Positions 1 to 64,000 of a stretch of 64,000 nucleotides of DNA are shown piece by piece. The position numbers were made by a program, and so were the translations under genes. The notes under the pieces were generated by a model. The model saw only the letters and a list, made by a program, of their open reading frames with translations. It was not told the DNA's origin and made no database searches. The stretch lies in assembly GCF_003790525.1 (NCBI RefSeq), contig NZ_CP033635.1. One strand, given 5' to 3'. This DNA comes from Escherichia coli. Its GTDB lineage: Bacteria > Pseudomonadota > Gammaproteobacteria > Enterobacterales > Enterobacteriaceae. Positions within the stretch are counted from its first letter, which is position 1. The number at the start of each line of letters is the position of its first letter.

Positions 1-1217
1 AAGGCGTTAATCTTCACGCCAGCAGGGGAATGAATGCTTATTCCGACGGGGAGTAGGGCGAGGAATGCCTGCGCCCACTGTGGATTTTTTTCGCGCAGGA
101 CGGCGTGATACCAGGCGCGCAGTAGCGCCTCCTGCCAGTCGGTTTTCCCGGCCCAGCGCAGCAGTTCAACGGGGGTAGCCTGCAGTTGCGTTTGCCACCA
201 GTCGAGCGGAACCGCTGCAACTATCTGATACAGCCACCATGCGCGCTGGCCCAACTTTTCGCCTTTGGGCTTAGTTTCTTCCAGCGCATCGGCCTTCCAC
301 TCTGGTAAGAACGCCTCCGGGGCATCAAGGGCGACGCGCAGCATTTTTTCTTTGCCGGATAAGCCTTTTAGCCTTTCAAGTAAGGTCTCAGGAGCGGGGG
401 ATGAACTGAGCAACGGCGCTAACCGAGACTTCATGCGCGAGATCCAGGCGCTTTCCGGCAGACAACACAGTAACCGTGCCGCAGTTTGCCGCACCTCTTT
501 GCTGCGATCGGATAATGTCTGTTCCAGAAAGGCTTCGTCGTGTTGGGAGATCCCCACTTCCAGCACAGCCAGCAGCTGTGCGCGTTCGCGGGCATCCAGC
601 GAACTCATCTCCTGCGCCAGCCGATCGCGACCCTGTTCCGGGGCGCGAATGCGCATTTGCGTCAGATATTGCAGACGCTGTTCGGACGTGCCGTGCAGCC
701 ACATTTCTTCATCCAGCGGAGCGTCAGTGGAGGCGAGAACATAGCCCCAATCGGCGTTGATTTGCGCCAGCCAGCACCCGCGAGCGCCCAGAACATTGGA
801 CAGGATGCCGCGTAGAGATGGCTTTTGCGCTCCATAATTCAGCAATGCTGGTAACAGCAGGGGCGGAGGAAGAAGTTGACGACGGACCAATAGATCAAGC
901 GCCGACCACAGCAACCGCGGCGGTCCTTCTGACAGCAGCAGATGCAGCAGTCCCGCAAAAGCCGGGTTGTTTATTGGCTCGGCATTTTCTTTATCGATTT
1001 CCGGCAGCGGTGCGGGGTCAATCGCCTGCGGCACCCAGCCAGCCAGATGGCAGAGCGCCAGAACGCCCGCCGAGCGCAGTAGCTGTTGCTCTGCGGATGT
1101 GTTATTCGCCAGTTCAGACAGTAACAGCCCAATCTCACTTTGCGACGCCGACGGTGTAAACGCTTTTTTGTCTGTGCCGAGTAGCGCTGTGCGGGTTAAA
1201 TTTTGCCATTCGTTCAT
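1..1217 (-). CDS. hypothetical protein, partial (>=405 aa, runs off window start); translationally coupled partner of the SWIM gene; not in ORF track
   Basis: Own reverse-strand translation from ATG at 1217..1215, which overlaps the SWIM stop TGA (1216..1214) as ATGA; GGAGG lies 6 nt upstream. Reads MNEWQNLTRTALLGTDKKAFTPSASQSEIGLLLSELANNTSAEQQLLRSAGVLALCHLAGW... with no stop down to position 1. Leu/Ala-rich, helical-looking. Confidence 0.6.
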   Translation of the reverse strand, partial: MNEWQNLTRTALLGTDKKAFTPSASQSEIGLLLSELANNTSAEQQLLRSAGVLALCHLAGWVPQAIDPAPLPEIDKENAEPINNPAFAGLLHLLLSEGPPRLLWSALDLLVRRQLLPPPLLLPALLNYGAQKPSLRGILSNVLGARGCWLAQINADWGYVLASTDAPLDEEMWLHGTSEQRLQYLTQMRIRAPEQGRDRLAQEMSSLDARERAQLLAVLEVGISQHDEAFLEQTLSDRSKEVRQTAARLLCCLPESAWISRMKSRLAPLLSSSPAPETLLERLKGLSGKEKMLRVALDAPEAFLPEWKADALEETKPKGEKLGQRAWWLYQIVAAVPLDWWQTQLQATPVELLRWAGKTDWQEALLRAWYHAVLREKNPQWAQAFLALLPVGISIHSPAGVKINA

Positions 1218-2536
1218 TGTGCGCCTCCGGTTGCCCAAATGACGCTACCGGCAAGCCAGGCGCTACAGGGCGTCAGCTGCTGACCATCCCATTCCCCCAT
1301 TAGCATAAACGGCGCGCCGCCGCTGGCCGCCAGTAACCGCCAACCCTCGTCCGACGACAGGTGCGTCGGTAAGTGCTGGCCCTGTGTCGAGACGAATCGC
1401 CAGCCGCTCTCGTGCGGGTAAATCAATATTTCGCTTACTCGCAGCGGCAGAGGCCATTGCCAGGGATTCGCGCTAAGCCGCTGCGCCATGTCATGCAGCG
1501 CGTCCGGGAGGGGTAATTCTGCAAGCGGGAATCTTTCACCGCGGGTAAACGGCTCCACAACCCGCGCCCGTAGCGGTGATGCGCCAGGGAAAAAGGCAAG
1601 CGCGCCCTGGCAGACTTGCCCGGTGATAAAGTGCTGGGGAAAGTTTTTACTACCGTGTGAATAGTCCAGCAGTAGCGCGGTGCGGTGGCTCTTTTCTCCG
1701 TACAGCCAGACCCGGCGTCGCCACAGATTATTCCCTTCTTGCGCGCTTTGACCTAAGACCTGCCAGTTATCGAGGCAGGTTAATCCGTCAGTGACGTCGT
1801 GTTTATCCGGGGGTATTCCCAATGCCGCATGGAGATCGCTAAGTTGTGCCGGGGATAACATTTGTTGCTGGCGCCAGGCGTCAATAATCAGCTGTAGCTG
1901 CCCCAGTTCTTTGCACAGGCTCGATGGCCATACCTCGGCGGTAGTAAAATGAGTGGTCAGATTGTTCAGGCGAGCGGCAATTCCCGGTAGTTGGGCGTCG
2001 ACCATGCGGGCGGCGATCCCGGCAAAAGGCAACTGTTGTGCAGAGATCTGCGCCAGACCGTGGCGGATCAGGTCGTGCATCCACTGTTCGAGGAAATCCA
2101 GCCCCGCCGTCATTTTTTGGTTGCGTGCCGCTTCCCGTTTGGCGGCAGCCTGCGGGTCGGCAGCTTTTGCCTCAGCCTGCTCTTTCTTCTCTTCTTTGCG
2201 AACCGCCCGCTGCTGGCGCGAGGTTAGCCACTCGCTTACCCATTCCGGCGGCTCGCCAGCGGTGAAACTTGCGGTGTGTTGCACCTGGAGAAAAAGCAAC
2301 GCAAGGCTATGTTTACAGGGGAATTTACGGCTGGGGCAGGAACATTTACAGGCCAGATCCTGTCTGTCGATTCGTACCTGATAAGGGCGGGAGCCGCTAC
2401 CTTTACACTCTCCCCAGAAGGCAGCCTCGCTATATCCGAGCGTCGGCCATTTTGCGGGAGCAACCAGGCCACGAGCCGCTTTAACCGAGGCGTCATCGGG
2501 CGCCAGGGCTTGCACTGATTCAACGGTCAGTTCCAT
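1214..2536 (-). CDS. SWIM zinc-finger domain protein, 440 aa, function unknown
   Basis: ORF-track protein carries a CxCxnCxH motif (CKCSCPSRKFPCKHSLALLF) typical of SWIM zinc fingers, followed by a charged linker (RKEEKKEQAEAKAADPQAAAKREAARNQ); no resemblance to GltF; GC-rich. Confidence 0.75.
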   Translation of the reverse strand: MELTVESVQALAPDDASVKAARGLVAPAKWPTLGYSEAAFWGECKGSGSRPYQVRIDRQDLACKCSCPSRKFPCKHSLALLFLQVQHTASFTAGEPPEWVSEWLTSRQQRAVRKEEKKEQAEAKAADPQAAAKREAARNQKMTAGLDFLEQWMHDLIRHGLAQISAQQLPFAGIAARMVDAQLPGIAARLNNLTTHFTTAEVWPSSLCKELGQLQLIIDAWRQQQMLSPAQLSDLHAALGIPPDKHDVTDGLTCLDNWQVLGQSAQEGNNLWRRRVWLYGEKSHRTALLLDYSHGSKNFPQHFITGQVCQGALAFFPGASPLRARVVEPFTRGERFPLAELPLPDALHDMAQRLSANPWQWPLPLRVSEILIYPHESGWRFVSTQGQHLPTHLSSDEGWRLLAASGGAPFMLMGEWDGQQLTPCSAWLAGSVIWATGGAQ

Positions 2537-2649
2537 TACAATTCTCTATTGGCGTGGGGAAATCGATGGGGTCAAGGAGGCGTTAAGCAAAGCAGGAGGA
2601 GACTGTTTTCCGTAACAGCGTATTGCGCGTCCATCGCAAATTTGTAGTG

Positions 2650-2679
2650 AGTATAGCGGGCGGTAAATTCAGGAAACAA
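2650..2679 (-). promoter_or_regulatory. candidate sigma70 promoter for the SWIM operon (-35 TTGTTT, 18-nt spacer, -10 TATACT on minus strand)
   Basis: Hexamers read on the reverse strand about 115 nt upstream of the SWIM start codon; motif match only. Confidence 0.3.
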
Positions 2680-2725
2680 TGGCGGATAGCGGAAAGTGTA
2701 GTTTTTCGGAAAAAGATAACTTTAT

Positions 2726-2758
2726 CCCGTGTAACCCGTTTTAAGCGGGCTACACGGG
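2726..2758 (-). terminator. hairpin immediately 3' of gltD (13-bp stem, one mismatch, 7-nt loop), followed on the transcript by a U-containing stretch
   Basis: Inverted repeat cccgtgtaacccg / cgggctacacggg 11 nt after the gltD stop; the U tract is interrupted. Confidence 0.4.
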
Positions 2759-2768
2759 AGGCTGCAAT

Positions 2769-4199
<1,431 letters not shown>

Positions 4200-7100
4200 T
4201 TACTGCGCCTGCACGCGCAACTCTGCTGCGCTACGACTACGGTGACCCAGCAGTGCTTTTACATCACTGGACTTCGGTTTAACCAGCGCGAATTTCGTGG
4301 CGAAGGTTGACCAGTTCGCCAGAATCTCTTCACCGCGCTGGGAACCGGTATGCTGCACATGCTCGGTGATAAGACCACGCAGATGCTCTTCATGGATCGC
4401 CAAATCGTCAACGCTTAAGACCTCGACCAGTTCCGGGTTAACGCGTTTGCGGAAATCGCCGCTTTCATCGAGAACGTAAGCGAAGCCACCGGTCATGCCC
4501 GCGCCGAAGTTAACGCCGGTTTTACCCAGAATACAGACAATACCGCCCGTCATATATTCACAGCCGTTGTCGCCAATGCCTTCTACCACGGTGATAGCAC
4601 CGGAGTTACGTACGCCGAAACGTTCACCCGCGCGGCCTGCGGCATACAGACGACCTCCGGTCGCGCCATACAGGCAGGTGTTGCCGATAATGCTTGCTTC
4701 ATGGCTGCGGAAGGCTGAGCCAACCGGAGGACGAATGGCAATTAAGCCGCCCGCCATGCCTTTACCGACATAGTCGTTAGCATCGCCGGTCAGATACAGT
4801 TCCACGCCGCCCGCGTTCCACACACCGAAGCTCTGGCCTGCGGTGCCGTTGAAGTATGCTTTGATCGGATCGGCAGCCAGCCCCTGATCGCCGTGCGTCT
4901 GGGCGATATAGCCTGAAAGCGACGCGCCGACAGAACGATCGGTGTTGCGGATATCGAACCAGAAGGTTTTGCTCTGGCGTTCATCGACAAACGGTTTTGC
5001 CTGTTGCAGCAACTGCGCGTTCAGTAGGCCGTTATCAAACGGCGGGTTGTTTTCGGTGCAGTAGAGTGCCTTACCTGCATTTGGCTCGGCAGTTTCCAGC
5101 AGCTTCGACAGCGCCAGTTTCTGCTGTTTGGCGGTGAAACCGTCCAGCTCTTTCAGCAGGTCGGTGCGACCAATCAGATCCACCAGACGCGTTACCCCCA
5201 GCTGTGCCATCAGCTCGCGGGTTTCACGGGCGATAAACTCAAAGTAATTAGTCACTTTGAACGGCAGGCCGTGATAGTGATTCTTACGCAGTTTGTCATC
5301 CTGAGTTGCTACACCCGTGGCGCAGTTGTTCAGGTGGCAAATTCGCAGATATTTACAGCCAAGCGCTACCATCGGGCCAGTGCCGAAGCCGAAGCTTTCT
5401 GCGCCGAGAATCGCCGCTTTGATGATATCAACGCCGGTTTTCAGGCCGCCATCAACCTGCAAACGGATCTTGTGACGCAAGCCGTTGGCAACCAGCGCCT
5501 GTTGGGTTTCAACAAGCCCCAGCTCCCACGGACAGCCTGCGTATTTCACCGATGAAAGCGGACTTGCGCCGGTGCCGCCGTCATAGCCTGCGATGGTGAT
5601 TAAATCGGCATAAGCTTTTGCCACGCCAGTCGCGATGGTGCCTACGCCCGGTTCGGAAACCAGCTTCACGGAGATCATCGCTTTTGGATTGACCTGCTTG
5701 AGGTCGAAAATCAGCTGCGCTAAATCCTCAATAGAGTAGATATCGTGGTGCGGCGGCGGGGAGATCAGCGTCACGCCCGGCACCGAATAGCGCAGTTTGG
5801 CAATGTAAGGAGTGACTTTATCACCCGGTAACTGACCACCTTCACCCGGCTTCGCGCCCTGGGCGACTTTTATCTGAATGACGTCGGCATTGACCAGGTA
5901 CGCCGGAGTAACGCCGAAGCGACCGGACGCCACCTGCTTGATGCGCGACACTTTGTTAGTGCCATAGCGCGCCGGGTCTTCACCGCCTTCGCCGGAGTTT
6001 GAGTTACCGCCGATGCTGTTCATCGCTTCCGCCAGCGCCTCGTGGGCTTCCGGGCTTAACGCGCCGATAGACATCGCGGCGGTATCGAAGCGTTTAAACA
6101 GTTCGCTTGCCGGTTCAACATCGGCAATGTTGACTGCGTTTTCACCCGGCGTAATTGCCAGCAGATCGCGCAGCGTGGTTGCCGGACGCTCATTAACCAG
6201 CTTCGCGTATTCCTGATAGTCGCTATACTCGCCGCTCTGTACCGCCTGTTGCAGCGTGCGCACCACGTCCGGGTTGTAGGCGTGGTATTCGCCGCCGTGC
6301 ACGTATTTCAGCAGGCCGCCCTGGCTGATGGGCTTACGCGCCAGCCAGGCACGTTTCGACAGATTCAGCAGATCCTGCTGGAAGTCTTCAAAGCTAGCCC
6401 CCCCAATGCGGCTAACCGCCCCCTGGAAGCACAGGCCCACGACATCATCGTGCAGACCGACCGCTTCAAACAGTTTCGAGCAGCGGTAAGAGGCGATGGT
6501 GGAGATGCCCATTTTGGACATGATTTTGTACAAGCCTTTGTTGATGCCGTTACGATAGTTGAGCATCACGGTACGATAATCTTTGGCAATCGCGTGGGTG
6601 TCTACCAGACGGCCCAGCGTTTCATAGGCAAGGTACGGATAAATAGCCGTCGCGCCGAAACCCAGCAACACGGCGAAGTGGTGCGGATCACGGGCGCTGG
6701 CGGTTTCGACGATGATGTTGGCATCGCAACGCAGGCTTTGATCGACCAGACGGGTCTGGATCGCGCCAACCGCCATCGGAGCCGGAACCGGCAGGCGATC
6801 TTTAGCGATATTCCGGTCGGAGAGCACCAGCAGTACGGTGCCGCTACGTACCATTTTTTCGGCTTTGTCGCACAGTTCTTTCACCGTCGCTTCGAGCGTG
6901 GTTTTAGTGACGTCAAAGGTGATATCCAGCGTATCTGCGCGGTAGTGATCCTCTTTCATCGTCGTGAGCTGTTTGAAATCGGAATAGAGCAGAATCGGCG
7001 ATTTAAAGCTTAAACGGTGCGCCTGGCCTTCTGCTTCGCAGAAGACGTTCATTTCGCGGCCAATGCTGGTGGCGAGCGACATAACATGCGCTTCACGCAG

Positions 7101-8660
7101 CGGGTCGATTGGCGGGTTAGTCACCTGGGCAAATTGCTGGCGGAAGTAGTCGTAAATAATGCGCGGCTGACTGGAGAGCACGGCGAATGGGGTGTCGTCG
7201 CCCATCGAACCGACCGCTTCCTGACCGTTTTCACCCAGTACGCGGATCACCGAATCCAGCTCTTCCGCGCTGTAGTTAAATTGTTTCTGGTAGCTGGCAA
7301 GCGTGTCGTCGTCCAGTTCGCGGCTACCCACTTCTTCATCGGGCAGATCTTCAAACGGTACCAGACGGCGGACGTTTTTCTCCATCCACTCTTTATAAGG
7401 GTGGCGGCTTTTCAGATCGTCATCGGTTTCTGCCGAGTGCAGAATACGCCCACTGCGGGTGTCGATCACCATCAGTTCGCCTGGCCCCACGCGGCCTTTT
7501 TCGACCACTTCGTCAGGCTGATAATCCCAGATACCGACTTCAGAGGCGCAGGTAATGAGCTTATCTTTGGTGATGACATAGCGTGCCGGACGCAGACCGT
7601 TACGGTCGAGGTTACAGGCGGCAAAACGACCGTCAGACATCACGATGCCTGCCGGGCCATCCCACGGCTCCATATGCATGGAGTTAAAGTCAAAGAAGGC
7701 ACGCAGTTCCGGGTCCATATCCGGGTTGTTCTGCCAGGCGGGTGGCACTAACAGACGCATGGCGCGGATGATATCCATCCCGCCTGCCAGCAGCAGTTCC
7801 AGCATGTTATCCATGGAACTGGAGTCAGAGCCGGTTTCGTTGACGAACGGCGCGGCGTCGTGCAGGTCAGGGATCAGCGGCGTCTGGAATTTATAGGTAC
7901 GCGCACGCGCCCATTGGCGGTTACCAGTGATGGTGTTGATTTCACCGTTATGCGCGAGGTAGCGGAACGGCTGTGCCAGCGGCCAGCGCGGTACGGTGTT
8001 AGTGGAAAAGCGCTGGTGGAACAGGCAAATGGCCGATTCCAGACGCAGGTCCGCAAGATCCAGATAAAAGCGCGGCAGATCCGCCGGCATACACAGACCT
8101 TTATAGATGTTCACCAGATTCGACAGGCTACAGACGTAGAAGTCTTTGTCGGCTTCGAGACGCTTTTCAATGCGGCGGCGGGCGATAAACAGACGGCGCT
8201 CCATATCGCGTGGACGCCAGCCTGCCGGGGCGTTCACAAAAATTTGCTCAATGCGTGGCAGAGAGGAGAGGGCGATTTCACCCAGCACGCCTTCGTTAGT
8301 GGGGACATCACGCCAGCCCACAATCGACAATGTTTCGCGTTGCAGCTCTTCTTCAACGATGCGGCGTGCGGCAGCGGCGAGTTCAGGATCTTTATTCAGG
8401 AAGAGCATCCCGACAGCGTAGTTTTTTGCTAAACGCCAGCCGCGCTCCTGCGCAACGATGCGAAAAAAGCGATCCGGTTTTTGTAACAGCAAGCCGCAAC
8501 CGTCACCGGTTTTACCATCGGCGAGAATCGCGCCACGGTGCTGCATGCGGGCCAGTGCGTGTATTGCAGTACGCACTACCTTGTGGCTAGGTTCGCCTTC
8601 TATGTGGGCGATCAGGCCGAAACCACAGTTATCCCTCTCAAGGGATTTATCGTACAACAT
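4200..8660 (-). CDS. gltB: glutamate synthase large subunit (1486 aa; ORF-track N-terminal extension trimmed by 36 codons)
   Basis: ORF 4200..8768 contains MLYDKSLERDNCGFGLIAHIEGEPSHK..., the GltB N-terminus; the amidotransferase Cys follows the start. Confidence 0.93.
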   Translation of the reverse strand: MLYDKSLERDNCGFGLIAHIEGEPSHKVVRTAIHALARMQHRGAILADGKTGDGCGLLLQKPDRFFRIVAQERGWRLAKNYAVGMLFLNKDPELAAAARRIVEEELQRETLSIVGWRDVPTNEGVLGEIALSSLPRIEQIFVNAPAGWRPRDMERRLFIARRRIEKRLEADKDFYVCSLSNLVNIYKGLCMPADLPRFYLDLADLRLESAICLFHQRFSTNTVPRWPLAQPFRYLAHNGEINTITGNRQWARARTYKFQTPLIPDLHDAAPFVNETGSDSSSMDNMLELLLAGGMDIIRAMRLLVPPAWQNNPDMDPELRAFFDFNSMHMEPWDGPAGIVMSDGRFAACNLDRNGLRPARYVITKDKLITCASEVGIWDYQPDEVVEKGRVGPGELMVIDTRSGRILHSAETDDDLKSRHPYKEWMEKNVRRLVPFEDLPDEEVGSRELDDDTLASYQKQFNYSAEELDSVIRVLGENGQEAVGSMGDDTPFAVLSSQPRIIYDYFRQQFAQVTNPPIDPLREAHVMSLATSIGREMNVFCEAEGQAHRLSFKSPILLYSDFKQLTTMKEDHYRADTLDITFDVTKTTLEATVKELCDKAEKMVRSGTVLLVLSDRNIAKDRLPVPAPMAVGAIQTRLVDQSLRCDANIIVETASARDPHHFAVLLGFGATAIYPYLAYETLGRLVDTHAIAKDYRTVMLNYRNGINKGLYKIMSKMGISTIASYRCSKLFEAVGLHDDVVGLCFQGAVSRIGGASFEDFQQDLLNLSKRAWLARKPISQGGLLKYVHGGEYHAYNPDVVRTLQQAVQSGEYSDYQEYAKLVNERPATTLRDLLAITPGENAVNIADVEPASELFKRFDTAAMSIGALSPEAHEALAEAMNSIGGNSNSGEGGEDPARYGTNKVSRIKQVASGRFGVTPAYLVNADVIQIKVAQGAKPGEGGQLPGDKVTPYIAKLRYSVPGVTLISPPPHHDIYSIEDLAQLIFDLKQVNPKAMISVKLVSEPGVGTIATGVAKAYADLITIAGYDGGTGASPLSSVKYAGCPWELGLVETQQALVANGLRHKIRLQVDGGLKTGVDIIKAAILGAESFGFGTGPMVALGCKYLRICHLNNCATGVATQDDKLRKNHYHGLPFKVTNYFEFIARETRELMAQLGVTRLVDLIGRTDLLKELDGFTAKQQKLALSKLLETAEPNAGKALYCTENNPPFDNGLLNAQLLQQAKPFVDERQSKTFWFDIRNTDRSVGASLSGYIAQTHGDQGLAADPIKAYFNGTAGQSFGVWNAGGVELYLTGDANDYVGKGMAGGLIAIRPPVGSAFRSHEASIIGNTCLYGATGGRLYAAGRAGERFGVRNSGAITVVEGIGDNGCEYMTGGIVCILGKTGVNFGAGMTGGFAYVLDESGDFRKRVNPELVEVLSVDDLAIHEEHLRGLITEHVQHTGSQRGEEILANWSTFATKFALVKPKSSDVKALLGHRSRSAAELRVQAQ

Positions 8661-9333
8661 ATCGTGAACCTCCCCCAGGCTCTGCGGGAACCCCACTTCC
8701 GAACCGCTGCGCACGGGCACAGAAAGAGCGTGGCGACGGGGTTTGCGTGTCATACGCGCACCTCGCATTCGCCCCCTTGTTGTCCTTTTCGCATCGGTTA
8801 ATACGGTGAAGAGGGGATCTCAATTACTGCATAAATATGATGAGCAGGCTGCTCATCCAGAAAGCTTCCAGCGGATTTCCAACTTATCGGGAAAGCTGAT
8901 ACAGGTCAAATGGCAAGCTTATTGGTACAGAAATGTGCTTTAGCGCAAAATTCTTTATTAATTGTCTGAAATTAAAGTGGATTTTCTATTTAAGGCTAAA
9001 AGGGCGTCGTTAGAGAAACAGTCAATTCCTGACTGTCATAAAGGCGTGTTAACCCTTATCCTGCCTTGAACTGACGAGAAAACCAGCATTTTATACTGCC
9101 TTAATTGGTAATAACGTTTCATGCTACTGTTTTTGCCTAAAATCCATAAGGAGATAAAAAAATCTGACACAAGATAAGCAAAAGTGATTTATGTGATTGT
9201 GCATGAAATTTCGGTAATTTTGATTGATTATGCAGTTGATAAAAGCAGGCCGGGACGATTGATCCAGGTCATCGCCGAATTGAGCTAAAAATGGCAGGCT
9301 TTGGCCTCTTTTCAAGGCGCGGTCTATCAGATT
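8661..9333. promoter_or_regulatory. AT-rich divergent gltB / yhcC control region
   Basis: About 670 bp non-coding, AT-rich; known in E. coli to carry the gltBD promoter with Lrp/IHF/CRP sites; individual sites not mapped here. Confidence 0.45.
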
Positions 9334-10263
9334 ATGCAGTTACAGAAATTAGTCAATATGTTTGGTGGTGATCTCACCCGTCGTTATGGGCAAAAGGTGC
9401 ATAAGCTGACGCTGCACGGCGGTTTTAGCTGCCCTAACCGTGACGGTACCATCGGGCGTGGTGGCTGCACATTCTGTAATGTGGCCTCGTTTGCCGATGA
9501 AGCGCAGCAGCATCGTTCCATTGCCGAGCAACTGGCGCACCAGGCGAATTTAGTTAACCGCGCTAAACGCTATCTGGCCTACTTTCAGGCGTATACCAGC
9601 ACCTTTGCGGAAGTTCAGGTGCTGCGTTCTATGTATCAGCAGGCGGTGAGCCAGGCCAATATTGTCGGTTTGTGTGTTGGTACCCGCCCGGACTGCGTGC
9701 CGGATGCGGTGCTGGATCTGCTTTGCGAATATAAGGACCAGGGTTACGAAGTGTGGCTGGAGCTGGGGCTACAAACCGCCCACGACAAAACGCTGCATCG
9801 CATCAATCGCGGTCATGATTTTGCCTGTTATCAGCGCACGACGCAGCTGGCGCGTGAGCGTGGGCTGAAGGTGTGTTCTCACTTAATTGTCGGCCTGCCT
9901 GGCGAAGGGCAGGCTGAATGTTTGCAAACGCTGGAGCGAGTCGTTGAAACTGGCGTGGACGGCATAAAGCTGCATCCGCTGCATATTGTGAAAGGCAGCA
10001 TTATGGCGAAAGCCTGGGAAGCGGGGCGTTTGAACGGTATTGAACTGGAAGATTACACGCTCACTGCCGGAGAAATGATTCGCCATACGCCACCGGAAGT
10101 GATCTACCACCGCATTTCCGCCAGCGCCCGTCGCCCGACGCTGCTTGCTCCTCTGTGGTGCGAAAATCGCTGGACGGGAATGGTCGAGCTGGATCGTTAT
10201 CTGAATGAACATGGCGTACAGGGATCGGCGCTGGGACGTCCGTGGCTACCTCCAACGGCGTAG
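9334..10263 (+). CDS. yhcC: radical SAM family protein YhcC
   Basis: ORF contains MQLQKLVNMFGGDLTRRYGQKVHKLTLHGGFSCPNRDGTIGRGGCTFC (Cys-rich radical-SAM-like motif). Confidence 0.85.
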   Translation: MQLQKLVNMFGGDLTRRYGQKVHKLTLHGGFSCPNRDGTIGRGGCTFCNVASFADEAQQHRSIAEQLAHQANLVNRAKRYLAYFQAYTSTFAEVQVLRSMYQQAVSQANIVGLCVGTRPDCVPDAVLDLLCEYKDQGYEVWLELGLQTAHDKTLHRINRGHDFACYQRTTQLARERGLKVCSHLIVGLPGEGQAECLQTLERVVETGVDGIKLHPLHIVKGSIMAKAWEAGRLNGIELEDYTLTAGEMIRHTPPEVIYHRISASARRPTLLAPLWCENRWTGMVELDRYLNEHGVQGSALGRPWLPPTA

Positions 10264-10358
10264 GCCATTGAGGGGAATTCCGCATTTCTCACACAATTTA
10301 TAACGTAACTGTCAGAATTGGGTATTATTGGGGCAGGTTGTCGTGAAGGAATTCCCTA

Positions 10359-12695
10359 ATGAAGCAAATTCGTCTGCTGGCGCAGTATTATGTTGACCTG
10401 ATGATGAAGTTAGGTCTGGTGCGCTTCTCAATGTTGCTGGCGCTGGCCCTCGTCGTTCTTGCCATTGTGGTACAAATGGCGGTAACCATGGTGCTGCATG
10501 GTCAGGTCGAAAGCATTGATGTTATTCGTTCTATCTTCTTTGGTTTGCTGATTACGCCGTGGGCGGTCTACTTTCTATCGGTGGTCGTCGAGCAACTGGA
10601 GGAGTCACGGCAACGTCTGTCACGACTGGTGCAAAAACTGGAGGAGATGCGCGAGCGCGATTTGAGCCTCAACGTTCAGTTAAAAGATAATATTGCCCAG
10701 CTAAATCAGGAAATCGCCGTTCGTGAAAAAGCGGAAGCAGAACTGCAGGAAACCTTCGGCCAACTGAAAATTGAAATCAAAGAGCGCGAAGAGACACAAA
10801 TTCAGCTCGAGCAGCAATCCTCATTCTTACGTTCCTTCCTTGATGCTTCACCCGACCTGGTTTTTTATCGTAACGAAGATAAAGAGTTTTCCGGCTGTAA
10901 CCGCGCGATGGAGCTGCTGACCGGAAAAAGCGAAAAACAACTGGTTCACCTGAAACCTGCTGATGTTTACTCACCGGAAGCCGCCGCAAAAGTCATTGAA
11001 ACCGATGAAAAAGTGTTCCGTCATAATGTGTCACTGACCTATGAACAGTGGCTGGATTACCCGGACGGGCGCAAAGCCTGCTTTGAAATCCGTAAAGTGC
11101 CGTACTACGACCGCGTGGGTAAACGTCACGGTTTGATGGGCTTTGGTCGCGACATTACCGAGCGTAAGCGGTATCAGGATGCGCTTGAACGGGCCAGCCG
11201 CGACAAAACGACGTTTATCTCCACCATCAGTCACGAATTGCGTACGCCGCTGAATGGTATCGTCGGCCTGAGCCGCATTCTGCTGGATACCGAACTCACC
11301 GCCGAGCAGGAAAAATATCTCAAAACCATCCATGTTTCGGCCGTCACGCTGGGGAATATCTTCAACGATATTATCGACATGGATAAGATGGAACGGCGCA
11401 AGGTCCAGCTTGATAATCAGCCGGTTGATTTCACCAGCTTCCTTGCCGATCTGGAAAATCTCTCCGCCTTGCAGGCGCAACAAAAAGGATTGCGCTTTAA
11501 CCTGGAGCCTACGCTGCCATTACCGCATCAGGTCATTACCGACGGGACGCGTTTACGGCAGATCCTGTGGAACCTCATCAGTAACGCCGTCAAATTCACC
11601 CAGCAAGGCCAGGTTACCGTGCGCGTGCGCTACGATGAAGGCGATATGCTGCATTTTGAAGTGGAAGATTCCGGCATTGGCATTCCGCAGGATGAGCTGG
11701 ATAAAATTTTCGCCATGTATTACCAGGTGAAAGACAGTCATGGCGGTAAACCTGCCACCGGCACCGGTATTGGTCTGGCCGTTTCTCGTCGTCTGGCGAA
11801 AAATATGGGCGGCGATATTACGGTTACCAGCGAACAGGGCAAAGGTTCAACCTTTACGTTGACGATCCACGCACCGTCGGTGGCAGAAGAGGTCGATGAT
11901 GCGTTTGATGAAGACGATATGCCTTTACCGGCGCTGAATGTACTGCTGGTGGAAGACATTGAACTGAACGTGATTGTCGCGCGTTCTGTGCTGGAAAAAT
12001 TAGGTAACAGCGTTGATGTCGCCATGACCGGCAAGGCGGCGCTGGAGATGTTTAAACCGGGCGAATACGACCTGGTATTGCTGGATATTCAGTTGCCAGA
12101 TATGACCGGGCTGGATATCTCTCGTGAACTGACGAAGCGTTATCCGCGCGAGGATTTACCACCGCTGGTGGCCTTAACCGCTAACGTGCTGAAAGACAAA
12201 CAAGAGTACCTCAATGCTGGAATGGATGATGTGCTGAGTAAGCCGCTTTCTGTTCCGGCGCTAACCGCGATGATCAAGAAATTCTGGGATACCCAGGATG
12301 ATGAGGAGAGTACGGTGACGACAGAAGAGAACAGTAAATCAGAAGCATTGCTCGATATTCCCATGCTGGAACAGTATCTCGAACTTGTAGGACCGAAGCT
12401 GATCACCGACGGGTTAGCGGTATTTGAGAAGATGATGCCGGGATATGTTAGCGTGCTGGAGTCGAATCTGACGGCGCAGGATAAAAAAGGCATTGTTGAG
12501 GAAGGACATAAAATTAAAGGTGCGGCGGGGTCAGTGGGGTTACGCCATCTGCAACAGTTGGGTCAGCAAATTCAGTCTCCTGACCTTCCCGCCTGGGAAG
12601 ATAACGTCGGTGAATGGATTGAAGAGATGAAAGAAGAGTGGCGTCACGACGTAGAAGTACTGAAAGCGTGGGTGGCAAAAGCTACTAAAAAATGA
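10359..12695 (+). CDS. arcB: aerobic respiration control sensor histidine kinase ArcB
   Basis: 778-aa ORF with HisKA motif (STISHELRTPLNGI), receiver and HPt domains. Confidence 0.97.
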   Translation: MKQIRLLAQYYVDLMMKLGLVRFSMLLALALVVLAIVVQMAVTMVLHGQVESIDVIRSIFFGLLITPWAVYFLSVVVEQLEESRQRLSRLVQKLEEMRERDLSLNVQLKDNIAQLNQEIAVREKAEAELQETFGQLKIEIKEREETQIQLEQQSSFLRSFLDASPDLVFYRNEDKEFSGCNRAMELLTGKSEKQLVHLKPADVYSPEAAAKVIETDEKVFRHNVSLTYEQWLDYPDGRKACFEIRKVPYYDRVGKRHGLMGFGRDITERKRYQDALERASRDKTTFISTISHELRTPLNGIVGLSRILLDTELTAEQEKYLKTIHVSAVTLGNIFNDIIDMDKMERRKVQLDNQPVDFTSFLADLENLSALQAQQKGLRFNLEPTLPLPHQVITDGTRLRQILWNLISNAVKFTQQGQVTVRVRYDEGDMLHFEVEDSGIGIPQDELDKIFAMYYQVKDSHGGKPATGTGIGLAVSRRLAKNMGGDITVTSEQGKGSTFTLTIHAPSVAEEVDDAFDEDDMPLPALNVLLVEDIELNVIVARSVLEKLGNSVDVAMTGKAALEMFKPGEYDLVLLDIQLPDMTGLDISRELTKRYPREDLPPLVALTANVLKDKQEYLNAGMDDVLSKPLSVPALTAMIKKFWDTQDDEESTVTTEENSKSEALLDIPMLEQYLELVGPKLITDGLAVFEKMMPGYVSVLESNLTAQDKKGIVEEGHKIKGAAGSVGLRHLQQLGQQIQSPDLPAWEDNVGEWIEEMKEEWRHDVEVLKAWVAKATKK

Positions 12696-12807
12696 CCCCG
12701 GCTAGACCGGGGTGCGCGAATACTGCGCCAACACCAGGGAAATCTTGGCTGCGCCGTAAATTATTATGATGAGTTACAAGGGCACAGCACTGTTTTTCAG
12801 GCCGCAC
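12687..12807 (-). ncRNA. arcZ: small RNA ArcZ (RyhA/SraH), 121 nt, overlapping the arcB 3' end
   Basis: Reverse strand reads GTGCGGCCTGAAAAACAGTGCTGTGCCC...CACCCCGGTCTAGCCGGGGTCATTTTTT, matching the ArcZ sequence as I remember it, including its terminator hairpin. Confidence 0.85.
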
Positions 12808-12924
12808 GCAGTTAAGATAGCAAAACTTAAATGATTTGTTACATGAATCAGTTAAATGTGTGATGCGTAGCATTTTTATTAAAAAAATTAATGTGTTTCA
12901 GTCAATTGCGAAAGGATGATCACA

Positions 12925-13578
12925 ATGAAGAAAATTGGCGTAATTCTGAGCGGATGCGGCGTCTATGACGGTTCTGAAATTCATGAAGCGGTGTTGACGT
13001 TGTTAGCTATTTCACGCAGCGGTGCGCAGGCGGTCTGCTTTGCACCGGATAAGCAGCAGGTTGATGTAATCAATCATTTAACTGGCGAAGCGATGCCGGA
13101 AACGCGCAATGTGCTGATTGAAGCGGCACGAATAACGCGTGGTGAGATCCGCCCTCTGGCCCAGGCCGATGCCGCTGAGCTGGATGCGTTGATTGTGCCG
13201 GGGGGGTTTGGTGCGGCGAAGAATTTAAGCAACTTTGCCCGTCTGGGGAGTGAATGCACCGTTGACCGTGAATTAAAGGCGCTGGCACAAGCGATGCATC
13301 AGGCCGGAAAACCGCTTGGTTTTATGTGTATTGCCCCGGCGATGCTGCCGAAAATTTTCGATTTCCCGCTGCGTTTGACCATCGGTACTGATATTGATAC
13401 CGCAGAAGTGCTGGAAGAGATGGGCGCGGAGCATGTGCCGTGTCCTGTCGATGATATCGTGGTTGATGAAGACAATAAGATTGTCACCACCCCTGCATAT
13501 ATGCTGGCGCAGAACATTGCAGAAGCGGCGAGCGGCATTGATAAGCTGGTTTCCCGCGTGCTGGTCCTGGCGGAATGA
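12925..13578 (+). CDS. elbB: DJ-1/PfpI-like protein ElbB
   Basis: [30 protein letters not shown]..., 217 aa. Confidence 0.9.
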
Positions 13579-14303
13579 GTAAAAGCCGCTTAACGGTGTT
13601 TAGTTTCGTTCGCCGTTTTCTTCTGCGGTTAATGGTTGTCCTCGCCGTTTTCTGGGGCGGGGGCATCGCGTTGTTTAGCGTTGCGCCTGTTCCCTTCTCA
13701 GCGGTAATGGTTGAGCGGCAAGTCAGCGCCTGGCTGCATGGCAATTTTCGTTACGTGGCACATTCTGACTGGGTCAGTATGGATCAAATCTCGCCGTGGA
13801 TGGGACTGGCGGTGATTGCCGCAGAAGATCAGAAATTTCCTGAGCACTGGGGCTTTGATGTCGCTTCCATTGAGCAAGCCCTGGCGCACAACGAACGCAA
13901 TGAAAACCGTATTCGCGGTGCGTCAACGATTTCTCAGCAGACAGCCAAAAATCTCTTTTTATGGGATGGGCGCAGCTGGGTTCGAAAAGGGCTGGAAGCC
14001 GGATTAACGCTGGGGATAGAAACGGTCTGGAGCAAAAAGCGTATCCTGACGGTTTACCTGAATATCGCCGAATTTGGCGACGGTGTGTTTGGCGTCGAAG
14101 CTGCGGCACAACGTTATTTCCACAAACCCGCGAGCAAGCTTACCCGGTCGGAAGCTGCATTACTGGCAGCTGTATTACCTAATCCACTTCGTTTCAAAGT
14201 CTCCGCGCCATCGGGCTACGTGCGTAGCCGTCAGGCGTGGATTTTACGGCAGATGTATCAGTTAGGCGGTGAGCCGTTTATGCAACAACACCAGCTTGAT
14301 TAA
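13575..14303 (+). CDS. mtgA: monofunctional peptidoglycan glycosyltransferase
   Basis: 242-aa ORF with transglycosylase motifs ([16 protein letters not shown]); 4-nt overlap with the elbB stop. Confidence 0.93.
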
Positions 14304-14932
14304 GCTTCGCGCGAAGTGAGGGCCAGCGTTTTGCTCTCACGAGGTTGCAGATCTTTCTGCAGGGCAATAGCCAGCGCCGGTTGGGCGATAAATCGTTTCC
14401 ACAACCGCTCTTGCTTACGCAGACAACACCACTTCGACCAGGTCGCCAGTGGAATCAATGTGCTTTCACCAATGTTGTCGCAGACGACGGGGATAACCTC
14501 TGACTCACTGATGCGATGACAAAGGATATTCTGCGGCTTCAGCGACATCGTCACGATACGGTTATCCTGTAAATAACGCTTCAGCTGTTTCAGTAGCTGG
14601 CGCAGTTGTGCAATGTCTTCTTCGTAACGGCATTGTTCAGCAAATTCGGTCAGCGTAATGGAGGGCTTGCCGTCAAAATCTGCAATCACATCGTAGACAT
14701 AACCGGTTCCGCAATCCGTCTCAACGGTACCGTGATAGCGCGGTATTCCACTCCAGTCTTTTAACCGGCGACCAAGATGCGCGTAGTACTTTAACTCACG
14801 GCGGATCTCTTTATCGCCACCATCGCCACGATGGTAGACAATCTTGATACAGCGTTGGGCATCTTCCGGATGCGCATAACATTTCCGATGTCTTCCGGTG
14901 CCCAGGGGACTTTGTTCAGATAAGCGAATCAT
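14300..14932 (-). CDS. yrbL: PhoP-regulated protein YrbL (210 aa; ORF-track start trimmed)
   Basis: ORF contains [28 protein letters not shown]... Confidence 0.85.
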
Positions 14933-14982
14933 GCCATCTCCTGGAAATATTTTCTGACGATCTCCAGTATGGTCGATTAACT

Positions 14983-14999
14983 TAAACAAAACCTAAACA
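14983..14999 (-). promoter_or_regulatory. PhoP box (TGTTTA-N5-TGTTTA direct repeat) upstream of yrbL
   Basis: Reverse strand reads TGTTTAGGTTTTGTTTA about 50 bp upstream of the yrbL start. Confidence 0.55.
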
Positions 15000-15145
15000 A
15001 TGCCTCTTAAGGTTTTCTTAAGGTTCTTCTGAAAGTAAAAAGCGCACAAAATGTACAAATGACGTTGATTGAGAACGATTTCAGTACGTGATTTTCTTAT
15101 TGTCGGGGGGAGTTTGAAGGGAGTTGTATGTCAAAGTGATGAAGA

Positions 15146-15418
15146 TTAATCTTCATCAAAACCAGAATTAAAGAGGGCGATAACGGCGGCCAGTGCTTCC
15201 TCTTCCTGTGGACCGGTCGCTTCAACTTCAATCTGCCGTCCTTTGGCAGAATCCAACATCAGCAGCGCAATAACGCTGTTGGCTTCAGCCTCGGTGCCTT
15301 CGTCATTACGTAACAGCACTTCAGCGTCAAAACCTTGCATTAATTCAAACAGCTTCATTGCAGGCCGGGCATGCATGCCCAGCTTGTTTGTGATTTCAAC
15401 AGTTTGCTTGACGGTCAT
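15146..15418 (-). CDS. npr: phosphocarrier protein NPr
   Basis: 90-aa [29 protein letters not shown]... Confidence 0.93.
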
Positions 15419-16269
15419 GGTTTACGTTTTTCCAGCGTACGATGGCGTGACTGGACGTTTTTACCGCGCGAGCGGAAGTAGTCAGCCAGTTGCTCTGCAA
15501 TATACACCGAACGGTGCTTCCCGCCGGTACAACCAATGGCGACCGTCAGGTAGCTACGGTTGTTGGTTTCCAGCATAGGTAACCATAGCTCAAGATAGCT
15601 TCGCGTCTGGTAGATAAAATTGTGTACTTCTGTGTGGCGGTCGAGGAACGCGGCGACAGGCTTATCCAGACCTGTCATTGGACGCAGTTTCGGATCCCAG
15701 TGCGGGTTCGGCAAGAAGCGCACGTCAAAGACGTAATCTGCATCGATAGGGATACCGTGTTTGAAGCCGAAAGACTCAAAGACCATGGTCAGTTCGCGTT
15801 CACGTTTACCCAGCAGACGGGTACGCAGCATTTCAGCCAGCTCGTGAACGGACATTTCTGAGGTATCGACAATCAGATCCGCTCGCGAACGCAGAGGCTC
15901 CAGCAAATCGCTTTCTTTGTCGATAGCACTTTCCAGCGACAGGTTTTTGCTGGAAAGCGGATGCAGTCGGCGCGTGTCACTGTAACGACGAATTAAGGTA
16001 TTACGGTCGGCATCCAGGAACAGTAGTTGCGGTGAGAAAGCGTCAGGCAGGTTACTCATCGCCTGTTCGAATATTTCTGGTGACTCCGGCATATTACGAA
16101 CATCAATGCTGACGGCGGCAGAAATCTCGCGATCGGCCAGAGTTCGAGCCAGATCGGGTAACAACACTACGGGAAGGTTATCCACGCAGTAAAAACCCAT
16201 ATCTTCCAGCGCACGCAGGGCGACAGATTTACCTGAACCTGAACGTCCGCTGACGATCATCAGTACCAT
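15415..16269 (-). CDS. rapZ: RNase adaptor protein RapZ
   Basis: 284-aa ORF with P-loop GRSGSGKS. Confidence 0.95.
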
Positions 16270-16314
16270 GTACTGTTTCTCCTCACAACGTCTAAAAGAG
16301 ACATTACCGAATAA

Positions 16315-16806
16315 CTACGCTTCATCCGGAGTACCTTCGGTATCCGTAATGATTTGATACAGCTCTTCATCGCTCTGGGCTGCGCGTAAACGGCGGCAGA
16401 TGGTTTTGTCCGCCAGACGTTTCGCCACCAGTGACAGAGTATGCAGGTGCGTTTTAGTTTGGTCTGCCGGCACCAGCAGGGCAAAAAGTAAATCCACCGG
16501 TTGGTTGTCGATGGCATCGAAAGCTATAGGCGTTTCGAGCTGAACGAAAACGCCAACGGCGCGCAGAGTATCTTCTTCCAGTTTGCCATGCGGAATGGCA
16601 ATACCATTGCCGATACCGGTACTGCCCATTTTTTCCCGCGTCAGGATAGCTTCAAAAACCACCTGAGGCGGCAGGCTAAGTTGTTTCGCCGCCAGCTCGC
16701 TGATGATTTCCAGGGCGCGTTTTTTGCTCTGACAGTGGACGCGGCTTCGCGTACATTCCCTGTTAAGAACACTGCTAAGCTGTAGAGTTGTATCATTATT
16801 TGTCAT
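16315..16806 (-). CDS. ptsN: nitrogen-related PTS protein EIIA-Ntr
   Basis: ORF contains MTNNDTTLQLSSVLNRECTRSRVHCQSKK..., 163 aa. Confidence 0.93.
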   Translation of the reverse strand: MTNNDTTLQLSSVLNRECTRSRVHCQSKKRALEIISELAAKQLSLPPQVVFEAILTREKMGSTGIGNGIAIPHGKLEEDTLRAVGVFVQLETPIAFDAIDNQPVDLLFALLVPADQTKTHLHTLSLVAKRLADKTICRRLRAAQSDEELYQIITDTEGTPDEA

Positions 16807-16923
16807 AATTTCACCTAAGAACCTGCCCACTCAAACAGTGGAACAGGCTCGGAGCATTAACCGTACAAATGGCCCGTTGTGCCGCACAACAGGCCGCCAT
16901 GCACATGCTAATTGCCCGGACAA

Positions 16924-17211
16924 TTAGTGTTGTTTCAGTTTATCTTTATGTTTGGTCAACTGGCGTGCCAGCTTATCAATTAAGCCATCAATGGCAGCGT
17001 ACATGTCCTGACCTTCCGCGCTGGCATGAATTTCACCACCGTTTACATGCAGTGTTGCATCTGAGGTGTGGGTGACTTTCTCCACTTTCAGAACAACATA
17101 GACCTGGTTGATTCGGTCAAAATATTGCTCAAGTTTGGCAAATTTGGCTGTAACAAATTCGCGCAGTGCCTCGGTGATCTCGACGTTATTTCCGGTAATG
17201 TTGAGCTGCAT
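16924..17211 (-). CDS. hpf: ribosome hibernation promoting factor
   Basis: ORF contains MQLNITGNNVEITEALREFVTAKFAKLEQYFDRINQVYVVLKVEK..., 95 aa. Confidence 0.93.
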   Translation of the reverse strand: MQLNITGNNVEITEALREFVTAKFAKLEQYFDRINQVYVVLKVEKVTHTSDATLHVNGGEIHASAEGQDMYAAIDGLIDKLARQLTKHKDKLKQH

Positions 17212-17233
17212 AGTGTCTTCCTTATCGGTTGGG

Positions 17234-18667
17234 TCAAACGAGCTGTTTACGCTGGTTTGACGGCGGAATGGATAAAGACTCTCGGTACTTCGCAACAGTG
17301 CGGCGTGCCACCATGATACCTTGTTCCGACAGCAAAGAGGTTAACTTGCTGTCGCTCAACGGTTTCGCTGGGTTTTCCGCCGCGATTAATTTCTTCACCA
17401 GCGCACGAATCGCCGTGGAGGAAGCTTCGCCGCCGCCCTCGGTATTGACGTGACTGGAAAAGAAATACTTCAGTTCAAAAATGCCTCGTGGACTATGCAG
17501 GTATTTTTGCGTGGTCACGCGAGATATCGTCGATTCATGCATTTCGACAGCCTGGGCGATATCGGCCAGTACCATCGGTTTCATATATTCTTCACCTTGC
17601 TCAAAGAAGGCCTGCTGCTGTTCAACGATACAGCGACTCACGCGCAGTAGCGTATCGTTACGGCTTTCCAGACTCTTGATCAACCATTTGGCATCCTGCA
17701 GATTGCTGCGGATAAACTGGCTGTCACCATCGTTGCGCGCGTTATTGCACATCGAGGCGTAGTGCTGGTTGATTTGCAGACGCGGAATGCTGTCACTGTT
17801 GAGTTCTACCGTCCAGTGACCGTTATGCTTACGCACCAGCACATCTGGAATGACATACTCAGGTTCGCCAGTCTGGATCGACTGCCCGGGGCGCGGATCG
17901 AGCGACTGGATCAGATTGACGGCTTCTTTCAGCACATCTTCTTTCAGACGCGTGACGCGCATTAAAGTGCGGAAGTCGTGATTGGCTAACAGATCGAGAT
18001 GATCGCTAATAATCAGTCTGGCCTCTTCCAGCCACGGCGTGGTTTTATCGAATTGGGAGAGTTGGATCAGCAGACAGTCACGCAGATCTTTTGCCGCCAC
18101 ACCGACTGGATCAAACCGTTGGATCCGCTTAAGGACGGCTTCAACTTCGTCGATGTCAATCTCTTCATCGCCCATACTTTCGAGAATATCTTCCAGCGGG
18201 ACAGTCAGATAACCGGTGTCATCAACGGCATCGACGATAGAGGTAGCAATAGCGCGGTCAGTGTCGGAAAACGGTGTCAGCTCGACCTGCCACATCAGGT
18301 AATCCTGCAAGGTCTGCGTCGTTTCGCCCTGATAGACCGGCAGCTCGTCGTCAATGTAGTCACCGCTGGTGCCGGATGGTGTACCAGCGGTGTAAATGGT
18401 GTCCCAACTGGCATCGAGCGGCAGCTCTTCCGGCATCTCTTTTTGTTCGAGCGCGTCGGCGGTGTCCAGCGTTTCACTGTCTTGCGTTTCGCGGGTGTCG
18501 ATTTCTTCATGAGTGTCGATTTGCTCAAGCAGCGGATTACTCTCCAGCGCCTGCTGTAGCTCCTGCTGAAGTTCCAGCGTCGACAACTGCAACAGACGAA
18601 TTGCCTGTTGGAGCTGTGGCGTCATCGCCAGTTGTTGGCTAAGCCTGAGTTGCAAACCTTGCTTCAT
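17234..18667 (-). CDS. rpoN: RNA polymerase sigma-54 factor
   Basis: 477-aa [36 protein letters not shown]... with C-terminal RpoN box ([10 protein letters not shown]). Confidence 0.97.
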
Positions 18668-18714
18668 GTTCAGAATCGTACTCTCCTGCTAAAACGTCGC
18701 AAACTTCTACCCTA

Positions 18715-19440
18715 TCAGAGTCTGAAGTCTTCCCCAAGGTATACACGCTTAACGTGTTCGTCTTGTAAGATTTCTGTAGGCGTGCCGTGGGCGATCAAAT
18801 GCCCCTGACTGACGATATAAGCGCGTTCACAAACCGCCAGTGTTTCACGCACGTTGTGGTCAGTGATCAGTACGCCCAGGCCGCTGTCGCGCAGGTGTTC
18901 AATGATGCGTTTAATGTCGATAACCGAGATCGGGTCAACCCCGGCAAACGGTTCGTCGAGCAGAATAAATTTCGGATTCGCAGCCAGTGCGCGGGCAATT
19001 TCTACACGGCGACGTTCACCCCCGGAGAGTGACTGCCCCATGCTGTCACGCAGGTGCTCAATGTGAAACTCTTCCATCAGCTCGTTCGCGCGGTCTTCAC
19101 GTTGTTCAGCAGACAAGTCGTCACGAATTTGCAGTACCGCCATCAGGTTATCGTAAACGCTGAGGCGACGGAAAATGGAGGCTTCCTGTGGCAGATAGCC
19201 GATACCGCGGCGCGCGCGTGCATGCAGAGGCAGCAGACTGATATCGTCATCATCAATAATGATGTTGCCCGCATCGCGCGGCACAATGCCTACAACCATG
19301 TAGAAAGTGGTGGTCTTACCGGCACCGTTTGGCCCCAGCAGACCGACAATTTCCCCGGAGTTGACGGTCAGGCTGACGTCTTCTACCACGCGACGGCCTT
19401 TATAGGCTTTTGCAAGGTTCTTTGCAGTTAATGTTGCCAT
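18715..19440 (-). CDS. lptB: LPS export ABC transporter ATP-binding protein
   Basis: 241-aa ORF with Walker [10 protein letters not shown] and signature LSGGERRR. Confidence 0.97.
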
Positions 19441-19446
19441 AACGAA

Positions 19447-20004
19447 TTAATTACCCTTCTTCTGTGCCGGGGTCTGGCCTTTGTTGTTTTTGTCCTGCAG
19501 CTGCGACGGCACCAGAACGGTGGTTACGCGCTTACCTTTGTCGCTGAAAGCCTGCATTTTCTGCTCTTTCACCAGGTAAGTGATCTTATCGCCCTTAATG
19601 TTGCTATCGACCTGCTGCAGATAAGCATTACCCGTCAGAACGACAAAATCTTTTGCCAGTTCGTAGTGCATCTGGGAAGCGTGACCTTCAACGGGTTTAC
19701 CATTGTCCTGCATCTGGTAGAACGTTGCCGGTTTACCGTAGCCGTCAATCACTTCTTTACCTTGTTCGCCGCCCGGACGGGTAACGACCACTTTGTCGGC
19801 ATTAATTTTGATGGTGCCCTGGGTGACGATGACATTACCGGTAAAGGTAACCACGTTGCCTTGCATATCAAGAGATTGCTGGTCCGATTCAATGTGGATC
19901 GGCTGATCAGTGTCTCCGGTTACAGCAAATGCCGGAATGCTGGCGGCCAGAAGTGAGCTGGCAAGCACAAGATTAAGGCTGAGTTTGTTTGTTTTGAATT
20001 TCAT
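19447..20004 (-). CDS. lptA: LPS transport periplasmic protein LptA
   Basis: ORF contains MKFKTNKLSLNLVLASSLLAASIPAFA (signal peptide), 185 aa. Confidence 0.92.
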   Translation of the reverse strand: MKFKTNKLSLNLVLASSLLAASIPAFAVTGDTDQPIHIESDQQSLDMQGNVVTFTGNVIVTQGTIKINADKVVVTRPGGEQGKEVIDGYGKPATFYQMQDNGKPVEGHASQMHYELAKDFVVLTGNAYLQQVDSNIKGDKITYLVKEQKMQAFSDKGKRVTTVLVPSQLQDKNNKGQTPAQKKGN

Positions 20005-20548
20005 AGGATGTTCTAACCTTTTCAATCAGCTCGGCGTTCTTGCTGCGTAAGTTGCCGCGCATTTTCAGACCGCTGGAGTTAAATGTTGTTCCGTATAACG
20101 TGACGAGGTCTTCAGAGGTAACATCCTGCGTCACCAGATTGATCTGCGCGTTATCCGTCGTGATTCTGCGAAGTTGAGAGTCCGGCACAAGTGCGTTGAC
20201 TTCAACGTGTCCATATAAATAGAGCATCCGGTCATTGGTCAGCTTGGCTTTATCTGCTTTTACTGACCATGTCGGGATTTTATCCTTATCAAACGTGGTA
20301 AGTACCGGCTGCGTAAACCACGAAACGGCCTGATCGGAATAATATTCAACATGTTGAGCAATCAATCGATAGCTTAGTGCCCCTTCTGGGTTATAGACGA
20401 GCGTGTCCGTATGCTCGCTTTTATAGGTGGGATCATTGTTGTTGACGACCACCTGGGCGGTATCGTCTTTTTCGGCCATATTAATGCCGATCATCACCAG
20501 AACCGCCAGTGATAGCACAATGATAACCCAACGTCTGGCTTTACTCAT
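19973..20548 (-). CDS. lptC: LPS export system protein LptC
   Basis: 191-aa ORF MSKARRWVIIVLSLAVLVMIGINMAEK...; overlaps lptA by 32 nt. Confidence 0.92.
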   Translation of the reverse strand: MSKARRWVIIVLSLAVLVMIGINMAEKDDTAQVVVNNNDPTYKSEHTDTLVYNPEGALSYRLIAQHVEYYSDQAVSWFTQPVLTTFDKDKIPTWSVKADKAKLTNDRMLYLYGHVEVNALVPDSQLRRITTDNAQINLVTQDVTSEDLVTLYGTTFNSSGLKMRGNLRSKNAELIEKVRTSYEIQNKQTQP

Positions 20549-21111
20549 ATCGATTGCCCTTTGGCTTCATCCAGTTTGCCCTGCGCCAGGAGTAATAAGT
20601 CGCAAACTTCTCGCACTGCGCCACGACCGCCAGCAATGCGCGTCACGTAATCGGCGCGCGGGATCAACAGTGGATGCGCATCGGCCACGGCGACGCTTAA
20701 CCCCACTTTTTCCATTACCGGCCAGTCGATGAGATCATCGCCGACATAAGCCACATTTTCCGGGGCAATCGCCAGTTTTTCCAGCAGATCGCTAAAGGCG
20801 ATCAGTTTGTTTGACTGCCCCTGATACAAGTGAGTGATCCCCAATGTGGCACAACGATCTTCTACCAGTTTAGCCTTTCGCCCGGTAATGATAGCGACTT
20901 CAATATCAGAGGTGAGCGCACAACGAATGCCATAACCGTCACGAACATTGAACGCTTTCAGCTCTTCGCCATTATTGCCCATATAAATCAGGCCATCTGA
21001 CAGTACGCCATCGACATCGAGGATCAGCAGACGAATATTCTCTGCTTTTGCCATAACGTCGGCGCTGACAGGGCCGTAACAGGTCGCAAGCGACGCACCT
21101 GCTTTGCTCAT
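20545..21111 (-). CDS. kdsC: KDO 8-phosphate phosphatase
   Basis: 188-aa HAD-type ORF (ILDVDGVLSDG). Confidence 0.93.
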   Translation of the reverse strand: MSKAGASLATCYGPVSADVMAKAENIRLLILDVDGVLSDGLIYMGNNGEELKAFNVRDGYGIRCALTSDIEVAIITGRKAKLVEDRCATLGITHLYQGQSNKLIAFSDLLEKLAIAPENVAYVGDDLIDWPVMEKVGLSVAVADAHPLLIPRADYVTRIAGGRGAVREVCDLLLLAQGKLDEAKGQSI

Positions 21112-21131
21112 TGTTGTTTATCCTTGAATCT

Positions 21132-22118
21132 TTACACTACGCCTGCACGCAGTAAATCATGCATATGTAACACACCGAGTAAATGGTCGCCATCGGCAAC
21201 CATCACGGAGGTGATATGGCGGGACTGCATTAAGTTCAGTGCCTCAACGGCCAGAATGCCAGGGCGCACACGTATTCCCCCCGGCGTCATCACATCGGCA
21301 ATACTTAACTGACGAACATCCACGCCCATATCGAAGACACGGCGTAAATCACCGTCGGTAAAGATGCCTTCAATCATCATATTGTCATCGCAAATGACAG
21401 TCATACCAAGATTTTTGCGGGTAACTTCCAGCAACGCGTCACGCAGACTGGCCGTTTTCTTAACATGCGGGATCTCATCGCCCGTATGCATAATATCGTT
21501 TACGCGCAGCAGAAGTTTACGACCCAGTGCGCCGCCTGGGTGTGAGAGCGCAAAATCTTCAGCAGTAAAGCCGCGTGCTTTTAACAGCGCGACAGCGAGG
21601 GCATCGCCCATAACCAGCGTGGCGGTGGTGCTGCTGGTCGGTGCCAGCCCTAACGGACAGGCTTCTTTCGCTACTTTAACACACAGATGCACATCTGCGG
21701 CGCGCGCCATGCTGCTCTCCGGGCGACCGGTGATGCAGATTAACGGTACGTGAAGACGCTTAAGCACTGGAATTAAGGCCGTGATTTCGCTGGATTCACC
21801 TGAGTTAGAGATAGCAATCACCACATCCTGTGGGGTGACCATGCCTAAATCACCATGCGCGGCTTCACCAGGATGGACGAAAAATGAAGGTGTACCGGTG
21901 CTGGCAAACGTTGCCGCCATTTTGCGCCCGATGTGCCCCGATTTCCCCATCCCCATGACGACAACTTTCCCTTTACACCAGAACATCTTTTCACAGGCAA
22001 GCGTGAAATTCTGATTGATGTATTGATCAAGCTCCGCCAGGCATTCACGTTCAATCGCCAGGACTTCTTTACCTGCTTGCTGAAAGTCAAAACCCGGTTG
22101 TAACTCTACGTGCGACAT
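21132..22118 (-). CDS. kdsD: arabinose 5-phosphate isomerase
   Basis: ORF contains MSHVELQPGFDFQQAGKEVLAIERECL...; SIS plus CBS domains; 328 aa. Confidence 0.93.
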   Translation of the reverse strand: MSHVELQPGFDFQQAGKEVLAIERECLAELDQYINQNFTLACEKMFWCKGKVVVMGMGKSGHIGRKMAATFASTGTPSFFVHPGEAAHGDLGMVTPQDVVIAISNSGESSEITALIPVLKRLHVPLICITGRPESSMARAADVHLCVKVAKEACPLGLAPTSSTTATLVMGDALAVALLKARGFTAEDFALSHPGGALGRKLLLRVNDIMHTGDEIPHVKKTASLRDALLEVTRKNLGMTVICDDNMMIEGIFTDGDLRRVFDMGVDVRQLSIADVMTPGGIRVRPGILAVEALNLMQSRHITSVMVADGDHLLGVLHMHDLLRAGVV

Positions 22119-22131
22119 AATGCGTTTCCAG

Positions 22132-23109
22132 TTATTCAACGAGTATTGGCGATAACCAGTACAACATCGCCAGCCATACGATAAATCCGCCAGTTAATAA
22201 TACCCCTACACCACGGCCCGATTGCGGGGAGCGCCGCCAGCACAGCAACGCAAAAATAATGCTCACCAGCAACATCACGCTGTAGTCACGACTGTACGCC
22301 AGTGGATCAATCTCTCCTGGCGTTATCAGCGCGGGTAAACCCAACACGATGACAATATTAAAGATGTTTGCGCCAATAATATTTCCGACCGCAATGTCGT
22401 TTTCACCTTTGCGAACCCCCGCTATTGCGGTTGCCAGTTCCGGCAGGCTGGTTCCGATAGCAATTGCCGTCAGACCCATCGTCAACTCGCTGATGGCAAA
22501 GTAATTCGCCAGCACCGTGGCGTTATCAACCACCATCCGCGTGGCCACTGGCATGATGATAAGCGCAATGCCGAGCCATAAAAACGCGACGGGCAATCCG
22601 CCGTCACGCGGCAGCTCTGCAAGCTGCTCTCTGGTCAGGCTGTCAGTCCCCTGACGTTCAGCCTGACGTGCAAGTTTAACAATGAACAGCAGCCATAGCA
22701 CAGCCAGAAAGAGGAGAAAGATACCATCGCTGCGACTAAGTTGTCCGTCATAGAGTACGGAACCGGCCACCACGCTGACCAACAACATTAAGGGTAATTC
22801 ACGGCGTAGAACATCGGAATGGACGGTAAAAGGACGAACCAGCGCAGCCAGACCGAGGATCAGCAATATATTGATAATGTTTGAGCCGAGGGCTGTACCA
22901 ACGGCTAAATCGCGTTGTTCGTGCAGAGACGCGGCAAGCGAGACGATGATTTCTGGTAACGATGTACCAATACTGACCACCGTCATGCCGATGATTAGCG
23001 GCGGGATGCCAAAGGTTCGGCAAAGAATAGACGCGGCAAAAACCAGGCGGTCGGCACTGTAAACGACCAAAAGTAAACCAACAATTAACAGTGCCGTAGC
23101 TAAAAGCAT
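22132..23109 (-). CDS. yrbG: putative Na+/Ca2+ antiporter family inner membrane protein
   Basis: 325-aa hydrophobic ORF with duplicated GTSLPE motifs. Confidence 0.88.
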   Translation of the reverse strand: MLLATALLIVGLLLVVYSADRLVFAASILCRTFGIPPLIIGMTVVSIGTSLPEIIVSLAASLHEQRDLAVGTALGSNIINILLILGLAALVRPFTVHSDVLRRELPLMLLVSVVAGSVLYDGQLSRSDGIFLLFLAVLWLLFIVKLARQAERQGTDSLTREQLAELPRDGGLPVAFLWLGIALIIMPVATRMVVDNATVLANYFAISELTMGLTAIAIGTSLPELATAIAGVRKGENDIAVGNIIGANIFNIVIVLGLPALITPGEIDPLAYSRDYSVMLLVSIIFALLCWRRSPQSGRGVGVLLTGGFIVWLAMLYWLSPILVE

Positions 23110-23318
23110 CTAACGTCCTTTCTTCAGGTATACTCGCCGGTCCGCTGAAGATTTTCAGAAAGCCGTAACGGATTCTTAATTTTGACTTTATGCGGCTAAA
23201 AAGTAAAACAAATGCCAGCTTTCGCTAACCACGGCGGGTAATATTCTGTAAATATGTTGGGTTCAAGGTTAAATTGAGCGCCATGCTTAGAAAATCAACG
23301 CAAGACGAAGGGTGAATT

Positions 23319-24918
<1,600 letters not shown>

Positions 24919-24922
24919 GTTC

Positions 24923-25474
24923 ATGCAAACGAAAAAAAATGAAATTTGGGTGGGTATCTTTTTATTAGCAGCACTGCTTGCGGCGCTTTTTGTTTGCCTG
25001 AAGGCAGCGAACGTGACGTCTATACGTACTGAACCGACCTATACGCTTTATGCGACGTTCGATAACATTGGCGGCCTGAAAGCGCGCTCTCCGGTCAGCA
25101 TTGGTGGCGTTGTTGTGGGCCGGGTGGCGGATATTACGCTGGACCCGAAAACCTATCTGCCACGCGTAACGCTGGAAATTGAACAACGTTATAACCACAT
25201 TCCTGATACCAGTTCGCTGAGCATTCGTACTTCCGGCCTGCTGGGGGAACAATATCTGGCATTAAACGTCGGTTTTGAAGACCCGGAACTGGGGACTGCT
25301 ATCCTGAAGGATGGCGATACAATTCAGGACACCAAGTCTGCGATGGTGCTGGAAGATCTCATTGGTCAGTTCCTTTACGGTAGTAAAGGCGATGACAATA
25401 AGAATAGTGGCGATGCGCCTGCTGCTGCGCCAGGTAATAATGAAACCACTGAACCTGTGGGTACAACGAAATAA
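24923..25474 (+). CDS. mlaD: MCE-domain phospholipid-binding protein MlaD
   Basis: ORF contains MQTKKNEIWVGIFLLAALLAALFVCLKAANV..., 183 aa. Confidence 0.9.
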   Translation: MQTKKNEIWVGIFLLAALLAALFVCLKAANVTSIRTEPTYTLYATFDNIGGLKARSPVSIGGVVVGRVADITLDPKTYLPRVTLEIEQRYNHIPDTSSLSIRTSGLLGEQYLALNVGFEDPELGTAILKDGDTIQDTKSAMVLEDLIGQFLYGSKGDDNKNSGDAPAAAPGNNETTEPVGTTK

Positions 25475-26127
<653 letters not shown>

Positions 26128-26128
<1 letters not shown>

Positions 26129-26421
26129 TGAGCGAGTCACTGAGCTGGATGCAGACGGGTGACACGCTGGCGCTATCCGGAGAGCTGGATCAGGACGTTC
26201 TGCTACCGCTTTGGGAAATGCGTGAGGAAGCGGTGAAGGGGATTACCTGCATCGATCTTAGCCGTGTGTCCCGCGTGGATACGGGTGGACTGGCACTGCT
26301 GCTCCATCTTATCGATCTGGCGAAAAAGCAGGGCAACAATGTGACGCTTCAGGGGGTAAACGACAAAGTGTATACCCTCGCGAAATTGTATAATTTGCCT
26401 GCTGATGTTCTGCCTCGTTAA
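26128..26421 (+). CDS. mlaB: STAS-domain protein MlaB
   Basis: ORF contains MSESLSWMQTGDTLALSGELDQDVLLP...; start overlaps the mlaC stop (TAATG). Confidence 0.88.
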
Positions 26422-26580
26422 ATTTTTTCAGGCCGGATATGGCGTTAACCGCCTGTCCGGCAAACCTGCCTGCAAGTCGAGCCTTGTCTGATTTATCAGC
26501 GAGGCTTTTTGCTTATTTATGCCAGCGCAACTTTGCTCTAAGATGTTTCGCTGATTTATTAACTGATGATTGAAGATCCC

Positions 26581-26835
26581 ATGGAAAATAATGAAATTCA
26601 GAGCGTGTTGATGAACGCTCTCTCCCTCCAGGAAGTCCACGTTTCCGGCGATGGCAGCCACTTTCAGGTTATTGCCGTGGGTGAGTTGTTTGACGGCATG
26701 AGTCGGGTTAAAAAACAGCAGACGGTCTATGGCCCGCTGATGGAATATATTGCGGATAACCGCATTCATGCTGTGTCGATCAAAGCGTATACCCCTGCGG
26801 AGTGGGCGCGCGATCGCAAACTGAACGGCTTTTGA
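26581..26835 (+). CDS. ibaG: BolA-family acid stress protein IbaG
   Basis: ORF contains [34 protein letters not shown]..., 84 aa. Confidence 0.88.
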
Positions 26836-26889
26836 GCTATGGGCGATTCGCCGGTAGCGGATATGAATTGTTAACTGAGAACAAACTAA

Positions 26890-28149
<1,260 letters not shown>

Positions 28150-28196
28150 TTGTCTGAGAGCTGGCAGCCCCGTTCGCGGGGCTACCGCCAGACCAC

Positions 28197-28475
28197 TCAT
28201 TTTTTCGGTTTAGTGTAGCTACGCATCAACTGCGTTCTGTCGATAAACTCATGGGTCTGCGGATCATGGTAGCGAGATGGCCAGATAATCCAGGGGTCAG
28301 TTCCCAGGGCTTTCGCAATAATCATCTCTCCTTTCGGCCAGGGGCGCGATAATGCGTTCGCCAGCGTTGAGGAACTCAAACCATTTCTGCGAGATTCCGC
28401 CGCCATTGACGTTCCCTTCTTGCGCAAACCCGCAATGATGTCAGCGGGATGCCAGTCAATGAAATTACTTTCCAT
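28197..28475 (-). CDS. sfsB: Ner-like DNA-binding protein SfsB (Nlp)
   Basis: 92-aa ORF MESNFIDWHPADIIAGLRKKGTSMAAESRRNGLSSSTLANAL... Confidence 0.9.
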   Translation of the reverse strand: MESNFIDWHPADIIAGLRKKGTSMAAESRRNGLSSSTLANALSRPWPKGEMIIAKALGTDPWIIWPSRYHDPQTHEFIDRTQLMRSYTKPKK

Positions 28476-28703
28476 CTTTCCTCACTCCTTAAGTTAGTCG
28501 CTTTCATTCAGAACACTTCTTCTGTCGAGCATCACTATACTCCTGATGGCCTATTGCTCTAAAAAGTTCCTGTAAAGAGTGTGAATATTCAGAATATATA
28601 AAGATACATACACTGGTTTTTCAGGCGTTATTGCGCTGAATAAGTGTTTTTATGGAACTTATTGGAATCATCCCGCGCACTGCGCGGGATGAGGGGGAGG
28701 GGA

Positions 28704-29675
28704 TTAACGATCGCGTTGAACAGCGATGTGCGCGAGGCCGATGAGTGCTTCTCGCCACGGGGTGTCCGGGAGCACCTGTAACGCTGCGATGGCTTTGTCT
28801 GCTTCTTCCTCGGCACGCTGACGCGTCCATTCAAGAGATCCACAAGCGTTCATTGCTTCCAGAACCGGTTCCAGAAGATGGCGACCGTTACCCTGTTCGA
28901 TGGCGGTACGAATCATCTGTGCCTGTTCTGGTGTGCCATGATGCATTGCATGCAGCAGCGGCAGCGTCGGTTTACCTTCGTTCAGATCGTCGCCGATGTT
29001 TTTACCTAACTGTTCGCCATCGGCATTGTAATCGAGTAAATCGTCGATCAACTGGAAAGCAGTGCCGAGATAGCGCCCATAATCCTGCAGGCCTTTCTCC
29101 TCCTCCGGCGTACAGCCAGCCAGAATCCCGGAACACTGCGCGGCAGCCTCAAACAGACGCGCGGTTTTGCTATAGATAACGCGCATGTAGTTTTCTTCAG
29201 TGATGTCCGGATCGTTAACGTTCATCAGTTGCAGAACTTCACCTTCTGCGATGACGTTTACGGCTTCTGACATGACTTCCAGCACTTTGAGCGAGCCGAG
29301 GCTGGTCATCATCTGGAACGCGCGGGTATAAATAAAATCGCCTACCAGCACGCTGGCGGCATTGCCAAATGCGGCGTTGGCGGTAGCTTTACCCCTGCGC
29401 ATATCTGATTCATCCACAACGTCGTCGTGCAGCAGAGTCGCCGTGTGGATAAACTCGATCAGGGCAGCAATGGTGACATGCGCATTTCCCTCATAGCCAA
29501 CAGCTCGTGCAGCCAGTACAGCAATCATCGGACGAATACGTTTACCGCCGCCGCTGACGATGTAATAGCCTAACTGATTGATCAGTTGGACGTCGGAATT
29601 AAGCTGCTCAAGGATTGCCGCATTAACACCCGCCATATCTTGCGCGGTTAACTCATTGATTTTTTCTAAATTCAT
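28704..29675 (-). CDS. ispB: octaprenyl diphosphate synthase
   Basis: 323-aa ORF with DDxxD motifs (LLHDDVVDESD; IDDLLDY). Confidence 0.95.
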   Translation of the reverse strand: MNLEKINELTAQDMAGVNAAILEQLNSDVQLINQLGYYIVSGGGKRIRPMIAVLAARAVGYEGNAHVTIAALIEFIHTATLLHDDVVDESDMRRGKATANAAFGNAASVLVGDFIYTRAFQMMTSLGSLKVLEVMSEAVNVIAEGEVLQLMNVNDPDITEENYMRVIYSKTARLFEAAAQCSGILAGCTPEEEKGLQDYGRYLGTAFQLIDDLLDYNADGEQLGKNIGDDLNEGKPTLPLLHAMHHGTPEQAQMIRTAIEQGNGRHLLEPVLEAMNACGSLEWTRQRAEEEADKAIAALQVLPDTPWREALIGLAHIAVQRDR

Positions 29676-29832
29676 CGCAAAAGCCGGGCTTTTCGCCCCG
29701 ATTACCTTACTGTGAACAAAGGCAACTTAGGGTTTATGGTTAGGAATATAGGGTGATTGTACTGAAAAAATGGCACAGATAAACGTTACCGTACAAGTTG
29801 TGTTTTTTTTCTTCGTGTATTGACTGTAGCAC

Positions 29833-29861
29833 TTGTCAAAGGCGTGCGTTTTGCGTAATAT
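29833..29861 (+). promoter_or_regulatory. candidate sigma70 promoter of rplU-rpmA (TTGTCA, 17-nt spacer, TAATAT)
   Basis: Hexamer match about 70 nt upstream of rplU; motif only. Confidence 0.35.
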
Positions 29862-29897
29862 TCGCGCCCTATTGTGAATATTTATAGCGCACTCTGA

Positions 29898-30523
<626 letters not shown>

Positions 30524-30550
30524 GTTTTTCGCGTCCCGGTAACGGATGAA

Positions 30551-30578
30551 AGCCCCGCAACACGTTGCGGGGCTTTTT
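30551..30578 (+). terminator. intrinsic terminator after rpmA
   Basis: agccccgcaa-cacg-ttgcggggct hairpin followed by TTTTT. Confidence 0.75.
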
Positions 30579-30649
30579 ACATTCGATAACCGGTAAAAAT
30601 GCGCATGGTGCGACGTTAATCCGCAAATGCGCTTTGCAGGGAATACGGT

Positions 30650-31615
30650 ATGAAGCAGCAGGCAGGCATTGGCATTCTTTTGGCGCTCACCACAGCAATT
30701 TGCTGGGGGGCGTTGCCAATCGCAATGAAGCAGGTGCTGGAGGTGATGGAACCTCCGACAATCGTGTTTTACCGTTTCTTGATGGCGAGTATTGGCCTTG
30801 GTGCCATTCTTGCGGTGAAGAAGAGGTTGCCGCCATTACGCGTGTTTCGTAAGCCACGCTGGTTGATTTTGTTGGCAGTGGCGACCGCCGGGCTGTTTGG
30901 GAACTTCATCCTGTTCAGCTCATCCTTGCAATACCTGAGTCCGACCGCTTCGCAGGTGATTGGGCAACTCTCGCCAGTTGGCATGATGGTTGCCAGCGTA
31001 TTTATCCTGAAAGAGAAAATGCGCAGCACTCAGGTTGTAGGGGCATTGATGCTCCTGAGCGGCCTGGTGATGTTTTTTAACACCAGTCTGGTCGAGATAT
31101 TTACCAAGCTCACCGATTACACCTGGGGAGTAATCTTTGGGGTCGGTGCGGCGACGGTGTGGGTGAGTTATGGCGTGGCGCAAAAGGTTTTATTGCGTCG
31201 GCTGGCCTCACCGCAGATCCTGTTTTTACTGTACACTTTATGTACAATTGCGCTCTTCCCTCTGGCAAAGCCTGGAGTGATAGCGCAGCTTAGCCACTGG
31301 CAGCTCGCATGTTTAATTTTTTGCGGACTGAATACATTGGTAGGATATGGCGCCCTGGCGGAAGCGATGGCTCGCTGGCAGGCAGCGCAGGTGAGCGCGA
31401 TCATCACGCTCACCCCACTGTTTACGCTGTTTTTTTCAGATCTTTTATCACTGGCCTGGCCCGATTTCTTCGCCAGACCGATGTTAAACCTTTTAGGTTA
31501 TCTCGGTGCGTTTGTCGTGGTTGCGGGCGCGATGTATTCCGCCATTGGTCATCGTATTTGGGGCGGATTACGTAAGCATACAACGGTGGTATCGCAACCC
31601 CGCGCAGGCGAATGA
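30650..31615 (+). CDS. yhbE: EamA/DMT-family inner membrane transporter YhbE
   Basis: 321-aa polytopic membrane ORF. Confidence 0.88.
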   Translation: MKQQAGIGILLALTTAICWGALPIAMKQVLEVMEPPTIVFYRFLMASIGLGAILAVKKRLPPLRVFRKPRWLILLAVATAGLFGNFILFSSSLQYLSPTASQVIGQLSPVGMMVASVFILKEKMRSTQVVGALMLLSGLVMFFNTSLVEIFTKLTDYTWGVIFGVGAATVWVSYGVAQKVLLRRLASPQILFLLYTLCTIALFPLAKPGVIAQLSHWQLACLIFCGLNTLVGYGALAEAMARWQAAQVSAIITLTPLFTLFFSDLLSLAWPDFFARPMLNLLGYLGAFVVVAGAMYSAIGHRIWGGLRKHTTVVSQPRAGE

Positions 31616-32803
<1,188 letters not shown>

Positions 32804-32808
32804 TCAGC

Positions 32809-32840
32809 AAAACCCCGGCCATGCGCCGGGGTTTCTCTTT
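32809..32840. terminator. bidirectional terminator hairpin between convergent obgE and dacB
   Basis: AAAA-ccccggc-catgc-gccgggg-TTTCTCTTT: 7-bp GC stem flanked by an A run and a T-rich run. Confidence 0.65.
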
Positions 32841-32843
32841 AGA

Positions 32844-34277
32844 CTAATTGTTCTGGTAAATATCTTTATACAAACGGCTTTCAAAACGTACCAACGGAAT
32901 ACGGCGATTACGCTGATCCGCCGGTTCTACTGCATAGCCAGAAAGATATTGTACAAACGCCATTCGTTGCCCGCTCGCCGTGGTAATGAATCCCGCCAGG
33001 TTATATACCCCCTGCAACGAGCCGGTTTTCGCTGAGACTTTGCCATCCACGCCCGCCTGATGCAGACCTGCACGGTACTGCAAAGAGCCGTCATAGCCCG
33101 CCAGCGGCAGCATAGAGATAAAGTTAAGTTCATTGTCGTGTTGGGCTATGTATTGCAGCACCTGCATCATGGTGGCGGGGGCAATCAGGTTATGCCGCGA
33201 AAGCCCTGAACCATCGGCAATAATGGTGTTACCAATATCGACACCGGCTTGCTGGCGCAGGATCTGACGCACGGCGTCCGACCCGGCCCGCCATGTTCCA
33301 GGCACATTGAAGCGCGCATGGCCGATCATGCGGAAAACCGTATCGGCAATCATGTTGTCCGACTTTTTCAGCATAATCTTAAGCAGATCGTGCAGCGGGG
33401 CCGACTGTTTACTGGCAACTACCGTTCCAGGTTCGTTAACTTGAGTCTGGCGCAGCAGTGTTCCGCTCCAGGTGATACCCGCCTGTTTTAACTCATCTTT
33501 CAGAATTGCCCCGGCATAGCTGGCACCATCCTGCACGGCAAAAGCCAACGGGAGCGGCTCAGAACGTTGTGGCAGGCATCCGGTCAGCGTAAAGCGGTTC
33601 AGGTCGCCTGGCACCACATCCAGCTCGCAGTATTGCGCTTCGGCAGAACCACGGGGGAGGGTGCGTACCTGGCTGAACATCGTAACGGGGTAATAAGATG
33701 CCACGCGTATAAAAGCCATATCACCAGGTTTTGGGGCACTATAGAGCGAGACGGAGAAACAGTTGCGGTCAACTATGGCGGCGGCAGGCGGAGCGCTAAA
33801 GCATTGTGTCATGTCATTCCATGGCCAGCCGGGGGCTTTATCGTGGCTGGCGAAAATGGAGGTATCTATCAACACATTGCCATCGATTTGGTTGACGCCA
33901 GATTTTTTCAAAGTCGCGACCATATTGCGAATATCCTGACGTTTTAACGTCGGATCGGCACCAAATCGCGCTACTAAGTCACCCTTAAGTACACCGTTTT
34001 CCACATTACCTTTGGTTTCAAGCGTCGTGGTAAAACGAAAATCGGGGCCGAGTTGAATCAACGCCGCCAGCGCAGTAATCACTTTCTGCGTACTGGCGGG
34101 CAGCGCCATCTGCTGACTGTGGTAATCAATAGCGGGGGCCGACGCGCCGACTTTTTGCACCATCAGGGCAAGGTTGGCACCAGCGGGGAGTTGAGTAATG
34201 TACTCATCAACATTTGCGGCCTGAACACTGAACGCTATACAGCTGGTCAATCCGATGATAAATCTGGAAAATCGCAT
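32844..34277 (-). CDS. dacB: D-alanyl-D-alanine carboxypeptidase/endopeptidase PBP4
   Basis: 477-aa ORF with signal peptide and STQK active-site motif. Confidence 0.96.
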   Translation of the reverse strand: MRFSRFIIGLTSCIAFSVQAANVDEYITQLPAGANLALMVQKVGASAPAIDYHSQQMALPASTQKVITALAALIQLGPDFRFTTTLETKGNVENGVLKGDLVARFGADPTLKRQDIRNMVATLKKSGVNQIDGNVLIDTSIFASHDKAPGWPWNDMTQCFSAPPAAAIVDRNCFSVSLYSAPKPGDMAFIRVASYYPVTMFSQVRTLPRGSAEAQYCELDVVPGDLNRFTLTGCLPQRSEPLPLAFAVQDGASYAGAILKDELKQAGITWSGTLLRQTQVNEPGTVVASKQSAPLHDLLKIMLKKSDNMIADTVFRMIGHARFNVPGTWRAGSDAVRQILRQQAGVDIGNTIIADGSGLSRHNLIAPATMMQVLQYIAQHDNELNFISMLPLAGYDGSLQYRAGLHQAGVDGKVSAKTGSLQGVYNLAGFITTASGQRMAFVQYLSGYAVEPADQRNRRIPLVRFESRLYKDIYQNN

Positions 34278-34396
34278 AATCTCGCGCTAACAACCTGGAA
34301 TCGAGCCGTCATACTACGGCGCAACGCCCTATAAAGTAAACGATGACCCTTCGGGAACTTCAGGGTAAAATGACTATCAAAATGTGAATTGTAGCT

Positions 34397-34431
34397 GACC
34401 TGGGACCTGTACCCGGGTCGGTATTTTTTTT
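34397..34431 (+). terminator. intrinsic terminator/attenuator in the greA leader (GraL-type leader RNA)
   Basis: gaccuggg / cccggguc 8-bp stem with one G-U pair, then 8 T's, about 95 nt upstream of the greA start. Confidence 0.6.
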
Positions 34432-34525
34432 GCTTCTGGTCCCGGTGAGGAGTTATGCCGGGCAGGCCGAACAGCCGGGGTGGGTGAAGACTTGCCCCAT
34501 CAGGAATATTCAAGAGGTATAACAA

Positions 34526-35002
<477 letters not shown>

Positions 35003-35043
35003 GAATTACCCAATACTCAAGATGTTGATGTATTGTAAAGAAA

Positions 35044-35068
35044 GGAAAAAGGCCGCTATGCGGCCTTT
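35044..35068 (+). terminator. intrinsic terminator after greA
   Basis: A run, aggccgc-tat-gcggcct hairpin, then TTTT. Confidence 0.7.
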
Positions 35069-35157
35069 TATCAACGAACAGAGCGTGGCATTTTGCTCTC
35101 CTGCCTGCGGAAAAACCCTCGTTTTACACAGCGAATGTGTGTAACTTTAGGATAATC

Positions 35158-35451
35158 TTAGCGTGGCAGCGAGATTTTACGTTCTTTAGTTGGGCGATAA
35201 AGCACCAGCGTTTTACCGATGACCTGTACATTACAGGCGCCGGTTTCGCGCACGATAGCTTCCACGATCAAGGTTTTAGTTTCGCGATCTTCGGTGGCGA
35301 TTTTCACCTTGATGAGTTCATGGTGCTCTAACGCTTGTTCAATCTCGGCCAGCACCCCTTCGGTCAAACCATTACTGCCAAGCAGAACAACTGGCTTGAG
35401 CGGATGTGCCAGACCTTTCAGGTGCTGTTTTTGTTTAGTACTCAGATTCAT
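35158..35451 (-). CDS. yhbY: RNA-binding protein YhbY (CRS1 domain)
   Basis: 97-aa ORF MNLSTKQKQHLKGLAHPLKPVVLLGSNGLTEGVLAEIEQALEHHELIKVK... Confidence 0.93.
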   Translation of the reverse strand: MNLSTKQKQHLKGLAHPLKPVVLLGSNGLTEGVLAEIEQALEHHELIKVKIATEDRETKTLIVEAIVRETGACNVQVIGKTLVLYRPTKERKISLPR

Positions 35452-35576
35452 CGTATTTTTTGCTTACGTTGGGATTGAAAACGGGTCATTCTACCGCCAT
35501 CTCCCATATATCACCAAATAGGCGCGTAAAAATTTACGCAATTGGTTACGATGAGTTATCCCCATGGGAAAGTTAA

Positions 35577-36206
35577 ATGACAGGTAAGAAGCGTTCTGCC
35601 AGCTCCAGCCGCTGGCTTCAGGAACACTTTAGCGATAAATATGTTCAACAGGCACAGAAAAAGGGGTTACGTTCCCGTGCCTGGTTTAAACTTGATGAAA
35701 TACAGCAAAGTGACAAACTCTTTAAACCGGGAATGACGGTTGTCGACCTTGGTGCTGCGCCAGGTGGTTGGTCACAATATGTGGTCACCCAAATTGGCGG
35801 CAAAGGCCGTATCATCGCTTGCGATCTTTTACCTATGGATCCTATCGTTGGTGTGGACTTTCTTCAGGGCGATTTTCGTGATGAACTGGTGATGAAAGCA
35901 CTGCTGGAGCGCGTAGGCGACAGCAAAGTCCAGGTTGTCATGTCCGATATGGCACCAAACATGAGCGGAACACCGGCGGTGGATATCCCCCGTGCCATGT
36001 ATCTGGTGGAACTGGCGCTAGAAATGTGTCGTGATGTATTAGCGCCAGGTGGCAGTTTTGTAGTGAAGGTGTTCCAGGGCGAAGGTTTCGATGAGTATCT
36101 AAGGGAAATTCGCTCCCTGTTTACGAAGGTCAAAGTTCGTAAGCCGGACTCTTCTCGTGCACGTTCACGGGAAGTGTATATTGTAGCGACCGGGCGTAAA
36201 CCCTAA
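35577..36206 (+). CDS. rlmE: 23S rRNA 2'-O-ribose U2552 methyltransferase
   Basis: 209-aa ORF with SAM-binding motif [13 protein letters not shown]. Confidence 0.96.
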
Positions 36207-36305
36207 CCGGGAGATTTCAGACGAAAGTTTGAAAGATGCTGGATATAGAGTATCCTGACGCTGTTTTTAACACAGTTGTAATAAGAGGTTAATCCCTTGA
36301 GTGAC

Positions 36306-38240
36306 ATGGCGAAAAACCTAATACTCTGGCTGGTCATTGCCGTTGTGCTGATGTCAGTATTCCAGAGCTTTGGGCCCAGCGAGTCTAATGGCCGTAAGGT
36401 GGATTACTCTACCTTCCTACAAGAGGTCAATAACGACCAGGTTCGTGAAGCGCGTATCAACGGACGTGAAATCAACGTTACCAAGAAAGATAGTAACCGT
36501 TATACCACTTACATTCCGGTTCAGGATCCGAAATTACTGGATAACCTGTTGACCAAGAACGTCAAGGTTGTCGGTGAACCGCCTGAAGAACCAAGCCTGC
36601 TGGCTTCTATCTTCATCTCCTGGTTCCCGATGCTGTTGCTGATTGGTGTCTGGATCTTCTTCATGCGTCAAATGCAGGGCGGCGGTGGCAAAGGTGCCAT
36701 GTCGTTTGGTAAGAGCAAAGCGCGCATGCTGACGGAAGATCAGATCAAAACGACCTTTGCTGACGTTGCGGGCTGCGACGAAGCAAAAGAAGAAGTTGCT
36801 GAACTGGTTGAGTATCTGCGCGAGCCGAGCCGCTTCCAGAAACTCGGCGGTAAGATCCCGAAAGGCGTCCTGATGGTCGGTCCTCCGGGTACCGGTAAAA
36901 CGCTGCTGGCGAAAGCGATTGCAGGCGAAGCGAAAGTTCCGTTCTTTACTATCTCCGGTTCTGACTTCGTAGAAATGTTCGTCGGTGTGGGTGCATCCCG
37001 TGTTCGTGACATGTTCGAACAGGCGAAGAAAGCGGCACCGTGCATCATCTTTATCGATGAAATCGACGCCGTAGGCCGCCAGCGTGGCGCAGGTCTGGGC
37101 GGTGGTCACGATGAACGTGAACAGACTTTGAACCAGATGCTGGTTGAGATGGATGGCTTCGAAGGTAACGAAGGTATCATCGTTATCGCCGCGACTAACC
37201 GTCCGGACGTTCTTGACCCGGCCCTGCTGCGTCCTGGCCGTTTCGACCGTCAGGTTGTGGTTGGCTTGCCAGATGTTCGTGGTCGTGAGCAGATCCTGAA
37301 AGTTCACATGCGTCGCGTACCATTGGCACCCGATATCGACGCGGCAATCATTGCCCGTGGTACTCCTGGTTTCTCCGGTGCTGACCTGGCGAACCTGGTG
37401 AACGAAGCGGCACTGTTCGCTGCTCGTGGCAACAAACGCGTTGTGTCGATGGTTGAGTTCGAGAAAGCGAAAGACAAAATCATGATGGGTGCGGAACGTC
37501 GCTCCATGGTGATGACGGAAGCGCAGAAAGAATCGACGGCTTACCACGAAGCGGGTCACGCGATTATCGGTCGCCTGGTGCCGGAACACGATCCGGTGCA
37601 CAAAGTAACGATTATCCCGCGCGGTCGTGCGCTGGGTGTGACCTTCTTCTTGCCTGAGGGCGACGCAATCAGCGCCAGCCGTCAGAAACTGGAAAGCCAG
37701 ATTTCTACGCTGTACGGTGGTCGTCTGGCAGAAGAGATCATCTACGGGCCGGAACATGTTTCTACCGGTGCGTCCAACGATATTAAAGTTGCGACCAACC
37801 TGGCACGTAACATGGTGACTCAGTGGGGTTTCTCTGAGAAACTCGGTCCGCTGCTGTATGCGGAAGAAGAAGGTGAAGTGTTCCTCGGCCGTAGCGTAGC
37901 GAAAGCGAAACATATGTCCGATGAAACTGCACGTATCATCGACCAGGAAGTGAAAGCACTGATTGAGCGTAACTATAATCGTGCGCGTCAGCTTCTGACC
38001 GACAATATGGATATTCTGCATGCGATGAAAGATGCTCTCATGAAATATGAGACTATCGACGCACCGCAGATTGATGACCTGATGGCACGTCGCGATGTAC
38101 GTCCGCCAGCGGGCTGGGAAGAACCAGTCGCTTCTAACAATTCTGGCGACAATGGTAGTCCAAAGGCTCCACGTCCGGTTGATGAACCGCGTACGCCGAA
38201 CCCGGGTAACACCATGTCAGAGCAGTTAGGCGACAAGTAA
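36306..38240 (+). CDS. ftsH: ATP-dependent zinc metalloprotease FtsH
   Basis: ORF contains [22 protein letters not shown]...; Walker A GPPGTGKT; HEAGH zinc motif. Confidence 0.97.
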
Positions 38241-38273
38241 GTTCCCGCATCAGATGACTGTATTTGTACCGAA

Positions 38274-38301
38274 AACCCCGGGGCGTGCTCCGGGGTTTTT
38301 T
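38274..38301 (+). terminator. hairpin plus T-run after ftsH (partial terminator within the operon)
   Basis: aaccccgg...ccggggtt 8-bp stem followed by TTTTTT. Confidence 0.65.
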
Positions 38302-38329
38302 CTTATCAATTCATACCAGGGATAACACC

Positions 38330-39178
38330 ATGAAACTCTTTGCCCAGGGCACTTCACTGGACCTTAGCCATCCTCACGTAATGGGGATCCTCAACGTCAC
38401 GCCTGATTCCTTTTCGGATGGCGGCACGCATAACTCGCTGATAGATGCCGTGAAACATGCGAATCTGATGATCAACGCTGGCGCGACGATCATTGACGTT
38501 GGTGGCGAGTCCACGCGCCCAGGAGCGGCGGAAGTTAGCGTTGAAGAAGAGTTGCAACGTGTTATTCCTGTGGTTGAGGCAATTGCTCAACGCTTCGAAG
38601 TCTGGATCTCGGTAGATACATCCAAACCAGAAGTCATCCGTGAGTCAGCGAAAGTTGGCGCTCACATTATTAACGATATCCGCTCCCTTTCCGAACCTGG
38701 CGCTCTGGAGGCGGCTGCAGAAACCGGTTTACCGGTTTGTCTGATGCATATGCAGGGAAATCCAAAAACCATGCAGGAAGCGCCGAAGTATGACGATGTC
38801 TTTGCAGAAGTGAATCGCTACTTTATTGAGCAAATAGCACGTTGCGAGCAGGCGGGTATCGCAAAAGAGAAATTGTTGCTCGACCCCGGATTCGGTTTCG
38901 GTAAAAATCTCTCCCATAACTATTCATTACTGGCGCGCCTGGCTGAATTTCACCATTTCAACCTGCCGCTGTTGGTGGGTATGTCACGAAAATCGATGAT
39001 TGGGCAACTGCTGAACGTGGGGCCGTCCGAGCGCCTGAGCGGTAGTCTGGCCTGTGCGGTTATTGCCGCAATGCAAGGCGCGCACATCATTCGTGTTCAT
39101 GACGTCAAAGAAACCGTAGAAGCGATGCGGGTGGTGGAAGCCACTCTGTCTGCAAAGGAAAACAAACGCTATGAGTAA
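38330..39178 (+). CDS. folP: dihydropteroate synthase
   Basis: ORF contains [32 protein letters not shown]..., 282 aa. Confidence 0.96.
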
Positions 39179-40508
39179 TCGTAAATATTTCGGTACCGAT
39201 GGGATTCGTGGTCGTGTAGGGGATGCGCCGATCACACCTGATTTTGTGCTTAAGCTGGGTTGGGCAGCGGGTAAAGTGCTGGCGCGCCACGGCTCCCGTA
39301 AGATCATTATTGGTAAAGACACGCGTATTTCTGGCTATATGCTGGAGTCAGCACTGGAAGCGGGTCTGGCGGCTGCCGGTCTTTCCGCACTCTTCACTGG
39401 CCCGATGCCAACACCGGCCGTGGCTTATCTGACGCGTACCTTCCGCGCAGAGGCCGGAATTGTGATATCTGCATCGCATAACCCGTTCTACGATAATGGC
39501 ATTAAATTTTTCTCTATCGACGGCACCAAACTACCGGATGCAGTTGAAGAAGCCATCGAAGCGGAAATGGAAAAAGAGATCAGCTGTGTTGATTCGGCAG
39601 AACTGGGTAAAGCCAGCCGTATCGTTGATGCTGCGGGTCGCTATATCGAGTTTTGCAAAGCCACGTTCCCGAACGAACTTAGCCTCAGTGAACTGAAGAT
39701 TGTGGTGGATTGTGCAAACGGTGCGACTTACCACATCGCGCCGAACGTGCTGCGTGAACTGGGGGCGAACGTTATCGCTATCGGTTGTGAGCCGAACGGT
39801 GTAAATATCAATGCCGAAGTGGGGGCTACCGACGTTCGCGCGCTCCAGGCTCGTGTGCTGGCTGAAAAAGCGGATCTCGGTATTGCCTTCGACGGCGACG
39901 GCGATCGCGTGATTATGGTTGACCATGAAGGCAATAAAGTCGATGGCGATCAGATCATGTATATCATCGCGCGTGAAGGTCTTCGTCAGGGCCAGCTGCG
40001 TGGTGGCGCTGTGGGTACATTGATGAGCAACATGGGGCTTGAACTGGCGCTGAAACAGTTAGGAATTCCATTTGCGCGCGCGAAAGTGGGTGACCGCTAC
40101 GTACTGGAAAAAATGCAGGAGAAAGGCTGGCGTATCGGTGCAGAGAACTCCGGTCATGTGATCCTGCTGGATAAAACCACTACCGGTGACGGCATCGTTG
40201 CTGGCTTGCAGGTGCTGGCGGCGATGGCACGTAACCATATGAGCCTGCACGACCTTTGCAGCGGCATGAAAATGTTCCCGCAAATCCTGGTAAACGTGCG
40301 TTACACCGCAGGTAGCGGCGATCCGCTGGAGCATGAATCAGTCAAAGCTGTGACCGCAGAAGTTGAAGCGGCGCTGGGTAGCCGTGGACGTGTGCTGTTG
40401 CGTAAATCCGGCACCGAACCGTTAATTCGCGTGATGGTGGAAGGCGAAGACGAAGCGCAGGTGACTGAATTTGCACACCGCATCGCCGATGCAGTAAAAG
40501 CCGTTTAA
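39171..40508 (+). CDS. glmM: phosphoglucosamine mutase
   Basis: 445-aa ORF with active-site motif SASHNP; overlaps the folP end by 8 nt. Confidence 0.97.
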
Positions 40509-40526
40509 AGCGTTAGATAACTGGCT

Positions 40527-40553
40527 AAAAAGGCGGCGATTGTCGCCTTTTTT
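40527..40553 (+). terminator. intrinsic terminator after glmM
   Basis: aggcggc-gatt-gtcgcct hairpin followed by TTTTTT. Confidence 0.7.
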
Positions 40554-40735
40554 CTCAGCGAACACATCGGTTTTGCTGTTTTTTTCCGCAGTTGATACAA
40601 TGCGATAAAATTGCCCTTGCGAAGGTCATTCGCTTTGGTTAGTATTCACACCCGCTTCAGTGGGAAAGATTAAAAACTCCCGCTTTATTGGTTGAAGCAT
40701 TGGTACGCGGCAACTCCGCAAGGAACAGGTTGATT

Positions 40736-41068
40736 ATGTACGAAGCTCTTTTAGTAGTTTTCCTTATTGTGGCAATTGGCCTTGTTGGTCTGATCATGCT
40801 GCAGCAAGGTAAAGGCGCTGATATGGGAGCCTCCTTCGGAGCAGGCGCTTCCGCTACGCTGTTTGGTTCAAGTGGTTCTGGTAACTTCATGACCCGCATG
40901 ACGGCGCTGCTGGCAACGTTATTCTTCATCATCAGTCTGGTGCTGGGTAACATCAATAGCAATAAAACCAATAAAGGTAGCGAATGGGAAAACCTGAGTG
41001 CGCCGGCGAAAACCGAACAAACTCAGTCAGCTGCTCCGGCTAAGCCGACCAGCGATATCCCGAACTAA
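40736..41068 (+). CDS. secG: preprotein translocase subunit SecG
   Basis: ORF contains MYEALLVVFLIVAIGLVGLIMLQQGKGADMGASFG..., 110 aa. Confidence 0.95.
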   Translation: MYEALLVVFLIVAIGLVGLIMLQQGKGADMGASFGAGASATLFGSSGSGNFMTRMTALLATLFFIISLVLGNINSNKTNKGSEWENLSAPAKTEQTQSAAPAKPTSDIPN

Positions 41069-41082
41069 AAAGTAGTATCCGT

Positions 41083-41169
41083 GCCGAGGTGGTGGAATTG
41101 GTAGACACGCTACCTTGAGGTGGTAGTGCCCAATAGGGCTTACGGGTTCAAGTCCCGTCCTCGGTACCA
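41083..41169 (+). tRNA. leuU: tRNA-Leu (anticodon GAG), 87 nt with encoded CCA
   Basis: GCCGAGGTGGTGGAATTGGTAGACACGCTACCTTGAGGTGGTAGTG...GGTTCAAGTCCCGTCCTCGGTACCA; long variable arm, cloverleaf foldable by eye. Confidence 0.93.
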
Positions 41170-41182
41170 AATTCCAGAAAAG

Positions 41183-41210
41183 AGACGCTGAAAAGCGTCT
41201 TTTTTCGTTT
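41183..41210 (+). terminator. intrinsic terminator after leuU
   Basis: agacgct-gaa-agcgtct hairpin followed by TTTTTCGTTTT. Confidence 0.75.
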
Positions 41211-41627
41211 TGGTCCTGGTCTGAGGAATGGTTGTCAGGTATCTGTATCTCGTCCAGTTGCTTTACTCGTAGCTGGTACCTTGAAACGATGGTGCCGGTA
41301 CGCCTTAGTTATAAACTTTTCCCTTCTGCTGACATAATTGGCACTTTATTGTGTCAACTCCAGTTCCGGTACGAATACGGATATGTTTACTTCTCGATAA
41401 ACCATCCTGCTCCTGTCAGTATAACTACTGATGGCTACGTTCTGCGTAATGTTTAGAGACGCATTGATAATGTTATTTAATTACTGAGAACGCAATGGTC
41501 GCATCATTTAAAAAGAAAAAACTAACAGTGTTTCGGTCTGATATGGATCAGAGTTGAAAAACATGTCTGATATAAAATTGAACATTGTTGATAATTGTTT
41601 ATATTGGTTGTGAACCTGGATTTCTGG

Positions 41628-43253
41628 ATGACAGTATTCAACAAATTTGCTAGAAGTTTTAAATCTCATTGGTTGTTGTATCTTTGTGTTATTGTTTTTG
41701 GTATTACGAACTTAGTCGCCTCTTCCGGAGCGCATATGGTTCAGCGATTGCTGTTCTTCGTCCTGACCATCCTGGTTGTTAAACGTATATCATCCCTTCC
41801 GCTTCGCCTGCTTGTTGCCGCACCATTTGTGTTACTGACTGCGGCAGACATGAGTATTAGCCTCTATTCATGGTGTACCTTTGGTACAACTTTCAATGAT
41901 GGATTTGCGATTAGTGTGCTGCAGAGTGATCCGGATGAAGTTGTGAAAATGTTGGGGATGTATATCCCTTATCTATGTGCTTTTGCTTTTTTATCCCTTC
42001 TTTTTTTGGCAGTAATAATAAAATATGATGTTTCCTTGCCGACAAAAAAAGTGACAGGAATATTATTGCTGATTGTCATTTCGGGCAGTTTATTTTCAGC
42101 TTGTCAATTTGCTTATAAAGATGCAAAAAATAAAAAAGCGTTCAGTCCATATATACTAGCGTCTCGATTTGCTACCTATACACCGTTTTTCAATCTCAAT
42201 TATTTTGCTTTAGCAGCGAAAGAGCATCAAAGATTACTCTCAATTGCAAACACGGTGCCGTATTTTCAATTATCAGTCAGGGATACAGGTATTGATACCT
42301 ACGTGTTGATTGTGGGGGAGTCTGTACGTGTCGACAATATGTCTTTGTATGGATACACACGCTCTACGACACCGCAAGTCGAAGCACAAAGAAAACAGAT
42401 CAAACTGTTTAATCAAGCAATAAGCGGTGCACCTTACACTGCGCTGTCGGTTCCCCTTTCTTTAACTGCTGATTCTGTTTTGAGTCATGACATTCATAAT
42501 TACCCGGACAACATTATTAATATGGCTAATCAAGCAGGATTTCAGACTTTCTGGCTAAGCTCGCAATCCGCTTTTCGGCAGAATGGTACAGCAGTTACCA
42601 GTATCGCCATGCGCGCCATGGAAACAGTCTATGTCAGAGGATTTGATGAATTGTTGTTGCCGCATTTATCGCAAGCGTTACAGCAAAAGACGCAGCAAAA
42701 GAAACTGATTGTTCTTCATTTAAATGGAAGCCATGAACCGGCTTGTAGCGCCTATCCGCAATCCAGCGCCGTGTTTCAACCGCAGGACGATCAGGATGCC
42801 TGCTATGACAACTCCATTCATTACACAGATAGTTTGCTAGGTCAGGTTTTTGAATTATTAAAAGATCGCCGCGCCTCGGTCATGTATTTTGCCGACCACG
42901 GCCTGGAACGCGACCCTACGAAGAAGAACGTCTATTTTCATGGAGGCAGGGAGGCCAGCCAGCAGGCATATCATGTCCCGATGTTTATCTGGTATAGCCC
43001 CGTTCTTGGGGATGGCGTGGATCGCACAACGGAAAACGATATCTTTTCCACTGCGTACAATAATTACCTTATTAATGCGTGGATGGGGGTAACAAAGCCG
43101 GAACAGCCGCAAACGCTGGAGGAAGTGATTGCACACTATAAAGGAGACTCACGGGTTGTAGATGCAAACCATGATGTTTTCGATTTTGTGATGCTAAGAA
43201 AGGAGTTTACTGAGGATAAGCAAGGTAACCCCACCCCTGAAGGGCAGGGTTGA
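41628..43253 (+). CDS. yhbX: putative phosphoethanolamine transferase (sulfatase/EptA-like inner membrane protein) YhbX
   Basis: ORF contains MTVFNKFARSFKSHWLLYLCVIVFGITNLVASSG...; membrane N-terminus then sulfatase-like domain; AT-rich 5' half. Confidence 0.85.
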   Translation: MTVFNKFARSFKSHWLLYLCVIVFGITNLVASSGAHMVQRLLFFVLTILVVKRISSLPLRLLVAAPFVLLTAADMSISLYSWCTFGTTFNDGFAISVLQSDPDEVVKMLGMYIPYLCAFAFLSLLFLAVIIKYDVSLPTKKVTGILLLIVISGSLFSACQFAYKDAKNKKAFSPYILASRFATYTPFFNLNYFALAAKEHQRLLSIANTVPYFQLSVRDTGIDTYVLIVGESVRVDNMSLYGYTRSTTPQVEAQRKQIKLFNQAISGAPYTALSVPLSLTADSVLSHDIHNYPDNIINMANQAGFQTFWLSSQSAFRQNGTAVTSIAMRAMETVYVRGFDELLLPHLSQALQQKTQQKKLIVLHLNGSHEPACSAYPQSSAVFQPQDDQDACYDNSIHYTDSLLGQVFELLKDRRASVMYFADHGLERDPTKKNVYFHGGREASQQAYHVPMFIWYSPVLGDGVDRTTENDIFSTAYNNYLINAWMGVTKPEQPQTLEEVIAHYKGDSRVVDANHDVFDFVMLRKEFTEDKQGNPTPEGQG

Positions 43254-43260
43254 TGTCGAA

Positions 43261-44619
<1,359 letters not shown>

Positions 44620-44655
44620 TTAATTAACTGATGATGAGCCTGGATTTCCGCTCTC

Positions 44656-44693
44656 ACTGAATTTTTATGCAAAATAAATGAGTTTTCATTTAA
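44656..44693. promoter_or_regulatory. candidate pair of ARG boxes (ArgR operators) upstream of argG
   Basis: actGAATttttATgCAaa and aATGAgttttCATTt resemble the TGAAT-N4-ATTCA ARG-box palindrome, 50 to 90 bp upstream of the argG start. Confidence 0.45.
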
Positions 44694-44829
44694 TCATCTT
44701 TTATCGGAGACAGGAAGAGTTTAGTGTGTTTTTTGTAAAATAATGCGCTTAAGGGAGAGCAGGAGAAGGCAAAAGTATTCAACAAATGAAAGTGAACTGG
44801 ATATTCATTCACGTGATTAGCAATAAACG

Positions 44830-44859
44830 TTGACAAAATGTGGCATGGATCACTATAAT
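44830..44859 (+). promoter_or_regulatory. consensus-perfect sigma70 promoter (TTGACA, 18-nt spacer, TATAAT) upstream of metY
   Basis: cgTTGACAaaatgtggcatggatcacTATAATgcc read directly on the plus strand. Confidence 0.55.
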
Positions 44860-44907
44860 GCCTGCAGATTTTACGTCCCGTCTCGGTACACCAAATCCCA
44901 GCAGTAT

Positions 44908-44936
44908 TTGCATTTTTTACCCAAAACGAGTAGAAT
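44908..44936 (+). promoter_or_regulatory. metY proximal promoter (TTGCAT, 17-nt spacer, TAGAAT)
   Basis: -10 hexamer ends 15 nt before the mature tRNA 5' end. Confidence 0.55.
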
Positions 44937-44951
44937 TTGCCACGTTTCAGG

Positions 44952-45028
<77 letters not shown>

Positions 45029-45150
45029 CTTTCCCTTAGAGTCCTTTTTCAAATATACTGTGAAGACTTCGGCCTTCGTAGTGGGATTTGAAAAAATCCT
45101 TCTGGAAAGTGCTCCAGACCGCAGTTGCGGTTATAGGGTTCAGTTATATA

Positions 45151-45175
45151 AAGCCCCGATTTATCGGGGTTTTTT
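45151..45175 (+). terminator. hairpin plus T-run between metY and rimP (partial terminator/processing site)
   Basis: aagccccga-ttta-tcggggtt followed by TTTTT; a second weaker hairpin plus T7 lies at about 45199..45217. Confidence 0.6.
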
Positions 45176-45234
45176 GTTATCTGACTACAGAATAACTGGG
45201 CTTTAGGCCCTTTTTTTATGTCTTGGGGGTGGGC

Positions 45235-45687
45235 TTGTCCACATTAGAGCAAAAATTAACAGAGATGATTACTGCGCCAGTTGAGGCCCTGGGTTTTGAA
45301 CTGGTTGGCATCGAATTTATTCGCGGTCGCACATCCACACTGCGCATCTATATTGATAGTGAAGATGGCATCAATGTTGATGATTGTGCTGATGTGAGCC
45401 ACCAGGTAAGTGCTGTGCTGGATGTTGAAGATCCCATCACCGTTGCTTATAACCTGGAAGTCTCCTCACCGGGTCTCGATCGCCCACTGTTCACGGCTGA
45501 ACACTACGCCCGTTTCGTCGGAGAAGAGGTGACTCTGGTTCTCCGCATGGCGGTACAAAACCGTCGTAAATGGCAGGGCGTTATCAAAGCGGTAGACGGT
45601 GAAATGATCACAGTTACCGTCGAAGGTAAAGATGAAGTGTTCGCGCTGAGTAATATCCAGAAGGCGAACCTGGTTCCCCACTTTTAA
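45235..45687 (+). CDS. rimP: ribosome maturation factor RimP (probable TTG start)
   Basis: ORF contains (L)[31 protein letters not shown]..., 150 aa; start codon choice uncertain (TTG at 45223/45235 or GTG at 45229). Confidence 0.88.
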
Positions 45688-45714
45688 TAGTCTGGATGAG
45701 GTGAAAAGCCCGCG

Positions 45715-47202
<1,488 letters not shown>

Positions 47203-47226
47203 TAAACTGTAGCAGGAAGGAACAGC

Positions 47227-49899
47227 ATGACAGATGTAACGATTAAAACGCTGGCCGCAGAGCGACAGACCTCCGTGGAACGCCTGGTACAGCAATTTGC
47301 TGATGCAGGTATCCGGAAGTCTGCTGACGACTCTGTGTCTGCACAAGAGAAACAGACTTTGATTGACCACCTGAATCAGAAAAATTCAGGCCCGGACAAA
47401 TTGACGCTGCAACGTAAAACACGCAGCACCCTTAACATTCCTGGTACCGGTGGAAAAAGCAAATCGGTACAAATCGAAGTCCGCAAGAAACGCACCTTTG
47501 TGAAACGCGATCCGCAAGAGGCTGAACGCCTTGCTGCGGAAGAGCAAGCGCAGCGTGAAGCGGAAGAGCAAGCCCGTCGTGAGGCAGAAGAATCGGCCAA
47601 ACGTGAGGCGCAACAAAAAGCTGAACGTGAGGCCGCAGAACAAGCTAAGCGTGAAGCTGCTGAACAAGCGAAACGTGAAGCTGCGGAAAAAGACAAAGTG
47701 AGCAATCAACAAGACGATATGACTAAAAACGCCCAGGCTGAAAAAGCCCGCCGTGAGCAGGAAGCTGCAGAGCTCAAGCGTAAAGCCGAAGAAGAAGCGC
47801 GTCGTAAACTCGAAGAAGAAGCACGTCGCGTTGCTGAAGAAGCACGTCGTATGGCGGAAGAAAACAAATGGACTGATAACGCGGAACCGACTGAAGATTC
47901 CAGCGATTATCACGTCACTACTTCTCAACATGCTCGCCAGGCAGAAGACGAAAGCGATCGTGAAGTCGAAGGCGGCCGTGGCCGTGGTCGTAACGCGAAA
48001 GCTGCGCGTCCGAAGAAAGGCAACAAACACGCTGAATCAAAAGCTGATCGTGAAGAAGCACGCGCAGCAGTACGTGGCGGTAAAGGCGGAAAACGTAAAG
48101 GTTCTTCGCTGCAGCAAGGCTTCCAGAAGCCTGCTCAGGCCGTTAACCGTGACGTTGTGATCGGTGAAACCATCACCGTTGGCGAACTGGCGAACAAGAT
48201 GGCGGTTAAAGGCTCTCAGGTCATCAAAGCGATGATGAAACTGGGCGCAATGGCAACCATCAACCAGGTTATCGATCAGGAAACCGCACAGCTGGTTGCT
48301 GAAGAGATGGGCCACAAAGTTATCCTGCGTCGTGAAAACGAGCTGGAAGAAGCGGTAATGAGCGACCGTGACACGGGTGCAGCGGCTGAACCGCGCGCGC
48401 CGGTTGTGACCATCATGGGTCACGTTGACCACGGTAAAACCTCTCTGCTGGACTACATTCGTTCAACGAAAGTGGCCTCTGGCGAAGCGGGCGGCATTAC
48501 CCAGCACATTGGTGCATACCACGTTGAAACTGAAAACGGCATGATCACCTTCCTGGACACCCCGGGGCACGCCGCGTTTACTTCAATGCGTGCTCGTGGT
48601 GCGCAGGCAACGGACATCGTAGTCCTGGTTGTTGCTGCCGACGACGGCGTAATGCCGCAGACCATCGAAGCAATCCAGCACGCGAAAGCGGCGCAGGTTC
48701 CGGTGGTCGTTGCAGTGAACAAGATCGATAAACCAGAAGCCGATCCGGATCGCGTTAAGAACGAACTCTCCCAGTACGGCATCCTGCCGGAAGAGTGGGG
48801 CGGTGAAAGCCAGTTCGTACATGTGTCTGCGAAAGCGGGTACTGGTATCGATGAGCTGCTGGACGCTATCCTGCTGCAGGCGGAAGTTCTGGAACTGAAA
48901 GCGGTACGTAAAGGCATGGCGAGCGGTGCGGTTATCGAATCCTTCCTCGATAAAGGTCGTGGTCCGGTTGCTACCGTTCTGGTACGTGAAGGTACTCTGC
49001 ACAAGGGCGATATCGTTCTGTGTGGCTTCGAATACGGTCGTGTTCGTGCTATGCGTAACGAACTGGGTCGGGAAGTGCTGGAAGCGGGTCCGTCCATTCC
49101 GGTGGAAATCCTCGGCCTGTCCGGCGTTCCGGCTGCGGGTGATGAAGTTACCGTTGTACGTGACGAGAAGAAAGCGCGTGAAGTTGCACTCTATCGTCAG
49201 GGTAAATTCCGCGAAGTTAAACTGGCGCGTCAGCAGAAATCTAAACTCGAGAACATGTTCGCCAACATGACCGAAGGCGAAGTTCACGAAGTGAATATCG
49301 TCCTGAAGGCAGACGTACAGGGTTCTGTGGAAGCTATCTCCGACTCCTTGCTGAAACTGTCTACTGACGAAGTTAAAGTGAAGATCATCGGTTCTGGCGT
49401 AGGTGGTATCACCGAAACCGACGCTACCCTGGCTGCGGCGTCCAACGCCATCCTGGTTGGCTTCAACGTACGTGCTGATGCCTCTGCACGTAAAGTAATT
49501 GAAGCGGAAAGCCTGGATCTGCGTTACTACTCCGTCATCTATAACCTGATCGACGAAGTGAAAGCGGCAATGAGCGGTATGCTGTCTCCGGAACTGAAAC
49601 AACAGATTATCGGTCTGGCGGAAGTTCGTGACGTATTCAAATCACCGAAATTTGGTGCCATCGCAGGTTGTATGGTTACCGAAGGTGTGGTTAAACGTCA
49701 CAACCCGATCCGCGTTCTGCGCGACAACGTGGTTATCTACGAAGGCGAGCTGGAGTCCCTGCGCCGCTTCAAAGATGACGTTAACGAAGTCCGTAACGGT
49801 ATGGAATGTGGTATCGGCGTTAAGAACTACAACGACGTCCGCACTGGCGATGTGATCGAAGTATTCGAAATCATCGAAATCCAACGTACCATCGCTTAA
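47227..49899 (+). CDS. infB: translation initiation factor IF-2 (alpha form, 890 aa)
   Basis: G-domain motifs [18 protein letters not shown]; in-frame internal starts GTG 47698 and ATG 47719. Confidence 0.97.
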
Positions 49900-49916
49900 G
49901 GTTTTTAGGGTTCCAT

Positions 49917-49986
49917 GCGGGATAAGGCGTTTACGCCGCATCCGGCATGGATTGCCTGATGCGACGCTGGCGCGTCTTATCAGGCC
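49917..49986. repeat. REP/BIME element (two inverted REP units) in the infB-rbfA spacer
   Basis: gcgggataaggcgtttacgccgcatccggca followed by gcctgatgcgacgctggcgcgtcttatcaggcc, both classic E. coli REP consensus sequences. Confidence 0.85.
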
Positions 49987-50020
49987 AACGTGAACAGCCC
50001 TTCCACCTGAAATTAATTTT

Positions 50021-50046
50021 AAAAAGGGGCTAACAGCCCCTTTTTT
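50021..50046 (+). terminator. hairpin with A-run and T-run flanks between infB and rbfA
   Basis: AAAAA-ggggc-taaca-gcccc-TTTTTT directly upstream of the rbfA ribosome-binding site. Confidence 0.55.
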
Positions 50047-50062
50047 GTCAGGAGAATTTATT

Positions 50063-50464
50063 ATGGCGAAAGAATTTGGTCGCCCGCAGCGCGTAGCGCA
50101 GGAAATGCAAAAAGAGATCGCTCTCATCCTGCAGCGTGAAATTAAAGATCCTCGTCTGGGCATGATGACCACCGTTTCCGGTGTCGAAATGTCTCGTGAC
50201 CTGGCGTATGCCAAAGTATATGTGACGTTCCTCAACGACAAAGATGAAGACGCGGTTAAAGCGGGCATCAAAGCGTTGCAGGAAGCTTCTGGTTTCATCC
50301 GCAGCCTGCTGGGGAAAGCGATGCGCCTGCGTATCGTGCCGGAACTGACCTTCTTCTACGACAACTCGCTGGTTGAAGGGATGCGCATGTCAAACCTGGT
50401 GACCAGCGTGGTCAAACATGACGAAGAACGTCGTGTTAACCCGGACGACAGCAAGGAGGACTAA
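50063..50464 (+). CDS. rbfA: ribosome-binding factor A
   Basis: ORF contains [34 protein letters not shown]..., 133 aa. Confidence 0.95.
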
Positions 50465-51408
50465 TGAGTCGTCCTCGTCGTCGCGGTCGCGACATTAACG
50501 GCGTTTTGTTGCTGGATAAACCGCAGGGGATGTCCAGCAACGATGCGCTGCAAAAAGTGAAACGGATTTATAACGCCAACCGTGCCGGGCATACCGGTGC
50601 GCTGGACCCGCTGGCGACCGGCATGTTGCCGATTTGCCTCGGGGAAGCGACGAAGTTTTCCCAGTATCTGCTGGACTCCGACAAACGCTATCGGGTCATT
50701 GCGCGTCTTGGACAGCGTACCGATACGTCTGATGCCGACGGACAAATCGTTGAAGAACGTCCGGTAACCTTTAGTGCAGAGCAACTGGCGGCGGCACTGG
50801 ATACTTTCCGTGGCGATATCGAACAGATCCCTTCGATGTATTCAGCACTGAAATACCAGGGCAAAAAACTGTACGAATATGCGCGTCAGGGCATTGAAGT
50901 TCCGCGTGAAGCGCGCCCGATTACCGTTTATGAATTGCTGTTTATTCGCCACGAAGGCAATGAGCTGGAGCTGGAAATTCACTGCTCAAAAGGCACTTAT
51001 ATCCGCACCATCATTGATGACCTGGGTGAAAAACTCGGTTGTGGCGCGCATGTTATTTACCTGCGTCGTCTGGCGGTAAGTAAATATCCGGTTGAACGGA
51101 TGGTGACCCTGGAACATCTGCGTGAACTGGTTGAACAAGCCGAACAGCAGGATATTCCAGCCGCGGAGTTACTTGATCCATTACTGATGCCAATGGACAG
51201 TCCAGCTTCGGACTACCCGGTGGTGAATCTTCCGTTAACGTCTTCTGTTTACTTCAAAAATGGTAACCCGGTTCGTACATCCGGTGCGCCGCTGGAAGGA
51301 CTGGTTCGCGTTACAGAAGGTGAGAACGGCAAGTTTATCGGTATGGGCGAAATTGACGATGAAGGCCGCGTCGCGCCTCGTCGCCTGGTGGTTGAATACC
51401 CGGCGTAA
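50464..51408 (+). CDS. truB: tRNA pseudouridine-55 synthase
   Basis: 314-aa ORF with catalytic motif [12 protein letters not shown]. Confidence 0.96.
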
Positions 51409-51419
51409 TGTTAACCGTC

Positions 51420-51448
51420 TTGCGATAACAGGTCGCTACGAGTAGAAT
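51420..51448 (+). promoter_or_regulatory. rpsO promoter (TTGCGA, 17-nt spacer, TAGAAT)
   Basis: Hexamer match about 110 nt upstream of the rpsO start. Confidence 0.5.
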
Positions 51449-51460
51449 ACTGCCGCTTAA

Positions 51461-51826
<366 letters not shown>

Positions 51827-51842
51827 TTCTTGCGAGTTTCAG

Positions 51843-51870
51843 AAAAGGGGGCCTGAGTGGCCCCTTTTTT
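51843..51870 (+). terminator. rpsO intrinsic terminator
   Basis: aaaa-ggggcc-tgagt-ggcccc followed by TTTTTT. Confidence 0.8.
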
Positions 51871-51920
51871 CAAGCTGACGGCAGCAATTCACTGGAAACT
51901 AATGTATTGTTGCTATGAAT

Positions 51921-52017
51921 GATCTTCCGTTGCAGAGGTTCGCGCGGCTAATGAGAGGCTTTACCCACATTGGGCTGGGTTAGGGTTGTCATTAGTCGCG
52001 AGGATGCGCAGAAGATC
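51921..52017 (+). promoter_or_regulatory. long imperfect stem in the pnp 5' leader (RNase III autoregulatory processing hairpin)
   Basis: gatcttc (51921..51927) pairs with gaagatc (52011..52017) closing an about 95-nt structured leader; function assigned from knowledge of E. coli pnp. Confidence 0.45.
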
Positions 52018-52072
52018 GGGTATTAACACCAGTGCCGTAAGGTACTGTCTAAGAAAGAGAAAGGATATTACA

Positions 52073-54208
52073 TTGCTTAATCCGATCGTTCGTAAATTCC
52101 AGTACGGCCAACACACCGTGACTCTGGAAACCGGCATGATGGCTCGTCAGGCTACTGCCGCTGTTATGGTTAGCATGGATGACACCGCGGTATTCGTTAC
52201 CGTTGTTGGCCAGAAAAAAGCCAAACCAGGTCAGGACTTCTTCCCACTGACCGTTAACTATCAGGAGCGTACCTACGCTGCTGGTCGTATCCCGGGTAGC
52301 TTCTTCCGTCGTGAAGGCCGCCCAAGCGAAGGCGAAACCCTGATCGCGCGTCTGATTGACCGCCCGATTCGCCCGCTGTTCCCGGAAGGCTTCGTCAACG
52401 AAGTTCAGGTTATCGCCACCGTGGTTTCTGTTAACCCGCAAGTTAACCCGGATATCGTCGCGATGATTGGTGCTTCCGCAGCACTGTCTCTGTCTGGTAT
52501 TCCGTTCAATGGTCCGATTGGTGCTGCCCGCGTAGGTTACATCAATGACCAGTACGTACTGAACCCGACTCAGGACGAGCTGAAAGAGAGCAAACTGGAT
52601 CTGGTTGTTGCGGGTACTGAAGCCGCTGTACTGATGGTTGAATCTGAAGCTGAACTGCTGAGCGAAGACCAGATGTTGGGCGCAGTAGTGTTTGGTCATG
52701 AACAACAGCAGGTTGTCATTCAGAACATCAATGAACTGGTGAAAGAAGCCGGTAAACCGCGTTGGGACTGGCAGCCGGAGCCGGTAAACGAAGCGCTGAA
52801 CGCGCGCGTTGCTGCACTGGCTGAAGCTCGTCTGAGCGATGCTTACCGCATCACCGACAAACAAGAGCGTTATGCGCAGGTTGATGTCATCAAATCTGAA
52901 ACCATCGCGACGCTGCTTGCTGAAGATGAAACCCTGGACGAAAACGAACTGGGTGAAATTCTGCACGCTATCGAGAAAAACGTTGTTCGTAGCCGCGTAC
53001 TGGCAGGCGAACCGCGTATCGACGGTCGTGAAAAAGATATGATTCGTGGTCTGGATGTGCGTACTGGCGTGCTGCCGCGTACTCACGGTTCTGCGCTGTT
53101 CACCCGTGGTGAAACTCAGGCGCTGGTTACCGCAACGCTGGGTACTGCACGTGACGCGCAGGTTCTTGATGAACTGATGGGCGAACGTACTGACACCTTC
53201 CTGTTCCACTACAACTTCCCTCCGTACTCCGTAGGCGAAACCGGCATGGTCGGTTCTCCGAAGCGTCGTGAAATTGGTCACGGTCGTCTGGCGAAGCGCG
53301 GCGTGCTGGCAGTCATGCCGGATATGGACAAATTCCCGTACACCGTACGTGTGGTGTCTGAAATCACCGAATCCAACGGTTCTTCTTCTATGGCTTCCGT
53401 GTGCGGCGCGTCTCTGGCGCTGATGGACGCAGGTGTGCCAATCAAAGCTGCCGTTGCGGGTATCGCAATGGGTCTGGTGAAAGAAGGCGACAACTACGTT
53501 GTACTGTCTGACATTTTGGGCGACGAAGATCACCTGGGCGATATGGACTTCAAAGTTGCGGGTTCCCGCGACGGTATCTCTGCATTGCAGATGGATATCA
53601 AAATTGAAGGTATCACCAAAGAGATCATGCAGGTTGCACTGAACCAAGCTAAAGGTGCGCGTCTGCATATCCTGGGCGTAATGGAACAGGCGATCAACGC
53701 GCCGCGCGGCGATATCTCTGAGTTCGCTCCGCGTATCCATACCATCAAGATCAACCCGGACAAGATCAAAGACGTTATCGGTAAAGGCGGTTCTGTTATC
53801 CGTGCTCTGACCGAAGAAACTGGCACCACCATCGAAATCGAAGATGACGGTACTGTGAAAATCGCAGCGACCGACGGCGAGAAAGCGAAACATGCTATTC
53901 GTCGTATCGAAGAGATCACAGCAGAAATCGAAGTGGGCCGCGTCTACAATGGTAAAGTGACCCGTATCGTTGACTTTGGCGCATTTGTTGCCATCGGCGG
54001 CGGTAAAGAAGGTCTGGTACACATCTCTCAGATCGCTGACAAACGCGTTGAGAAAGTGACCGATTACCTGCAGATGGGTCAGGAAGTACCGGTGAAAGTT
54101 CTGGAAGTTGATCGCCAGGGCCGTATCCGTCTGAGCATTAAAGAAGCGACTGAGCAGTCTCAACCTGCTGCAGCACCGGAAGCTCCGGCTGCTGAACAGG
54201 GCGAGTAA
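52073..54208 (+). CDS. pnp: polynucleotide phosphorylase (711 aa, UUG start)
   Basis: ORF contains (M)[30 protein letters not shown]...; the start is TTG at 52073, in frame with track ORF 51986..54208. Confidence 0.95.
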
Positions 54209-54219
54209 GGTTGCCATTT

Positions 54220-54245
54220 GCCCTCCGCTGCGGCGGGGGGCTTTT
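54220..54245 (+). terminator. pnp terminator hairpin
   Basis: gccctccgc...gcggggggc stem followed by TTTT. Confidence 0.55.
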
Positions 54246-54316
54246 AACCGGGCAGGACGCCTTGTTAGCAACCGGGAACAGGACGTTCATTCAACCGTGG
54301 TCTTCGGGAGTGGGAA

Positions 54317-55201
54317 ATGAAGCCTTTTTTGCGCTGGTGTTTCGTTGCGACAGCACTTACGCTTGCAGGATGCAGTAATACTTCCTGGCGTAAAAGTGAA
54401 GTCCTCGCGGTACCATTGCAACCGACTTTACAGCAGGAAGTGATTCTGGCACGTATGGAACAAATCCTTGCCAGTCGGGCTTTAACCGATGACGAACGCG
54501 CACAGCTTTTATATGAGCGCGGAGTGTTGTATGATAGTCTCGGTCTGAGGGCATTAGCGCGTAACGATTTTTCGCAAGCGCTGGCAATCCGACCGGATAT
54601 GCCTGAAGTATTCAATTACTTAGGCATATATTTAACGCAGGCAGGCAATTTTGATGCTGCCTATGAAGCGTTTGATTCTGTACTTGAGCTTGATCCAACT
54701 TACAACTACGCGCACTTGAATCGCGGGATCGCATTATATTACGGCGGTCGTGACAAGTTAGCGCAAGATGATCTGCTGGCGTTTTATCAAGACGATCCTA
54801 ATGATCCTTTCCGTAGTCTGTGGCTTTATCTCGCCGAGCAGAAGCTCGATGAGAAGCAGGCTAAAGAAGTGTTGAAACAGCACTTCGAAAAATCGGATAA
54901 GGAACAGTGGGGATGGAACATTGTCGAGTTCTACCTGGGCAACATTAGCGAACAAACGTTAATGGAAAGGCTCAAGGCGGACGCAACGGATAACACCTCG
55001 CTCGCTGAGCATCTCAGTGAAACCAACTTCTATTTAGGTAAGTACTACCTAAGTCTGGGGGATTTGGACAGCGCCACGGCACTGTTCAAACTGGCGGTTG
55101 CCAACAACGTTCATAACTTTGTTGAGCACCGATACGCATTGTTGGAATTATCGCTCCTGGGCCAGGACCAAGATGACCTGGCAGAATCGGACCAGCAATA
55201 G
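54317..55201 (+). CDS. nlpI: TPR-repeat lipoprotein NlpI
   Basis: 294-aa ORF with lipobox LTLAGC. Confidence 0.95.
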
Positions 55202-55380
55202 CTGACGTACACATCAGCCCGTAATCTTTTTTGATTGCCATCACCTTAACGGGTGAGGGCGTTGTTGTTCGTTAATACACCTACTTTGAGCCGGTTCACA
55301 CTTTTCAATGAAAATTGCTGATCAATTTCATGATGAGTTATGTAGACTGGCCGCCATTAATTTTGAGGCACACGTACTAC

Positions 55381-57270
55381 ATGGCTGAATTCGAAACCAC
55401 TTTTGCAGATCTGGGCCTGAAGGCTCCTATCCTTGAAGCCCTTAACGATCTGGGTTACGAAAAACCATCTCCAATTCAGGCAGAGTGTATTCCACATCTG
55501 CTGAATGGCCGCGACGTTCTGGGTATGGCCCAGACGGGGAGCGGAAAAACTGCAGCATTCTCTTTACCTCTGCTGCAGAATCTTGATCCTGAGCTGAAAG
55601 CACCACAGATTCTGGTGCTGGCACCGACCCGCGAACTGGCGGTACAGGTTGCTGAGGCAATGACGGATTTCTCTAAACACATGCGCGGCGTAAACGTGGT
55701 TGCCCTGTACGGCGGCCAGCGTTATGACGTGCAATTACGTGCCCTGCGTCAGGGGCCGCAGATCGTTGTCGGTACTCCGGGCCGTCTGCTGGATCACCTG
55801 AAACGTGGCACTCTGGACCTTTCTAAACTGAGCGGTCTGGTTCTGGATGAAGCTGACGAAATGCTGCGCATGGGCTTCATCGAAGACGTTGAAACTATTA
55901 TGGCGCAGATCCCGGAAGGTCATCAGACCGCTCTGTTCTCTGCAACCATGCCGGAAGCGATTCGTCGCATTACCCGCCGCTTTATGAAAGAGCCGCAGGA
56001 AGTGCGCATTCAGTCCAGCGTGACTACCCGTCCTGACATCAGCCAGAGCTACTGGACTGTCTGGGGTATGCGTAAAAACGAAGCACTGGTACGTTTCCTG
56101 GAAGCGGAAGATTTTGATGCGGCGATTATCTTCGTTCGTACCAAAAACGCGACTCTGGAAGTGGCAGAAGCCCTTGAGCGTAACGGCTACAACAGCGCCG
56201 CGCTGAACGGTGACATGAACCAGGCGCTGCGTGAGCAGACACTGGAACGACTGAAAGATGGTCGTCTGGACATCCTGATTGCGACCGACGTTGCGGCCCG
56301 TGGCCTGGACGTTGAGCGTATCAGCCTGGTAGTTAACTACGATATCCCGATGGATTCTGAGTCTTACGTTCACCGTATCGGTCGTACTGGTCGTGCGGGC
56401 CGTGCTGGCCGTGCGCTGCTGTTCGTTGAGAACCGTGAGCGTCGTCTGCTGCGTAACATTGAACGCACCATGAAGCTGACCATTCCGGAAGTTGAACTGC
56501 CGAACGCAGAACTGCTGGGCAAACGTCGTCTGGAAAAATTCGCCGCTAAAGTACAGCAGCAGCTGGAAAGCAGCGATCTGGATCAATACCGTGCACTGCT
56601 GAGCAAAATTCAGCCGACGGCAGAAGGTGAAGAGCTGGATCTCGAAACTCTGGCCGCCGCACTGCTGAAAATGGCACAGGGTGAACGTACTCTGATTGTT
56701 CCGCCAGATGCGCCGATGCGTCCGAAACGTGAATTCCGTGACCGTGATGACCGTGGTCCGCGCGATCGTAACGACCGTGGCCCGCGTGGTGACCGTGAAG
56801 ATCGTCCGCGTCGTGAACGTCGTGATGTTGGCGATATGCAGCTGTACCGCATTGAAGTGGGCCGCGATGATGGTGTTGAAGTTCGTCATATCGTTGGTGC
56901 GATTGCTAACGAAGGCGACATCAGCAGCCGTTACATCGGTAACATCAAGCTGTTTGCTTCTCACTCCACCATCGAACTGCCGAAAGGTATGCCGGGTGAA
57001 GTGCTGCAACACTTTACGCGTACTCGCATTCTCAACAAGCCGATGAATATGCAGTTACTGGGCGATGCACAGCCGCATACTGGCGGTGAGCGTCGTGGCG
57101 GTGGTCGTGGTTTCGGTGGCGAACGTCGTGAAGGCGGTCGTAACTTCAGCGGTGAACGCCGTGAAGGTGGCCGTGGTGATGGTCGTCGTTTTAGCGGCGA
57201 ACGTCGTGAAGGCCGCGCACCGCGTCGTGATGACTCTACCGGTCGTCGTCGTTTCGGTGGCGATGCGTAA
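55381..57270 (+). CDS. deaD: DEAD-box ATP-dependent RNA helicase DeaD/CsdA
   Basis: ORF contains [21 protein letters not shown]...; motifs [26 protein letters not shown]; Arg/Gly-rich C-terminal tail. Confidence 0.96.
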
Positions 57271-57312
57271 TCATCGCTGAACAGCGAATACAGTCTGTAA
57301 AATAATATATAC

Positions 57313-57343
57313 AGCCCCGATTTTAATAATCGGGGCTTTTTTT
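57313..57343 (+). terminator. intrinsic terminator after deaD
   Basis: agccccgatt-ttaat-aatcggggct followed by TTTTTTT. Confidence 0.8.
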
Positions 57344-57423
57344 CTGTCTTTTGTACTCATGTACTGGTACAGTGCAATGCATAACAACGCAGTCGCACTA
57401 TTTTTCACTGGAGAGAAGCCCTC

Positions 57424-58668
57424 ATGGCAACACTAACCACCACCCAAACGTCACCGTCGCTGCTTGGCGGCGTGGTGATTATCGGCGGCACCATTATTGG
57501 CGCAGGGATGTTTTCTCTGCCAGTGGTCATGTCCGGGGCGTGGTTCTTCTGGTCAATGGCGGCGCTGATCTTTACCTGGTTCTGTATGCTGCATTCCGGC
57601 TTGATGATTCTGGAAGCTAACCTGAATTATCGAATCGGTTCGAGCTTTGACACCATCACCAAAGACCTGCTCGGCAAAGGCTGGAACGTAGTCAACGGCA
57701 TTTCCATTGCCTTTGTGCTCTATATCCTGACTTACGCCTATATTTCTGCCAGCGGTTCGATTCTGCATCACACCTTCGCGGAGATGTCGCTGAACGTCCC
57801 TGCACGGGCAGCTGGATTTGGTTTTGCACTACTGGTGGCGTTTGTGGTGTGGTTGAGCACCAAAGCGGTCAGCCGGATGACGGCGATTGTGCTGGGGGCG
57901 AAAGTCATTACGTTTTTCCTCACCTTCGGTAGCCTGCTGGGACATGTGCAGCCAACGACCTTGTTCAACGTTGCCGAAAGCAATGCGTCTTATGCGCCGT
58001 ATCTGCTGATGACACTGCCATTCTGTCTGGCATCTTTTGGTTATCACGGTAACGTGCCGAGCCTGATGAAGTATTACGGCAAAGATCCGAAAACCATCGT
58101 GAAATGCCTGGTGTACGGTACGCTGATGGCGCTGGCGCTGTATACCATCTGGTTGCTGGCGACGATGGGCAACATCCCTCGTCCGGAGTTTATCGGCATC
58201 GCCGAGAAGGGCGGTAATATTGATGTGCTGGTACAGGCGTTAAGCGGCGTGCTGAACAGCCGTAGCCTGGATCTGCTGCTGGTTGTGTTCTCAAACTTTG
58301 CGGTAGCGAGTTCGTTCCTCGGCGTTACGCTGGGTTTGTTTGACTATCTGGCAGATCTGTTTGGTTTCGATGACTCGGCTATGGGCCGCTTGAAAACAGC
58401 GTTGCTGACCTTTGCCCCGCCTGTTGTGGGTGGCCTGCTGTTTCCTAACGGATTCCTGTACGCCATTGGTTATGCTGGCTTAGCGGCTACCATCTGGGCG
58501 GCAATTGTTCCGGCGCTGTTGGCCCGCGCATCGCGTAAACGCTTTGGTAGCCCGAAATTCCGCGTCTGGGGCGGCAAGCCGATGATTATGCTGATTCTGG
58601 TATTTGGCGTTGGCAACGCACTGGTCCATATCTTATCGAGCTTTAATTTGCTGCCGGTGTATCAGTAA
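57424..58668 (+). CDS. mtr: tryptophan-specific permease Mtr
   Basis: 414-aa polytopic [37 protein letters not shown]... Confidence 0.95.
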
Positions 58669-58676
58669 TCAGCGGT

Positions 58677-58768
58677 GCCTTATCCGACATTTCTGCTGCC
58701 TACACAATGCCTGATGCGCTTCGCTTATCAGGAATTGTGTAGGACAGCGTTGCCATCTCGGATAAGGC
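58677..58768. repeat. REP-type nested palindromic element downstream of mtr
   Basis: gccttatccga...tcggataaggc outer arms enclosing cctacacaat-gcctgatgcgcttcgcttatcagg-aattgtgtagg. Confidence 0.7.
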
Positions 58769-58786
58769 TTCCTACGTTAAAACACA

Positions 58787-59794
58787 CTACCCCAATAATT
58801 CTTCCTTCACATCCATCACCAGCTCAAACGAATGCAGGCGCGCCTGGTGGTCGAAAATCTGCCCGTTAACCATAATTTCATCGGCGTCGGTTTCGCGCAG
58901 GATCGACTGCAAGCCATGACGCACTTTCGCTTTATCGCCCACCAGCGACATACTCAGCGCCTGCTGCACACCATACTGTTCGGACGGCGACCAGAACTGA
59001 TCCATATTTTGAATCGGTGGCGGCAGTTGCCCGGTTTCGCCGCGGCGCAGCTTCACAAAGGCTTGCTGCATTGAGGTAAACAGGAATTCGGCATCGCGGT
59101 TGCTGTCGGCGGCGATAATATTGATGCACACCATCGCATACGGTTTCTCCAACCGTGCCGACGGTTTGAAGTTGCTGCGATAAAGATGCAGCGCCTGGAA
59201 CAACATATCCGGCGCGAAGTGTGAGGCAAACGCAAACGGCAGACCAAGCTGCGCCGCCAGTTGCGCGCTGTAAAGGCTGGAGCCTAACAACCACACGGGG
59301 ATTTTCTCGCCATAGCCTGGTACCGGGCGCACATGCGGATTGGGATCGCGGGCGTCAAACCAGTCCACCAGTTCCGCGACATCGCGGGGGAAATTATCAA
59401 TATCGCCGCTCATATGACGACGCAGCGCCATCATGGTTCGCTGATCGCTACCCGGCGCGCGGCCCAGCCCCAAATCGATTCGCCCCGGATAGAGCGTATT
59501 GAGCGTGCCGAATTGTTCGGCGATCACCAACGGTGAGTGGTTAGGCAACATCACGCCGCCAGACCCCAGATGCAGCGTGGTGGTATTCGCCGCCAGATAG
59601 CCAATTAACACCGACGTTGCAGCACTGGCAATACCGGTCATATTGTGGTGTTCTGCCAGCCAGTAGCGATGATAGCCGTGCTTTTCAGCCAGACGGGCGA
59701 GATCGAGAGAGTGGGAGAACGCTTCTCGCGCTGAAGAGCCTTCGGGGATGGGGGCCAGATCGAGTAGCGAAAACGCAATGGTTTTATCAGTCAT
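58787..59794 (-). CDS. yhbW: luciferase-like (FMN-dependent) monooxygenase family protein YhbW
   Basis: 335-aa [54 protein letters not shown]... Confidence 0.9.
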
Positions 59795-59797
59795 AAC

Positions 59798-59868
59798 AGC
59801 TCACTTTGTTACCGATTAATCTTTAATACTGCATTAAAGAGTAGTTAAAGTTGTTAACAAAGTGAGCT
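59798..59868. repeat. nested inverted repeats between the ubiV stop and yhbW start (14-bp outer arms, 8-bp inner arms)
   Basis: agctcactttgtta (59798..59811) vs taacaaagtgagct (59855..59868); inner tctttaat (59820..59827) vs attaaaga (59833..59840). Confidence 0.6.
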
Positions 59869-59874
59869 ATATAC

Positions 59875-60753
59875 TTACGCTTGCAGCTCCAGCCCGGCCA
59901 GCCGCCGCCAGTAGCCGTTACAATCGCTGTTTGCCGTCAACGGCAGTGGTGCAGCGCCATTTTCATTGGCGCGGAAGGCGTCGAGCATTGCGAAAGTGTC
60001 AGTACCCTGCGGTGACAGGCGGACCACATCGACCAGCCCCTGCATGGATGTCAGCTCGTTACCGAGGTTGTAAACGTAGCCGCTCATGGTCTGAATGCCA
60101 TTGAGTACAAACACTTGTTGGTTTTCCTGCGATAGCACGTTGCGCCCGTTCGGATACTTAATGCAGCAGGTTTCACACTCATCTTTCGGGCGGTCTTCCG
60201 AACGCGCGGTAAAGCAGCGGGCGGAGTAGGCCAGCGGCAGATGACCGTAGCTCAGGACTTCCACTTCAAACTGGTTGCGAATGCCCAGCTCATCGCACTG
60301 ATTAAGCAGATTCACCAACCAGTCGCGGGAAAGCTCCACCGGCATACACCAGCGCATCATGCCCTGTTTGAGCAATATTTTCAGCGTCACCGCGTTGTAG
60401 CAGTTCAGCGCGTGCCCGGCGACGAACGGCAGTTTGCGTTCAGCGCACATATTCACCACGCCGAGATCGCTGGCTTCAATCAGAAACTCACCGTTCTCAA
60501 CATAGCGTTTCAGTTCGCCCAGTTCGGAGGATGCCTGCACCAGTGCCAGCGTGGAGAGCACAATCTGCTTGCCACTTCCGGCGAGCGATTTTGCCATCTC
60601 CAGCCAGTCGCCAACTTTGGTTGCCCGGCGTTTGCTACAGACCGCTTCACCAAGATAAATCACGTCGGCGCTGCTGGCGGCGGCCTGCTGATAAAATTCT
60701 TCCAGCGTCTCTTTTGGCCAGTACCACAGCACTGGCCCTAAGGAATATTTCAT
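59875..60753 (-). CDS. ubiV: U32-peptidase-family protein for O2-independent ubiquinone biosynthesis
   Basis: ORF contains MKYSLGPVLWYWPKETLEEFYQQAAASSADVIYLGEAVCSKRR..., 292 aa (formerly yhbV). Confidence 0.88.
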   Translation of the reverse strand: MKYSLGPVLWYWPKETLEEFYQQAAASSADVIYLGEAVCSKRRATKVGDWLEMAKSLAGSGKQIVLSTLALVQASSELGELKRYVENGEFLIEASDLGVVNMCAERKLPFVAGHALNCYNAVTLKILLKQGMMRWCMPVELSRDWLVNLLNQCDELGIRNQFEVEVLSYGHLPLAYSARCFTARSEDRPKDECETCCIKYPNGRNVLSQENQQVFVLNGIQTMSGYVYNLGNELTSMQGLVDVVRLSPQGTDTFAMLDAFRANENGAAPLPLTANSDCNGYWRRLAGLELQA

Positions 60754-60761
60754 TGCTTTTC

Positions 60762-61757
60762 TCACTGCCATTTACGGTGATACGCGCCAAGGGTGGTCTG
60801 CGTGCCTTCGGACATCGACCCGAGCGTCTCCATCCACGCGCTTTGCGGTATGAAGTTTTGCGGATCGGCCTTACAACGGTCGATAGCCTGACGCCAGACT
60901 TTCGCCACCTGGCTGACATACGCCGGGCTACGCTGGCGGCCTTCAATTTTCACCGAAGCAATATTCGCTGCCATTAACTCCGGCAGCAGTTCCAGGGTAT
61001 TGAGACTGGTGGGTTCTTCCAGCGCGTGATAGCGCTCGCCGTCCACCAGATAACGCCCTTTACACAGCGTCGGATAACCTGCGTTTTCGCCGTCCTGATA
61101 ACGGTCGATCAGCACTTCGTTCAGGCGGGATTCCAGCCCCTGCGGCGTTTGTTGCCAGCGCACGAAACGGGCCGGAGAACACGCACCCACAGTGTTGGGC
61201 GACTCACCCGTCAGATACGACGACAGATAGCAACGACCTTCCGACATAATGCACAGGCTGCCGAAAGCAAAGACTTCCAGTGGTACAGGTGTGACCCGTG
61301 CCAGTTGTTTCACCTGATGAATCGACAACACGCGCGGCAGCACCACGCGGGCAACGTCAAAATGGCGATGATAAAAGTTAATCGCCTCTTCATTGGTCGC
61401 CGAAGCCTGCACTGACACATGACGCTCAATATGCGGGTAACGCTCGGCGGCGTACTCCAGCATGGCGAGGTCGGCGAGGATCAGCGCGTCGGCACCCAGC
61501 TGCGCCGCCATATCCACGGCGCGCTGCCAGCGGGCGTAACCGTCCGGATGCGCAAAAGTGTTAATCGCGATGTGAAGTTTGCGGCGATGTTGATGGACAA
61601 AACTCACCGCTTCCTGCAATTTTTTCTCGGTAAAGTTAAGGCCGGCGAAGTGACGGGCATTGGTATCATCTTTTAGCCCGATATAAACAGCATCTGCGCC
61701 GTTTTCGATGGCCGCCTTAAGCGCCGGGAGATTTCCGGCAGGGCAGAGCAGCTCCAT
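60762..61757 (-). CDS. ubiU: U32-peptidase-family protein for O2-independent ubiquinone biosynthesis
   Basis: ORF contains MELLCPAGNLPALKAAIENGADAVYIGLKDDTNARHF..., 331 aa (formerly yhbU). Confidence 0.88.
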   Translation of the reverse strand: MELLCPAGNLPALKAAIENGADAVYIGLKDDTNARHFAGLNFTEKKLQEAVSFVHQHRRKLHIAINTFAHPDGYARWQRAVDMAAQLGADALILADLAMLEYAAERYPHIERHVSVQASATNEEAINFYHRHFDVARVVLPRVLSIHQVKQLARVTPVPLEVFAFGSLCIMSEGRCYLSSYLTGESPNTVGACSPARFVRWQQTPQGLESRLNEVLIDRYQDGENAGYPTLCKGRYLVDGERYHALEEPTSLNTLELLPELMAANIASVKIEGRQRSPAYVSQVAKVWRQAIDRCKADPQNFIPQSAWMETLGSMSEGTQTTLGAYHRKWQ

Positions 61758-61965
61758 AATTTTTCCTGAAGGTTGCGCTATCAAAGCGCAAAAATGTTAA
61801 CGAACTGGGATTTTAGTTAACCTTGCTGCGACAATTTTTGATTTAAGGCAGTTAAAGTTGTATTGGTGGTAGCAGCAATTTCATATGGAATTGTTGATTT
61901 ATACCGCTATGTTATTTTTCTGATATGGCAAAATAGGATGATTGTTGAAACAGGGAGTAAAACTC

Positions 61966-62490
61966 GTGTTGGATAAACTGCGTTCCCGTATTGTGCATTT
62001 GGGGCCATCTCTGTTGAGTGTACCGGTAAAACTGACGCCATTTGCGCTAAAACGCCAGGTTCTTGAGCAGGTCTTAAGCTGGCAATTCCGCCAGGCGTTG
62101 GATGATGGCGAGCTGGAGTTTCTTGAAGGCCGCTGGTTAAGTATTCATGTGCGTGATATTGACCTGCAATGGTTTACCTCGGTGGTGAATGGCAAACTGG
62201 TCGTTAGCCAGAACGCGCAAGCTGATGTGAGTTTTAGTGCCGACGCCAGCGATCTGCTGATGATTGCGGCGCGTAAACAAGATCCGGATACGCTCTTCTT
62301 CCAACGTCGGCTGGTGATTGAAGGCGATACGGAGCTGGGGTTATATGTGAAAAACCTGATGGACGCCATTGAACTGGAGCAAATGCCGAAAGCCTTACGC
62401 ATGATGCTGCTGCAACTGGCGGATTTTGTTGAGGCGGGAATGAAAACCGCGCCTGAAACCAAACAGACATCGGTAGGTGAACCATGCTAA
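61966..62490 (+). CDS. ubiT: SCP2-domain ubiquinone biosynthesis accessory protein (probable GTG start)
   Basis: ORF contains (V)LDKLRSRIVHLGPSLLSVPVKLTPFALKRQVLEQVLSWQF..., 174 aa (formerly yhbT). Confidence 0.85.
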   Translation: MLDKLRSRIVHLGPSLLSVPVKLTPFALKRQVLEQVLSWQFRQALDDGELEFLEGRWLSIHVRDIDLQWFTSVVNGKLVVSQNAQADVSFSADASDLLMIAARKQDPDTLFFQRRLVIEGDTELGLYVKNLMDAIELEQMPKALRMMLLQLADFVEAGMKTAPETKQTSVGEPC

Positions 62491-62987
62491 TTCGAGTAGA
62501 AATTCCCATTGATGCGCCGGGTATTGATGCCCTGCTGCGTCGTTCATTCGAAAGTGATGCGGAAGCGAAGCTGGTTCACGATCTGCGTGAAGATGGCTTT
62601 CTGACGCTGGGGCTGGTGGCGACAGATGACGAAGGTCAGGTCATTGGCTATGTGGCATTTAGTCCGGTTGATGTGCAGGGCGAAGACCTGCAATGGGTCG
62701 GCATGGCACCGCTGGCGGTAGATGAAAAATACCGTGGACAGGGGCTGGCACGCCAACTGGTCTATGAAGGACTCGATTCGCTTAATGAGTTCGGCTATGC
62801 CGCAGTGGTGACGCTGGGCGATCCGGCGCTGTACAGCCGTTTCGGCTTTGAACTGGCGGCACATCACGATCTGCGTTGCCGCTGGCCGGGCACTGAAAGT
62901 GCCTTCCAGGTACATCGTTTAGCGGATGACGCGCTGAACGGTGTAACTGGTCTGGTTGAGTATCACGAGCACTTCAATCGCTTTTAA
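62484..62987 (+). CDS. yhbS: GNAT-family N-acetyltransferase YhbS
   Basis: 167-aa [41 protein letters not shown]... Confidence 0.9.
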
Positions 62988-63276
62988 TCTTTGGGGTTTG
63001 CAGGCTGCTCAACAGTTCTGCAAACCCTGCGCCTTCCGCTACCAGACGCTCTTTTTGCCGTTTGGTCAGTTGCTTAACGCGATATTCCGCCCGTAGTGCC
63101 AGCGAACGATCGCCCACTGGCGCGGAAAACGCCAGCGTCAGTTCTCCTTTCCCGCGCAGTGCTTTCGCCCCTTTGCCGCTTTGGTGCTGCTGATAGCGGC
63201 GTTCGACATCTGTGGTGATCCCGGTATAAAGCTTATTGTCGGCGGTACGGATCAAGTAAAGAAACCAGGGTGTCAT
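62974..63276 (-). CDS. yhbQ: GIY-YIG nuclease-superfamily protein YhbQ
   Basis: 100-aa [43 protein letters not shown]... Confidence 0.9.
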
Positions 63277-63326
63277 CGTCTGCGTCGCATGTTAAGGTCA
63301 GGCCCACAGTATAAAAGAGAACAGCA

Positions 63327-63770
63327 ATGGAAACACTCACCGCCATCAGCCGTTGGCTGGCAAAACAACATGTTGTCACCTGGTGTGTGCAGCAGGAAGG
63401 GGAACTGTGGTGCGCTAATGCCTTTTATCTTTTTGATGCGCAGAAAGTCGCCTTCTACATTTTGACGGAAGAAAAAACGCGCCACGCGCAGATGAGTGGG
63501 CCGCAGGCGGCAGTTGCCGGAACGGTAAACGGTCAGCCGAAAACGGTAGCGTTAATTCGCGGCGTGCAATTTAAAGGCGAGATCCGCAGGCTTGAAGGTG
63601 AGGAAAGCGAGCGTGCGCGCCAGGCGTACAATCGTCGCTTTCCGGTTGCCAGAATGCTGTCGGCACCGGTGTGGGAAATCCGGCTTGATGAAATCAAATT
63701 CACCGACAACACGCTGGGCTTTGGTAAAAAAATGATCTGGCTACGTAACTCAGGCACCGAGCAGGCGTAA
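63327..63770 (+). CDS. yhbP: pyridoxamine-5'-phosphate-oxidase-like protein YhbP
   Basis: 147-aa [40 protein letters not shown]... Confidence 0.88.
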
Positions 63771-64000
63771 TGCCTCGCGGTTAAACGCTGGCAGATCGTC
63801 CGGTGTACGGCTGGTAACCAGCTGATCTTTATCGACCACCACTTCCTGATCGTAAAATTCCGCGCCCGCGTTTTTAACATCAATAATGATCGGTTTAACG
63901 GCAGTCAGTTTGCGCCCCCGAATCACATCGGCGCTGATCAGCAGCTGCGGACCGTGACAGATGGCGAAAACAGGTTTGCCGCTATTCACAAAATCGCGGG
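63750..64000 (-). CDS. yhbO: DJ-1/PfpI-family stress protein YhbO, 3' portion only (gene continues past window end)
   Basis: Reverse frame reads ...[74 protein letters not shown]; the track's Met at 63989 is internal. Confidence 0.85.

Follow-up and report, generated by a model that had tools for sequence, protein, structure and literature searches.

Transcripts that are terminated in a Rho-dependent manner have been described to end just past stable stem-loops that lack U-rich tails (Dar & Sorek 2018, NAR, PMC6061677). According to that study, such ends are made by PNPase/RNase II trimming, with the rut sites located downstream, and a protective role of such stem-loops was put forward as a hypothesis by Peters et al. 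2012. The study also states that terminators can switch mode via their uridine content and discusses transitional, inefficient intrinsic terminators with Rho as a backup (PMC6061677). As summarized in a preprint (bioRxiv 10.1101/2022.10.23.513370), Ju et al. 2019 reported that hundreds of E. coli genes have a convergent architecture in which two genes share one terminating hairpin without intrinsic-terminator features; the preprint describes these terminators as Rho-independent. REP elements are GC-rich extragenic palindromes without a U-tract in 3' UTRs, present in many dispersed copies, and they have also been tied to Rho-dependent ends and mRNA protection (PMC6061677).

Here, we analyzed a GC-rich hairpin between the convergent genes murA and sfsB in a 64,000-nucleotide stretch of the E. 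coli chromosome, hereafter called the window. Bases 27600-28700 of the window are 100% identical to strain SMS-3-5 and other strains, and the murA/sfsB region was found in 5,425 of 5,426 complete E. coli genomes. According to the RefSeq annotation of identical E. coli records, murA (+) and sfsB (-) face each other, and ispB lies beyond sfsB. The murA gene stops with TAA at 28147-28149, and the sfsB stop codon reads TCA on the + strand at 28197-28199, leaving 16 nt from the murA stop to the stem and 13 nt from the stem to the sfsB stop. The hairpin sequence, the coordinates, the distances to murA and sfsB and the 47-bp spacer given in a first-pass annotation of this DNA were all exact when we re-read the sequence. 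The features discussed below are collected in Table 1.

Table 1. Features of the murA-sfsB locus, in window positions unless marked as K-12 coordinates.
Feature	Position	Strand	Basis
murA CDS (UDP-N-acetylglucosamine 1-carboxyvinyltransferase)	26890..28149	+	ORF list; RefSeq annotation of 100%-identical E. coli records
sfsB (nlp) CDS, 92 aa, Ner-like HTH regulator	28197..28475	-	ORF list; RefSeq; homologues with PF13693, named SfsB
Convergent intergenic spacer, 47 bp	28150..28196	.	sequence and ORF list
Core hairpin AGCCCCG-TTCG-CGGGGCT, 7-bp stem, 4-nt loop	28166..28183	.	sequence and folding
Extended hairpin	28161..28191	.	folding, both strands
Longest murA-sense fold, -24.2 kcal/mol	28155..28199	+	folding
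Steady-state murA mRNA 3' ends, E. coli K-12	28188..28190	+	Term-seq (PMC7815308) and SMRT-Cappable-seq (PMC6131387)
T6 run (U6 in murA-sense RNA), two C-terminal Lys codons of sfsB	28200..28205	+	sequence
C-rich, G-poor murA-sense read-through RNA, rut-like candidate	28464..28543	+	C/G = 3.57, >99th percentile of window
First 80 nt of sfsB-sense RNA past hairpin, antisense to murA 3' end	28086..28165	-	C/G = 1.79, >95th percentile
Rho region, murA strand, beyond far end of sfsB	K-12 3334816(-), ~28568	+	score 5.0, p = 1.8e-11 (PMC7815308)
Rho region, sfsB strand, antisense to murA	K-12 3335370(+), ~28014	-	score 7.8, p = 9e-14 (PMC7815308)

We consider the hairpin to be best explained as a stem-loop that sets the 3' end of a Rho-terminated ibaG-murA mRNA and stabilises it, and thereby as a member of the class of Dar & Sorek 2018, and we give this reading a probability of roughly 0.6. 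It draws directly on the hairpin itself, the mapped murA 3' ends, the bicyclomycin-sensitive regions on both strands and the conservation of the hairpin across genera. From these data we infer exonuclease trimming at the murA 3' end and rut sites further downstream.

Folding confirmed a strong hairpin on both strands. The arms AGCCCCG (28166-28172) and CGGGGCT (28177-28183) enclose a TTCG loop (28173-28176), which reads UUCG in the murA-sense RNA and CGAA in the sfsB-sense RNA, and the fold energy of the core is -12.8 kcal/mol on either strand. In the extended hairpin of the murA-sense RNA, CUGGC (28161-28165) pairs with GCCAG (28187-28191), leaving a 3-nt bulge, ACC (28184-28186), and lowering the energy to -20.5 kcal/mol. 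The extended hairpin of the sfsB-sense RNA contains an unbroken 10-bp stem, GGUAGCCCCG/CGGGGCUGCC, with a G-U pair, and has an energy of -21.6 kcal/mol. The longest murA-sense fold rests on a weak 4-bp helix of UGAG (28155-28158) and CUCA (28196-28199), which takes in the nucleotides complementary to the sfsB stop codon and borders directly on the T6 run; a 2x4 internal loop splits this helix from the strong stems. Folding of the 76-nt context gave z = -2.55 for the murA strand and z = -5.48 for the sfsB strand.

Perfect stems with 7 or more base pairs, 5 or more of them G/C, gave 19 register hits (about 12 hairpins) in the 64-kb window, as compared to 8.3 +/- 3.0 in dinucleotide shuffles. Because shuffled windows give only about 8 such stems, it is improbable that a hairpin of this kind should fall wholly within this 47-bp spacer by chance; simple arithmetic from the shuffle count puts the chance at about 0.004.

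The 3' end of the murA mRNA has been mapped in K-12 by two independent methods, and both place it at the hairpin. In the Term-seq data of Adams et al. 2021 (PMC7815308, Supplementary file 1), the dominant "primary" end given for murA is 3335196(-) in LB at OD 0.4 and 3335194(-) in M63, which correspond to window positions 28188 and 28190, respectively. By SMRT-Cappable-seq in rich medium, Yan et al. 2018 (PMC6131387, Supplementary Data 1) obtained capped, full-length ibaG-murA reads running from a TSS at 3336832 to a TTS at 3335194. The counts at this site are small (16 reads reaching it): 10 reads stop at 3335194, 4 stop within 50 bp downstream and 2 pass the murA TTS, by a median of about 210 nt (PMC6131387). 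The murA RNAs thus finish with ...CGGGGCUACCGC or ...ACCGCCA, in a GC-rich tail that extends 5-7 nt beyond the core stem. We checked the coordinate transfer against NC_000913.3 by regenerating the context strings printed in the supplement of PMC7815308. All of the experimental data are from K-12; its hairpin does not differ from that of the window, and across the surrounding 161 bp the two strains share 98.8% identity.

These data fit, for murA, the suggestion of the first-pass annotation that the element may be a stability hairpin, since both datasets, independently of each other, put the dominant 3' ends 5-7 nt beyond the core stem. It had also named Term-seq as the check, with transcript ends elsewhere counting against the hairpin, and the murA end falls at the hairpin and not elsewhere. 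Neither of the two datasets lists a 3' end for sfsB (PMC7815308 Term-seq, PMC6131387 SMRT-Cappable-seq). The supplements of TERMITe (PMC12207403) contain no entry for murA or sfsB, and the paper on 72 Rho terminators (PMC9160355) makes no mention of murA, sfsB or ibaG. The murA 3' end is therefore already present in two published tables, and nobody has discussed it individually.

The hairpin shares several traits with a canonical intrinsic terminator: it is GC-rich, it has a terminator-like size and energy, and it follows shortly after a stop codon. However, the U-tract that should adjoin the stem is missing. The tail directly after the strong murA-sense stem reads ACCGCCAGACC, and the tail past the core and extended stems reads ACCGCCAGACCACUCA, neither of which provides the U-tract of about 7-8 nt that characterizes an intrinsic terminator. 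The T6 run begins 16 nt beyond the core stem; up to 60 nt from the hairpin, the murA strand has no other run of four or more T and the sfsB strand has none at all. The earlier claim of no U-run on either strand thus holds inside the spacer and beside the core stem and fails for the murA strand as a whole, where T6 is found at 28200-28205.

A consensus promoter and terminator scan of positions 26000-30500 did not call the hairpin, and an Rfam scan of 24000-32000 at E <= 1 returned no match at the hairpin locus. The mapped ends at 28188/28190 are located upstream of the T6 run and hence outside any U-tract. Taken together, the silent scan, the lack of an adjoining U-tract and the position of the ends agree with the view that this is not a canonical terminator.

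For contrast, a textbook intrinsic terminator, AAAGCCCCGCAACACGTTGCGGGGCTTTTT, is present after rpmA in the same window (30549-30578, +). The sole Rfam match in 24000-32000 was an unrelated, weak hit to Thr_leader at 30489-30581 (E = 0.54), which probably merely reflects the rpmA terminator hairpin.

Evidence for Rho comes from DirectRNA-seq with and without bicyclomycin, a Rho inhibitor, scored in 800-nt windows (PMC7815308, Supplementary file 2). A Rho-termination region is listed on each strand, the two flanking the hairpin (Table 1). On the murA strand, the upstream/downstream reads changed from 105/25 without the drug to 119/142 with the drug, and on the sfsB strand from 119/12 to 161/127 (PMC7815308); bicyclomycin also unleashes new antisense initiation, so that the downstream rise need not represent read-through from murA or sfsB. 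The base composition of the RNA downstream of the hairpin is consistent with Rho loading. On the murA strand, the C-rich, G-poor stretch sits just upstream of the Rho peak, and on the sfsB strand the Rho peak lies just beyond the first 80 nt past the hairpin, in which C likewise exceeds G. Because the T6 run sits 16 nt away and Rho regions are found downstream on both strands, the terminating agent is likely to be Rho and not the hairpin.

Similarities to the class of Dar & Sorek 2018 are several. At murA, a stable GC stem-loop is located right upstream of a precise steady-state 3' end, the tail is low in uridine and no A-tract precedes the stem. Moreover, on both strands bicyclomycin-sensitive termination, at 800-nt resolution, is accompanied by downstream RNA with more C than G. 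The locus differs from the described cases in that PNPase/RNase II trimming is inferred for murA and the Rho evidence has a resolution of 800 nt.

If the hairpin belongs to this class, polymerase would mostly pass it, because no U-tract follows the stem, and would continue into untranslated RNA antisense to the neighbouring gene. Rho would load on this C-rich, G-poor antisense RNA and terminate transcription within a few hundred nucleotides. The 3'-to-5' exonucleases PNPase and RNase II would then trim the tail until blocked by the GC stem, leaving ends 5-7 nt past it. The sfsB mRNA, which is weakly expressed, probably also has its 3' end set and shielded by the hairpin.

The most serious alternative is leaky intrinsic termination of a non-canonical type at the end of murA, with Rho serving as a backstop for read-through; either the long, imperfect hairpin at 28155-28199 together with the U6 directly after it or the core stem alone would release a fraction of the polymerases. 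Under this explanation, RNAs released at U6 would be nibbled back to 28188/28190. Weak intrinsic termination at the hairpin and the T6 run may indeed occur on the murA strand, because the run is only 16 nt downstream there, and the longest fold directly abuts it. The full-length reads count against the protective model at this point: 10 of 16 end at the hairpin, the 4 others that stop nearby are within 50 bp and just 2 run far beyond, and a fairly efficient stop at the hairpin would give the same pattern. In addition, termination induced by the hairpin would release RNA at just this distance of 5-7 nt from the stem, many relatives carry a true hairpin with a U-tract at the same place, and transitional inefficient terminators with a Rho backup have been discussed (PMC6061677).

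However, the helix that adjoins U6 is merely 4 bp long and is cut off from the strong stems by the internal loop. Release at U6 should give a dominant 3' end in or after the run, at about 28206-28208, and the observed ends lie 10-18 nt upstream, at positions where the RNA-DNA hybrid would be GC-rich. The consensus scan was silent, the site was labelled "novelTTS" with no known terminator nearby (PMC6131387), and with bicyclomycin the downstream signal equals the upstream signal. On balance, we consider a leaky intrinsic terminator possible but rather unlikely.

Another explanation is a bidirectional terminator of the collision type, in which the hairpin pauses polymerases arriving from both sides and head-on and trailing collisions dislodge them, with neither Rho nor U-tracts involved. 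The murA-sfsB locus resembles the collision-driven terminators of Ju, Li & Liu 2019, as summarized in the preprint, in that a convergent pair shares one hairpin without the features of an intrinsic terminator, and the proposal in the first-pass annotation that the hairpin might act as a bidirectional pause is compatible with such a mechanism. Yet that class is described there as Rho-independent (bioRxiv 10.1101/2022.10.23.513370), and here bicyclomycin-sensitive regions (800-nt resolution) are present on both strands. Collisions also need traffic from two sides, whereas sfsB has no detectable 3' end and seems too weakly transcribed to appear in either 3'-end dataset. Since sfsB is apparently weakly transcribed, head-on collisions should be rare, and we regard termination by collision as quite improbable.

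The spacer was also compared across genera, using MurA-anchored loci from species genomes and ten SfsB-anchored contigs. The gene order ispB-sfsB-murA was conserved among the relatives examined, and a strong hairpin was found in the spacer in all 17 Enterobacteriaceae loci, despite turnover of its sequence between genera. The loci differed in the U-tract. A canonical hairpin with a U-tract was observed in Cronobacter, Kosakonia, Buttiauxella, Atlantibacter, Mangrovibacter, Klebsiella sp. BIGb0407, Enterobacter sp. BIGb0383 and Ca. Pantoea, and these spacers were often bidirectional, with an A-tract on the opposite side. The U-tract was missing or degenerate in Escherichia, Superficieibacter, Raoultella, Citrobacter, Lelliottia, an Enterobacter, Kluyvera and, in part, Salmonella (UUGUUUUAC). 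Genera without sfsB downstream (Yersinia, Brenneria, Vibrio, Haemophilus, Aeromonas) also have canonical terminators after murA.

In an alignment of six U-less hairpins from sister genera, 96.7% of the cells were paired and compensatory double changes were present in 4 of 10 pairs, a level reached by 2 of 500 shuffles; slid controls gave 0-1. The covariation was counted among these six hairpins, and the E. coli hairpin was compared to them by eye. Its loop is much shorter than the loops of the six, and a MAFFT alignment of nine genera misaligned the short-loop hairpins of Escherichia and Superficieibacter. A covariance model built from the six missed the E. coli hairpin at E <= 1 and matched other GC hairpins in the window. 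Judged from visual similarity (CAGCCCC...GGGGCUG), the E. coli hairpin appears to be homologous to those of the sister genera.

Further GC hairpins of the ACCCCGG...CCGGGGT type occur in the window at 38267-38306, 32800-32841 and 12695-12713, two of which score weakly against the sister-genus model.

The distribution of U-tracts among the outgroups suggests that the U-less state is derived. The hairpin probably arose when an intrinsic terminator of the canonical, often bidirectional, kind lost its U-tracts. A derived U-less state would fit the remark of Dar & Sorek on mode switching by uridine content (PMC6061677), and the series of orthologous spacers, from canonical bidirectional to U-less, would illustrate the proposed switching between intrinsic and Rho-dependent termination through uridine content alone.

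The C-terminus of SfsB, encoded at 28197-28220 in the window, also varies among these genera. In three loci fetched by SfsB (Cronobacter, Buttiauxella and Atlantibacter), all with canonical U-tract terminators, the protein has 87 aa and ends in ...LIR(H/K/S)R. The U-less genera have variable Lys-rich C-terminal extensions, giving proteins of 90-96 aa, with Kosakonia as an exception in combining 91 aa with a canonical terminator. In E. coli, the final KK of SfsB is encoded by the T6 run. It may be, speculatively, that the extensions were recruited from the former A/U-tract of a bidirectional terminator.

Within E. coli, the 44-nt hairpin region was identical in 4,491 of 5,425 genomes and differed by 1-2 bases in another 931, and in the sampled variants the changes fell in the loop or the flanks and never altered a stem base. 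A common haplotype among the 931 has the loop UUCG changed to UACG (28174) together with G28158A, with unchanged stems. Both loops are UNCG-type tetraloops in the murA-sense RNA.

In one strain, E20 (NZ_CP121147.1), an IS150 element is inserted within the hairpin tetraloop with a 4-bp TTCG target duplication (L097 1-130, L098 100-231). The insertion parts the hairpin arms by about 1.4 kb and leaves the coding sequences of murA and sfsB intact on either side. E20 is thus a natural hairpin knock-out, and evidently the cell can live without an intact hairpin.

That the hairpin has no function and is just what remains of an old terminator's palindrome, with the 3' ends there being a passive by-product without effect on fitness, would suit the intact genes of E20 and the sequence turnover between genera, but is very improbable given the strong hairpin in 17 of 17 loci with compensatory changes, the unchanged stem in all sampled E. 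coli variants, the identity of the 44-nt region in 4,491 of 5,425 genomes and the fact that the hairpin demonstrably sets the murA mRNA end.

A REP element was rejected. The hairpin shares with REP elements its GC-rich palindrome, its extragenic place in a 3' UTR and the lack of a U-tract, but it is present as a single copy (median of one place per genome over 5,425 genomes), in contrast to the many dispersed copies of REP elements. Presumably, it also does not resemble the REP consensus.

By this analysis, the essential gene murA gains a defined mRNA 3' end (28188/28190) and a probable mode of termination, by Rho with a protective stem-loop. Hairpins that lack a U-tract are not unusual, being the norm for Rho-terminated E. 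coli genes, and the locus is an ordinary example of a well-known kind of element, with little significance beyond annotation. It could be imagined that the loss of the U-tract in the Escherichia-Salmonella-Citrobacter-Klebsiella/Enterobacter lineage was itself functional, turning a bidirectional terminator into a read-through point from which transcription of the murA operon would proceed antisense across all of sfsB until a Rho stop near the sfsB promoter. This scenario we hold to be very unlikely; if true, silencing of sfsB would be coupled to murA expression and Rho activity, with the hairpin keeping the murA mRNA stable.

Two further sites were noted near the locus. A second U-less GC hairpin, ATCCCGCG-CAGTG-CGCGGGAT followed by GAUUCCAAUAAG, is located at 28670-28690 (-), 13 nt after the ispB stop codon (28704-28706), in the gap that separates ispB from sfsB, which runs in the same direction. 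Around the matching K-12 coordinate, ~3334714, the Term-seq data list no 3' end (PMC7815308). The other site is in the gap between mlaB and ibaG, where a strong "orphan" Term-seq 3' end is found at 26510 (+), 71 nt upstream of ibaG (K-12 3336874/3336873(-); PMC7815308). The RNA ends with ...CAGCGAGGCUUUUU, and the site has an intrinsic-terminator score of 2.6 and a Rho score of 1.2, that is, not Rho-dependent (PMC7815308). SMRT-Cappable-seq reads also span mlaD-mlaC-mlaB-ibaG-murA (PMC6131387). At the orphan end, transcription passing from the mla genes into ibaG-murA may meet a partial terminator or an attenuator.

Follow-up and report, generated by a model that had tools for sequence, protein, structure and literature searches.

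Rho-dependent transcripts of Escherichia coli end precisely at stable stem-loops that carry no U-rich sequence after them and no A-tract, with C exceeding G downstream, and such ends are made by PNPase and RNase II, which trim the RNA back to the structure (Dar and Sorek 2018). Of the described systems, this class of U-poor protective 3' stem-loops appears closest to a hairpin found just 3' of ispB in a 64-kb stretch of E. coli DNA (referred to here as the window). The ispB stem-loop is stable, the steady-state 3' end (mapped on the K-12 allele) lies directly downstream of it, its tail is low in U, no A-tract precedes it, and C exceeds G in the sequence that follows. Unlike the class, however, the hairpin is evolutionarily continuous with U-tract terminators of related genera, and the likeness is one of sequence and 3'-end features.

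Two other well-known elements invite comparison. With canonical intrinsic terminators, the ispB hairpin shares a GC-rich stem, a short loop, a position after the stop codon, a 3' end within a few nucleotides of the stem, and an insulated downstream gene, but its tail, UUCCAAUAAG, is not a U-tract (3 U in 8 nt), a consensus scan did not call it, and the A-tract is lacking. With REP/BIME elements, it shares the character of an extragenic GC-rich palindrome 3' of a gene, able to protect mRNA 3' ends, whereas the ispB palindrome is single-copy, with one locus per E. coli genome, and is syntenic across an order. The ispB 3' end is already known in the sense that its terminus and fold are listed in a published supplementary table and its class is well described, and a literature search found no paper that discusses an ispB terminator.

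RESULTS

A single-copy palindromic hairpin follows ispB

The first-pass annotation had described a perfect palindrome with an 11-bp stem and no U-tract, located 12 nt after the ispB stop codon in a 228-bp gap before sfsB, and the sequence is exactly so. The + strand at 28668-28692 reads TCATCCCGCGCACTGCGCGGGATGA, a perfect 25-nt palindrome in which a repeat search reported 12-nt arms, 100% complementary and separated by 1 nt; as RNA, this becomes an 11-bp stem with a 3-nt loop (Table 1). In the ispB transcript, the hairpin is UCAUCCCGCGC-AGU-GCGCGGGAUGA, with 8 G-C pairs in the 11-bp stem, and its K-12 homologue lies at NC_000913.3 3334692-3334716. The 101-nt context of the hairpin gave a fold z score of -5.5 against shuffles. 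The 11 nt of UCCCCUCCCCC intervene between the stop codon and the stem, which begins at the 12th nucleotide, and the ORF coordinates agree with a gap of 228 bp, which is 100% identical to the corresponding spacer of strain SC516. The RefSeq records hold no annotated feature inside this spacer.

Table 1. Features of the ispB-sfsB region in window coordinates
Feature	Position	Strand	Details
ispB CDS (octaprenyl diphosphate synthase)	28704..29675	-	323-aa ORF; ispB annotated at the identical locus in E. coli SC516 and K-12
ispB stop codon TAA	28706-28704	-	Part of the ispB CDS
Pyrimidine-rich spacer UCCCCUCCCCC, ispB stop to hairpin	28693..28703	-	11 nt; read from sequence
RNA hairpin	28668..28692	-	5' arm 28692-28682, loop AGU 28681-28679, 3' arm 28678-28668; 11 bp, -20.3 kcal/mol
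U-poor conserved tail UUCCAAUAAGUUCC	28654..28667	-	Conservation 0.5-0.8 over 36 Enterobacteriaceae sequences
A/U-rich, G-poor region, candidate Rho-loading region	28588..28667	-	80 nt; 16 C, 9 G
sfsB's own sigma-70 promoter TTTAGA-18-TATAGT	28534..28563	-	Promoter scan; 3' of the hairpin and separate from it
sfsB (nlp) CDS, co-oriented, 3' of ispB	28197..28475	-	ORF; annotated in SC516 and K-12

The hairpin palindrome is more than a chance occurrence. The window contains four distinct perfect palindromes with a stem of at least 11 bp (7 overlapping hits), compared to a mean of 0.14 in 100 dinucleotide shuffles. When up to 3 mismatches were allowed, the palindrome pattern occurred once in the window (0 expected), and a covariance model of the hairpin and its flanks matched the window at the hairpin site only. 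A 33-nt BLAST query was matched in 5,421 of 5,426 complete E. coli genomes, at a median of 2 places per genome. We read the two places as the opposite strands of one palindromic locus, since alleles with broken symmetry are matched at only 1 place. In about 2,200 E. coli genomes the best match was at least 99% identical to the hairpin allele of the window. Hence the search for further copies, which had been proposed as a check for a repeated motif, returned a single site in the window and one locus per E. coli genome. An assignment to the REP/BIME repeats was rejected, since many dispersed copies would be required and one site was found in the 64-kb window. An E-value scan of 28100-29900 against Rfam yielded chance-level matches only, none of them at the hairpin.

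The downstream gene has its own promoter (Table 1), and the same hexamers, TTTAGA and TATAGT, were given as a constitutive promoter by Shimada 2014. The promoter is activated by BglJ-RcsB. The mapped site of this activator is centered 65-68 bp before the sfsB start and about 80 bp past the hairpin, and the idea that the hairpin is itself the BglJ-RcsB site was rejected for this reason. The ispB-sfsB spacer (28476-28703) is unusually polymorphic in E. coli. Over its 228 nt, an identity of at least 99% was found in 50 of 5,425 genomes and one of 90-95% in 5,287, and most differences fall after the hairpin tail and before the sfsB promoter block. In E. coli isolate 12 (NZ_CM194533.1), an IS1 element sits in the spacer right after the hairpin and tail and parts ispB from the sfsB promoter region.

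The stem is maintained by compensatory changes

The ispB locus was compared in 80 Enterobacterales species. All 80 have a strong hairpin (-11.7 to -30.8 kcal/mol) 3' of the ispB stop codon, mostly at a distance of 0-26 nt and at most 53 nt, and sfsB is the next or next-but-one gene in every one of them. The Enterobacteriaceae hairpins are homologous, with the core UCCCGCG...CGCGGGA, and in most of this family the stretch between stop codon and hairpin is C/U-rich. The loops of the different species measure 3 to 9 nt. The arms of the outer stem differ by paired substitutions. For example, UCAUCCC/GGGAUGA in E. coli corresponds to UUAUCCC/GGGAUAA in another Escherichia, to CUCCCCGC/GCGGGGAG and GUCUCCCUGCG/CGCAGGGAGAU in Enterobacter, to CUUUCCCG/CGGGAAAG in Phytobacter, and to UUAGCGCGCC/GGCGCGCUAA in Buttiauxella.

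Covariation was assessed on 34 sequences that had been aligned with MAFFT, blind to structure; the pairs of the E. coli hairpin were scored in this alignment, with 500 shuffles and a slid partner as controls. First, standard pairs were formed by 79% of the cells, compared to 70% in shuffled alignments and 33-54% with the partner slid. Second, 41 cells were changed on both sides, compared to 16.9 and 6-18, respectively. Third, the covariation score was 0.313, compared to 0.170 and 0.065-0.148, and none of the 500 shuffles reached the observed value. In an alignment fitted by the covariance model, a procedure that leans towards structure, pairs 4-10 were canonical in 100% of cases, and pairs 2, 3, 4, and 9 switched among CG, UA, AU, and GC. 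The same model-fitted alignment had 17 G·U pairs on the ispB-sense strand versus 3 C·A. RNAalifold predicted no structure on the plain MAFFT alignment, because the variable loop lengths shift the arms out of register; this register problem was met by the covariance model and by explicit pair counting on a second MAFFT alignment.

A similar asymmetry between the strands was found within E. coli. The sampled alleles differ from the window by A-to-G changes in the 3' arm (K-12, O114, D3, AB56, and FORC_028), by a U/C change in the loop, and by changes in the tail. Across these variants the sense hairpin stays at -19.3 to -20.3 kcal/mol, and in a double-variant allele the sense fold is -19.3 kcal/mol compared to -15.2 kcal/mol for the antisense fold. 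U·G pairing is kept by the natural variants only on the sense RNA, and in the K-12 and O114 alleles the DNA symmetry is broken while the RNA pairing is kept. Judged from these comparisons, the object under selection is the RNA hairpin in the ispB transcript, because an operator or a cruciform would not be expected to accept G·T but not A·C, an arm spacing of 3-9 nt, and compensatory evolution. An antisense function was rejected, as the copy transcribed from the + strand is followed by GGGGGAGGGG, which is not a U-tract, and as the natural variants weaken the antisense fold.

One laboratory mutation falls in the stem. In the macrophage-adapted K-12 clone F (PMC4709186, Table 2), G is replaced by A at a site given as "ispB/sfsB intergenic (131/-197)." Judged from -197 and the reference base, this site is +31 relative to ispB and coincides with the G of stem pair 5 (NC_000913.3 3334712, corresponding to 28672 in the window), and we take the printed "131" to stand for "+31." The change would weaken the predicted hairpin from -20.2 to -13.3 kcal/mol. 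It may be a passenger mutation, since the same clone has an rfaI::IS5 insertion, in a target that was struck in eight sequenced clones and was judged adaptive by the authors (PMC4709186).

In K-12, ispB transcripts end at the hairpin

The TRS tables (PMC10687069) contain the ispB 3' end. In Supplementary Data 3, based on RNAtag-seq in LB, a + strand terminus of ispB is classed as "Primary" and spans 3334716-3334727, with the dominant position at 3334721 and adjusted p values of 5e-41, 5e-51, and 2e-87; the same predicted hairpin is given there with -20.2 kcal/mol and a maximum U-tract of 2 (PMC10687069). Supplementary Data 2, which draws on a previously published data set, places the terminus at 3334715-3334724, dominant at 3334718 (PMC10687069). 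Since the K-12 stem ends at 3334716, the dominant positions follow its final base pair by 2 and 5 nt; they were mapped on the K-12 allele, not that of the window, and correspond by homology to 28666 and 28663. The coordinate register of these tables was checked on a canonical terminator (thrC) in the same sheet. Thus, in one study's analysis of two data sets, the primary 3' end of ispB transcripts in K-12 is at the hairpin, and the mapping does not refute the first-pass annotation, which had named 3' ends elsewhere as a refuting result. The ispB 3' end is absent from the 3'-end tables of Adams 2021 and from the TERMITe tables, which list fewer sites, and this may be due to low expression or to thresholds; ispB is absent also from the SMRT-Cappable-seq tables.

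Coverage changes markedly between the two genes. In Supplementary Data 4, read starts per nt were 0.47-0.53 for the ispB CDS and 0.06-0.11 for the sfsB CDS (PMC10687069), so that sfsB coverage in K-12 is 5- to 8-fold below that of ispB. From this difference, no more than roughly one fifth of ispB transcription could run on into sfsB, even on the assumption that sfsB lacked its own promoter. We conclude that the hairpin very probably defines and protects the 3' end of ispB mRNA, whichever mechanism releases the transcript, and put the probability of this reading at roughly 0.85 to 0.9.

The tail is not a U-tract in most Enterobacteriaceae

The GC-rich stem-loop just 3' of the gene on the transcribed strand is what an intrinsic terminator would show; the tail is not. 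Its first 8 nt in E. coli (UUCCAAUA) contain 3 U, with a longest run of 2, where a U-tract was defined as at least 5 U in 8 nt, and no A-tract was found upstream of the stem. A consensus terminator scan of 28100-29900 returned 0 terminator-like sites, a consequence of this low U count. Over the 80 nt that follow the hairpin, C exceeds G in 38 of 38 Enterobacteriaceae sequences, with an overall C/G ratio of 2.3.

The scan tool's own terminator criterion was then applied to the post-ispB hairpins of the 80 species, and the outcome differed between families. It was passed by 6 of 38 sequences in Enterobacteriaceae, 13 of 19 in Erwiniaceae, 6 of 13 in Yersiniaceae, 3 of 3 in Hafniaceae, 2 of 3 in Morganellaceae, 1 of 1 in Budviciaceae, and 0 of 5 in Pectobacteriaceae. 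Four of the six passing Enterobacteriaceae sequences are the homologous hairpin in four Citrobacter species, with tails AUUUUAUA or UUCUUAUA; the U-rich tails of Erwiniaceae, Hafniaceae, and Morganellaceae follow hairpins that are not homologous to that of E. coli. The E. coli tail is about 2 substitutions away from the Citrobacter tail. Because U-rich tails follow the hairpins of Citrobacter and of other families, the E. coli element looks like the descendant of a terminator whose U-tract has decayed in most Enterobacteriaceae.

Beyond its low U content, the tail has features of its own. It is complementary at 11 of 13 positions to GGAACUUUUUAGA (28558-28570), which belongs to the best-conserved block of the spacer, TTTACAGGAACTTTTTAGAGC; this block overlaps the sfsB -35 hexamer. 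The tail is conserved beyond what a simple unstructured Rho-loading region would need. It looks like two UCCA-UAA units. A CpxR box (GTAAA-N5-GTAAA) was considered in the tail and rejected, as the start-to-start spacing is 9 instead of 10, the half-sites match poorly, and a link in the literature was not found.

DISCUSSION

Release of the ispB transcript

Rho-dependent termination followed by exonuclease trimming back to the hairpin has, in our estimate, about an even chance of being the way in which this 3' end is made. We infer both Rho as the releasing factor and the trimming by exonucleases only from the features of the class described by Dar and Sorek 2018. RNA polymerase would leave ispB and transcribe the hairpin 11 nt after the stop codon. 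Classical intrinsic release of most polymerases at this point is improbable, because the tail is not a U-tract. Rho could load on the G-poor, C-over-G, unstructured RNA directly downstream of the hairpin and would halt transcription before or within the sfsB promoter region. The heterogeneous tails would be shortened by 3'-to-5' exonucleases (PNPase and RNase II) until the hairpin blocks them, so that the final 3' end would be precise and stable and situated a few nucleotides beyond the stem. Together, these steps would yield a defined and protected ispB message, as well as insulation of sfsB with its own BglJ-RcsB-activated promoter.

A weak but self-sufficient intrinsic terminator is a more tentative explanation. 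According to this alternative, the U-tract has decayed to UUCCAAUAAGUU, and a useful fraction of polymerases is nevertheless released at the site, possibly with help from NusA or NusG. The GC-rich stem and 3-nt loop just after the stop codon have the position and geometry of a terminator, and the same hairpin passes the scan criterion in the four Citrobacter species, in which the tail reads AUUUUAUAAG or UUCUUAUAAA, as do the post-ispB hairpins of several other families at the frequencies given above. The tail is also conserved across genera, as expected if release depends on it. The large drop in coverage into sfsB fits with release at the site, and the 3' ends 2-5 nt past the stem are in the same range as those of canonical terminators in the TRS table. 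This offset does not, however, discriminate between Rho with trimming and intrinsic release. Against intrinsic release, the first 8 nt are poor in U and failed the terminator scan, an upstream A-tract is lacking, C and G pairs would be present in the RNA:DNA hybrid where release takes place, and the conserved downstream bias of C over G would be left without explanation. The two mechanisms are not exclusive, and a weak intrinsic terminator is compatible with some Rho back-up downstream.

The first-pass annotation had preferred a 3' stabilizer or Rho-type stop to a textbook intrinsic terminator. The K-12 3' end 2-5 nt past the hairpin, the missing U-tract, and the C-over-G bias in all 38 Enterobacteriaceae sequences speak for that preference, and a textbook terminator is not what this tail resembles; the U-rich tails of Citrobacter and other families, however, leave room for a weak intrinsic terminator, so that the preference holds in part.

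Other roles for the hairpin

A different possibility, which we consider improbable, is that the hairpin and the tail UUCCA(A/G)UAAGUUCC form a dedicated regulatory 3'UTR module specific to Enterobacteriaceae and not a passive end. It is given a small chance because of the conservation of the tail, its complementarity to the sfsB -35 region, and the stem change in clone F. If true, the module could be bound by a protein or an RNA, or could pair with GGAACUUUUUAGA at the sfsB -35 region, and could tune either the stability of ispB mRNA, hence ubiquinone side-chain synthesis, or read-through into the regulator gene sfsB.

Slightly less probable still is a small RNA that derives from the ispB 3' end and has the hairpin as its terminator, or a regulatory 3'UTR element of the same origin. 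Sequence conservation of the tail motif would fit this reading, but the motif does not contain the long U-tail that is typical of Hfq-dependent sRNAs, and Rfam gave no match. Supplementary Data 4 of the TRS study (PMC10687069) cites two transcription start sites of Thomason 2015 at most 150 nt upstream of the terminus, at 3334625 and 3334698 on the + strand, whereas the promoter scan shows no promoter-like site before either position and ispB is no outlier in the 3'UTR-versus-CDS coverage test. The first start site corresponds to about 28760 in the window and falls within the ispB 3' end, and the second to about 28686, within the hairpin's 5' arm; both may reflect processing or noise.

A DNA operator, i.e., a symmetric site for a dimeric regulator, for example of sfsB or ispB, had been raised by the first-pass annotation and is very improbable: the DNA symmetry is perfect in the window strain and the palindrome precedes the sfsB promoter, about 150 bp from its start, but only one such locus was found in the window and in each E. 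coli genome, the arm spacing varies between species, the half-sites change by compensatory substitutions, K-12 and other alleles break the DNA symmetry and keep U·G pairs that form in the sense RNA only, and the activator of sfsB has its mapped site at -65 to -68, away from the hairpin.

Significance

The finding that the unannotated ispB-sfsB spacer holds the transcript-end hairpin of ispB matters little beyond annotation, where it is useful for drawing transcription-unit boundaries, with ispB and sfsB as separate units. It also provides a comparative example of a terminator hairpin that was kept by compensatory evolution across an order and lost its U-tract in one family, the Enterobacteriaceae, a pattern that would fit with intrinsic termination having given way to factor-dependent termination. 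In addition, the hairpin can serve as a test case for terminator predictors that demand U-tracts.

Other palindromes in the window

Three further perfect palindromes have a stem of 11 bp or more. The first (TGATGAAGATTAATCTTCATCA, 15137-15158) is AT-rich, measures 22 nt, and overlaps the stop end of an ORF of 90 aa on the minus strand, which is probably npr/ptsO; in the TRS tables, the primary terminus of K-12 npr is 15 nt past the npr stop (PMC10687069). The other two, at 30549-30576 and 50021-50045, are canonical U-tract terminators. One, AAAGCCCCGCAACACGTTGCGGGGCTTT, follows rpmA, and the other, AAAAAGGGGCTAACAGCCCCTTTTT, looks bidirectional because A and T tracts flank it on both sides.

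Follow-up and report, generated by a model that had tools for sequence, protein, structure and literature searches.

The hairpin and T-run preceding greA in the 64,000-nucleotide stretch of Escherichia coli DNA analysed here (the window) are almost certainly the GraL intrinsic terminator of the greA 5' leader, with the P1 and P2 transcript starts, partial termination and feedback by GreA that have been proposed for it. GraL is already published and experimentally characterised, and the window holds an ordinary copy of it with one extra T. The K-12 experiments cover promoters, termination, RNA release, efficiency and dependence in cis. The current work covers the identity of the locus, the fold, its conservation with covariation, and the lack of an antiterminator.

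The element lies on the E. coli chromosome in the gene order obgE-dacB-greA-yhbY-rlmE-ftsH. The open reading frame list gives the surrounding genes as follows:

31631-32803, + strand: obgE
32844-34277, - strand: dacB, with its ATG at 34277, divergent from greA
34526-35002, + strand: greA coding sequence, 158 amino acids
35158-35451, - strand: yhbY

The intergenic region between dacB and greA is 248 bp long. A 271-nt query covering it found a match in 5425 of 5426 complete E. coli genomes and was 100% identical to several of them, in which the neighbours are annotated as dacB and greA. In the annotated identical region of E. coli FDAARGOS_497, greA is WP_001148001.1. Elsewhere in the window, the Rfam gathering score is exceeded by ArcZ, two tRNAs, the rimP leader, naRNA4, the ribosomal S15 leader and SraG, all expected as normal for this region of E. 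coli. They lie at the following positions:

12700-12807, - strand: Rfam match
41083-41166, + strand: Rfam match
44952-45025, + strand: Rfam match
45117-45217, + strand: Rfam match
49916-49986, + strand: Rfam match
51499-51613, + strand: Rfam match
51843-52014, - strand: Rfam match

A perfect hairpin, AAAAGGCCGC-TAT-GCGGCCTTTT, is found at 35047-35069 in the convergent gap between greA and yhbY, where A-runs and T-runs flank it on both strands. Judged by its sequence, it looks like a shared bidirectional terminator for the two genes; its Rfam matches, to STnc420 and STnc540, are weak and below threshold.

The terminator itself consists of two parts:

34394-34422, + strand: terminator hairpin, 11-bp stem and 7-nt loop (sequence, terminator scan, RNA folding, RF01769 structure, covariation)
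34423-34435, + strand: A, U8 and GCUU, the zone of frayed GraL 3' ends (sequence, published 3' ends)

The 5' arm GCTGACCTGGG (34394-34404) and the 3' arm CCCGGGTCGGT (34412-34422) enclose the loop ACCTGTA (34405-34411), and the 11 stem pairs comprise 7 G-C, 1 A-U and 3 G-U. A34423 follows the stem, then eight T at 34424-34431, then GCTT at 34432-34435, so that the site has the makeup of an intrinsic terminator: a stem-loop rich in G-C pairs (7/11), one A and 8 U on the transcribed strand. In a consensus terminator scan the greA leader site ranked first, with 11 pairs and 7 GC. The hairpin folds at -19.6 kcal/mol, compared with -12.1 +/- 2.5 kcal/mol for dinucleotide shuffles (z -2.95; 1 of 200 shuffles as good), and its energy ranged from -18.6 to -19.6 kcal/mol across folding runs. 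The hairpin exceeds chance expectation. A sequence-only reading of the window had placed a strong hairpin with an 8-T run at 34397-34431, about 95 nt before the greA start. Hairpin and T-run are borne out, and the interval ends exactly on the last T; its start falls 3 nt inside the stem, which truly begins at 34394. From the end of the T-run to the greA ATG at 34526, 94 nt were measured.

The promoters and the first transcribed segment are located upstream of the stem:

34343-34371, + strand: greA P1 promoter (sigma70), -35 ATGACC at 34343-48, 17-nt spacer, -10 TAAAAT at 34366-71 (promoter scan, conservation, published start)
34354-34381, + strand: greA P2 promoter (sigmaE), GGAACTT at 34354-60, 16-nt spacer, TCAAA at 34377-81 (read from sequence)
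34376-34393, + strand: unstructured 5' segment of GraL, +1..+18 from P1, folding at -0.2 kcal/mol (published numbering)

P1 scored 9 of 12 consensus matches in the promoter scan, and its sequence is strongly conserved among 104 distinct Enterobacterales sequences. The arrangement of P2, GGAACTT, 16 nt and TCAAA, fits the sigmaE consensus. Both motifs are present and identical to those of K-12, the strain for which promoter activity itself is published. There, P1 depends on sigma70 and P2 on sigmaE, with starts 11 bp apart (PMC2836576, Potrykus et al. 2010, NAR 38:1636). In the published numbering, the greA AUG is at +150, the 5' tail spans +1..+18 and the hairpin region +19..+48 (PMC6829880, Dylewski et al. 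2019). Because the AUG is +150 and the window carries one extra T, the +1 of P1 was set at A34376, and that of P2 falls at A34387/88. On this scale +19 is 34394, the first base of the stem, and the hairpin region +19..+48 maps exactly onto 34394-34423. The U-tract and GCUU at 34424-34435 coincide with the 3' ends published as +49 to +59. The dinucleotides ApU and ApA primed P1 and P2, respectively (PMC2836576), in agreement with A34376-T34377 and A34387-A34388. The site therefore lies after the promoter region, as the sequence-only reading had proposed, with the P1 -10 at 34366-71 and the two starts at 34376 and 34387.

In K-12, the GraL terminator was described as an 11-bp stem followed by AU7GCU2, with a termination efficiency of about 60% in vitro and 66% in vivo (PMC2836576). 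The short RNAs are detected by northern blots, are released from immobilised templates, are unaffected by Gre factors, and have 3' ends scattered over about 10 nt (PMC2836576); they form arrays whose members measure 49-59 nt when made from P1 and 37-47 nt when made from P2 (PMC6829880). Together with the full-length match to an Rfam leader model described below, these arrays (PMC2836576, PMC6829880) uphold the earlier suggestion of a short leader RNA of the GraL type. The suggested coupling of greA expression to the terminator likewise agrees with the K-12 data: removal of the terminator raised the activity of a lacZ fusion about 3-fold (PMC2836576, PMC6829880), and GreA represses its own gene only when the GraL sequence is present in cis, irrespective of the promoter and of the region past +59 (PMC6829880). 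Autorepression needs catalytically active GreA and an additional helper factor. When GreA was overproduced in vivo, GraL rose and read-through fell, and when +1..+18 was scrambled or the hairpin arms were swapped, the response to GreA was largely lost and termination stayed (PMC6829880). In purified transcription, GreA was without effect on termination (PMC2836576, PMC6829880). The northern blot and the in vitro termination assay proposed as checks of the site are thus already published for the K-12 allele (PMC2836576), whose only differences from the present one are T7 in place of T8 and a single loop base. A literature search found no Term-seq data naming GraL, and the RNA-seq paper of Conway 2014 merely cites it.

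Under the proposed mechanism, RNA polymerase would start at the overlapping promoters P1 (sigma70, about 34376) and P2 (sigmaE, about 34387), transcribe 18 (P1) or 7 (P2) unstructured nucleotides, and then meet the 11-bp GC-rich hairpin and U8. About two thirds of the polymerases would release RNA at many adjacent positions over the U-tract and GCUU, giving GraL arrays of about 37-60 nt, and the remaining third would read on through 94 nt into greA. In this way the terminator would hold GreA to about one third of what the promoters deliver. GreA would also repress itself in vivo at the terminator, where more catalytically active GreA would lead to more GraL and less read-through by way of the helper factor. 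Released GraL is also reported to act in trans, on the basis of overexpression data and a nudE target.

The window leader was aligned with those of five other E. coli strains. The locus, gene order, P1 and P2 sequences, +1..+18 tail, 11-bp stem and GCUU after the U-tract are identical to those of K-12 GraL; the copy here differs from it in having U8 instead of U7 and the loop ACCUGUA instead of ACUUGUA (C34409 here, T in K-12). A 37-nt query over the T-tract found an exact match in 197 of 5425 E. coli genomes; a further 5218 carry a single difference. T8 is a minority lineage allele, whose carriers include CFT073, Nissle 1917, ABU 83972, ATCC 25922, SMS-3-5 and an ST648 strain. A sequencing artefact was excluded, since the independent assemblies of CFT073, Nissle 1917, ABU 83972 and ATCC 25922 share T8. 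We infer that the T8 allele acts like the T7 allele; termination efficiency or the pattern of 3' ends could shift with the longer tract and the altered loop.

Conservation was examined by a scan of one genome per species with the promoter pattern AAAGTAAACGATGNCC-N6-GAACT, which lies outside the terminator. At least 120 loci were found in Enterobacteriaceae, Erwiniaceae, Pectobacteriaceae, Yersiniaceae and Hafniaceae, and a greA reading frame adjoins each one that had enough flanking sequence. Among the matches listed, 113 distinct leaders were aligned. The stem columns of this alignment are paired in 91.9% of cases, compared with 17.6-57% when the partners are slid by 1-3 columns; compensatory changes on both sides occur in 9 of the 11 stem pairs; and the covariation score was reached by none of 500 shuffles. 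RNAalifold independently finds the upper 8 stem pairs. A hairpin with a U-rich tail, defined as a hairpin of -8 kcal/mol or lower followed by at least 6 T within the next 10 nt, is present in 110 of these 113 leaders, with the stem starting 17-20 nt past the equivalent of the P1 start. Most genera among the matches listed have an interrupted U4CU4 tail, and unbroken runs of 7-9 U appear in Escherichia, Citrobacter, Salmonella, Yersinia, Atlantibacter and Hafnia. In the 5' tail, ATCAAA is at least 90% conserved in the same alignment. The comparison of 2010 covered the leader in four species (PMC2836576), and it is greatly widened by this order-wide conservation and stem covariation.

Two exceptions among the 113, the leaders of Tenebrionibacter intestinalis and Ca. 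Sodalis endolongispinus, retain the hairpin (-17.4 and -20.3 kcal/mol, respectively), and their U-tract is lost or weak, the region reading AAGACTGCTG in the former and CTCCTTTTGC in the latter. Both lineages are insect-associated, and their terminator may have decayed.

The Rfam model RF01769, "Enterobacteria greA leader", matches 34308-34429 on the + strand, directly upstream of greA and on the same strand, over its full length (model positions 1-124 of 124; 125.8 bits against a gathering score of 60; E 3e-24). The terminator hairpin stands at the 3' end of the model, as in the window. The model also carries three hairpins 5' of the terminator, at 34308-34378; its first approximately 68 positions (34308-34375, about two thirds of it) are upstream of the mapped P1 start. 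Among 104 distinct sequences, no compensatory changes were found in these 5' helices, and variable positions break pairs, such as pair 2-39 with 31 C-A and pair 58-70 with 25 U-U; for helix 1, whose 3' arm was fixed by the search pattern, this comparison tests only half of the helix. The 5' hairpins were therefore rejected as RNA structure, being upstream of the mapped start and without compensation. The segment 34308-34375 is strongly conserved in primary sequence, for example in ATACTACGG and AAAGTAAACGATGACCC. These observations suggest that it is promoter DNA, or divergent control DNA on the dacB side, and not a series of RNA hairpins.

The 5' hairpins of the model bear on the possibility that the leader is a classical attenuator or riboswitch, in which an antiterminator alternates with the terminator (Naville and Gautheret 2010). 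In its favour, "a clear antiterminator structure" is reported for greA leaders in PMC2965389, and RF01769 draws three hairpins before the terminator. These hairpins, however, lie upstream of the P1 start at 34376 and hence outside the RNA made from P1 and P2, and their pairs are broken by uncompensated changes. The antiterminator of PMC2965389 is drawn in Figure 6 of that paper; if it uses the 5' hairpin region of RF01769, it would rely on sequence lying upstream of where transcription starts. The transcribed 18 nt form no competitor, and there is no conserved leader peptide: no reading frame occurs within the 18 nt before the stem, and the sole mini-ORF (34455-34487) sits downstream of the terminator. 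When the 3' arm is absent or forbidden, the leader before it (34376-34411) folds at -0.2 kcal/mol, compared with -18.9 kcal/mol for the terminator. An antiterminator was thus rejected, -0.2 kcal/mol being the best competing fold; since no competing fold exists in the transcribed leader, it has no built-in antiterminator and is not a classical attenuator or riboswitch, an alternative we consider very improbable. The same lack of a competing fold would suit a constitutive dampener, which takes away a set share of the transcripts that two very strong promoters make, with GraL as a by-product and no regulated decision. Termination efficiency is constant through growth and similar in vitro and in vivo (PMC2836576), and GreA does not act on termination in purified transcription, as this explanation would have it. 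Against it stand the rise of GraL and fall of read-through upon GreA overproduction in vivo, and the near loss of this effect with a scrambled tail or swapped arms. Moreover, the ATCAAA..G.AAA columns of +1..+18 are conserved at 90% or more, beyond what a bare terminator needs, in a stretch that overlaps the sigmaE -10. A purely constitutive role is accordingly regarded as unlikely, and feedback at the terminator is preferred.

GraL might also be mainly an independent small-RNA gene acting in trans, to which the terminator belongs, with read-through into greA secondary. GraL overexpression changed more than 100 transcripts and improved fitness, and scrambled GraL did neither (PMC2836576); nudE is cited as a trans target (PMC6829880). 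Yet no other promoter of greA is convincing, since P3 and P4 were judged processing products (PMC2836576), and GreA is therefore made by way of read-through. In the authors' own description GraL has a dual role, in cis and in trans, and the small-RNA explanation complements the leader terminator; as the main account of the element it is quite improbable. Finally, the 248-bp intergenic region is common to greA and dacB (ATG 34277, minus strand), and the hairpin could belong to dacB or have arisen by chance. But dacB is transcribed away from the hairpin, which cannot then be its terminator; TACAATTCAC, not a T-run, comes after the stem on the minus strand; and conservation and covariation rule out chance. 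The probability of this last explanation is negligible, and the GraL terminator of the greA leader remains the preferred reading. In description it can be likened to the leader terminators of other transcription-factor genes, such as those of rnk and of Bacillota greA (PMC2965389), with a premature intrinsic terminator between the promoter and a Gre-family gene.

Conserved structure was also found in the part of the leader that is made only upon read-through, and it is omitted from RF01769:

34432-34525, + strand: read-through greA 5' UTR, with the Shine-Dalgarno sequence AAGAGG at 34512-17 (RNAalifold, pair counts)

UUCUG at 34434-38 starts within the termination zone and pairs with CAGGA at 34501-05, just 5' of AAGAGG. 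It is nearly invariant, and its changes are one-sided only. This helix encloses hairpin A (34439-46/34457-63) and hairpin B (34477-84/34491-98), both of which show compensatory changes. Among 27 distinct Enterobacteriaceae sequences, RNAalifold and pair counts gave 87.7% pairing for the whole structure, compared with at most 60.8% when slid, and double changes in 11 of 19 pairs. In transcriptional fusions, GreA autoregulation does not need the downstream leader, as the NDS-lacZ construct shows (PMC6829880); therefore, if this structure has a role, it would concern stability, processing or translation instead. Positions 34434-34505 may include the published P3/P4 processing ends. It might be proposed that the read-through structure is a second control layer (mRNA stability, processing at the P3/P4 ends, or translation) and that, separately, the U8 allele (ST73-type, e.g. 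CFT073 and Nissle; ST648-type) shifts termination efficiency and hence GreA dosage; this proposal is tentative and, taken as a whole, rather doubtful.

The mini-ORF at 34455-34487, MPGRPNSRGG, was considered as a leader peptide and rejected: neither its start nor its stop is kept in E. albertii and E. whittamii, and Salmonella and Citrobacter have different frames there. A GAGGAG sequence resembling a Shine-Dalgarno motif stands only 2 nt before its ATG. The mini-ORF is probably not a gene.

The finding that RF01769 covers promoter DNA is relevant for refining that model, and the conserved downstream structure points to a stretch of the leader that merits testing. Order-wide covariation and the lack of an antiterminator are useful for hunting the missing accessory factor. 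GreA is a global fidelity and anti-backtracking factor, and its dosage matters because it competes with GreB and DksA for the secondary channel of RNA polymerase. The leader terminator is a known device that sets this dosage, with feedback, and the U7/U8 polymorphism bears on carrying the K-12 results over to uropathogenic strains.

Follow-up and report, generated by a model that had tools for sequence, protein, structure and literature searches.

The yhbX locus of Escherichia coli: a probable acquired, H-NS-silenced cassette that replaced an XRE/HTH gene between leuU and argG

The segment at 41212-43259 of the analysed stretch of DNA (64 kb in length, hereafter the window) is probably a horizontally acquired monocistronic cassette that replaced an XRE/HTH gene and carries an intact transferase gene, yhbX, which would be silenced by H-NS and overlap with argG at the transcript level. 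The initial annotation, made from the raw sequence, described AT-rich DNA at this position and read it as an anciently acquired gene that is likely silenced by H-NS. The observation is confirmed and the interpretation is supported; a xenogeneic silenced gene was correctly flagged in this way. Two refinements are made here: the cassette appears to have displaced an older resident gene, rather than to have occupied an empty gap, and the tRNA gene is a neighbour of the cassette and not an integration target. The AT-richness of yhbX and its occupancy by H-NS are already in public data, and the only new detail is that the leuU-argG slot is dimorphic in E. coli. In general, the locus is an ordinary, well-behaved example of a known phenomenon.

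Organization of the locus and edges of the cassette

The features of the locus, in window coordinates, are as follows.

41083-41169, plus strand: leuU, the gene for tRNA-Leu(GAG) (ARAGORN; Rfam tRNA model, 52.8 bits; RefSeq annotation)
41177-41206, both strands: intrinsic terminator of leuU, with a 13-pair stem on the plus strand and a 7-pair stem on the minus strand (terminator scan)
41212-43259, plus strand: variable cassette of 2048 bp, made up of yhbX and the spacer that precedes it (blastn alignment of the window to NZ_CP027342.1)
41212-41627, plus strand: AT-rich region upstream of yhbX, 416 bp; the rest of the 458-bp spacer lies outside the cassette (composition and homology edge)
41628-43253, plus strand: yhbX coding sequence, 541 aa, ATG start (RefSeq annotation)
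43261-44604, minus strand: argG, the conserved right neighbour (sequence comparison)

The source strain of the window is E. coli SMS-3-5. The mechanically called open reading frame over yhbX is longer than the annotated one and begins at a TTG start at 41595.

When the window is aligned with NZ_CP027342.1, which carries the XRE/HTH allele, blastn homology is found solely at 40600-41211 and 43260-44700. On the left side, the homology stops 5 nt past the leuU terminator, at 41211, and the yhbX allele, the XRE/HTH allele and a relic found in the genome E7-1N7 all diverge directly after ...TTTTTTCGTTTT. leuU itself is conserved; it borders the cassette on the left and lies outside the variable DNA. 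On the right side, yhbX and argG are convergent, with 7 bp between their stop codons (43254-43260); the coordinates agree with the initial placement of yhbX between a tRNA gene and a convergent argG with a 7-bp gap. The C-terminus of ArgG differs between the alleles in its last two codons, reading ...ENKGQ* in the yhbX allele and ...ENKVK* in the XRE/HTH allele, which places the right junction of the cassette inside the end of argG. The final residue of ArgG is K in Salmonella, Citrobacter and Enterobacter (NKGK or NKSK, and NDKK in Enterobacter). The variable DNA is bounded by the ends of conserved functional elements: on the left by the leuU terminator, and on the right by the stop region of argG. 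This suggests homologous recombination in the flanks as the simplest route of exchange.

Two alleles of the slot in E. coli

The initial annotation proposed that presence and absence of yhbX be surveyed at the leuU-argG junction. Among 5426 complete E. coli genomes, the yhbX cassette is carried by 5178 (~95%), whereas in 237 (~4%) it is exchanged as a block for an alternative cassette of 1168 bp with the gene for a 317-aa XRE/HTH-type regulator. In 5166 of the 5178 carriers, one aligned place accounts for at least 80% of the yhbX cassette. IS1 and IS1203 insertions and truncated products occur in some genomes. A search for close homologues of yhbX was dominated by E. coli sequences at least 99% identical, and the short clusters of lower identity in this search proved to be fragments that bear no taxon name. 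The XRE/HTH alleles are nearly uniform (229 of 237 are at least 99% identical to each other), and their near-identity could reflect either retention restricted to a clade or later re-import. In the one genome E7-1N7, the slot holds a 273-bp relic with a decayed HTH fragment, and all three alleles have identical edges. No E. coli record showed 80-90% identity at argG; all were at 95-100%.

A role of either cassette in a defence system was considered and rejected: PADLOC returned nothing for YhbX and weak HTH-only matches for the XRE protein, and PHROGs gave only generic matches to HTH regulators. The 317-aa XRE-family protein is conserved, and its homologues are widespread in Gamma- and Betaproteobacteria, with listed identities of 52-58%.

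Distribution outside E. coli and origin of the cassette

In S. enterica, Citrobacter koseri and Enterobacter, the stretch between argG and leuU-secG holds an orthologue of the HTH gene (68-73% amino acid identity). Occupation of the slot by this regulator gene in these three taxa implies that yhbX is the newcomer. In S. enterica diarizonae, Citrobacter amalonaticus and Citrobacter sp. MGH106, leuU and argG are only 180-212 bp apart and the junction lacks the cassette; other cargo is found 3' of leuU in Intestinirhabdus alba (a fimbrial cluster) and C. amalonaticus ku-bf3 (an MFS transporter gene). A scan for exact leuU in a collection of 100,044 species yielded 16 loci, none of them from an Escherichia species.

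The closest relatives of YhbX outside E. coli are 42-48% identical (Buttiauxella, Mixta and Microvirgula), and in a search of 1.84 billion cluster representatives, nothing outside the E. coli cluster exceeded 50% identity. The relatives in Buttiauxella and Mixta, the two that were checked, sit at non-syntenic loci, and the gene of Buttiauxella is also AT-rich compared to its own flanks. In addition, a 64%-identical paralogue of YhbX is found in an E. coli entry that is classed as a plasmid, and some E. coli genomes have, at another position, an island with an integrase that includes a pseudogene related to yhbX (73% nucleotide identity over part of its length). The slot content and short gaps in other genera, and the low identity of the relatives, bear out the initial claim of an acquired accessory gene. 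That the acquisition is ancient agrees with the presence of the cassette in 5178 of 5426 genomes and with its dS of 0.054-0.085 among four lineages, which is similar in magnitude to the dS of argG.

Based on these results, the cassette would have entered the Escherichia lineage before the split of the E. coli phylogroups; the time of entry is loosely bounded, as the comparison is without E. albertii, E. fergusonii and the cryptic clades. It would have replaced the older, likewise AT-rich XRE/HTH gene at the argG-leuU slot, probably without site-specific recombination machinery, and homologous recombination in the conserved flanks may be what swaps the two cassettes and keeps both in the population.

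Base composition and the upstream region

The GC content of yhbX is 43.1%, the lowest among the 59 genes of the window, compared to a mean of 52.4% (sd 2.8, z = -3.4) for the 58 other annotated coding sequences. Its GC3 (42.3%, z = -2.5) and its CAI (0.354, with the highly expressed genes of the window as reference) are also the lowest of the 59. The deviation is uneven along the gene: the 5' half has 39.2% GC and a GC3 of 35.8%, and the 3' half has 47.0% and 48.7%. With 38.9% GC in the 458-bp spacer between leuU and yhbX, the description of the spacer and the 5' half as very AT-rich holds, and the initial counts of G+C in two 60-nt lines were exact (16/60 for 41641-41700 and 18/60 for 42001-42060). 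When the 64 kb were scanned in 50-bp steps, 15 of the 25 most AT-rich 300-bp windows fell in 41251-42400. The initial annotation had named, as the outcome that would speak against it, a universal yhbX with normal GC over the whole gene; instead, yhbX is found in 5178 of 5426 genomes and has 43.1% GC against 52.4%.

An artefact of membrane-protein composition was also considered for the AT-richness of yhbX and is ruled out. If the YhbX protein were encoded with the average codon usage of the window, a GC content of 50.1% would be expected, against the 43.1% observed, whereas seven control genes, five of which encode membrane proteins, deviate by no more than 3.4 points from the expectation based on composition. 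Amino acid composition accounts for approximately 2 of the 9 missing GC points, and the remainder is codon choice. yhbX has, in other words, the AT excess beyond protein composition that marks an H-NS-silenced xenogeneic gene.

The upstream region (41212-41627) is 96.5-98.7% identical among four E. coli lineages. It contains candidate sigma-70 hexamers at 41567-41605 (9 of 12 matches); sigma-70-like sites are not enriched over shuffled sequences (9 versus 7.0 ± 2.7), and the idea of a promoter island was rejected for this lack of enrichment. A perfect palindrome, CTGATATGGATCAG, is present at 41538-41551 and may be an FNR/CRP-type site; matches to the FNR consensus across the window are not above chance (38 versus 29 ± 5). 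No Rfam family was found in the spacer (E <= 0.1), the only matches of the scan being the two tRNAs and the rimP leader. A 74-aa open reading frame at 41232-41456 has no Pfam match, tblastn of four HTH orthologues against the region gave only noise (E >= 0.3) and no gene remnant, and no nucleotide similarity was found between the spacer and the upstream regions of yhbX homologues.

The YhbX protein

The catalytic domain of YhbX matches the Pfam sulfatase family PF00884 (2.3e-56) over aa 224-466 (~42297-43025). It is preceded by five hydrophobic segments within aa 16-162 (~41673-42113), at approximately 16-34, 41-59, 61-79, 113-131 and 144-162 according to Kyte-Doolittle hydropathy only. Matches in the PDB include the catalytic domains of EptC, EptA and MCR-1, the best solved relatives being E. 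coli EptC (5zzu) and Neisseria EptA (5fgn) at ~1e-23. In the alignment to full-length NmEptA, which spans aa 41-460 of YhbX, T271 corresponds to the Thr nucleophile T280; E231 corresponds to E240 and D423-H424 to D452-H453, the Zn ligands; and the histidines of the LHxxGSH and HxPM motifs are kept, aligned with H378, H383 and H465. The PF00884 domain, approximately five predicted N-terminal TM helices, and the catalytic Thr with the Zn-binding Glu, Asp and His are the characteristics of the EptA-like superfamily, and the initial description of YhbX as an EptA-like phosphoethanolamine transferase is borne out by the domain match, the similarity to EptC and EptA and the conserved Thr, Zn and His residues.

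On the other hand, YhbX scores below all NCBIfam cut-offs: 155.7 bits for P_eth_NH2_trans (cut-off 500), 142.7 for the CptA subfamily (404), 123.1 for EptA (561), 105 for EptB (493) and at most 71 for the MCR families (at least 1075). It is not a specific orthologue of EptA, EptB, CptA/EptC or an MCR family. Its own subfamily, with 122 cluster representatives at E <= 1e-30, is separate, small and patchily distributed. In four divergent E. coli lineages, the open reading frame is intact over 541 codons, and dN/dS values of 0.04-0.24 show purifying selection. [quoted passage not shown] The protein is probably an inner-membrane enzyme with five predicted TM segments and a periplasmic domain of sulfatase fold, which at the family level belongs to the EptA/EptB/EptC/OpgE phosphoethanolamine-transferase superfamily. 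The intact active site, together with purifying selection, suggests a functional transferase that presumably acts on an envelope acceptor.

Occupancy by H-NS and StpA

In MG1655, H-NS ChIP-chip peaks have been reported at 3318000-3320779 (aerobic) and 3318628-3320878 (anaerobic) (PMC3688515 Table S3, Myers et al. 2013), and these peaks cover yhbX, at 3318010-3319635 in U00096.2 coordinates. The peaks were mapped to the window via NC_000913.3 minus 1978 bp and the identical geometry of the locus, which gives the following feature.

40385-43263, no strand: window equivalent of the K-12 H-NS region (aerobic peak 40484-43263, anaerobic peak 40385-42635)

Enrichment begins at the boundary of argG and yhbX, extends over the cassette and ends shortly after secG, so that leuU-secG is covered as well; the data are from K-12, which is 98% identical here, and not from SMS-3-5, and the resolution of ChIP-chip is hundreds of base pairs. 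Occupancy of yhbX by H-NS in vivo is thus seen in published K-12 peaks, as the initial annotation expected when it pointed to H-NS ChIP data as a check. An FNR peak at yhbX was called only in the Δhns ΔstpA strain (peak average 0.42 in the wild type and 0.70 in the mutant; PMC3688515 Table S7), and yhbX is among the genes whose expression changes with O2 solely in this mutant (PMC3688515 Table S11); together with the H-NS peaks, these data support the initial view of a likely H-NS locus. The supplements of PMC4288151 and PMC11335895 hold no entry for derepression of yhbX in an hns mutant relative to the wild type, and yhbX is also absent from the supplements of PMC4720273, in which evidence on H-NS was sought. 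Because it is AT-rich, the cassette would be coated by H-NS and StpA, as shown in K-12, with occlusion of at least one transcription factor, FNR, and this coating may keep yhbX essentially silent under laboratory conditions.

Probable loss of the argG terminator

In the alternative allele, and in Salmonella and Citrobacter, a canonical GC stem followed by U7 is kept after argG. In the yhbX allele, the terminator scan found no terminator-like site between yhbX and argG, and the sole structure downstream of argG is a hairpin.

43227-43251, minus strand: 11-pair hairpin within the last yhbX codons (RNA fold of 43180-43262, z -1.5 versus shuffles)

As this hairpin has no proper U-tract, it would be at best a weak terminator. 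The replacement by the cassette probably removed the canonical argG terminator, and antisense read-through from argG into yhbX is expected from this loss. The transcripts of the two convergent genes would then overlap as in an excludon, and yhbX would be repressed further by this overlap. This is partly shown: argG-yhbX is listed as an excludon candidate by ExcludonFinder on the basis of RNA-seq coverage (PMC12288877), and removal of the terminator would explain the reported overlap of transcripts.

Alternative explanations

The position of the cassette directly downstream of a tRNA gene invites the reading that an integrase inserted an islet at the 3' end of leuU and that the integrase gene and att repeats were later lost. 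Unrelated DNA 3' of leuU in Intestinirhabdus alba and C. amalonaticus ku-bf3, as well as the yhbX-related pseudogene in an integrase-bearing island, would fit such an event. However, no integrase gene accompanies yhbX, the sole gene between leuU and argG, and the 3'-terminal 25 nt of leuU have no second copy at up to 3 mismatches within the 64-kb window. The initial annotation had likewise seen neither an integrase nor a repeat, and the partial repeat near 43250 that it proposed to look for did not turn up in this search. The repeat finder gave only chance-level pairs; one of them, a short family of two copies in which the leuU anticodon arm is matched at 41277-41296 (20 nt, 75%), was treated as chance. 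Moreover, the left edge is outside the tRNA, 42 nt past it and beyond the terminator, the right edge falls in the stop region of argG, and three alleles with exactly shared edges are what is expected for exchange through the flanks. An origin by tRNA-targeted integration is accordingly quite unlikely.

It is very unlikely that yhbX is instead ancestral in enterobacteria, was lost in Salmonella and Citrobacter, and owes its AT-richness to a hydrophobic domain and weak expression. Its most AT-rich part is indeed the 5' half, which encodes the membrane domain, and almost every E. coli genome has the gene, which is under purifying selection. This reading is already largely refuted by the composition-based expectation (50.1%, not 43.1%), to which the other membrane proteins of the window conform; by the different syntenic gene in the slot of three other genera and 4% of E. 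coli; and by the lack of any relative above 50% identity outside the E. coli cluster, the closest ones checked being non-syntenic. Least probable of all, and hardly credible, is a decaying, functionless remnant that binds H-NS incidentally through its AT content and is kept by linkage to essential neighbours. The missing phenotype and substrate (PMC4013655), the insertions and truncated products in some genomes and the lowest CAI in the window would suit a remnant, yet the 541-codon frame is intact in four divergent lineages at a dN/dS of 0.04-0.24, all catalytic residues are kept, and almost all carriers (5166 of 5178) align over at least 80% of the cassette in one place.

Significance

yhbX (b3173) is an annotated y-gene of unknown function in the best-studied bacterium. 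The value of these results is mostly one of tidying up. The additions are modest: the dimorphism of the slot with an older regulator shared across genera, the lost argG terminator, and an intact, selectively maintained enzyme. Being intact and under selection, YhbX is a reasonable target when phosphoethanolamine modifications of lipid A, core or glucan, or cryptic determinants of polymyxin resistance, are catalogued. A further proposal, which we regard as unlikely, is that YhbX acts as a fifth envelope phosphoethanolamine transferase, with a function of its own, that is expressed only on relief of H-NS (for example in anaerobiosis, via the unmasked FNR site) and is reciprocally coupled to arginine biosynthesis through the argG overlap. 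If it were true, the yhbX/XRE dimorphism would mark lineages with different envelope chemistry or tolerance to polymyxin and cationic peptides. In engineering, the yhbX locus serves widely as a neutral site for insertions (PMC12421378; bioRxiv 10.1101/2023.02.03.527047), and its users should note that the site lies in H-NS-coated chromatin with no terminator on the argG side.

Comparison with known systems

The cassette resembles other targets of xenogeneic silencing by H-NS and StpA in E. coli and Salmonella in its AT-richness, its restricted distribution and the kb-scale ChIP block over acquired DNA, and here, too, a transcription-factor site is unmasked in Δhns ΔstpA. It differs in being a single 2-kb gene and not a multi-gene island, and no counter-silencer is known for it. 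Similarly, YhbX has the architecture of EptA/PmrC, EptB, EptC/CptA, OpgE and MCR, in which a periplasmic PF00884 domain comes after five membrane segments at the N-terminus, and it keeps T271, E231, D423, H424 and the His residues of the active site, whereas its scores are far below the curated NCBIfam cut-offs for the EptA, EptB, CptA and MCR families. As in excludons, yhbX and argG are convergent, 7 bp apart and have no canonical terminator between them, but their overlap seems to be a by-product of the replacement that deleted the ancestral argG terminator. Finally, the slot is like the replacement islets found between core genes in that two mutually exclusive cassettes and a relic share identical edges and lack mobility genes, and other taxa likewise have other cargo 3' of leuU. 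It differs from them in its very low diversity, with essentially two alleles in E. coli, and in that one of these alleles is an old syntenic resident common to other genera.

Two alleles of the leuU-argG interval

Around yhbX, 4.1 kb of the window match E. coli SMS-3-5 (NC_010498.1, reverse strand) with 100% identity, and the order of genes in the RefSeq annotation is folP-glmM-secG-leuU-yhbX-argG(convergent)-metY-rimP-nusA.

Features of the leuU-argG interval in the window
41083-41169, leuU, tRNA-Leu(GAG) (ARAGORN)
41177-41206, bidirectional leuU terminator
41628-43253, yhbX, 541 codons, ATG start (annotated)
43261-44604, minus strand, argG, convergent to yhbX

The leuU-yhbX spacer is 458 bp, and because argG occupies the minus strand, the stop codons of yhbX and argG are 7 bp apart. 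The locus was matched in 5425 of 5426 complete E. coli genomes, in only 5175 over at least 80% of its length, and the genomes below this coverage led to the discovery of a second allele. NZ_CP027342.1 has, from leuU to argG, a 1168-bp segment of 37% GC with a 317-aa helix-turn-helix (HTH, XRE-type) gene encoded on the same strand as argG. The two alleles cease to be homologous at 41211, 5 nt past the leuU terminator, and match again from 43260, the base just ahead of the argG stop codon; therefore, the variable cassette in the window is 41212-43259 (2048 bp). The presence/absence check at this junction showed that yhbX is not universal: among the 5426 genomes, 5178 carry the yhbX cassette, 237 the alternative, and approximately 10 neither. 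One of these last, E7-1N7, has a 273-bp spacer with a left edge identical to that of the other alleles, which contains a decayed HTH-gene fragment (tblastn E about 2e-5) and the argG terminator of the HTH allele. IS1 or IS1203 interrupts a few yhbX copies. In 24 E. coli genomes, the sole match to the yhbX cassette of the window is only 60-80% identical.

A tRNA-targeted integrative island was considered for this position and rejected. No integrase gene is present at leuU-yhbX-argG, a search of the 64 kb for a repeat of the leuU 3' end (last 25 nt, up to 3 mismatches) found none, and the left edge of the cassette lies beyond the terminator of the tRNA gene. The initial annotation, which had seen neither integrase nor repeat, is borne out on both points.

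The older occupant of the slot

Searching one genome per species for exact copies of leuU gave 16 loci. S. enterica subsp. diarizonae, C. amalonaticus S646 and Citrobacter sp. MGH106 have convergent argG only 180-212 bp beyond leuU; each of these spacers contains the leuU terminator and a canonical argG terminator, with filler that in two of them looks REP-like by eye. The S. enterica diarizonae and C. amalonaticus spacers (comparison loci L017 5333-5545 and L014 1383-1607; positions within each locus, here and below) hold imperfect palindromes between the two terminators, e.g., GCCTGATAAGCG...CGCCTTATTCGGCCTAC; the palindromes in these "empty" spacers look REP/BIME-like. In Edwardsiella, Hafnia, Tenebrionibacter and one MAG (L005, L009, L013, L015, L016, L018), rimP-nusA directly follows leuU, with no argG match between them; therefore, argG appears to be an inverted insertion into the secG-leuU/metY-rimP-nusA-infB region of Enterobacteriaceae.

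The family of the HTH protein is large and well conserved, and the closest relatives of this protein outside E. coli are 68-73% identical. In S. enterica, C. koseri and Enterobacter, the genes of these relatives, all AT-rich (GC3 30-36%), sit in the very slot between argG and leuU-secG and point the same way, and their pairwise identities roughly track the ArgG and SecG phylogeny. Therefore, the slot has long belonged to the XRE-type gene, which some lineages have lost, and yhbX is a later arrival that took its place; no HTH-gene remnant was found inside the yhbX cassette. The XRE/HTH protein has 317-319 aa with a large C-terminal region (L001 2145-3098, from NZ_CP027342.1; L030, L032, L034 5001-5960). 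Its listed homologues (52-58% identity, mostly 312-326 aa) are found in Pseudomonas, Serratia, Photorhabdus, Acinetobacter, Halomonas, Massilia and others; the family is widespread and conserved.

The leuU neighborhood is a recurrent insertion hotspot. Downstream of leuU, Intestinirhabdus alba carries an apparent chaperone-usher fimbrial cluster and other genes (L019 1396-10804), and C. amalonaticus ku-bf3 an MFS-type transporter gene (L012 168-2145); in Shimwellia pseudoproteus, approximately 3.9 kb is inserted between glmM and secG (L007 6763-10666).

Identity, relatives and age of yhbX

The only Pfam match in YhbX is the sulfatase domain (2.3e-56). The NCBIfam models for EptA, EptB, CptA and all MCR families give significant matches, yet each curated cut-off is missed by a wide margin. 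Among solved structures, the best matches are E. coli EptC (5zzu, 6e-24) and N. meningitidis EptA (5fgn, 2e-23); E231, T271, D423-H424 and the active-site histidines align with the Zn ligands and Thr nucleophile of EptA, and five hydrophobic segments span residues 16-162. Thus, YhbX is predicted to be a bona fide phosphoethanolamine-transferase superfamily member and the orthologue of none characterized, in agreement with its initial description as EptA-like. YhbX has no established function (PMC4013655).

Among 1.84 billion cluster representatives scanned in full with HMMER, only 122 reached E <= 1e-30. The best ones outside the E. coli cluster, in Buttiauxella, Mixta gaviniae, Pectobacterium and the betaproteobacterium Microvirgula, are 42-48% identical, and a Proteus relative 34%. 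The Buttiauxella gene, AT-rich against its flanks (42.6% vs 51.6% GC), lies between an elaA/elaB-like region and kdp, and that of Mixta in yet another context. Within E. coli, a paralogue with 64% protein identity is carried by CP057032.1 (L021 438-2099), a 62-kb non-mobilizable record filed as a plasmid, and a truncated related pseudogene (NZ_OZ369161.1, L027 4833-5474; 73% nucleotide identity over part) is found in some genomes beside glnH-dps, in a chromosomal island that also encodes a tyrosine integrase. The yhbX family is therefore patchy and mobile. Among SMS-3-5, K-12, O157:H7 and DSM 111506, dS is 0.054-0.085 for yhbX and 0.046-0.129 for argG, dN/dS of yhbX is 0.04-0.24, and the ORF is intact in all four; yhbX is old within E. 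coli. The proposed ancient acquisition of an accessory gene is upheld by dS near that of argG, the older XRE-type resident and the patchy relatives.

Base composition

The AT-richness first noted in yhbX and its spacer is confirmed and makes the region a strong local outlier, and the two 60-nt counts reported then (16 and 18 G+C) were reproduced exactly. Over its whole length, yhbX has 43.1% GC, compared to 52.4 ± 2.8% in the other 58 CDS of the window (z -3.4); its GC and CAI are the lowest among the 59 genes, and its GC3 is 42.3%, with the 5' half more extreme (35.8% vs 48.7% in the 3' half). The leuU-yhbX spacer has 38.9% GC. When the protein was recoded with the mean codon usage of the window, the predicted GC was 50.1% (48.8% for the 5' half), so only about 2 of the 9 missing GC points come from amino-acid composition and the rest from codon choice. 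Seven control genes, including five membrane proteins, fell within 3.4 points of their predictions. A mere membrane-domain signature is thus ruled out.

Only two other stretches of the window are as AT-rich, both short intergenic promoter regions: 8851-9150 (gltB-yhcC, 34% GC) and 44551-44850 (argG-metY, 37% GC; perfect TTGACA-18-TATAAT at 44830-44859). Both are ordinary; set beside them, the yhbX tract is the only one in the window that is long and mostly coding. Downstream of gltD, positions 1-2536 hold a SWIM zinc-finger gene and a DUF5691 gene with unusually high GC (59.1%) and low CAI (0.41); this stretch looks like another strain-variable insertion.

H-NS and FNR at yhbX

H-NS ChIP-chip peaks of K-12 cover 3318000-3320779 (aerobic) and 3318628-3320878 (anaerobic) (Myers et al. 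2013, PMC3688515 Table S3). The gene labels of that study (leuU near 3320105, metY near 3316312) and NC_000913.3 give an offset of -1978 bp, so yhbX lies at 3318010-3319635 in its coordinates. The aerobic peak extends from the argG/yhbX boundary over the whole cassette to just past secG (window ~40484-43263). Therefore, H-NS binding at yhbX is shown for K-12, which is 98% identical to the window here. As for the silencing initially deemed likely, the binding part is confirmed by these peaks and silencing itself is strongly implied; no direct expression ratio was found in the published supplements searched. An FNR peak at yhbX was called only in the Δhns ΔstpA strain (mean 0.42 in wild type, 0.70 in the mutant, significant; PMC3688515 Table S7), and an O2-dependent change in yhbX expression was likewise seen only in that strain (PMC3688515 Table S11). 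Located 77 bp ahead of the start codon of yhbX, a perfect 14-bp palindrome, CTGATATGGATCAG (41538-41551), is a candidate FNR/CRP-type site to which this peak might correspond; sites of this type do not occur above chance across the window.

The argG terminus

No terminator-like site was found between yhbX and argG. The only hairpin downstream of argG (43227-43251) is U-poor, lies inside the last yhbX codons and has z -1.5, whereas the argG terminator of the XRE allele is a canonical stem followed by U7 (z -2.7). ArgG ends in ...NKGQ* in the yhbX allele vs ...NKVK* in the XRE allele, and K-ending forms occur in Salmonella, C. koseri and Enterobacter. By these comparisons, the replacement removed the ancestral argG terminator and altered the last two argG codons. 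Read-through from argG would then run antisense over yhbX up to the bidirectional leuU terminator. The argG-yhbX pair is among the convergent pairs with overlapping RNA-seq coverage reported by ExcludonFinder (PMC12288877).

Comparison with known systems

Public annotation and data already contain yhbX, its assignment to a family and its occupancy by H-NS. We found no description of the cassette dimorphism, of the XRE gene as the earlier occupant or of the lost argG terminator; these are small additions. Taken as a whole, the initial interpretation is supported, and the locus is not a tRNA-integrated island; it behaves as an ordinary xenogeneic accessory gene coated by H-NS, in a replacement hotspot delimited by its flanks.

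Follow-up and report, generated by a model that had tools for sequence, protein, structure and literature searches.

The argG-metY intergenic region of Escherichia coli raises a simple question: does the perfect match to the sigma-70 consensus upstream of the initiator tRNA gene metY work as a promoter, and what would it contribute so close to a second promoter just ahead of the tRNA? Here, this question was addressed in a 64-kb stretch of E. coli DNA (the window; 64,000 nucleotides) by sequence analysis, genome comparison, and reference to the literature. The distal and proximal elements are P-1 and P0 of the metY-rimP-nusA-infB operon, which are already known, and nothing contradicts this identification. 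Almost certainly, these two tandem sigma-70 promoters drive metY, with transcription reading into rimP-nusA-infB-rbfA-truB. The promoters, their starts, the perfect-consensus match, the individual strengths, and the cold response have been published; the comparative picture and the strain-level haplotype presented below are only mildly new material.

Tandem promoters between argG and metY

The 651 bases around the promoters were 100% identical to E. coli O157:H7 and were present in 5418 of 5426 complete E. coli genomes. The identical O157:H7 region is annotated argG/tRNA-Met/rimP, which places the promoters in the argG-metY intergenic region, and rimP, nusA, and infB follow metY on the + strand (Table 1). 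The first-pass annotation had the distal promoter pointing away from argG. This was borne out, as argG lies on the - strand and its promoter diverges from P-1. In the promoter tables of Shimada 2014 (PMC3946193), the argG promoter ATGAAA-17-AAAAAT is listed opposite metY TTGACA-18-TATAAT. A tRNA-Leu(GAG) gene was also observed about 3.7 kb upstream (41083-41169, + strand); it is unrelated to the metY promoters.

Table 1. Features of the argG-metY-rimP region in window coordinates
Feature	Position	Strand	Basis and remarks
argG	43261-44604	-	447-aa ORF
ARG box pair, 3 bp apart	44656-44673 and 44677-44694		1 and 3 mismatches to WNTGAATWWWWATTCANW; overlaps the argG promoter
argG promoter ATGAAA-17-AAAAAT	44661-44689	-	Divergent from P-1; hexamers per Shimada 2014 (PMC3946193), located in the window sequence
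Third ARG-like box ACTGGATATTCATTCACG	44796-44813		3 mismatches; -70 to -53 of the P-1 start
P-1 -35 hexamer TTGACA	44830-44835	+	Sequence reading, consensus scan; same as published P-1
P-1 spacer AAATGTGGCATGGATCAC, 18 nt	44836-44853	+	Sequence reading
CRP-like site TGTGGCATGGATCACT	44839-44854	+	2 mismatches to TGTGA-N6-TCACA, sequence level only
P-1 -10 hexamer TATAAT	44854-44859	+	Sequence reading, consensus scan
P-1 discriminator GCCTGC, 5/6 G/C ("stringent box")	44860-44865	+	Sequence reading
P-1 transcription start, A	44866	+	Primer extension in Brandi 2019 (PMC6511841), placed on the window by sequence identity
P0 -35 hexamer TTGCAT	44908-44913	+	Sequence reading
P0 -10 hexamer TAGAAT, 17-nt spacer	44931-44936	+	Sequence reading
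P0 transcription start, G, 8 nt 5' of the tRNA	44944	+	Brandi 2019 (PMC6511841), Supplementary Figure S9, placed by sequence identity
metY, initiator tRNA-fMet, tRNA-Met(CAT)	44952-45028	+	ARAGORN and Rfam agree
P2 -10 TATACT, probable	45054-45059	+	Internal promoter downstream of metY; hexamer assigned here from the published core
rimP leader, RF01770	45117-45217	+	Rfam, 102 bits against a gathering score of 47

Both sequence reading and a consensus scan recovered the distal promoter as first described, with TTGACA and TATAAT 18 nt apart and identity to the sigma-70 consensus at all 12 hexamer positions. It was the single match to TTGACA-N16-18-TATAAT in the 64-kb window when both strands were scanned. 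In dinucleotide-preserving shuffles of the window, the mean was 0.02 perfect-hexamer matches, and at least one match arose in 2 of 100 shuffles. Scaled to a 5-Mb genome, this corresponds to one or two matches expected by chance, so the 12/12 match alone proves nothing; the case for P-1 is carried by its position, its conservation, and published experiments. In addition, the 18-nt spacer exceeds the 17-nt optimum by one, which makes P-1 a perfect-hexamer promoter and not a full consensus promoter.

Brandi 2019 (PMC6511841) stated that P-1 matches the consensus completely. The view that such perfection is rare among natural promoters agrees with the main-text promoter tables of Shimada 2014 (PMC3946193), in which metY is the sole TTGACA-n-TATAAT entry. 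For teaching, metY P-1 is a useful counter-example to the view that perfect hexamers do not occur in natural promoters.

The second promoter, TTGCAT-17-TAGAAT, was found directly before the tRNA as noted at first. The consensus scan places P0 in an alternative register, TTTGCA-18-TAGAAT, at 9/12. Against the usual description of RpoD promoters (hexamers near TTGACA and TATAAT, 16 to 18 nt apart), P-1 scores 12/12 and P0 9/12 with a 17-nt spacer. The arrangement as two tandem promoters stood, and the initially estimated spacing of 70 bp did not: the distance is 77 to 78 bp from hexamer to hexamer and 78 bp from start to start.

As reported previously, the operon promoters were named P-1, P0, and P2, and their starts were mapped by primer extension (Brandi 2019, PMC6511841). 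The discovery of P-1 is credited there to Granston, Thompson & Friedman 1990. Window positions 44827-44870 are the P-1 core ACGTTGACAAAATGTGGCATGGATCACTATAATGCCTGCAGATT printed in the Figure 5 legend of Brandi 2019, where the "+1 Adenine" follows GCCTGC, a 6-nt stretch with 5/6 G/C; the P0 start is the G after TTGCCAC (Supplementary Figure S9). Placed on the window, the published starts lie 7 nt after TATAAT for P-1 and 8 nt after TAGAAT for P0. A start 6 to 8 nt beyond 44859 had been predicted for the distal promoter, and the published primer extension places it at 44866. No usable genome-wide table of transcription starts that mentions metY was found in the literature.

The separate promoter-reporter fusions that the first-pass annotation had proposed already exist as cat fusions (Brandi 2019, PMC6511841). 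In these multicopy plasmid fusions, P-1 alone gave "fairly high" cat mRNA and was called "a very strong promoter," whereas P0 and P2 alone were "quantitatively marginal" at 37°C. The expectation of a strong pair of promoters is only partly borne out. P-1 was also the most cold-inducible promoter of the operon, at approximately 4-fold. The fragment carrying P-1, P0, and P2 showed low activity at 37°C, with cat mRNA much below that of P-1 alone, and approximately 8-fold cold induction, and competition between P-1 and P0 for polymerase was proposed (Brandi 2019, PMC6511841). "TTGACA-18-TATAAT metY" appears in genomic SELEX among the promoters bound by RpoD holoenzyme alone, as tabulated in Shimada 2014 (PMC3946193).

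Conservation within E. coli and across genera

For the 61-mer at 44815-44875, three main haplotypes were found in E. coli, all with both hexamers intact. The window-type haplotype, with A at 44845 and no difference from the window, matched 1392 genomes exactly; the K-12 type (G at 44845) matched 3370, and the ST131 type (G at 44845, C at 44863) matched 548. Summed over the three haplotypes, the P-1 hexamers are intact in at least 5310 of 5426 complete genomes. Few base differences separate K-12 from the window in the argG-metY region. Midway along the P-1 spacer, and inside the CRP-like site, position 44845 is A in the window and MRE600 (about 1392 genomes carry A) and G in K-12 and most other genomes, a difference speculated to affect cold induction (Brandi 2019, PMC6511841). 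The discriminator has either T or C at 44863, and the C of ST131-type strains gives GCCCGC, with 6/6 G/C. The third ARG-like box varies between G and A at 44813; the window carries G, as in MRE600. Directly after the P0 -35 hexamer, position 44914 is T in the window, K-12, ST131, Ecol_276, and ATCC 8739; of the six sequences compared, the MRE600 sequence as published is alone in having C there. The window mixes the MRE600-type A at 44845 with the K-12-type T at 44914. The published experiments were performed in K-12 and MRE600, and with this mixture of haplotypes the quantitative behavior in the window's strain could differ slightly.

To look beyond E. coli, species-representative genomes were scanned with a DNA pattern consisting of the tRNA-fMet 5' end, a gap of 383 to 413 nt, and the argG FSGGLDT motif; the scan covers species in which the tRNA and argG are as far apart as in E. 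coli, give or take 15 nt. The 35 loci recovered came from Citrobacter, Kluyvera, Salmonella arizonae and diarizonae, Enterobacter, Trabulsiella, Phytobacter, Pluralibacter, Entomohabitans, and Escherichia whittamii. One false positive (L009) and two divergent loci (L011 and L031) were left out, and the remaining 32 enterobacterial loci and the window gave 33 sequences.

In all 33 sequences, the P-1 -35 hexamer was TTGACA and the spacer was 18 nt long. The -10 hexamer was TATAAT in 10 and TATACT in 23; judged from these sequences, the perfect 12/12 form characterizes Escherichia and is shared with a few other lineages. Spacers of 25 different sequences occurred (mean majority fraction, 0.59), and variation was greater still in the 40 nt that precede the -35 hexamer (0.50), compared with 0.93 for the first 20 transcribed bases. 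The two discriminator positions nearest +1 had a majority fraction of 0.91. Within the otherwise free spacer, the TCA at 44850-44852 (-16 to -14 of P-1) was kept in 97 to 100% of the 33 sequences, even in genera in which the CRP-like site lacks its left half; this TCA differs from the TG extended -10 motif. P0 was also retained, as TTGC(A/G)(T/C/A)-17-TA(G/A)AAT: its -35 hexamer in other genera was TTGCAT, TTGCGT, TTGCAC, or TTGCAA, and its -10 hexamer TAGAAT or TAAAAT. Given this conservation of P-1 and P0, the tandem architecture is ancestral to much of the Enterobacteriaceae and is under selection.

L011 (Escherichia sp. ESNIH1) and L031 (Enterobacteriaceae UBA7338) represent a divergent lineage in which argG and metY are arranged in the same way. 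Here, the distal promoter is TTGCAA-18-TATAAT and the proximal one has TAGTAT as its -10 hexamer; the intervening leader shows no sequence relationship. Thus, the conserved P-1 leader is not universal.

Candidate control sites and the transcribed leader

A CRP-like site, TGTGGCATGGATCACT, is centered at approximately -19.5 of the P-1 start and is confined to the P-1 spacer plus the opening base of the -10 hexamer. It was the best match in the argG-metY intergenic region. Kluyvera has a better match, TGTGA-N6-TCACT, at the same place, and the left half of the site is absent in Salmonella and most Citrobacter. Across the whole window, 166 CRP-like sites with up to 3 mismatches were counted versus 221 in shuffles, showing no enrichment; the site in the spacer therefore draws on its position and the literature, not on statistics. 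Krin 2003 reportedly described inhibition of metY by CRP. A CRP dimer at the predicted spacer site would exclude polymerase, which fits such inhibition. Furthermore, metY-argG is among the divergent promoter pairs with a single CRP site in Shimada 2011 (PMC3105977).

ARG boxes were also identified. The first-pass annotation had placed an ARG-box region about 140 bp upstream of the distal promoter, and the right edge of the pair at the argG promoter is indeed 136 bp from the P-1 -35 hexamer. Matches with up to 3 mismatches were few, with only 7 in the whole window (+ strand scan). The third ARG-like box, which the first-pass annotation did not mention, sits 17 bp ahead of the P-1 -35 hexamer, apart from the canonical pair; Salmonella and Citrobacter retain an ATTCAT core at this place. 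Like the CRP-like site, this box is a consensus match only. For ppGpp, P-1 has the G+C-rich discriminator of stringently controlled promoters (GCCTGC, 5/6 G+C), and Brandi 2019 (PMC6511841) deduced ppGpp sensitivity of P-1 from its cold induction and this discriminator.

The 86-nt P-1 leader (44866-44951, GATTTTACGTCCCGTC..CCAAATCCCAGCAGTATTTGCA..) was nearly invariant across enterobacterial genera (loci L005-L039). Its conservation begins sharply at the P-1 start, with drift in the spacer and in the sequence upstream of the -35 hexamer. This sharp onset could reflect upstream elements of P0 or a role in RNA processing. In a scan of 44600-45300 in E-value mode, the leader matched no Rfam family; only the tRNA and RF01770 were above threshold. 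In MFE and centroid folds of 44866-45180, the leader was mostly unpaired, and it was too invariant across genera for a covariation test. A leader-trailer helix forming an rRNA-like processing stalk around metY was considered, with CAAATCCCA (44892-44900) complementary to TGGGATTTG after the tRNA. It was rejected as unsupported, since the TGGGATTTG segment was engaged in a long local hairpin after the tRNA in both folds.

Several observations concern metY itself and the sequence that follows it. The metY gene in the window has G at tRNA position 46 (44998; GAAGGTCG), the tRNA1-fMet form, as do ST131, Ecol_276, and ATCC 8739. K-12 MG1655 has A at this position (GAAGATCG), the minor tRNA2-fMet; the same difference between K-12 and B-strain metY was noted by Brandi 2019 (PMC6511841). 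The published P2 core ACTTTCCCTTAGAGTCCTTTTTCAAATATACTGTGAAGACTT (Brandi 2019, PMC6511841) corresponds to 45028-45069. It is included in a long imperfect hairpin (45026-45111, CUUUCC...GGAAAG) predicted right after the tRNA by MFE and centroid folding alike; this hairpin is probably the site between metY and rimP at which processing by RNase III has been published. Farther downstream, terminator-like hairpins at 45150-45173 and 45198-45210 lie inside the rimP leader, ahead of rimP, and are probably t1 and t2 of Brandi 2019 (PMC6511841). The apparent start of rimP is a TTG or GTG codon near 45223-45235.

Role of P-1 and comparison with known promoters

Transcripts from P-1 start at A 44866 and carry the 86-nt leader before the tRNA, and those from P0 start at G 44944, 8 nt before it. 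By itself, P-1 binds RNA polymerase very well and acts as a very strong promoter. Within the operon, its output is held down, and several mechanisms may contribute. The closely spaced P0 may compete with P-1 for polymerase, as the published reporter data suggest, and the 18-nt spacer, together with the proximity of P0, may limit productive initiation. The G+C-rich GCCTGC discriminator should make P-1 sensitive to ppGpp, and such sensitivity would explain why P-1 shows the strongest cold induction among the operon promoters. Finally, the CRP-like site in the spacer and the ARG-like box upstream may modulate P-1, which would fit the published coupling of this region to CRP and ArgR with the divergent argG.

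This mechanism has to be weighed against two other readings. The more radical one treats the 12/12 match as a chance occurrence or as a non-promoter element, kept, for example, as a transcription factor site, with metY transcribed from P0 alone. The chance expectation of one or two such matches per genome leaves room for it, and P0 was the first promoter described for the operon, judging by reference titles. However, primer extension detects a start where one would be expected, cat is strongly transcribed from that start when the fragment is tested in isolation, RpoD holoenzyme selects metY TTGACA-18-TATAAT in vitro (PMC3946193), and the hexamers and spacer length are conserved across genera where the flanking DNA drifts. 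Published primer extension and single-promoter fusions have already refuted this reading, and its probability is practically nil.

A second reading accepts P-1 as real and assigns it a chiefly regulatory role in the chromosome: as a tight-binding promoter with a non-optimal spacer, it would hold polymerase and gate P0, becoming productive when ppGpp falls (cold shock, nutritional upshift) or CRP is absent. The drop of the three-promoter fragment far below P-1 alone at 37°C and the competition proposed on that basis (Brandi 2019, PMC6511841) speak for such gating, as do the G+C-rich discriminator and the CRP-like site inside the spacer. So does the invariance of the 18-nt spacer alongside a perfect -35 hexamer, as selection for maximal output would be expected to yield 17 nt. 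On the other hand, promoter activities were additive after cold shock (Brandi 2019, PMC6511841), a poor fit to simple occlusion; rapid tRNA processing confounds the primer-extension signals of both promoters (same source); and no chromosomal single-promoter knockouts are reported in the literature examined. We regard a chiefly regulatory P-1 as possible but tentative, and prefer the reading in which P-1 and P0 both drive metY.

The fixed -35 hexamer, 18-nt spacer, and TCA, the near-perfect -10 hexamer, and the near-invariant leader could mean either a gate or a function of the leader. In its broadest form, the proposal would be that P-1 is tuned not as a maximal promoter but as a tight-binding, conditionally productive polymerase gate for the initiator-tRNA/IF2 operon, or that the 86-nt leader has an undescribed RNA-level or P0-regulatory function; we consider this improbable. 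The comparison shows an ancient promoter architecture that is under selection in Enterobacteriaceae, with a drifting spacer and a frozen leader. This conserved architecture could guide work on how growth, cold, carbon (CRP), and arginine (ArgR) signals act on the supply of initiator tRNA and IF2.

Compared with known systems, the nearest is E. coli metY-nusA-infB P-1/P0 (Granston 1990; Ishii et al. 1984; Brandi 2019), which is the same locus as that in the window. All four hexamers, both spacer lengths, and both starts are identical, and the P-1 core agrees base for base with that published for MRE600; only strain-level polymorphisms (44845, 44914, 44813, and metY G46) differ.

The tandem P1/P2 promoters of rrnB type resemble metY in having two close sigma-70 promoters before a stable-RNA gene, and the upstream rrn promoter shares with P-1 a GC-rich discriminator tied to ppGpp and growth-rate control. 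However, rrn P1 relies on an UP element and Fis, its hexamers are imperfect, and its spacer is 16 nt long. Unlike rrn P1, P-1 has perfect hexamers, an 18-nt spacer, and 40 upstream nt that are unconserved across genera, and its reported regulators are CRP and ArgR. With synthetic TTGACA-17-TATAAT promoters, P-1 has the perfect hexamers in common, but it differs from these full-consensus promoters in its 18-nt spacer, in TCA rather than a TG extended -10 motif, and in its G+C-rich discriminator. Each of the three would be expected to lower the output of P-1 or make it conditional.

Follow-up and report, generated by a model that had tools for sequence, protein, structure and literature searches.

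Coding minisatellites and contingency loci, for example those of bacterial surface proteins, carry in-frame repeats whose copy number is changed by slippage, and spacers of the SAH (ER/K) type are a known class of charged single alpha-helix. The mRNA at the intracistronic initiation site of enterobacterial infB has reportedly been described as conserved and open, going by the title of Laursen et al. 2002, Genes Cells 7:901. The infB gene of Escherichia coli is a textbook case of several protein isoforms arising from one bacterial gene, with IF2-1, IF2-2 and IF2-3 translated in tandem from AUG1, GUG158 and AUG165 (Plumbridge 1985, Nyengaard 1991 and Sacerdot 1992, as cited in 10.1101/520783 and PMC13245402). 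N-terminomics support GUG158 and AUG165 as the starts of IF2-2 and IF2-3 (PMC13245402), the start-codon knock-outs g474c and t494c have been made in infB, and IF2-2/3 are still produced from the del1 allele, in which just 32 nt are left in front of the IF2-2 start; sensitivity to MMS is the phenotype ascribed specifically to IF2-1 (PMC3334882). Initiating-ribosome peaks at the infB internal site have been obtained by Ribo-RET (10.1101/520783).

We analysed this gene in a stretch of 64,000 nt of an E. coli chromosome (contig NZ_CP033635.1), hereafter the window (Table 1). The locus is infB, the familiar E. coli gene that codes for translation initiation factor IF2. Its product scores 987.7 bits against the equivalog model TIGR00487 (cut-off 424.4; residues 306-889 covered) and contains the Pfam domains IF2_N, IF2_assoc, GTP_EFTU and IF-2; the gene has the operon setting rimP-nusA-infB-rbfA; and the protein accession, WP_000133044.1, is common to this locus and K-12. 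All of this agrees with the gene name given in a preliminary description of this DNA. For strain 7/2, which is 100% identical, RefSeq annotates the gene order tRNA-Met, rimP, nusA, infB, rbfA, truB, rpsO, pnp. On the minus strand, two ORFs run antisense to the repeat tract (47376-47705 and 47386-48030); RefSeq does not annotate them, and we put them down to the tract's GAA/GCN codon composition, and an RNA family search of the infB repeat tract found no family.

The two internal start codons read in frame exactly where they had been placed (47227 + 157 × 3 and 47227 + 164 × 3). Both have been published as the starts of IF2-2 and IF2-3 (PMC13245402; PMC3334882), the knock-out positions agree with the codons here (PMC3334882), and the retapamulin peaks that had been suggested as a check on internal initiation are on record (10.1101/520783). 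Compared with the described E. coli tandem translation, this is the same locus with the same codon numbers, and the internal starts show no difference at all; because they are already known, confirming them adds little. Our own additions are a profile of conservation codon by codon and a census of variants in the repeat units.

Table 1. Coordinates of infB and of the repeat and initiation features in and around it, as positions in the 64,000-nt window.
Feature	Position	Strand	Basis or remark
infB CDS (IF2-1/alpha, 890 aa, stop included)	47227..49899	+	ORF list, translation, TIGR00487, Pfam, RefSeq annotation
Primary Shine-Dalgarno CAGGAAGGA and ATG1	47213..47229	+	strongest anti-SD pairing -6.5 kcal/mol, spaced 5 nt from the start codon
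Array 1, seven imperfect 24-nt units U1-U7	47518..47685	+	TRF, repeat spacing, unit parse, lag-24 autocorrelation, strain variants
Degenerate eighth unit EKDKVSNQ, holding GTG158	47686..47709	+	in register with array 1
Internal translation initiation region, 32 nt 5′ of GTG158 through ATG165	47666..47721	+	del1 allele, synonymous entropy, MFE
GTG, codon 158, IF2-2 (beta) start	47698..47700	+	direct sequence reading; PMC3334882, PMC13245402
ATG, codon 165, IF2-3 (gamma, beta′) start	47719..47721	+	direct sequence reading; PMC3334882, PMC13245402
Array 2, units of 24, 24, 21 and 21 nt	47779..47862	+	TRF; 3′ of the internal starts, in all three isoforms

Array 1 is a significant head-to-tail tandem repeat, far above chance. 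Its base identity at a lag of 24 nt is 0.661, whereas codon shuffles average 0.367 (sd 0.039) and none of 20,000 shuffles reaches 0.661; at a lag of 21 nt the identity is 0.304, which is under the codon-shuffle mean. At the protein level, identity is 0.607 at lag 8 and 0.105 at lag 7. TRF reports a period of 24 at 47536-47591 and at 47599-47692, and a repeat search returned successive spacings of 24, 24, 48, 24 and 24. The period is therefore 24 nt, or eight residues, and the 21-nt heptad period of the preliminary description is refuted. The repeat is real within the span to which it had been assigned (47584-47721), but array 1 begins upstream of that span, and the 23-residue repeat peptide cited for it is found at residues 133-155. 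The seven units encode 56 residues (about 98-153 of IF2) that are rich in Ala, Glu, Arg, Lys and Gln. U6 and U7 are the best pair, both reading EQAKREAA with three synonymous differences; no exact repeat within the array exceeds 14 nt, the length of GCGGAAGAGCAAGC at 47536 and 47560, and adjacent units have identical runs of 8-14 nt in common.

A genuine 21-nt period is confined to array 2, downstream of the internal starts, where TRF gives a period of 24 at 47779-47828 and of 21 at 47815-47862. Array 2 also varies in length in E. coli (-21, +21 and -24 nt), the -24 alleles being clonal.

The array 1 product is predicted to lie within one continuous helix that would link the remainder of IF2 with its N-terminal IF2_N/IF2_assoc subdomain. 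In the AlphaFold model, a helix at 96-159 (pLDDT 85-91) is followed by a break at 160-165 (pLDDT below 50) and by a second helix at 166-217, in which array 2 lies; this is one model with an overall pTM of 0.26, its input alignment was shallow (31 close relatives), and AlphaFold readily gives long helices for charged low-complexity sequence. Within the 96-159 segment, 17 pairs of residues at i/i+4 are of opposite charge, and only a single Leu and a single Val occur among the 64 residues; the model suggests that the segment may serve as a helical spacer. It may resemble charged single alpha-helices in its long predicted helix, its dense i/i+4 pairing of Glu with Arg/Lys and its near lack of hydrophobic residues; unlike them, it is only 52% charged, Ala/Gln-rich and built on an 8-residue repeat. 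A literature search for IF2 together with charged single helices found no papers.

To take a census of tract length, we searched 5,426 complete genomes with constructed deletion and duplication alleles; the copy in Nissle (CP007799), which is flagged as a pseudogene, partial, and part of a record with three infB matches, was left out. Among 5,425 complete E. coli genomes we count 26 (about 0.5%) in which array 1 has changed length. This is a lower bound, because BLAST identity bands miss indels when alignments split (the ΔU2, dupU2 and array 2 -24 alleles came out as split high-identity pieces) and because the search covers the alleles that were constructed. For the same reason the contrast with non-repeat DNA is qualitative only: for a control core segment at 48400-48680 (281 nt, codons 392-485), no genome fell below 95% identity. 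Among the 26 genomes the change is -96 nt in one, -24 in ten, +24 in 12 and +48 in three, and the natural alleles have 3, 6, 8 and 9 units. Three of the 26 variants (N68, N10 and N25) are CSF isolates, apparently from one set; M15, OkiPb01695, BS74R-D and ETEC4077 are further variant strains.

Copy number changes by whole units and in register, and such changes have arisen more than once. In the 25 variant loci examined, every change is an in-register multiple of 24 nt. The hybrid units show 12 distinct crossover structures, so that length-change events recur, and one protein, WP_000133053.1, is encoded by three different DNA structures. This protein is present in seven strains, and WP_000133037.1 and WP_000133055.1 are present in three each; further IF2 alleles, of 898, 883 and 882 aa, appear in an independent protein collection. 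Exact look-up in that collection found two of six variant proteins that we had built on the backbone of this locus; in RefSeq the variant alleles probably carry further substitutions elsewhere in the protein, such as R to Q near residue 616. V158 lies 66 aa from VKRD, the seven-unit form, in 68 of 81 enterobacterial loci and 74 aa from it, with one extra unit, in 10.

Both observations on which the preliminary description had staked its case, length variation among strains and a signal of internal initiation, are found. It had called the tract a known length-variable region, and the tract does gain and lose whole units between strains, but we found no paper describing such a polymorphism within E. 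coli, and a 1997 strain comparison by Steffensen is said to call IF2 'an extremely conserved protein' in its title. It had also suggested a possible slippage hotspot; hotspot is a relative term, and more than 99% of E. coli genomes keep seven units. Length variation among strains is real but rare, and unsurprising.

The start codons and their mRNA context are conserved beyond what the protein requires. GTG158 is present in all 81 enterobacterial loci and ATG165 in 73, being missing from eight. Because a control Val codon, V85, is just as fixed (GTC in 81 of 81), the weight rests on the entropy of the window of codons and not on the single codon GTG158. Synonymous entropy falls to 0.18 at codons 151-160, the minimum among the 10-codon windows of the first 325 codons (mean 0.78), so that synonymous sites there hardly vary across Enterobacterales, and is 0.39 at infB's own start; it is ordinary in U2-U6 (0.39-0.87), the constraint being limited to approximately codons 151-161 and taking in the final three codons of U7. 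The mRNA at 47660-47744 is the least structured of all that was scanned, its 50-nt MFE lying between -1.3 and -2.7 kcal/mol where the regional mean is -10.4±4.1, whereas the upstream units of array 1 are more structured (-8 to -20 kcal/mol per 50 nt). The internal initiation region is 55% A. A strong Shine-Dalgarno for the internal starts was sought and rejected, the best duplex (-3.5 to -4.1 kcal/mol) being equal to the gene-wide background of -3.3. A conserved, unstructured region across 80 Enterobacterales loci is the same kind of result as the title of Laursen et al. reportedly implies. The 48-nt internal start string and the degenerate eighth unit are both unchanged in all 25 variant loci.

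We consider the following account very probable as a whole. The feature of the preliminary description is the 3′ portion of a seven-unit, imperfect 24-nt (8-codon) array in infB that stops where the internal translation initiation region starts. GTG158 falls where the first predicted helix closes, and ATG165 falls where the low-confidence hinge 160-165 does; the short isoforms therefore lack the N-terminal subdomain and the entire predicted helix encoded by the array. Replication slippage or unequal exchange between neighbouring units that share 8-14 nt may occasionally produce the whole-unit gains and losses; the changes observed are always in frame and never reach the internal start region. 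Seven units prevail in E. coli and in most enterobacterial genera, so the length appears, as judged from frequencies, to be under purifying selection.

Several other readings were weighed against this account. That the tract is a heptad coiled coil made of 21-nt repeats, as the preliminary description had it, is almost certainly wrong: the tract is charged, Ala-rich and helical-looking, and array 2 does have a 21-nt period, but neither the bases nor the residues of array 1 repeat at the heptad lag, its 64 residues include just a single Leu and a single Val and so form no a/d hydrophobic seam, and every natural indel of array 1 is a multiple of 24 nt. We looked for a 7-residue periodicity with hydrophobic a/d positions and found neither. 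Sequencing or assembly artefacts in a tract that is in truth invariant in E. coli would account for the rarity of the variants, for three of them coming from what seems to be a single CSF isolate set and for the aberrant, pseudogene-flagged copy in the flawed Nissle assembly, and the reported title of the 1997 strain comparison fits an invariant tract. The same alleles, however, recur in different laboratories, hosts and countries under long-standing RefSeq protein ids, the changes are exact 24-nt multiples with clean hybrid units, and further variants exist in the independent protein collection. Any sequencing read covers far more than a 24-nt unit, so assembly collapse is unlikely; some variant assemblies could contain errors, but we regard this reading in general as highly improbable.

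The array could also be part of the internal initiation signal, a purine-rich standby or enhancer platform whose unit number tunes IF2-2/3 against IF2-1. It adjoins the internal starts, the 32 nt that are enough in front of GTG158 include its last unit (PMC3334882), nucleotide-level constraint reaches into U7, and with a weak Shine-Dalgarno other mRNA features must help to recruit the ribosome. We nevertheless think such a role unlikely, because synonymous constraint leaves U2-U6 untouched, IF2-2/3 are still expressed when nearly all the upstream sequence but those 32 nt is deleted (PMC3334882), the upstream units are the more structured ones, and the last 36 nt before GTG158 are unchanged in all 25 length variants. 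It is very unlikely, in our estimation, that selection uses the number of units in the predicted helix as a 'ruler' for something that only full-length IF2-1 does, such as DNA damage tolerance, replication-restart choice or growth in the cold; if it did, the recurrent ±1-unit alleles would be low-rate adaptive variants enriched in particular niches (three of the 26 variants are CSF isolates) instead of neutral or mildly harmful products of slippage.

Probable slippage in an octad array that encodes a predicted helical linker, with its length apparently held by purifying selection, is our preferred account. With coding minisatellites array 1 shares head-to-tail units, in-register whole-unit changes, hybrid units at the junctions and recurrent independent events. 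Unlike in those, the units are imperfect, with no exact match longer than 14 nt. Array 1 is not a contingency or hypervariable locus either: it lies in an essential housekeeping gene, its variation is rare and without sign of phase variation, and its unit number is conserved across genera, 68 of the 81 enterobacterial loci having the same tract length.

The feature is already known, and our addition to it is a modest one at the level of populations. One gain is a corrected description, a 24-nt octad array beginning upstream of the span first reported. The other is that an essential and otherwise highly conserved translation factor repeatedly gains and loses 8-residue units while the adjacent start signal is left untouched. 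The natural alleles of three, six, eight and nine units are ready material for probing the role of the N-terminal helix specific to IF2-1.

The infB ORF (890 codons) encodes IF-2, as the preliminary description had it. In a profile search its translated product scored 987.7 bits against TIGR00487 (cut-off 424.4), and a Pfam search of the whole protein returned IF2_N, IF2_assoc (56-94), a second IF2_N (314-364), GTP_EFTU and IF-2, with no model matching residues 95-313. E. coli strain 7/2 is 100% identical to the window over the segments compared, is annotated with the gene order tRNA-Met, rimP, nusA, infB, rbfA, truB, rpsO, pnp, and shares its infB protein accession with K-12. An Rfam scan found zero families inside infB, all matches flanking the gene.

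Features of the infB region, in window coordinates
Feature	Position	Strand	Remarks
tRNA-Met	44952-45025		Rfam
rimP leader	45117-45217		Rfam
infB ORF	47227-49899	+	890 codons, ORF listing
Antisense ORF	47376-47705	-	109 aa
Antisense ORF	47386-48030	-	214 aa
Array 1, units U1-U7	47518-47685	+	U1 EAERLAAE, U2 EQAQREAE, U3 EQARREAE, U4 ESAKREAQ, U5 QKAEREAA, U6 EQAKREAA, U7 EQAKREAA
Degenerate eighth unit U8	47686-47709	+	EKDKVSNQ; in register, holds GTG158
GTG, codon 158 (IF2-2 start)	47698-47700	+	sequence, frame arithmetic
ATG, codon 165 (IF2-3 start)	47719-47721	+	sequence, frame arithmetic
Array 2	47779-47862	+	mixed 24-nt and 21-nt units, downstream of the internal starts (Tandem Repeats Finder)
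naRNA4	49916-49986		Rfam; directly after the infB stop codon
S15 leader	51499-51613		Rfam
SraG	51843-52014	-	Rfam; antisense, between rpsO and pnp

The tract before the internal starts had been described as near-tandem 21-nt units encoding heptads. The tandem repeat is real, but its period is 24 nt. Tandem Repeats Finder reported period 24 at 47536-47591 and at 47599-47692, and a repeat search spaced the copies by 24, 24, 48, 24 and 24. Autocorrelation of 47518-47709 gave a lag-24 base identity of 0.661 versus 0.367 ± 0.039 for codon shuffles, none of 20,000 of which matched the observed value; at lag 21 the identity was 0.304, less than the shuffle mean, and the protein autocorrelation was 0.607 at lag 8 and 0.105 at lag 7. 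Because the peaks lie at lags 24 and 8, with no signal at lags 21 and 7, the units of array 1 are 24-nt octads and not 21-nt heptads. The array also starts at 47518, 66 nt upstream of the 47584 first proposed, and the peptide originally quoted occupies residues 133-155. The units of array 1 are not exact copies: U6 and U7 share their peptide but have three synonymous differences, and no exact repeat exceeds 14 nt (at 47536 and 47560). The two antisense ORFs span both arrays, are not listed in the RefSeq annotation and most probably result from the richness in GAA/GCN codons, which give no stop codons on the complementary strand.

Direct reading (47227 + 157 × 3 and 47227 + 164 × 3) and translation confirmed the placement of GTG158 and ATG165. 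These codons are the published, already known starts of the shorter isoforms: GUG158 (IF2-2) and AUG165 (IF2-3) have been named with N-terminal peptide evidence (PMC13245402), and the mutations g474c and t494c, which abolish the short isoforms, fall exactly in codons 158 and 165 (PMC3334882). A deletion that spares no more than 32 nt ahead of the IF2-2 start still expresses IF2-2/3 (PMC3334882).

We compared this region in 81 sequences, including 80 Enterobacterales loci (one genome per species). The Val158-equivalent codon was GTG in 81/81 and the Met165-equivalent codon ATG in 73/81. The eight loci without the ATG (L061, L064, L091, L068, L072, L074, L084 and L088) belong to Trabulsiella, Yokenella, Mangrovibacter and an Atlantibacter-like group, where GTG158 is also universal; from sequence, these genera may lack IF2-3 or be able to do without it. 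Because one fixed codon is nothing unusual in this alignment (the control codon V85 was GTC in 81/81), we computed synonymous-codon entropy over the codon alignment. Its mean was 0.78, and codons 151-160 gave 0.18, the minimum among windows within codons 1-325 and below the 0.39 at infB's own start; GCG153, GAA154, AAA155, AAA157, GTG158, AGC159 and CAA161 were invariant wherever the amino acid was shared.

The mRNA here, 55% A, is the least structured stretch, with 50-nt windows across 47660-47744 folding at -1.3 to -2.7 kcal/mol versus -10.4 ± 4.1 for the region. From the entropy minimum and the open mRNA, we therefore place the initiation region at about the last three U7 codons, U8 and the next few codons. 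That the whole of array 1 forms part of the signal is argued against by the upstream units U2-U6, whose synonymous variation (0.39-0.87) and mRNA structure are both ordinary. The best anti-SD pairing of the stretch was -3.5 to -4.1 kcal/mol (ATG1, -6.5), no stronger than the gene-wide background of -3.3. Internal initiation from the delimited stretch seems to depend more on the mRNA being open than on SD strength.

For length variation, a 281-nt query over the tract matched 5,425 of the 5,426 complete E. coli genomes, 17 of them at less than 95% identity. In one more, strain N68, a 96-nt in-frame deletion joins U2 to U6 (infB annotated as 858 aa). Because identity bands miss some alleles, we also searched with constructed single-unit deletion and duplication alleles, made at both U6 and U3. 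The resulting census, a lower bound, comprises 26 genomes (~0.5%), with changes of -96 nt (1), -24 nt (10), +24 nt (12) and +48 nt (3). In all 25 variant loci fetched the change was of whole units, in register, and the 48-nt string from the U7 end through ATG165 was identical. Hybrid units distinguished 12 crossover structures: deletions (ΔU2, ΔU6, U6/U7 hybrid, U5/U6 hybrid, U2/U6), duplications (U2, U6 and the hybrids U7/U6, U6/U5 and U5/U4), a two-unit U7/U5 duplication and a double duplication. The protein WP_000133053.1 (898 aa) arises from three DNA structures in seven strains from various countries and hosts, and the same structures occur on differing flanking SNP backgrounds; the events are therefore recurrent and not one lineage. 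An independent protein collection held more alleles, of 898, 883 and 882 aa. The tract had been called a known length-variable region and a possible slippage hotspot; the data support whole-unit variation and a slippage-prone tract, at a low level, and the literature searched yielded no paper on this polymorphism within E. coli.

Three of the 26 variants (-96, +24, +24) come from N68, N10 and N25 (L001, L103, L104; CM1658xx-CM1659xx), apparently one collection of CSF isolates; this clustering may reflect chance, shared ancestry of N10/N25, a niche effect or an assembly pipeline feature. One of the 5,426 genomes lacked a match to the infB segment, though the gene is essential, a plasmid record carried one match, and 2-3 matches occurred in some genomes. 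The Nissle 1917 record has three, among them a six-unit copy flagged as a partial pseudogene (L006, NZ_CP007799.1 5112472-5113028), 97% identical to E. coli -24 alleles with ~17-20 substitutions mostly in the array; this copy may be either misassembled or a duplicate that has diverged.

A 281-nt core control (48400-48680, codons 392-485) yielded no genome below 95% identity, a contrast with array 1 that is qualitative since the control rests on identity bands. The array 2 query yielded five, and constructed alleles detected -21 nt (AH21H025, AR_0149, H32), +21 nt (CMZE046) and a clonal -24 nt series of ~30 near-identical 'Esc' genomes (OZ3693xx-OZ3694xx). The 883-aa form in the large protein collection lacks VAEEARR of array 2, and the 882-aa form one KxEEEARR.

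Across genera, the VKRD motif and Val158 lie 66 residues apart in 68/81 loci, with 65 residues in two loci and 68 in a single one. In ten (Phytobacter, Kosakonia, Mangrovibacter, Atlantibacter-like) the distance was 74, exactly one unit more, so these rare differences are also whole-unit. Because seven units are strongly preferred among genera and exceed 99% within E. coli, slippage products appear to arise repeatedly yet rarely persist. L084, recorded as Citrobacter freundii strain M-21, has an infB N-terminal region unlike other Citrobacter loci, sharing the eight-unit tract, the ENSKVSNQQTDEATK motif and identical start-region DNA with Atlantibacter subterranea L088; the record may be mislabelled.

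AlphaFold2, given an alignment of 31 relatives, predicted one uninterrupted helix from 96 to 159 (pLDDT 85-91 across residues 100-150), which breaks off at 160-165 (pLDDT <50) before a second helix at 166-217; the overall pTM was 0.26 (low confidence). Helix 1 contains 18 Glu, 18 Ala, 14 Arg+Lys and 8 Gln against a single Leu and a single Val, has 17 i/i+4 pairs of opposite charge, and in this model fits better as a solvent-exposed single helix than as a coiled coil; helix prediction is easily overdone for such charged sequences. In the model the IF2-2 start falls at the C-terminal tip of helix 1 and the IF2-3 start at the beginning of helix 2; both short isoforms would thus be without the N-terminal subdomain and the entire helix 1.

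This locus, with its isoforms and internal starts, was known before and had been recognized correctly in the preliminary description. The sequence, comparative, variant and model analyses of the infB tract gave no evidence of a new mechanism. They correct the repeat to 24-nt octads in a longer array and, as a by-product, provide natural 3-, 6-, 8- and 9-unit alleles useful for the study of the IF2-1-specific N-terminal region.

Follow-up and report, generated by a model that had tools for sequence, protein, structure and literature searches.

The spacer between infB and rbfA in Escherichia coli contains what is likely a partial intrinsic terminator, which lowers transcription of rbfA and truB relative to infB and has a single Y/Z2 pair of inverted REP units (a BIME) just upstream of it. 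We analyzed this spacer within a 64,000-nt stretch of E. coli DNA (the window; all coordinates are positions in it). Partial intrinsic termination is the best-supported reading because a canonical terminator signature, conservation and published transcripts all argue for it. The site itself is already known: it is the metY-nusA-infB operon's terminator t3 (Brandi et al., 2019, PMC6511841), with partial termination at the same place and no difference in kind, and it is the same element as the BIME proposed as a candidate attenuator before rbfA (Naville and Gautheret, 2010, PMC2965389). With t3 already described, the observation holds but is unremarkable; the modest addition made here is that of a constant terminator preceded by interchangeable repeats. 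In the parts of the t3 literature available to us, the sequence anatomy of the site, the BIME and the conservation across genera are not described.

An 801-nt query covering the infB-rbfA stretch (49600-50400) is 100% identical to E. coli SC516; of 5426 complete E. coli genomes, 5422 carry it at a coverage of at least 80%, annotated as infB and rbfA. The infB-rbfA spacer is 163 nt long in the window, the MG1655 annotation gives an equal length, and MG1655 differs from the window by four SNPs over 201 nt. In an Rfam search of the window, the matches to the tRNA, rimP leader, S15 leader and SraG fell where expected. A consensus scan found no rbfA promoter inside the spacer. The features of the site are as follows.

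49897-49899, + strand: infB (IF2) stop codon TAA, closing ORF 47227..49899; infB is so annotated in identical E. coli records.
49907-49911, + strand: AGGGU, the 5' flank of the BIME, predicted to pair with GCCCU at 49997-50001 in minimum free energy and nascent-transcript folds only.
49912-49951, + strand: REP unit 1, a Y-type palindromic unit in inverted orientation, from the inverted repeat, hairpin fold and allele comparison.
49953-49986, + strand: REP unit 2, a Z2-type palindromic unit in forward orientation, from the inverted repeat and hairpin fold.
49916-49986, + strand: the whole BIME, one Y/Z2 REP pair, matching Rfam naRNA4 (RF02564) at 77.2 bits, E = 1.8e-13.
49987-50020, + strand: spacer between BIME and terminator, containing AGCCCUU at 49996-50002 (thermodynamic prediction).
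50021-50025, + strand: A-tract (A5), which lengthens the stem by pairing with the U-tract and gives the site its symmetry, from sequence, inverted repeat and fold.
50026-50040, + strand: terminator stem-loop GGGGCU-AAC-AGCCCC, the published t3, from sequence, fold, conservation and PMC6511841.
50041-50046, + strand: T6 (the U-tract), followed by GT, from sequence.
50050-50054, + strand: rbfA Shine-Dalgarno sequence AGGAG, 8 nt before the ATG and 3 nt after T6.
50063-50065, + strand: rbfA start codon ATG, in frame with ORF 50045..50464, whose translation is the 133-aa RbfA.

The initial annotation of this DNA had described an A-run, a 5-bp GC stem and a T6 run ending at the rbfA ribosome-binding site. 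All of these elements are there, with T6 ending 3 nt before the Shine-Dalgarno sequence, except that the stem has 6 bp rather than five (five G-C pairs and one U-A) and closes a 3-nt loop. The stem core has a predicted stability of −9.5 kcal/mol; with the A5/U5 extension the helix reaches 11 bp and −14.8 kcal/mol. Judged from its sequence, t3 has what is expected of an intrinsic terminator: a G/C-rich stem-loop, an uninterrupted U-tract and a conserved orthologous position.

Chance level was estimated with a rule anchored on the stem core (a G-C-closed stem of 5–8 pairs with at least four G-C, a loop of 3–8 nt, and at least six T in 8 nt starting with TTT). It picks out 13 sites across the 64-kb window, t3 included, vs. 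1.2 ± 1.1 in 30 dinucleotide shuffles. Its + strand matches in the operon lie at 45154-45169 and 45198-45210 (both in the metY-rimP leader), 50026-50040, and 51848-51864 (just after the rpsO ORF). A standard promoter/terminator scan of 49000-51000 called no terminator. We rejected that negative as an artefact of the scanning rule, since greedy stem extension through the A5:T5 pairs consumes the T-run, while the core-anchored rule finds the t3 site.

Published transcripts agree with a partial stop at this place. With reference to earlier studies of the operon, Brandi et al., 2019 (PMC6511841) place t3 just upstream of rbfA in the metY-nusA-infB operon. Their northern blots show a read-through RNA of ~6.7 kb hybridizing to rimP, nusA, infB and rbfA probes, and a rimP-nusA-infB RNA of ~4.8 kb lacking rbfA and "likely" ending at t3; these RNAs were assigned by size and probe rather than by a mapped 3' end, and the 4.8-kb RNA could have arisen by processing. 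The same paper ranks the mRNAs as nusA > infB > rimP > rbfA, quotes an earlier count that puts infB mRNA at ~2× rbfA mRNA, and describes NusA feedback acting on the operon. Naville and Gautheret, 2010 (PMC2965389) arrived at the site from another direction: among their predicted attenuators, a cluster lying before gatY, rbfA and cvpA was recognized as BIMEs, which they proposed to be exapted attenuators. Their Figure 8 marks terminators and possible anti-terminators for these three BIMEs, and they cite BIMEs as bidirectional terminators and attenuators.

A 3' end in Term-seq data had been put forward as a check on the site, and here the thresholded lists of Adams et al., 2021 give no positive signal. 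Neither the 3' ends from three conditions nor the Rho regions (supplementary file 2) include an entry at MG1655 3313100-3313299, and the lists contain no entry named infB, rbfA, nusA or truB. REP-associated 3' ends elsewhere do appear in these lists. In the part of the LB OD 0.4 sheet that we examined, the lowest read counts were ~850. Because there is no entry, termination at t3 would be modest or below the read threshold; because the lists are thresholded, the absence counts against a very strong 3' end and not against partial termination. The TERMITe and SMRT-Cappable-seq supplements had no matches for an infB-rbfA 3' end. The proposal that the site is an attenuation point that sets rbfA/truB levels independently of infB is supported by the northern transcripts (PMC6511841), by the attenuator prediction (PMC2965389) and by the conserved hairpin and T-tract described below.

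The events we envisage at the site are as follows. RNA polymerase leaving infB would transcribe two very stable REP hairpins and then meet a Rho-independent terminator consisting of A5, the 6-bp G/C stem with its triloop, and U6. A fraction of polymerases would release at t3, giving the rimP-nusA-infB mRNA, and the remainder would read into rbfA-truB and partly on into rpsO-pnp; with part of the polymerases released there, rbfA/truB mRNA would be roughly half of infB mRNA. In the read-through RNA the hairpin would lie 3 nt upstream of the rbfA Shine-Dalgarno sequence, and rbfA, 163 nt from the infB stop, would be translated by independent initiation. The sequence anatomy, its conservation and the northern-blot transcripts that stop before rbfA or continue into it are observations; where exactly in the U-tract the 3' end lies, how efficient termination is and what the BIME does are inferred.

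Two inverted REP units upstream of rbfA had also been claimed, and inverted repeats, folds and an Rfam match locate them at the claimed place. The units are in opposite orientation: REP1 carries GATAAG in its 5' arm, and REP2 carries the complementary CTTATC in its 3' arm. REP1 has 19-nt arms that are 84% complementary and forms an RNA hairpin of −25.7 kcal/mol (z = −5.8), and REP2 has 14-nt arms and forms one of −21.4 kcal/mol (z = −5.6). The whole infB-rbfA spacer folds to −73.2 kcal/mol vs. −47.1 ± 4.7 for shuffled sequences, with 0 of 200 shuffles as stable. The RF02564 score is 77.2 bits on the + strand, above the gathering threshold of 59.5, and falls to 41.3 on the − strand. With the same model, the six REP325 units of MG1655 reach 95–111 bits, and given its lower score we regard the infB-rbfA BIME as a more diverged single unit of the REP325 family. 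We did not adopt naRNA4 as a functional label, as RF02564 recognizes generic Y/Z2 pairs and the nucleoid function is disputed: a nucleoid role for REP325/naRNA4 finds no support in a 2026 preprint.

The Rfam match is the independent evidence for the family assignment. Our Y and Z2 regular expressions were built from these same sequences, so their low error counts do not constitute independent support. The REP-type expressions also missed a variant, GCCGGGATCGCCTCGCG(C/T)CACCCGGC, that is visible in several spacers of 82–105 nt. The MG1655 RefSeq annotation has no repeat feature at infB-rbfA, which is uninformative because REP325 is also unannotated in that copy of the record. Within the 64-kb window this BIME is the sole copy, and it is extragenic, between infB and rbfA; a 221-nt query containing it has a median of 12 matching places per E. 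coli genome. A GTAG/CTAC tetranucleotide tail adjoining the REP palindrome is the site used by RAYT transposases. In the window, the tail of unit 2 is CAAC, with one mismatch to CTAC, and that of unit 1 is lost.

Within E. coli the BIME is effectively fixed (5422 of 5426 genomes), and REP unit 1 occurs as two alleles. The canonical form with a GTAG tail, reading ...TTGTAGGCCGGATAAGG...CATCCGGCAGCCGT..., is found in 726/5426 genomes. All others, including K-12, ST131 and the window, have a derived form, ...TTCCATGCGGGATAAGG...CATCCGGCATGGAT..., with changes in both arms that lengthen the stem by UCCAUGC/GCAUGGA. Two of four aligned canonical alleles (ETEC4075 and strain 98205) keep CTAC on unit 2, as do relatives such as those at loci L002 and L018. 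The terminator loop also has two forms in E. coli, CUAACAG and CUAUGG, with the GGGGC/GCCCC core unchanged in both.

We then compared the site across the Enterobacteriaceae, using 80 loci that encode close relatives of RbfA, with one genome per species. Spacers were compared for 81 sequences, comprising 79 of the 80 loci, MG1655 and the window. Spacer length ranges from 62 to 289 nt. A G/C hairpin of 5–8 bp followed by a T-rich tract lies 20–30 nt before the rbfA ATG in all 81. At least six of the 8 nt after the stem are T in 68/81 (E. coli and 67 others), and four or five in the other 13; at least four of the 5 nt before the stem are A in 62/81. The 5' G-run and the 3' C-run have the same length in 80 of the 81 sequences (4:4 in 63, 5:5 in five and 6:6 in 12), and the loops comprise 30 distinct sequences. 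Matched runs around 30 different loops are what one expects if selection acts on the hairpin and leaves the loop free. For 58 distinct hairpin sequences aligned with MAFFT, RNAalifold predicted only three pairs, which is uninformative because MAFFT set stems of unequal length out of register; hairpins were detected per sequence instead. The GGAG core of the rbfA Shine-Dalgarno sequence is at the same position in 80/80 loci.

The filling of the spacer upstream of the hairpin varies by lineage, with a distance from infB stop to hairpin of 21–247 nt. In Cedecea, Buttiauxella, Atlantibacter, Shimwellia and their allies there is nothing in this gap (spacers of 62–75 nt). In most Klebsiella, Enterobacter and Raoultella the gap holds a single REP of another type, the K-type (GCCGGGTAAGCGAAGCGCCACCCGGC or a variant of it). 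The Y+Z2 pair is found in E. coli, E. albertii and Pseudocitrobacter, and some Citrobacter and Kluyvera have Y with another REP type (Y+C-type). Ten loci have a REP together with an element that we take to be ERIC-like from its likeness to ERIC primer sequences. In the 13 shortest REP-free spacers (62–69 nt) the stem is stronger (−13 to −16.5 kcal/mol) and the T-tract is interrupted (e.g. GUUUUGUC); the A-tract is missing in most. Since the REP-free spacers have interrupted T-tracts, the ancestral element may have terminated less efficiently, or the hairpin may have had another role.

Because the hairpin and T-tract are universal while the content upstream of them varies, the terminator is ancient and conserved, and the BIME a lineage-specific insertion of repeats derived from mobile elements. 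The position between the infB stop and the hairpin has evidently accepted REP or ERIC-like elements repeatedly in the Enterobacteriaceae, and a gap of this kind, bounded by a stop codon and an internal terminator, seems to favor the landing or retention of such repeats. The argument of Naville and Gautheret, 2010 (PMC2965389) is that sequence and position of the repeat are both conserved among Enterobacteria; in the 80-locus comparison, by contrast, only the hairpin and T-tract are universal. Interchangeable REP, BIME and ERIC-like content speaks against the BIME as a conserved regulatory device.

This raises the question of whether the BIME does anything here at all. It could be a neutral passenger, a selfish or mobile repeat tolerated in a permissive gap with no measurable effect on infB or rbfA expression. 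That unrelated repeats, or none, occupy the same gap in different genera fits such a passenger, as does the coexistence in E. coli of the two quite different left-REP alleles, with 726/5426 genomes canonical. So does a point made in the abstract and section titles of the 2026 preprint: terminal REPs do not, as a rule, extend the half-life of an mRNA. However, the BIME is present in 5422/5426 E. coli and is common to E. albertii and Pseudocitrobacter, and its REP hairpins (−21 to −26 kcal/mol) would be hard for 3' exonucleases to pass. In addition, the derived REP1 has changed in both arms while its stem was kept and lengthened, which suggests that its structure is under constraint. On balance we think a passenger quite possible, and somewhat doubtful.

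The mRNA-stability role that the initial annotation had assigned to the BIME is plausible at infB-rbfA by analogy, fitting the behavior of REPs elsewhere, with the proviso that the BIME itself is not conserved. REP-stabilized mRNAs are established, malE-malF being an example, and stable REP hairpins are hard for 3' exonucleases to pass. For transcripts ending at t3, the BIME would probably be a second barrier to 3'-to-5' exonucleases, and it may add some pausing or attenuation. The closest parallel is REP325 in the yjdM-yjdN operon, which has the same Y/Z2 family in the same orientation to transcription and likewise lies between co-transcribed genes. According to the 2026 preprint, REP325 both stabilizes the mRNA of yjdM, upstream of it, and causes partial termination ahead of yjdN, in part through Rho; the same text stresses that REP effects are context-dependent. 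The two sites differ: REP325 consists of 12 hairpins, with a separate canonical terminator not described for it, whereas infB-rbfA has two hairpins followed by a canonical intrinsic terminator.

The REP325 case also bears on whether the BIME, rather than the hairpin and U-tract, is the main attenuator, with REP hairpins pausing the polymerase and Rho acting on the untranslated RNA past the infB stop. A mechanism of this kind has been reported for BIMEs in reporter constructs, the partial Rho dependence of REP325 attenuation (2026 preprint) is in line with it, PMC2965389 lists the rbfA site among candidate BIME attenuators, and the stretch that follows REP2 (49987-50020) is rich in C and poor in G. 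We nevertheless consider it unlikely that the BIME is the main attenuator: it is missing or replaced in most of the 80 species, while the hairpin and T-tract are always there; neither infB nor rbfA appears among the Rho regions of Adams et al., 2021; and a single REP pair is present here vs. the 12 hairpins of REP325.

Nor is the hairpin easily explained as an RNA-level element of the rbfA message, either a 5' stabilizer after processing or a translational insulator, in which case the 4.8-kb RNA would arise by endonucleolytic processing. The near-fixed distance from hairpin to ATG (20–30 nt in 81/81 sequences), the poor, interrupted T-tracts of the REP-free genera and the lack of a Term-seq 3' end at the site in the Adams et al., 2021 lists would all suit an element of that sort. 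It is improbable all the same, as E. coli and 67 loci have the full canonical terminator signature (at least six T in 8, usually with an A-tract), the literature treats the hairpin as a terminator, and the rule that finds it also finds the other hairpin/T-run sites of the operon (45154-45169, 45198-45210 and 51848-51864).

Partial termination at t3, our preferred reading, would let the site help to set the ratio between abundant IF2/NusA and the scarcer ribosome-maturation factors RbfA/TruB within one transcription unit. IF2, NusA, RbfA and TruB are all relevant to cold shock, and the ratio-setting role is already published. The locus could further be a natural test set for REP function, since no repeat, one REP, a BIME, or an ERIC-like element plus REP precede the same terminator.

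A more speculative scheme, which we rate as very improbable, makes the outer flanks of the BIME a ribosome-gated switch acting on t3. In this model, AGGGU (49907-49911), 8–12 nt past the infB stop, would pair with GCCCU (49997-50001), closing the BIME and leaving the terminator free. This 5' flank would be masked while a ribosome terminates at the infB stop, and the freed AGCCCUU (49996-50002) could then pair with AGGGGCU (50025-50031), which includes the 5' arm of the terminator, to give a transient anti-terminator. The prediction thus offers AGCCCUU either of two partners, the 5' flank of the BIME or the 5' arm of the terminator. With the first 15 nt after the stop masked, the alternative pairing AGCCCUU/AGGGGCU is predicted at −8.8 kcal/mol, but in the equilibrium fold the terminator wins over the alternative helix with a pair probability of ~1.0. 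The alternative helix is confined to the lineage with an E. coli-like BIME. If the switch were real, read-through into rbfA-truB would report how closely infB translation follows transcription, and an attenuator sensor would have been made from a mobile repeat.

Finally, the same transcription unit contains the t1/t2 terminators of the rimP leader (RF01770), which are likewise short G/C stems followed by a U-tract. The RF01770 model had no match at E ≤ 1 in 49000-51000, so we rejected t3 as a copy of the rimP-leader attenuator in the sense of family membership. The true rimP leader is at 45117-45217 and scores 102 bits with this model. Its stems are CCCCGA...TCGGGG at 45154-45169 and GGGC...GCCC at 45198-45210, and what they share with t3 is a generic stem motif only.

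Within E. coli the left REP unit of the infB-rbfA spacer (49912-49951) exists as two alleles, seen in a comparison that included the E. coli alleles L082-L086. The canonical form, with its GTAG tail, is kept in 726 of 5426 complete E. coli genomes. All remaining genomes, among them the window, K-12 and ST131, carry the other form, in which both arms are altered jointly, one from TGTAGGCC to TCCATGCG and the other from AGCCGT to ATGGAT. Through this joint change the stem gains seven pairs, UCCAUGC/GCAUGGA. The altered arms could have arisen by conversion from another REP or by stepwise compensation.

The terminator t3, downstream of the REP units, is also dimorphic within E. coli, in its loop (50026-50040; loci L083-L085 and L002 compared). 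The form GGGGCUAACAGCCCC folds into a triloop on 6 bp and the form GGGGCUAUGGCCCC into a tetraloop on 5 bp, with the same G/C core in both. When the hairpin is read on the minus strand it appears as A6-stem-T5; the site is therefore symmetric, and could stop antisense transcription.

One simple rule picks out four plus-strand hairpin/T-run sites along the metY-pnp transcription unit:

45154-45169, + strand, hairpin/T-run site
45198-45210, + strand, second leader site, GGGC...GCCC followed by T7
50026-50040, + strand, t3, GGGGC...GCCCC followed by T6
51848-51864, + strand, hairpin/T-run site

The second leader site and t3 have in common a short stem motif of a G-run paired with a C-run. This motif was held to be specific to the rimP leader (Naville and Gautheret, 2010; PMC2965389), and an Rfam search returned no match of t3 to the rimP model.

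Immediately upstream of rbfA, E. coli and E. albertii share GTCAGGAG (50047-50054 in the window), which provides an AGGAG Shine-Dalgarno. In loci from the remaining genera a T takes this place, mostly as GTCTGGAG with minor variants, and GGAG alone remains.

The spacers of ten species (loci L006, L012, L015, L017, L020, L038, L039, L047, L050 and L056) contain a REP together with an element of ~125 nt, which is identified as ERIC-like by its resemblance to the ERIC primer sequences. Two of the ten, L012 and L020, hold an additional inserted segment. With several repeat families present in these spacers, the gap between the infB stop codon and the terminator looks like a hotspot for unrelated repeats.

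The MG1655 record used (NC_000913.3; L001, L087) has no repeat features, even for REP325 between yjdM and yjdN; since REP325 itself is unannotated, missing REP annotation in the records used is not evidence of absence. A mechanical ORF of 218 aa lies on the minus strand (49642-50298), antisense to the end of infB, the full spacer and the beginning of rbfA; it almost certainly does not represent a gene. Elsewhere in the window, three RNAs scored far above the Rfam threshold, and are known, ordinary features:

12700-12807, - strand, ArcZ
34308-34429, + strand, greA leader
51843-52014, - strand, SraG
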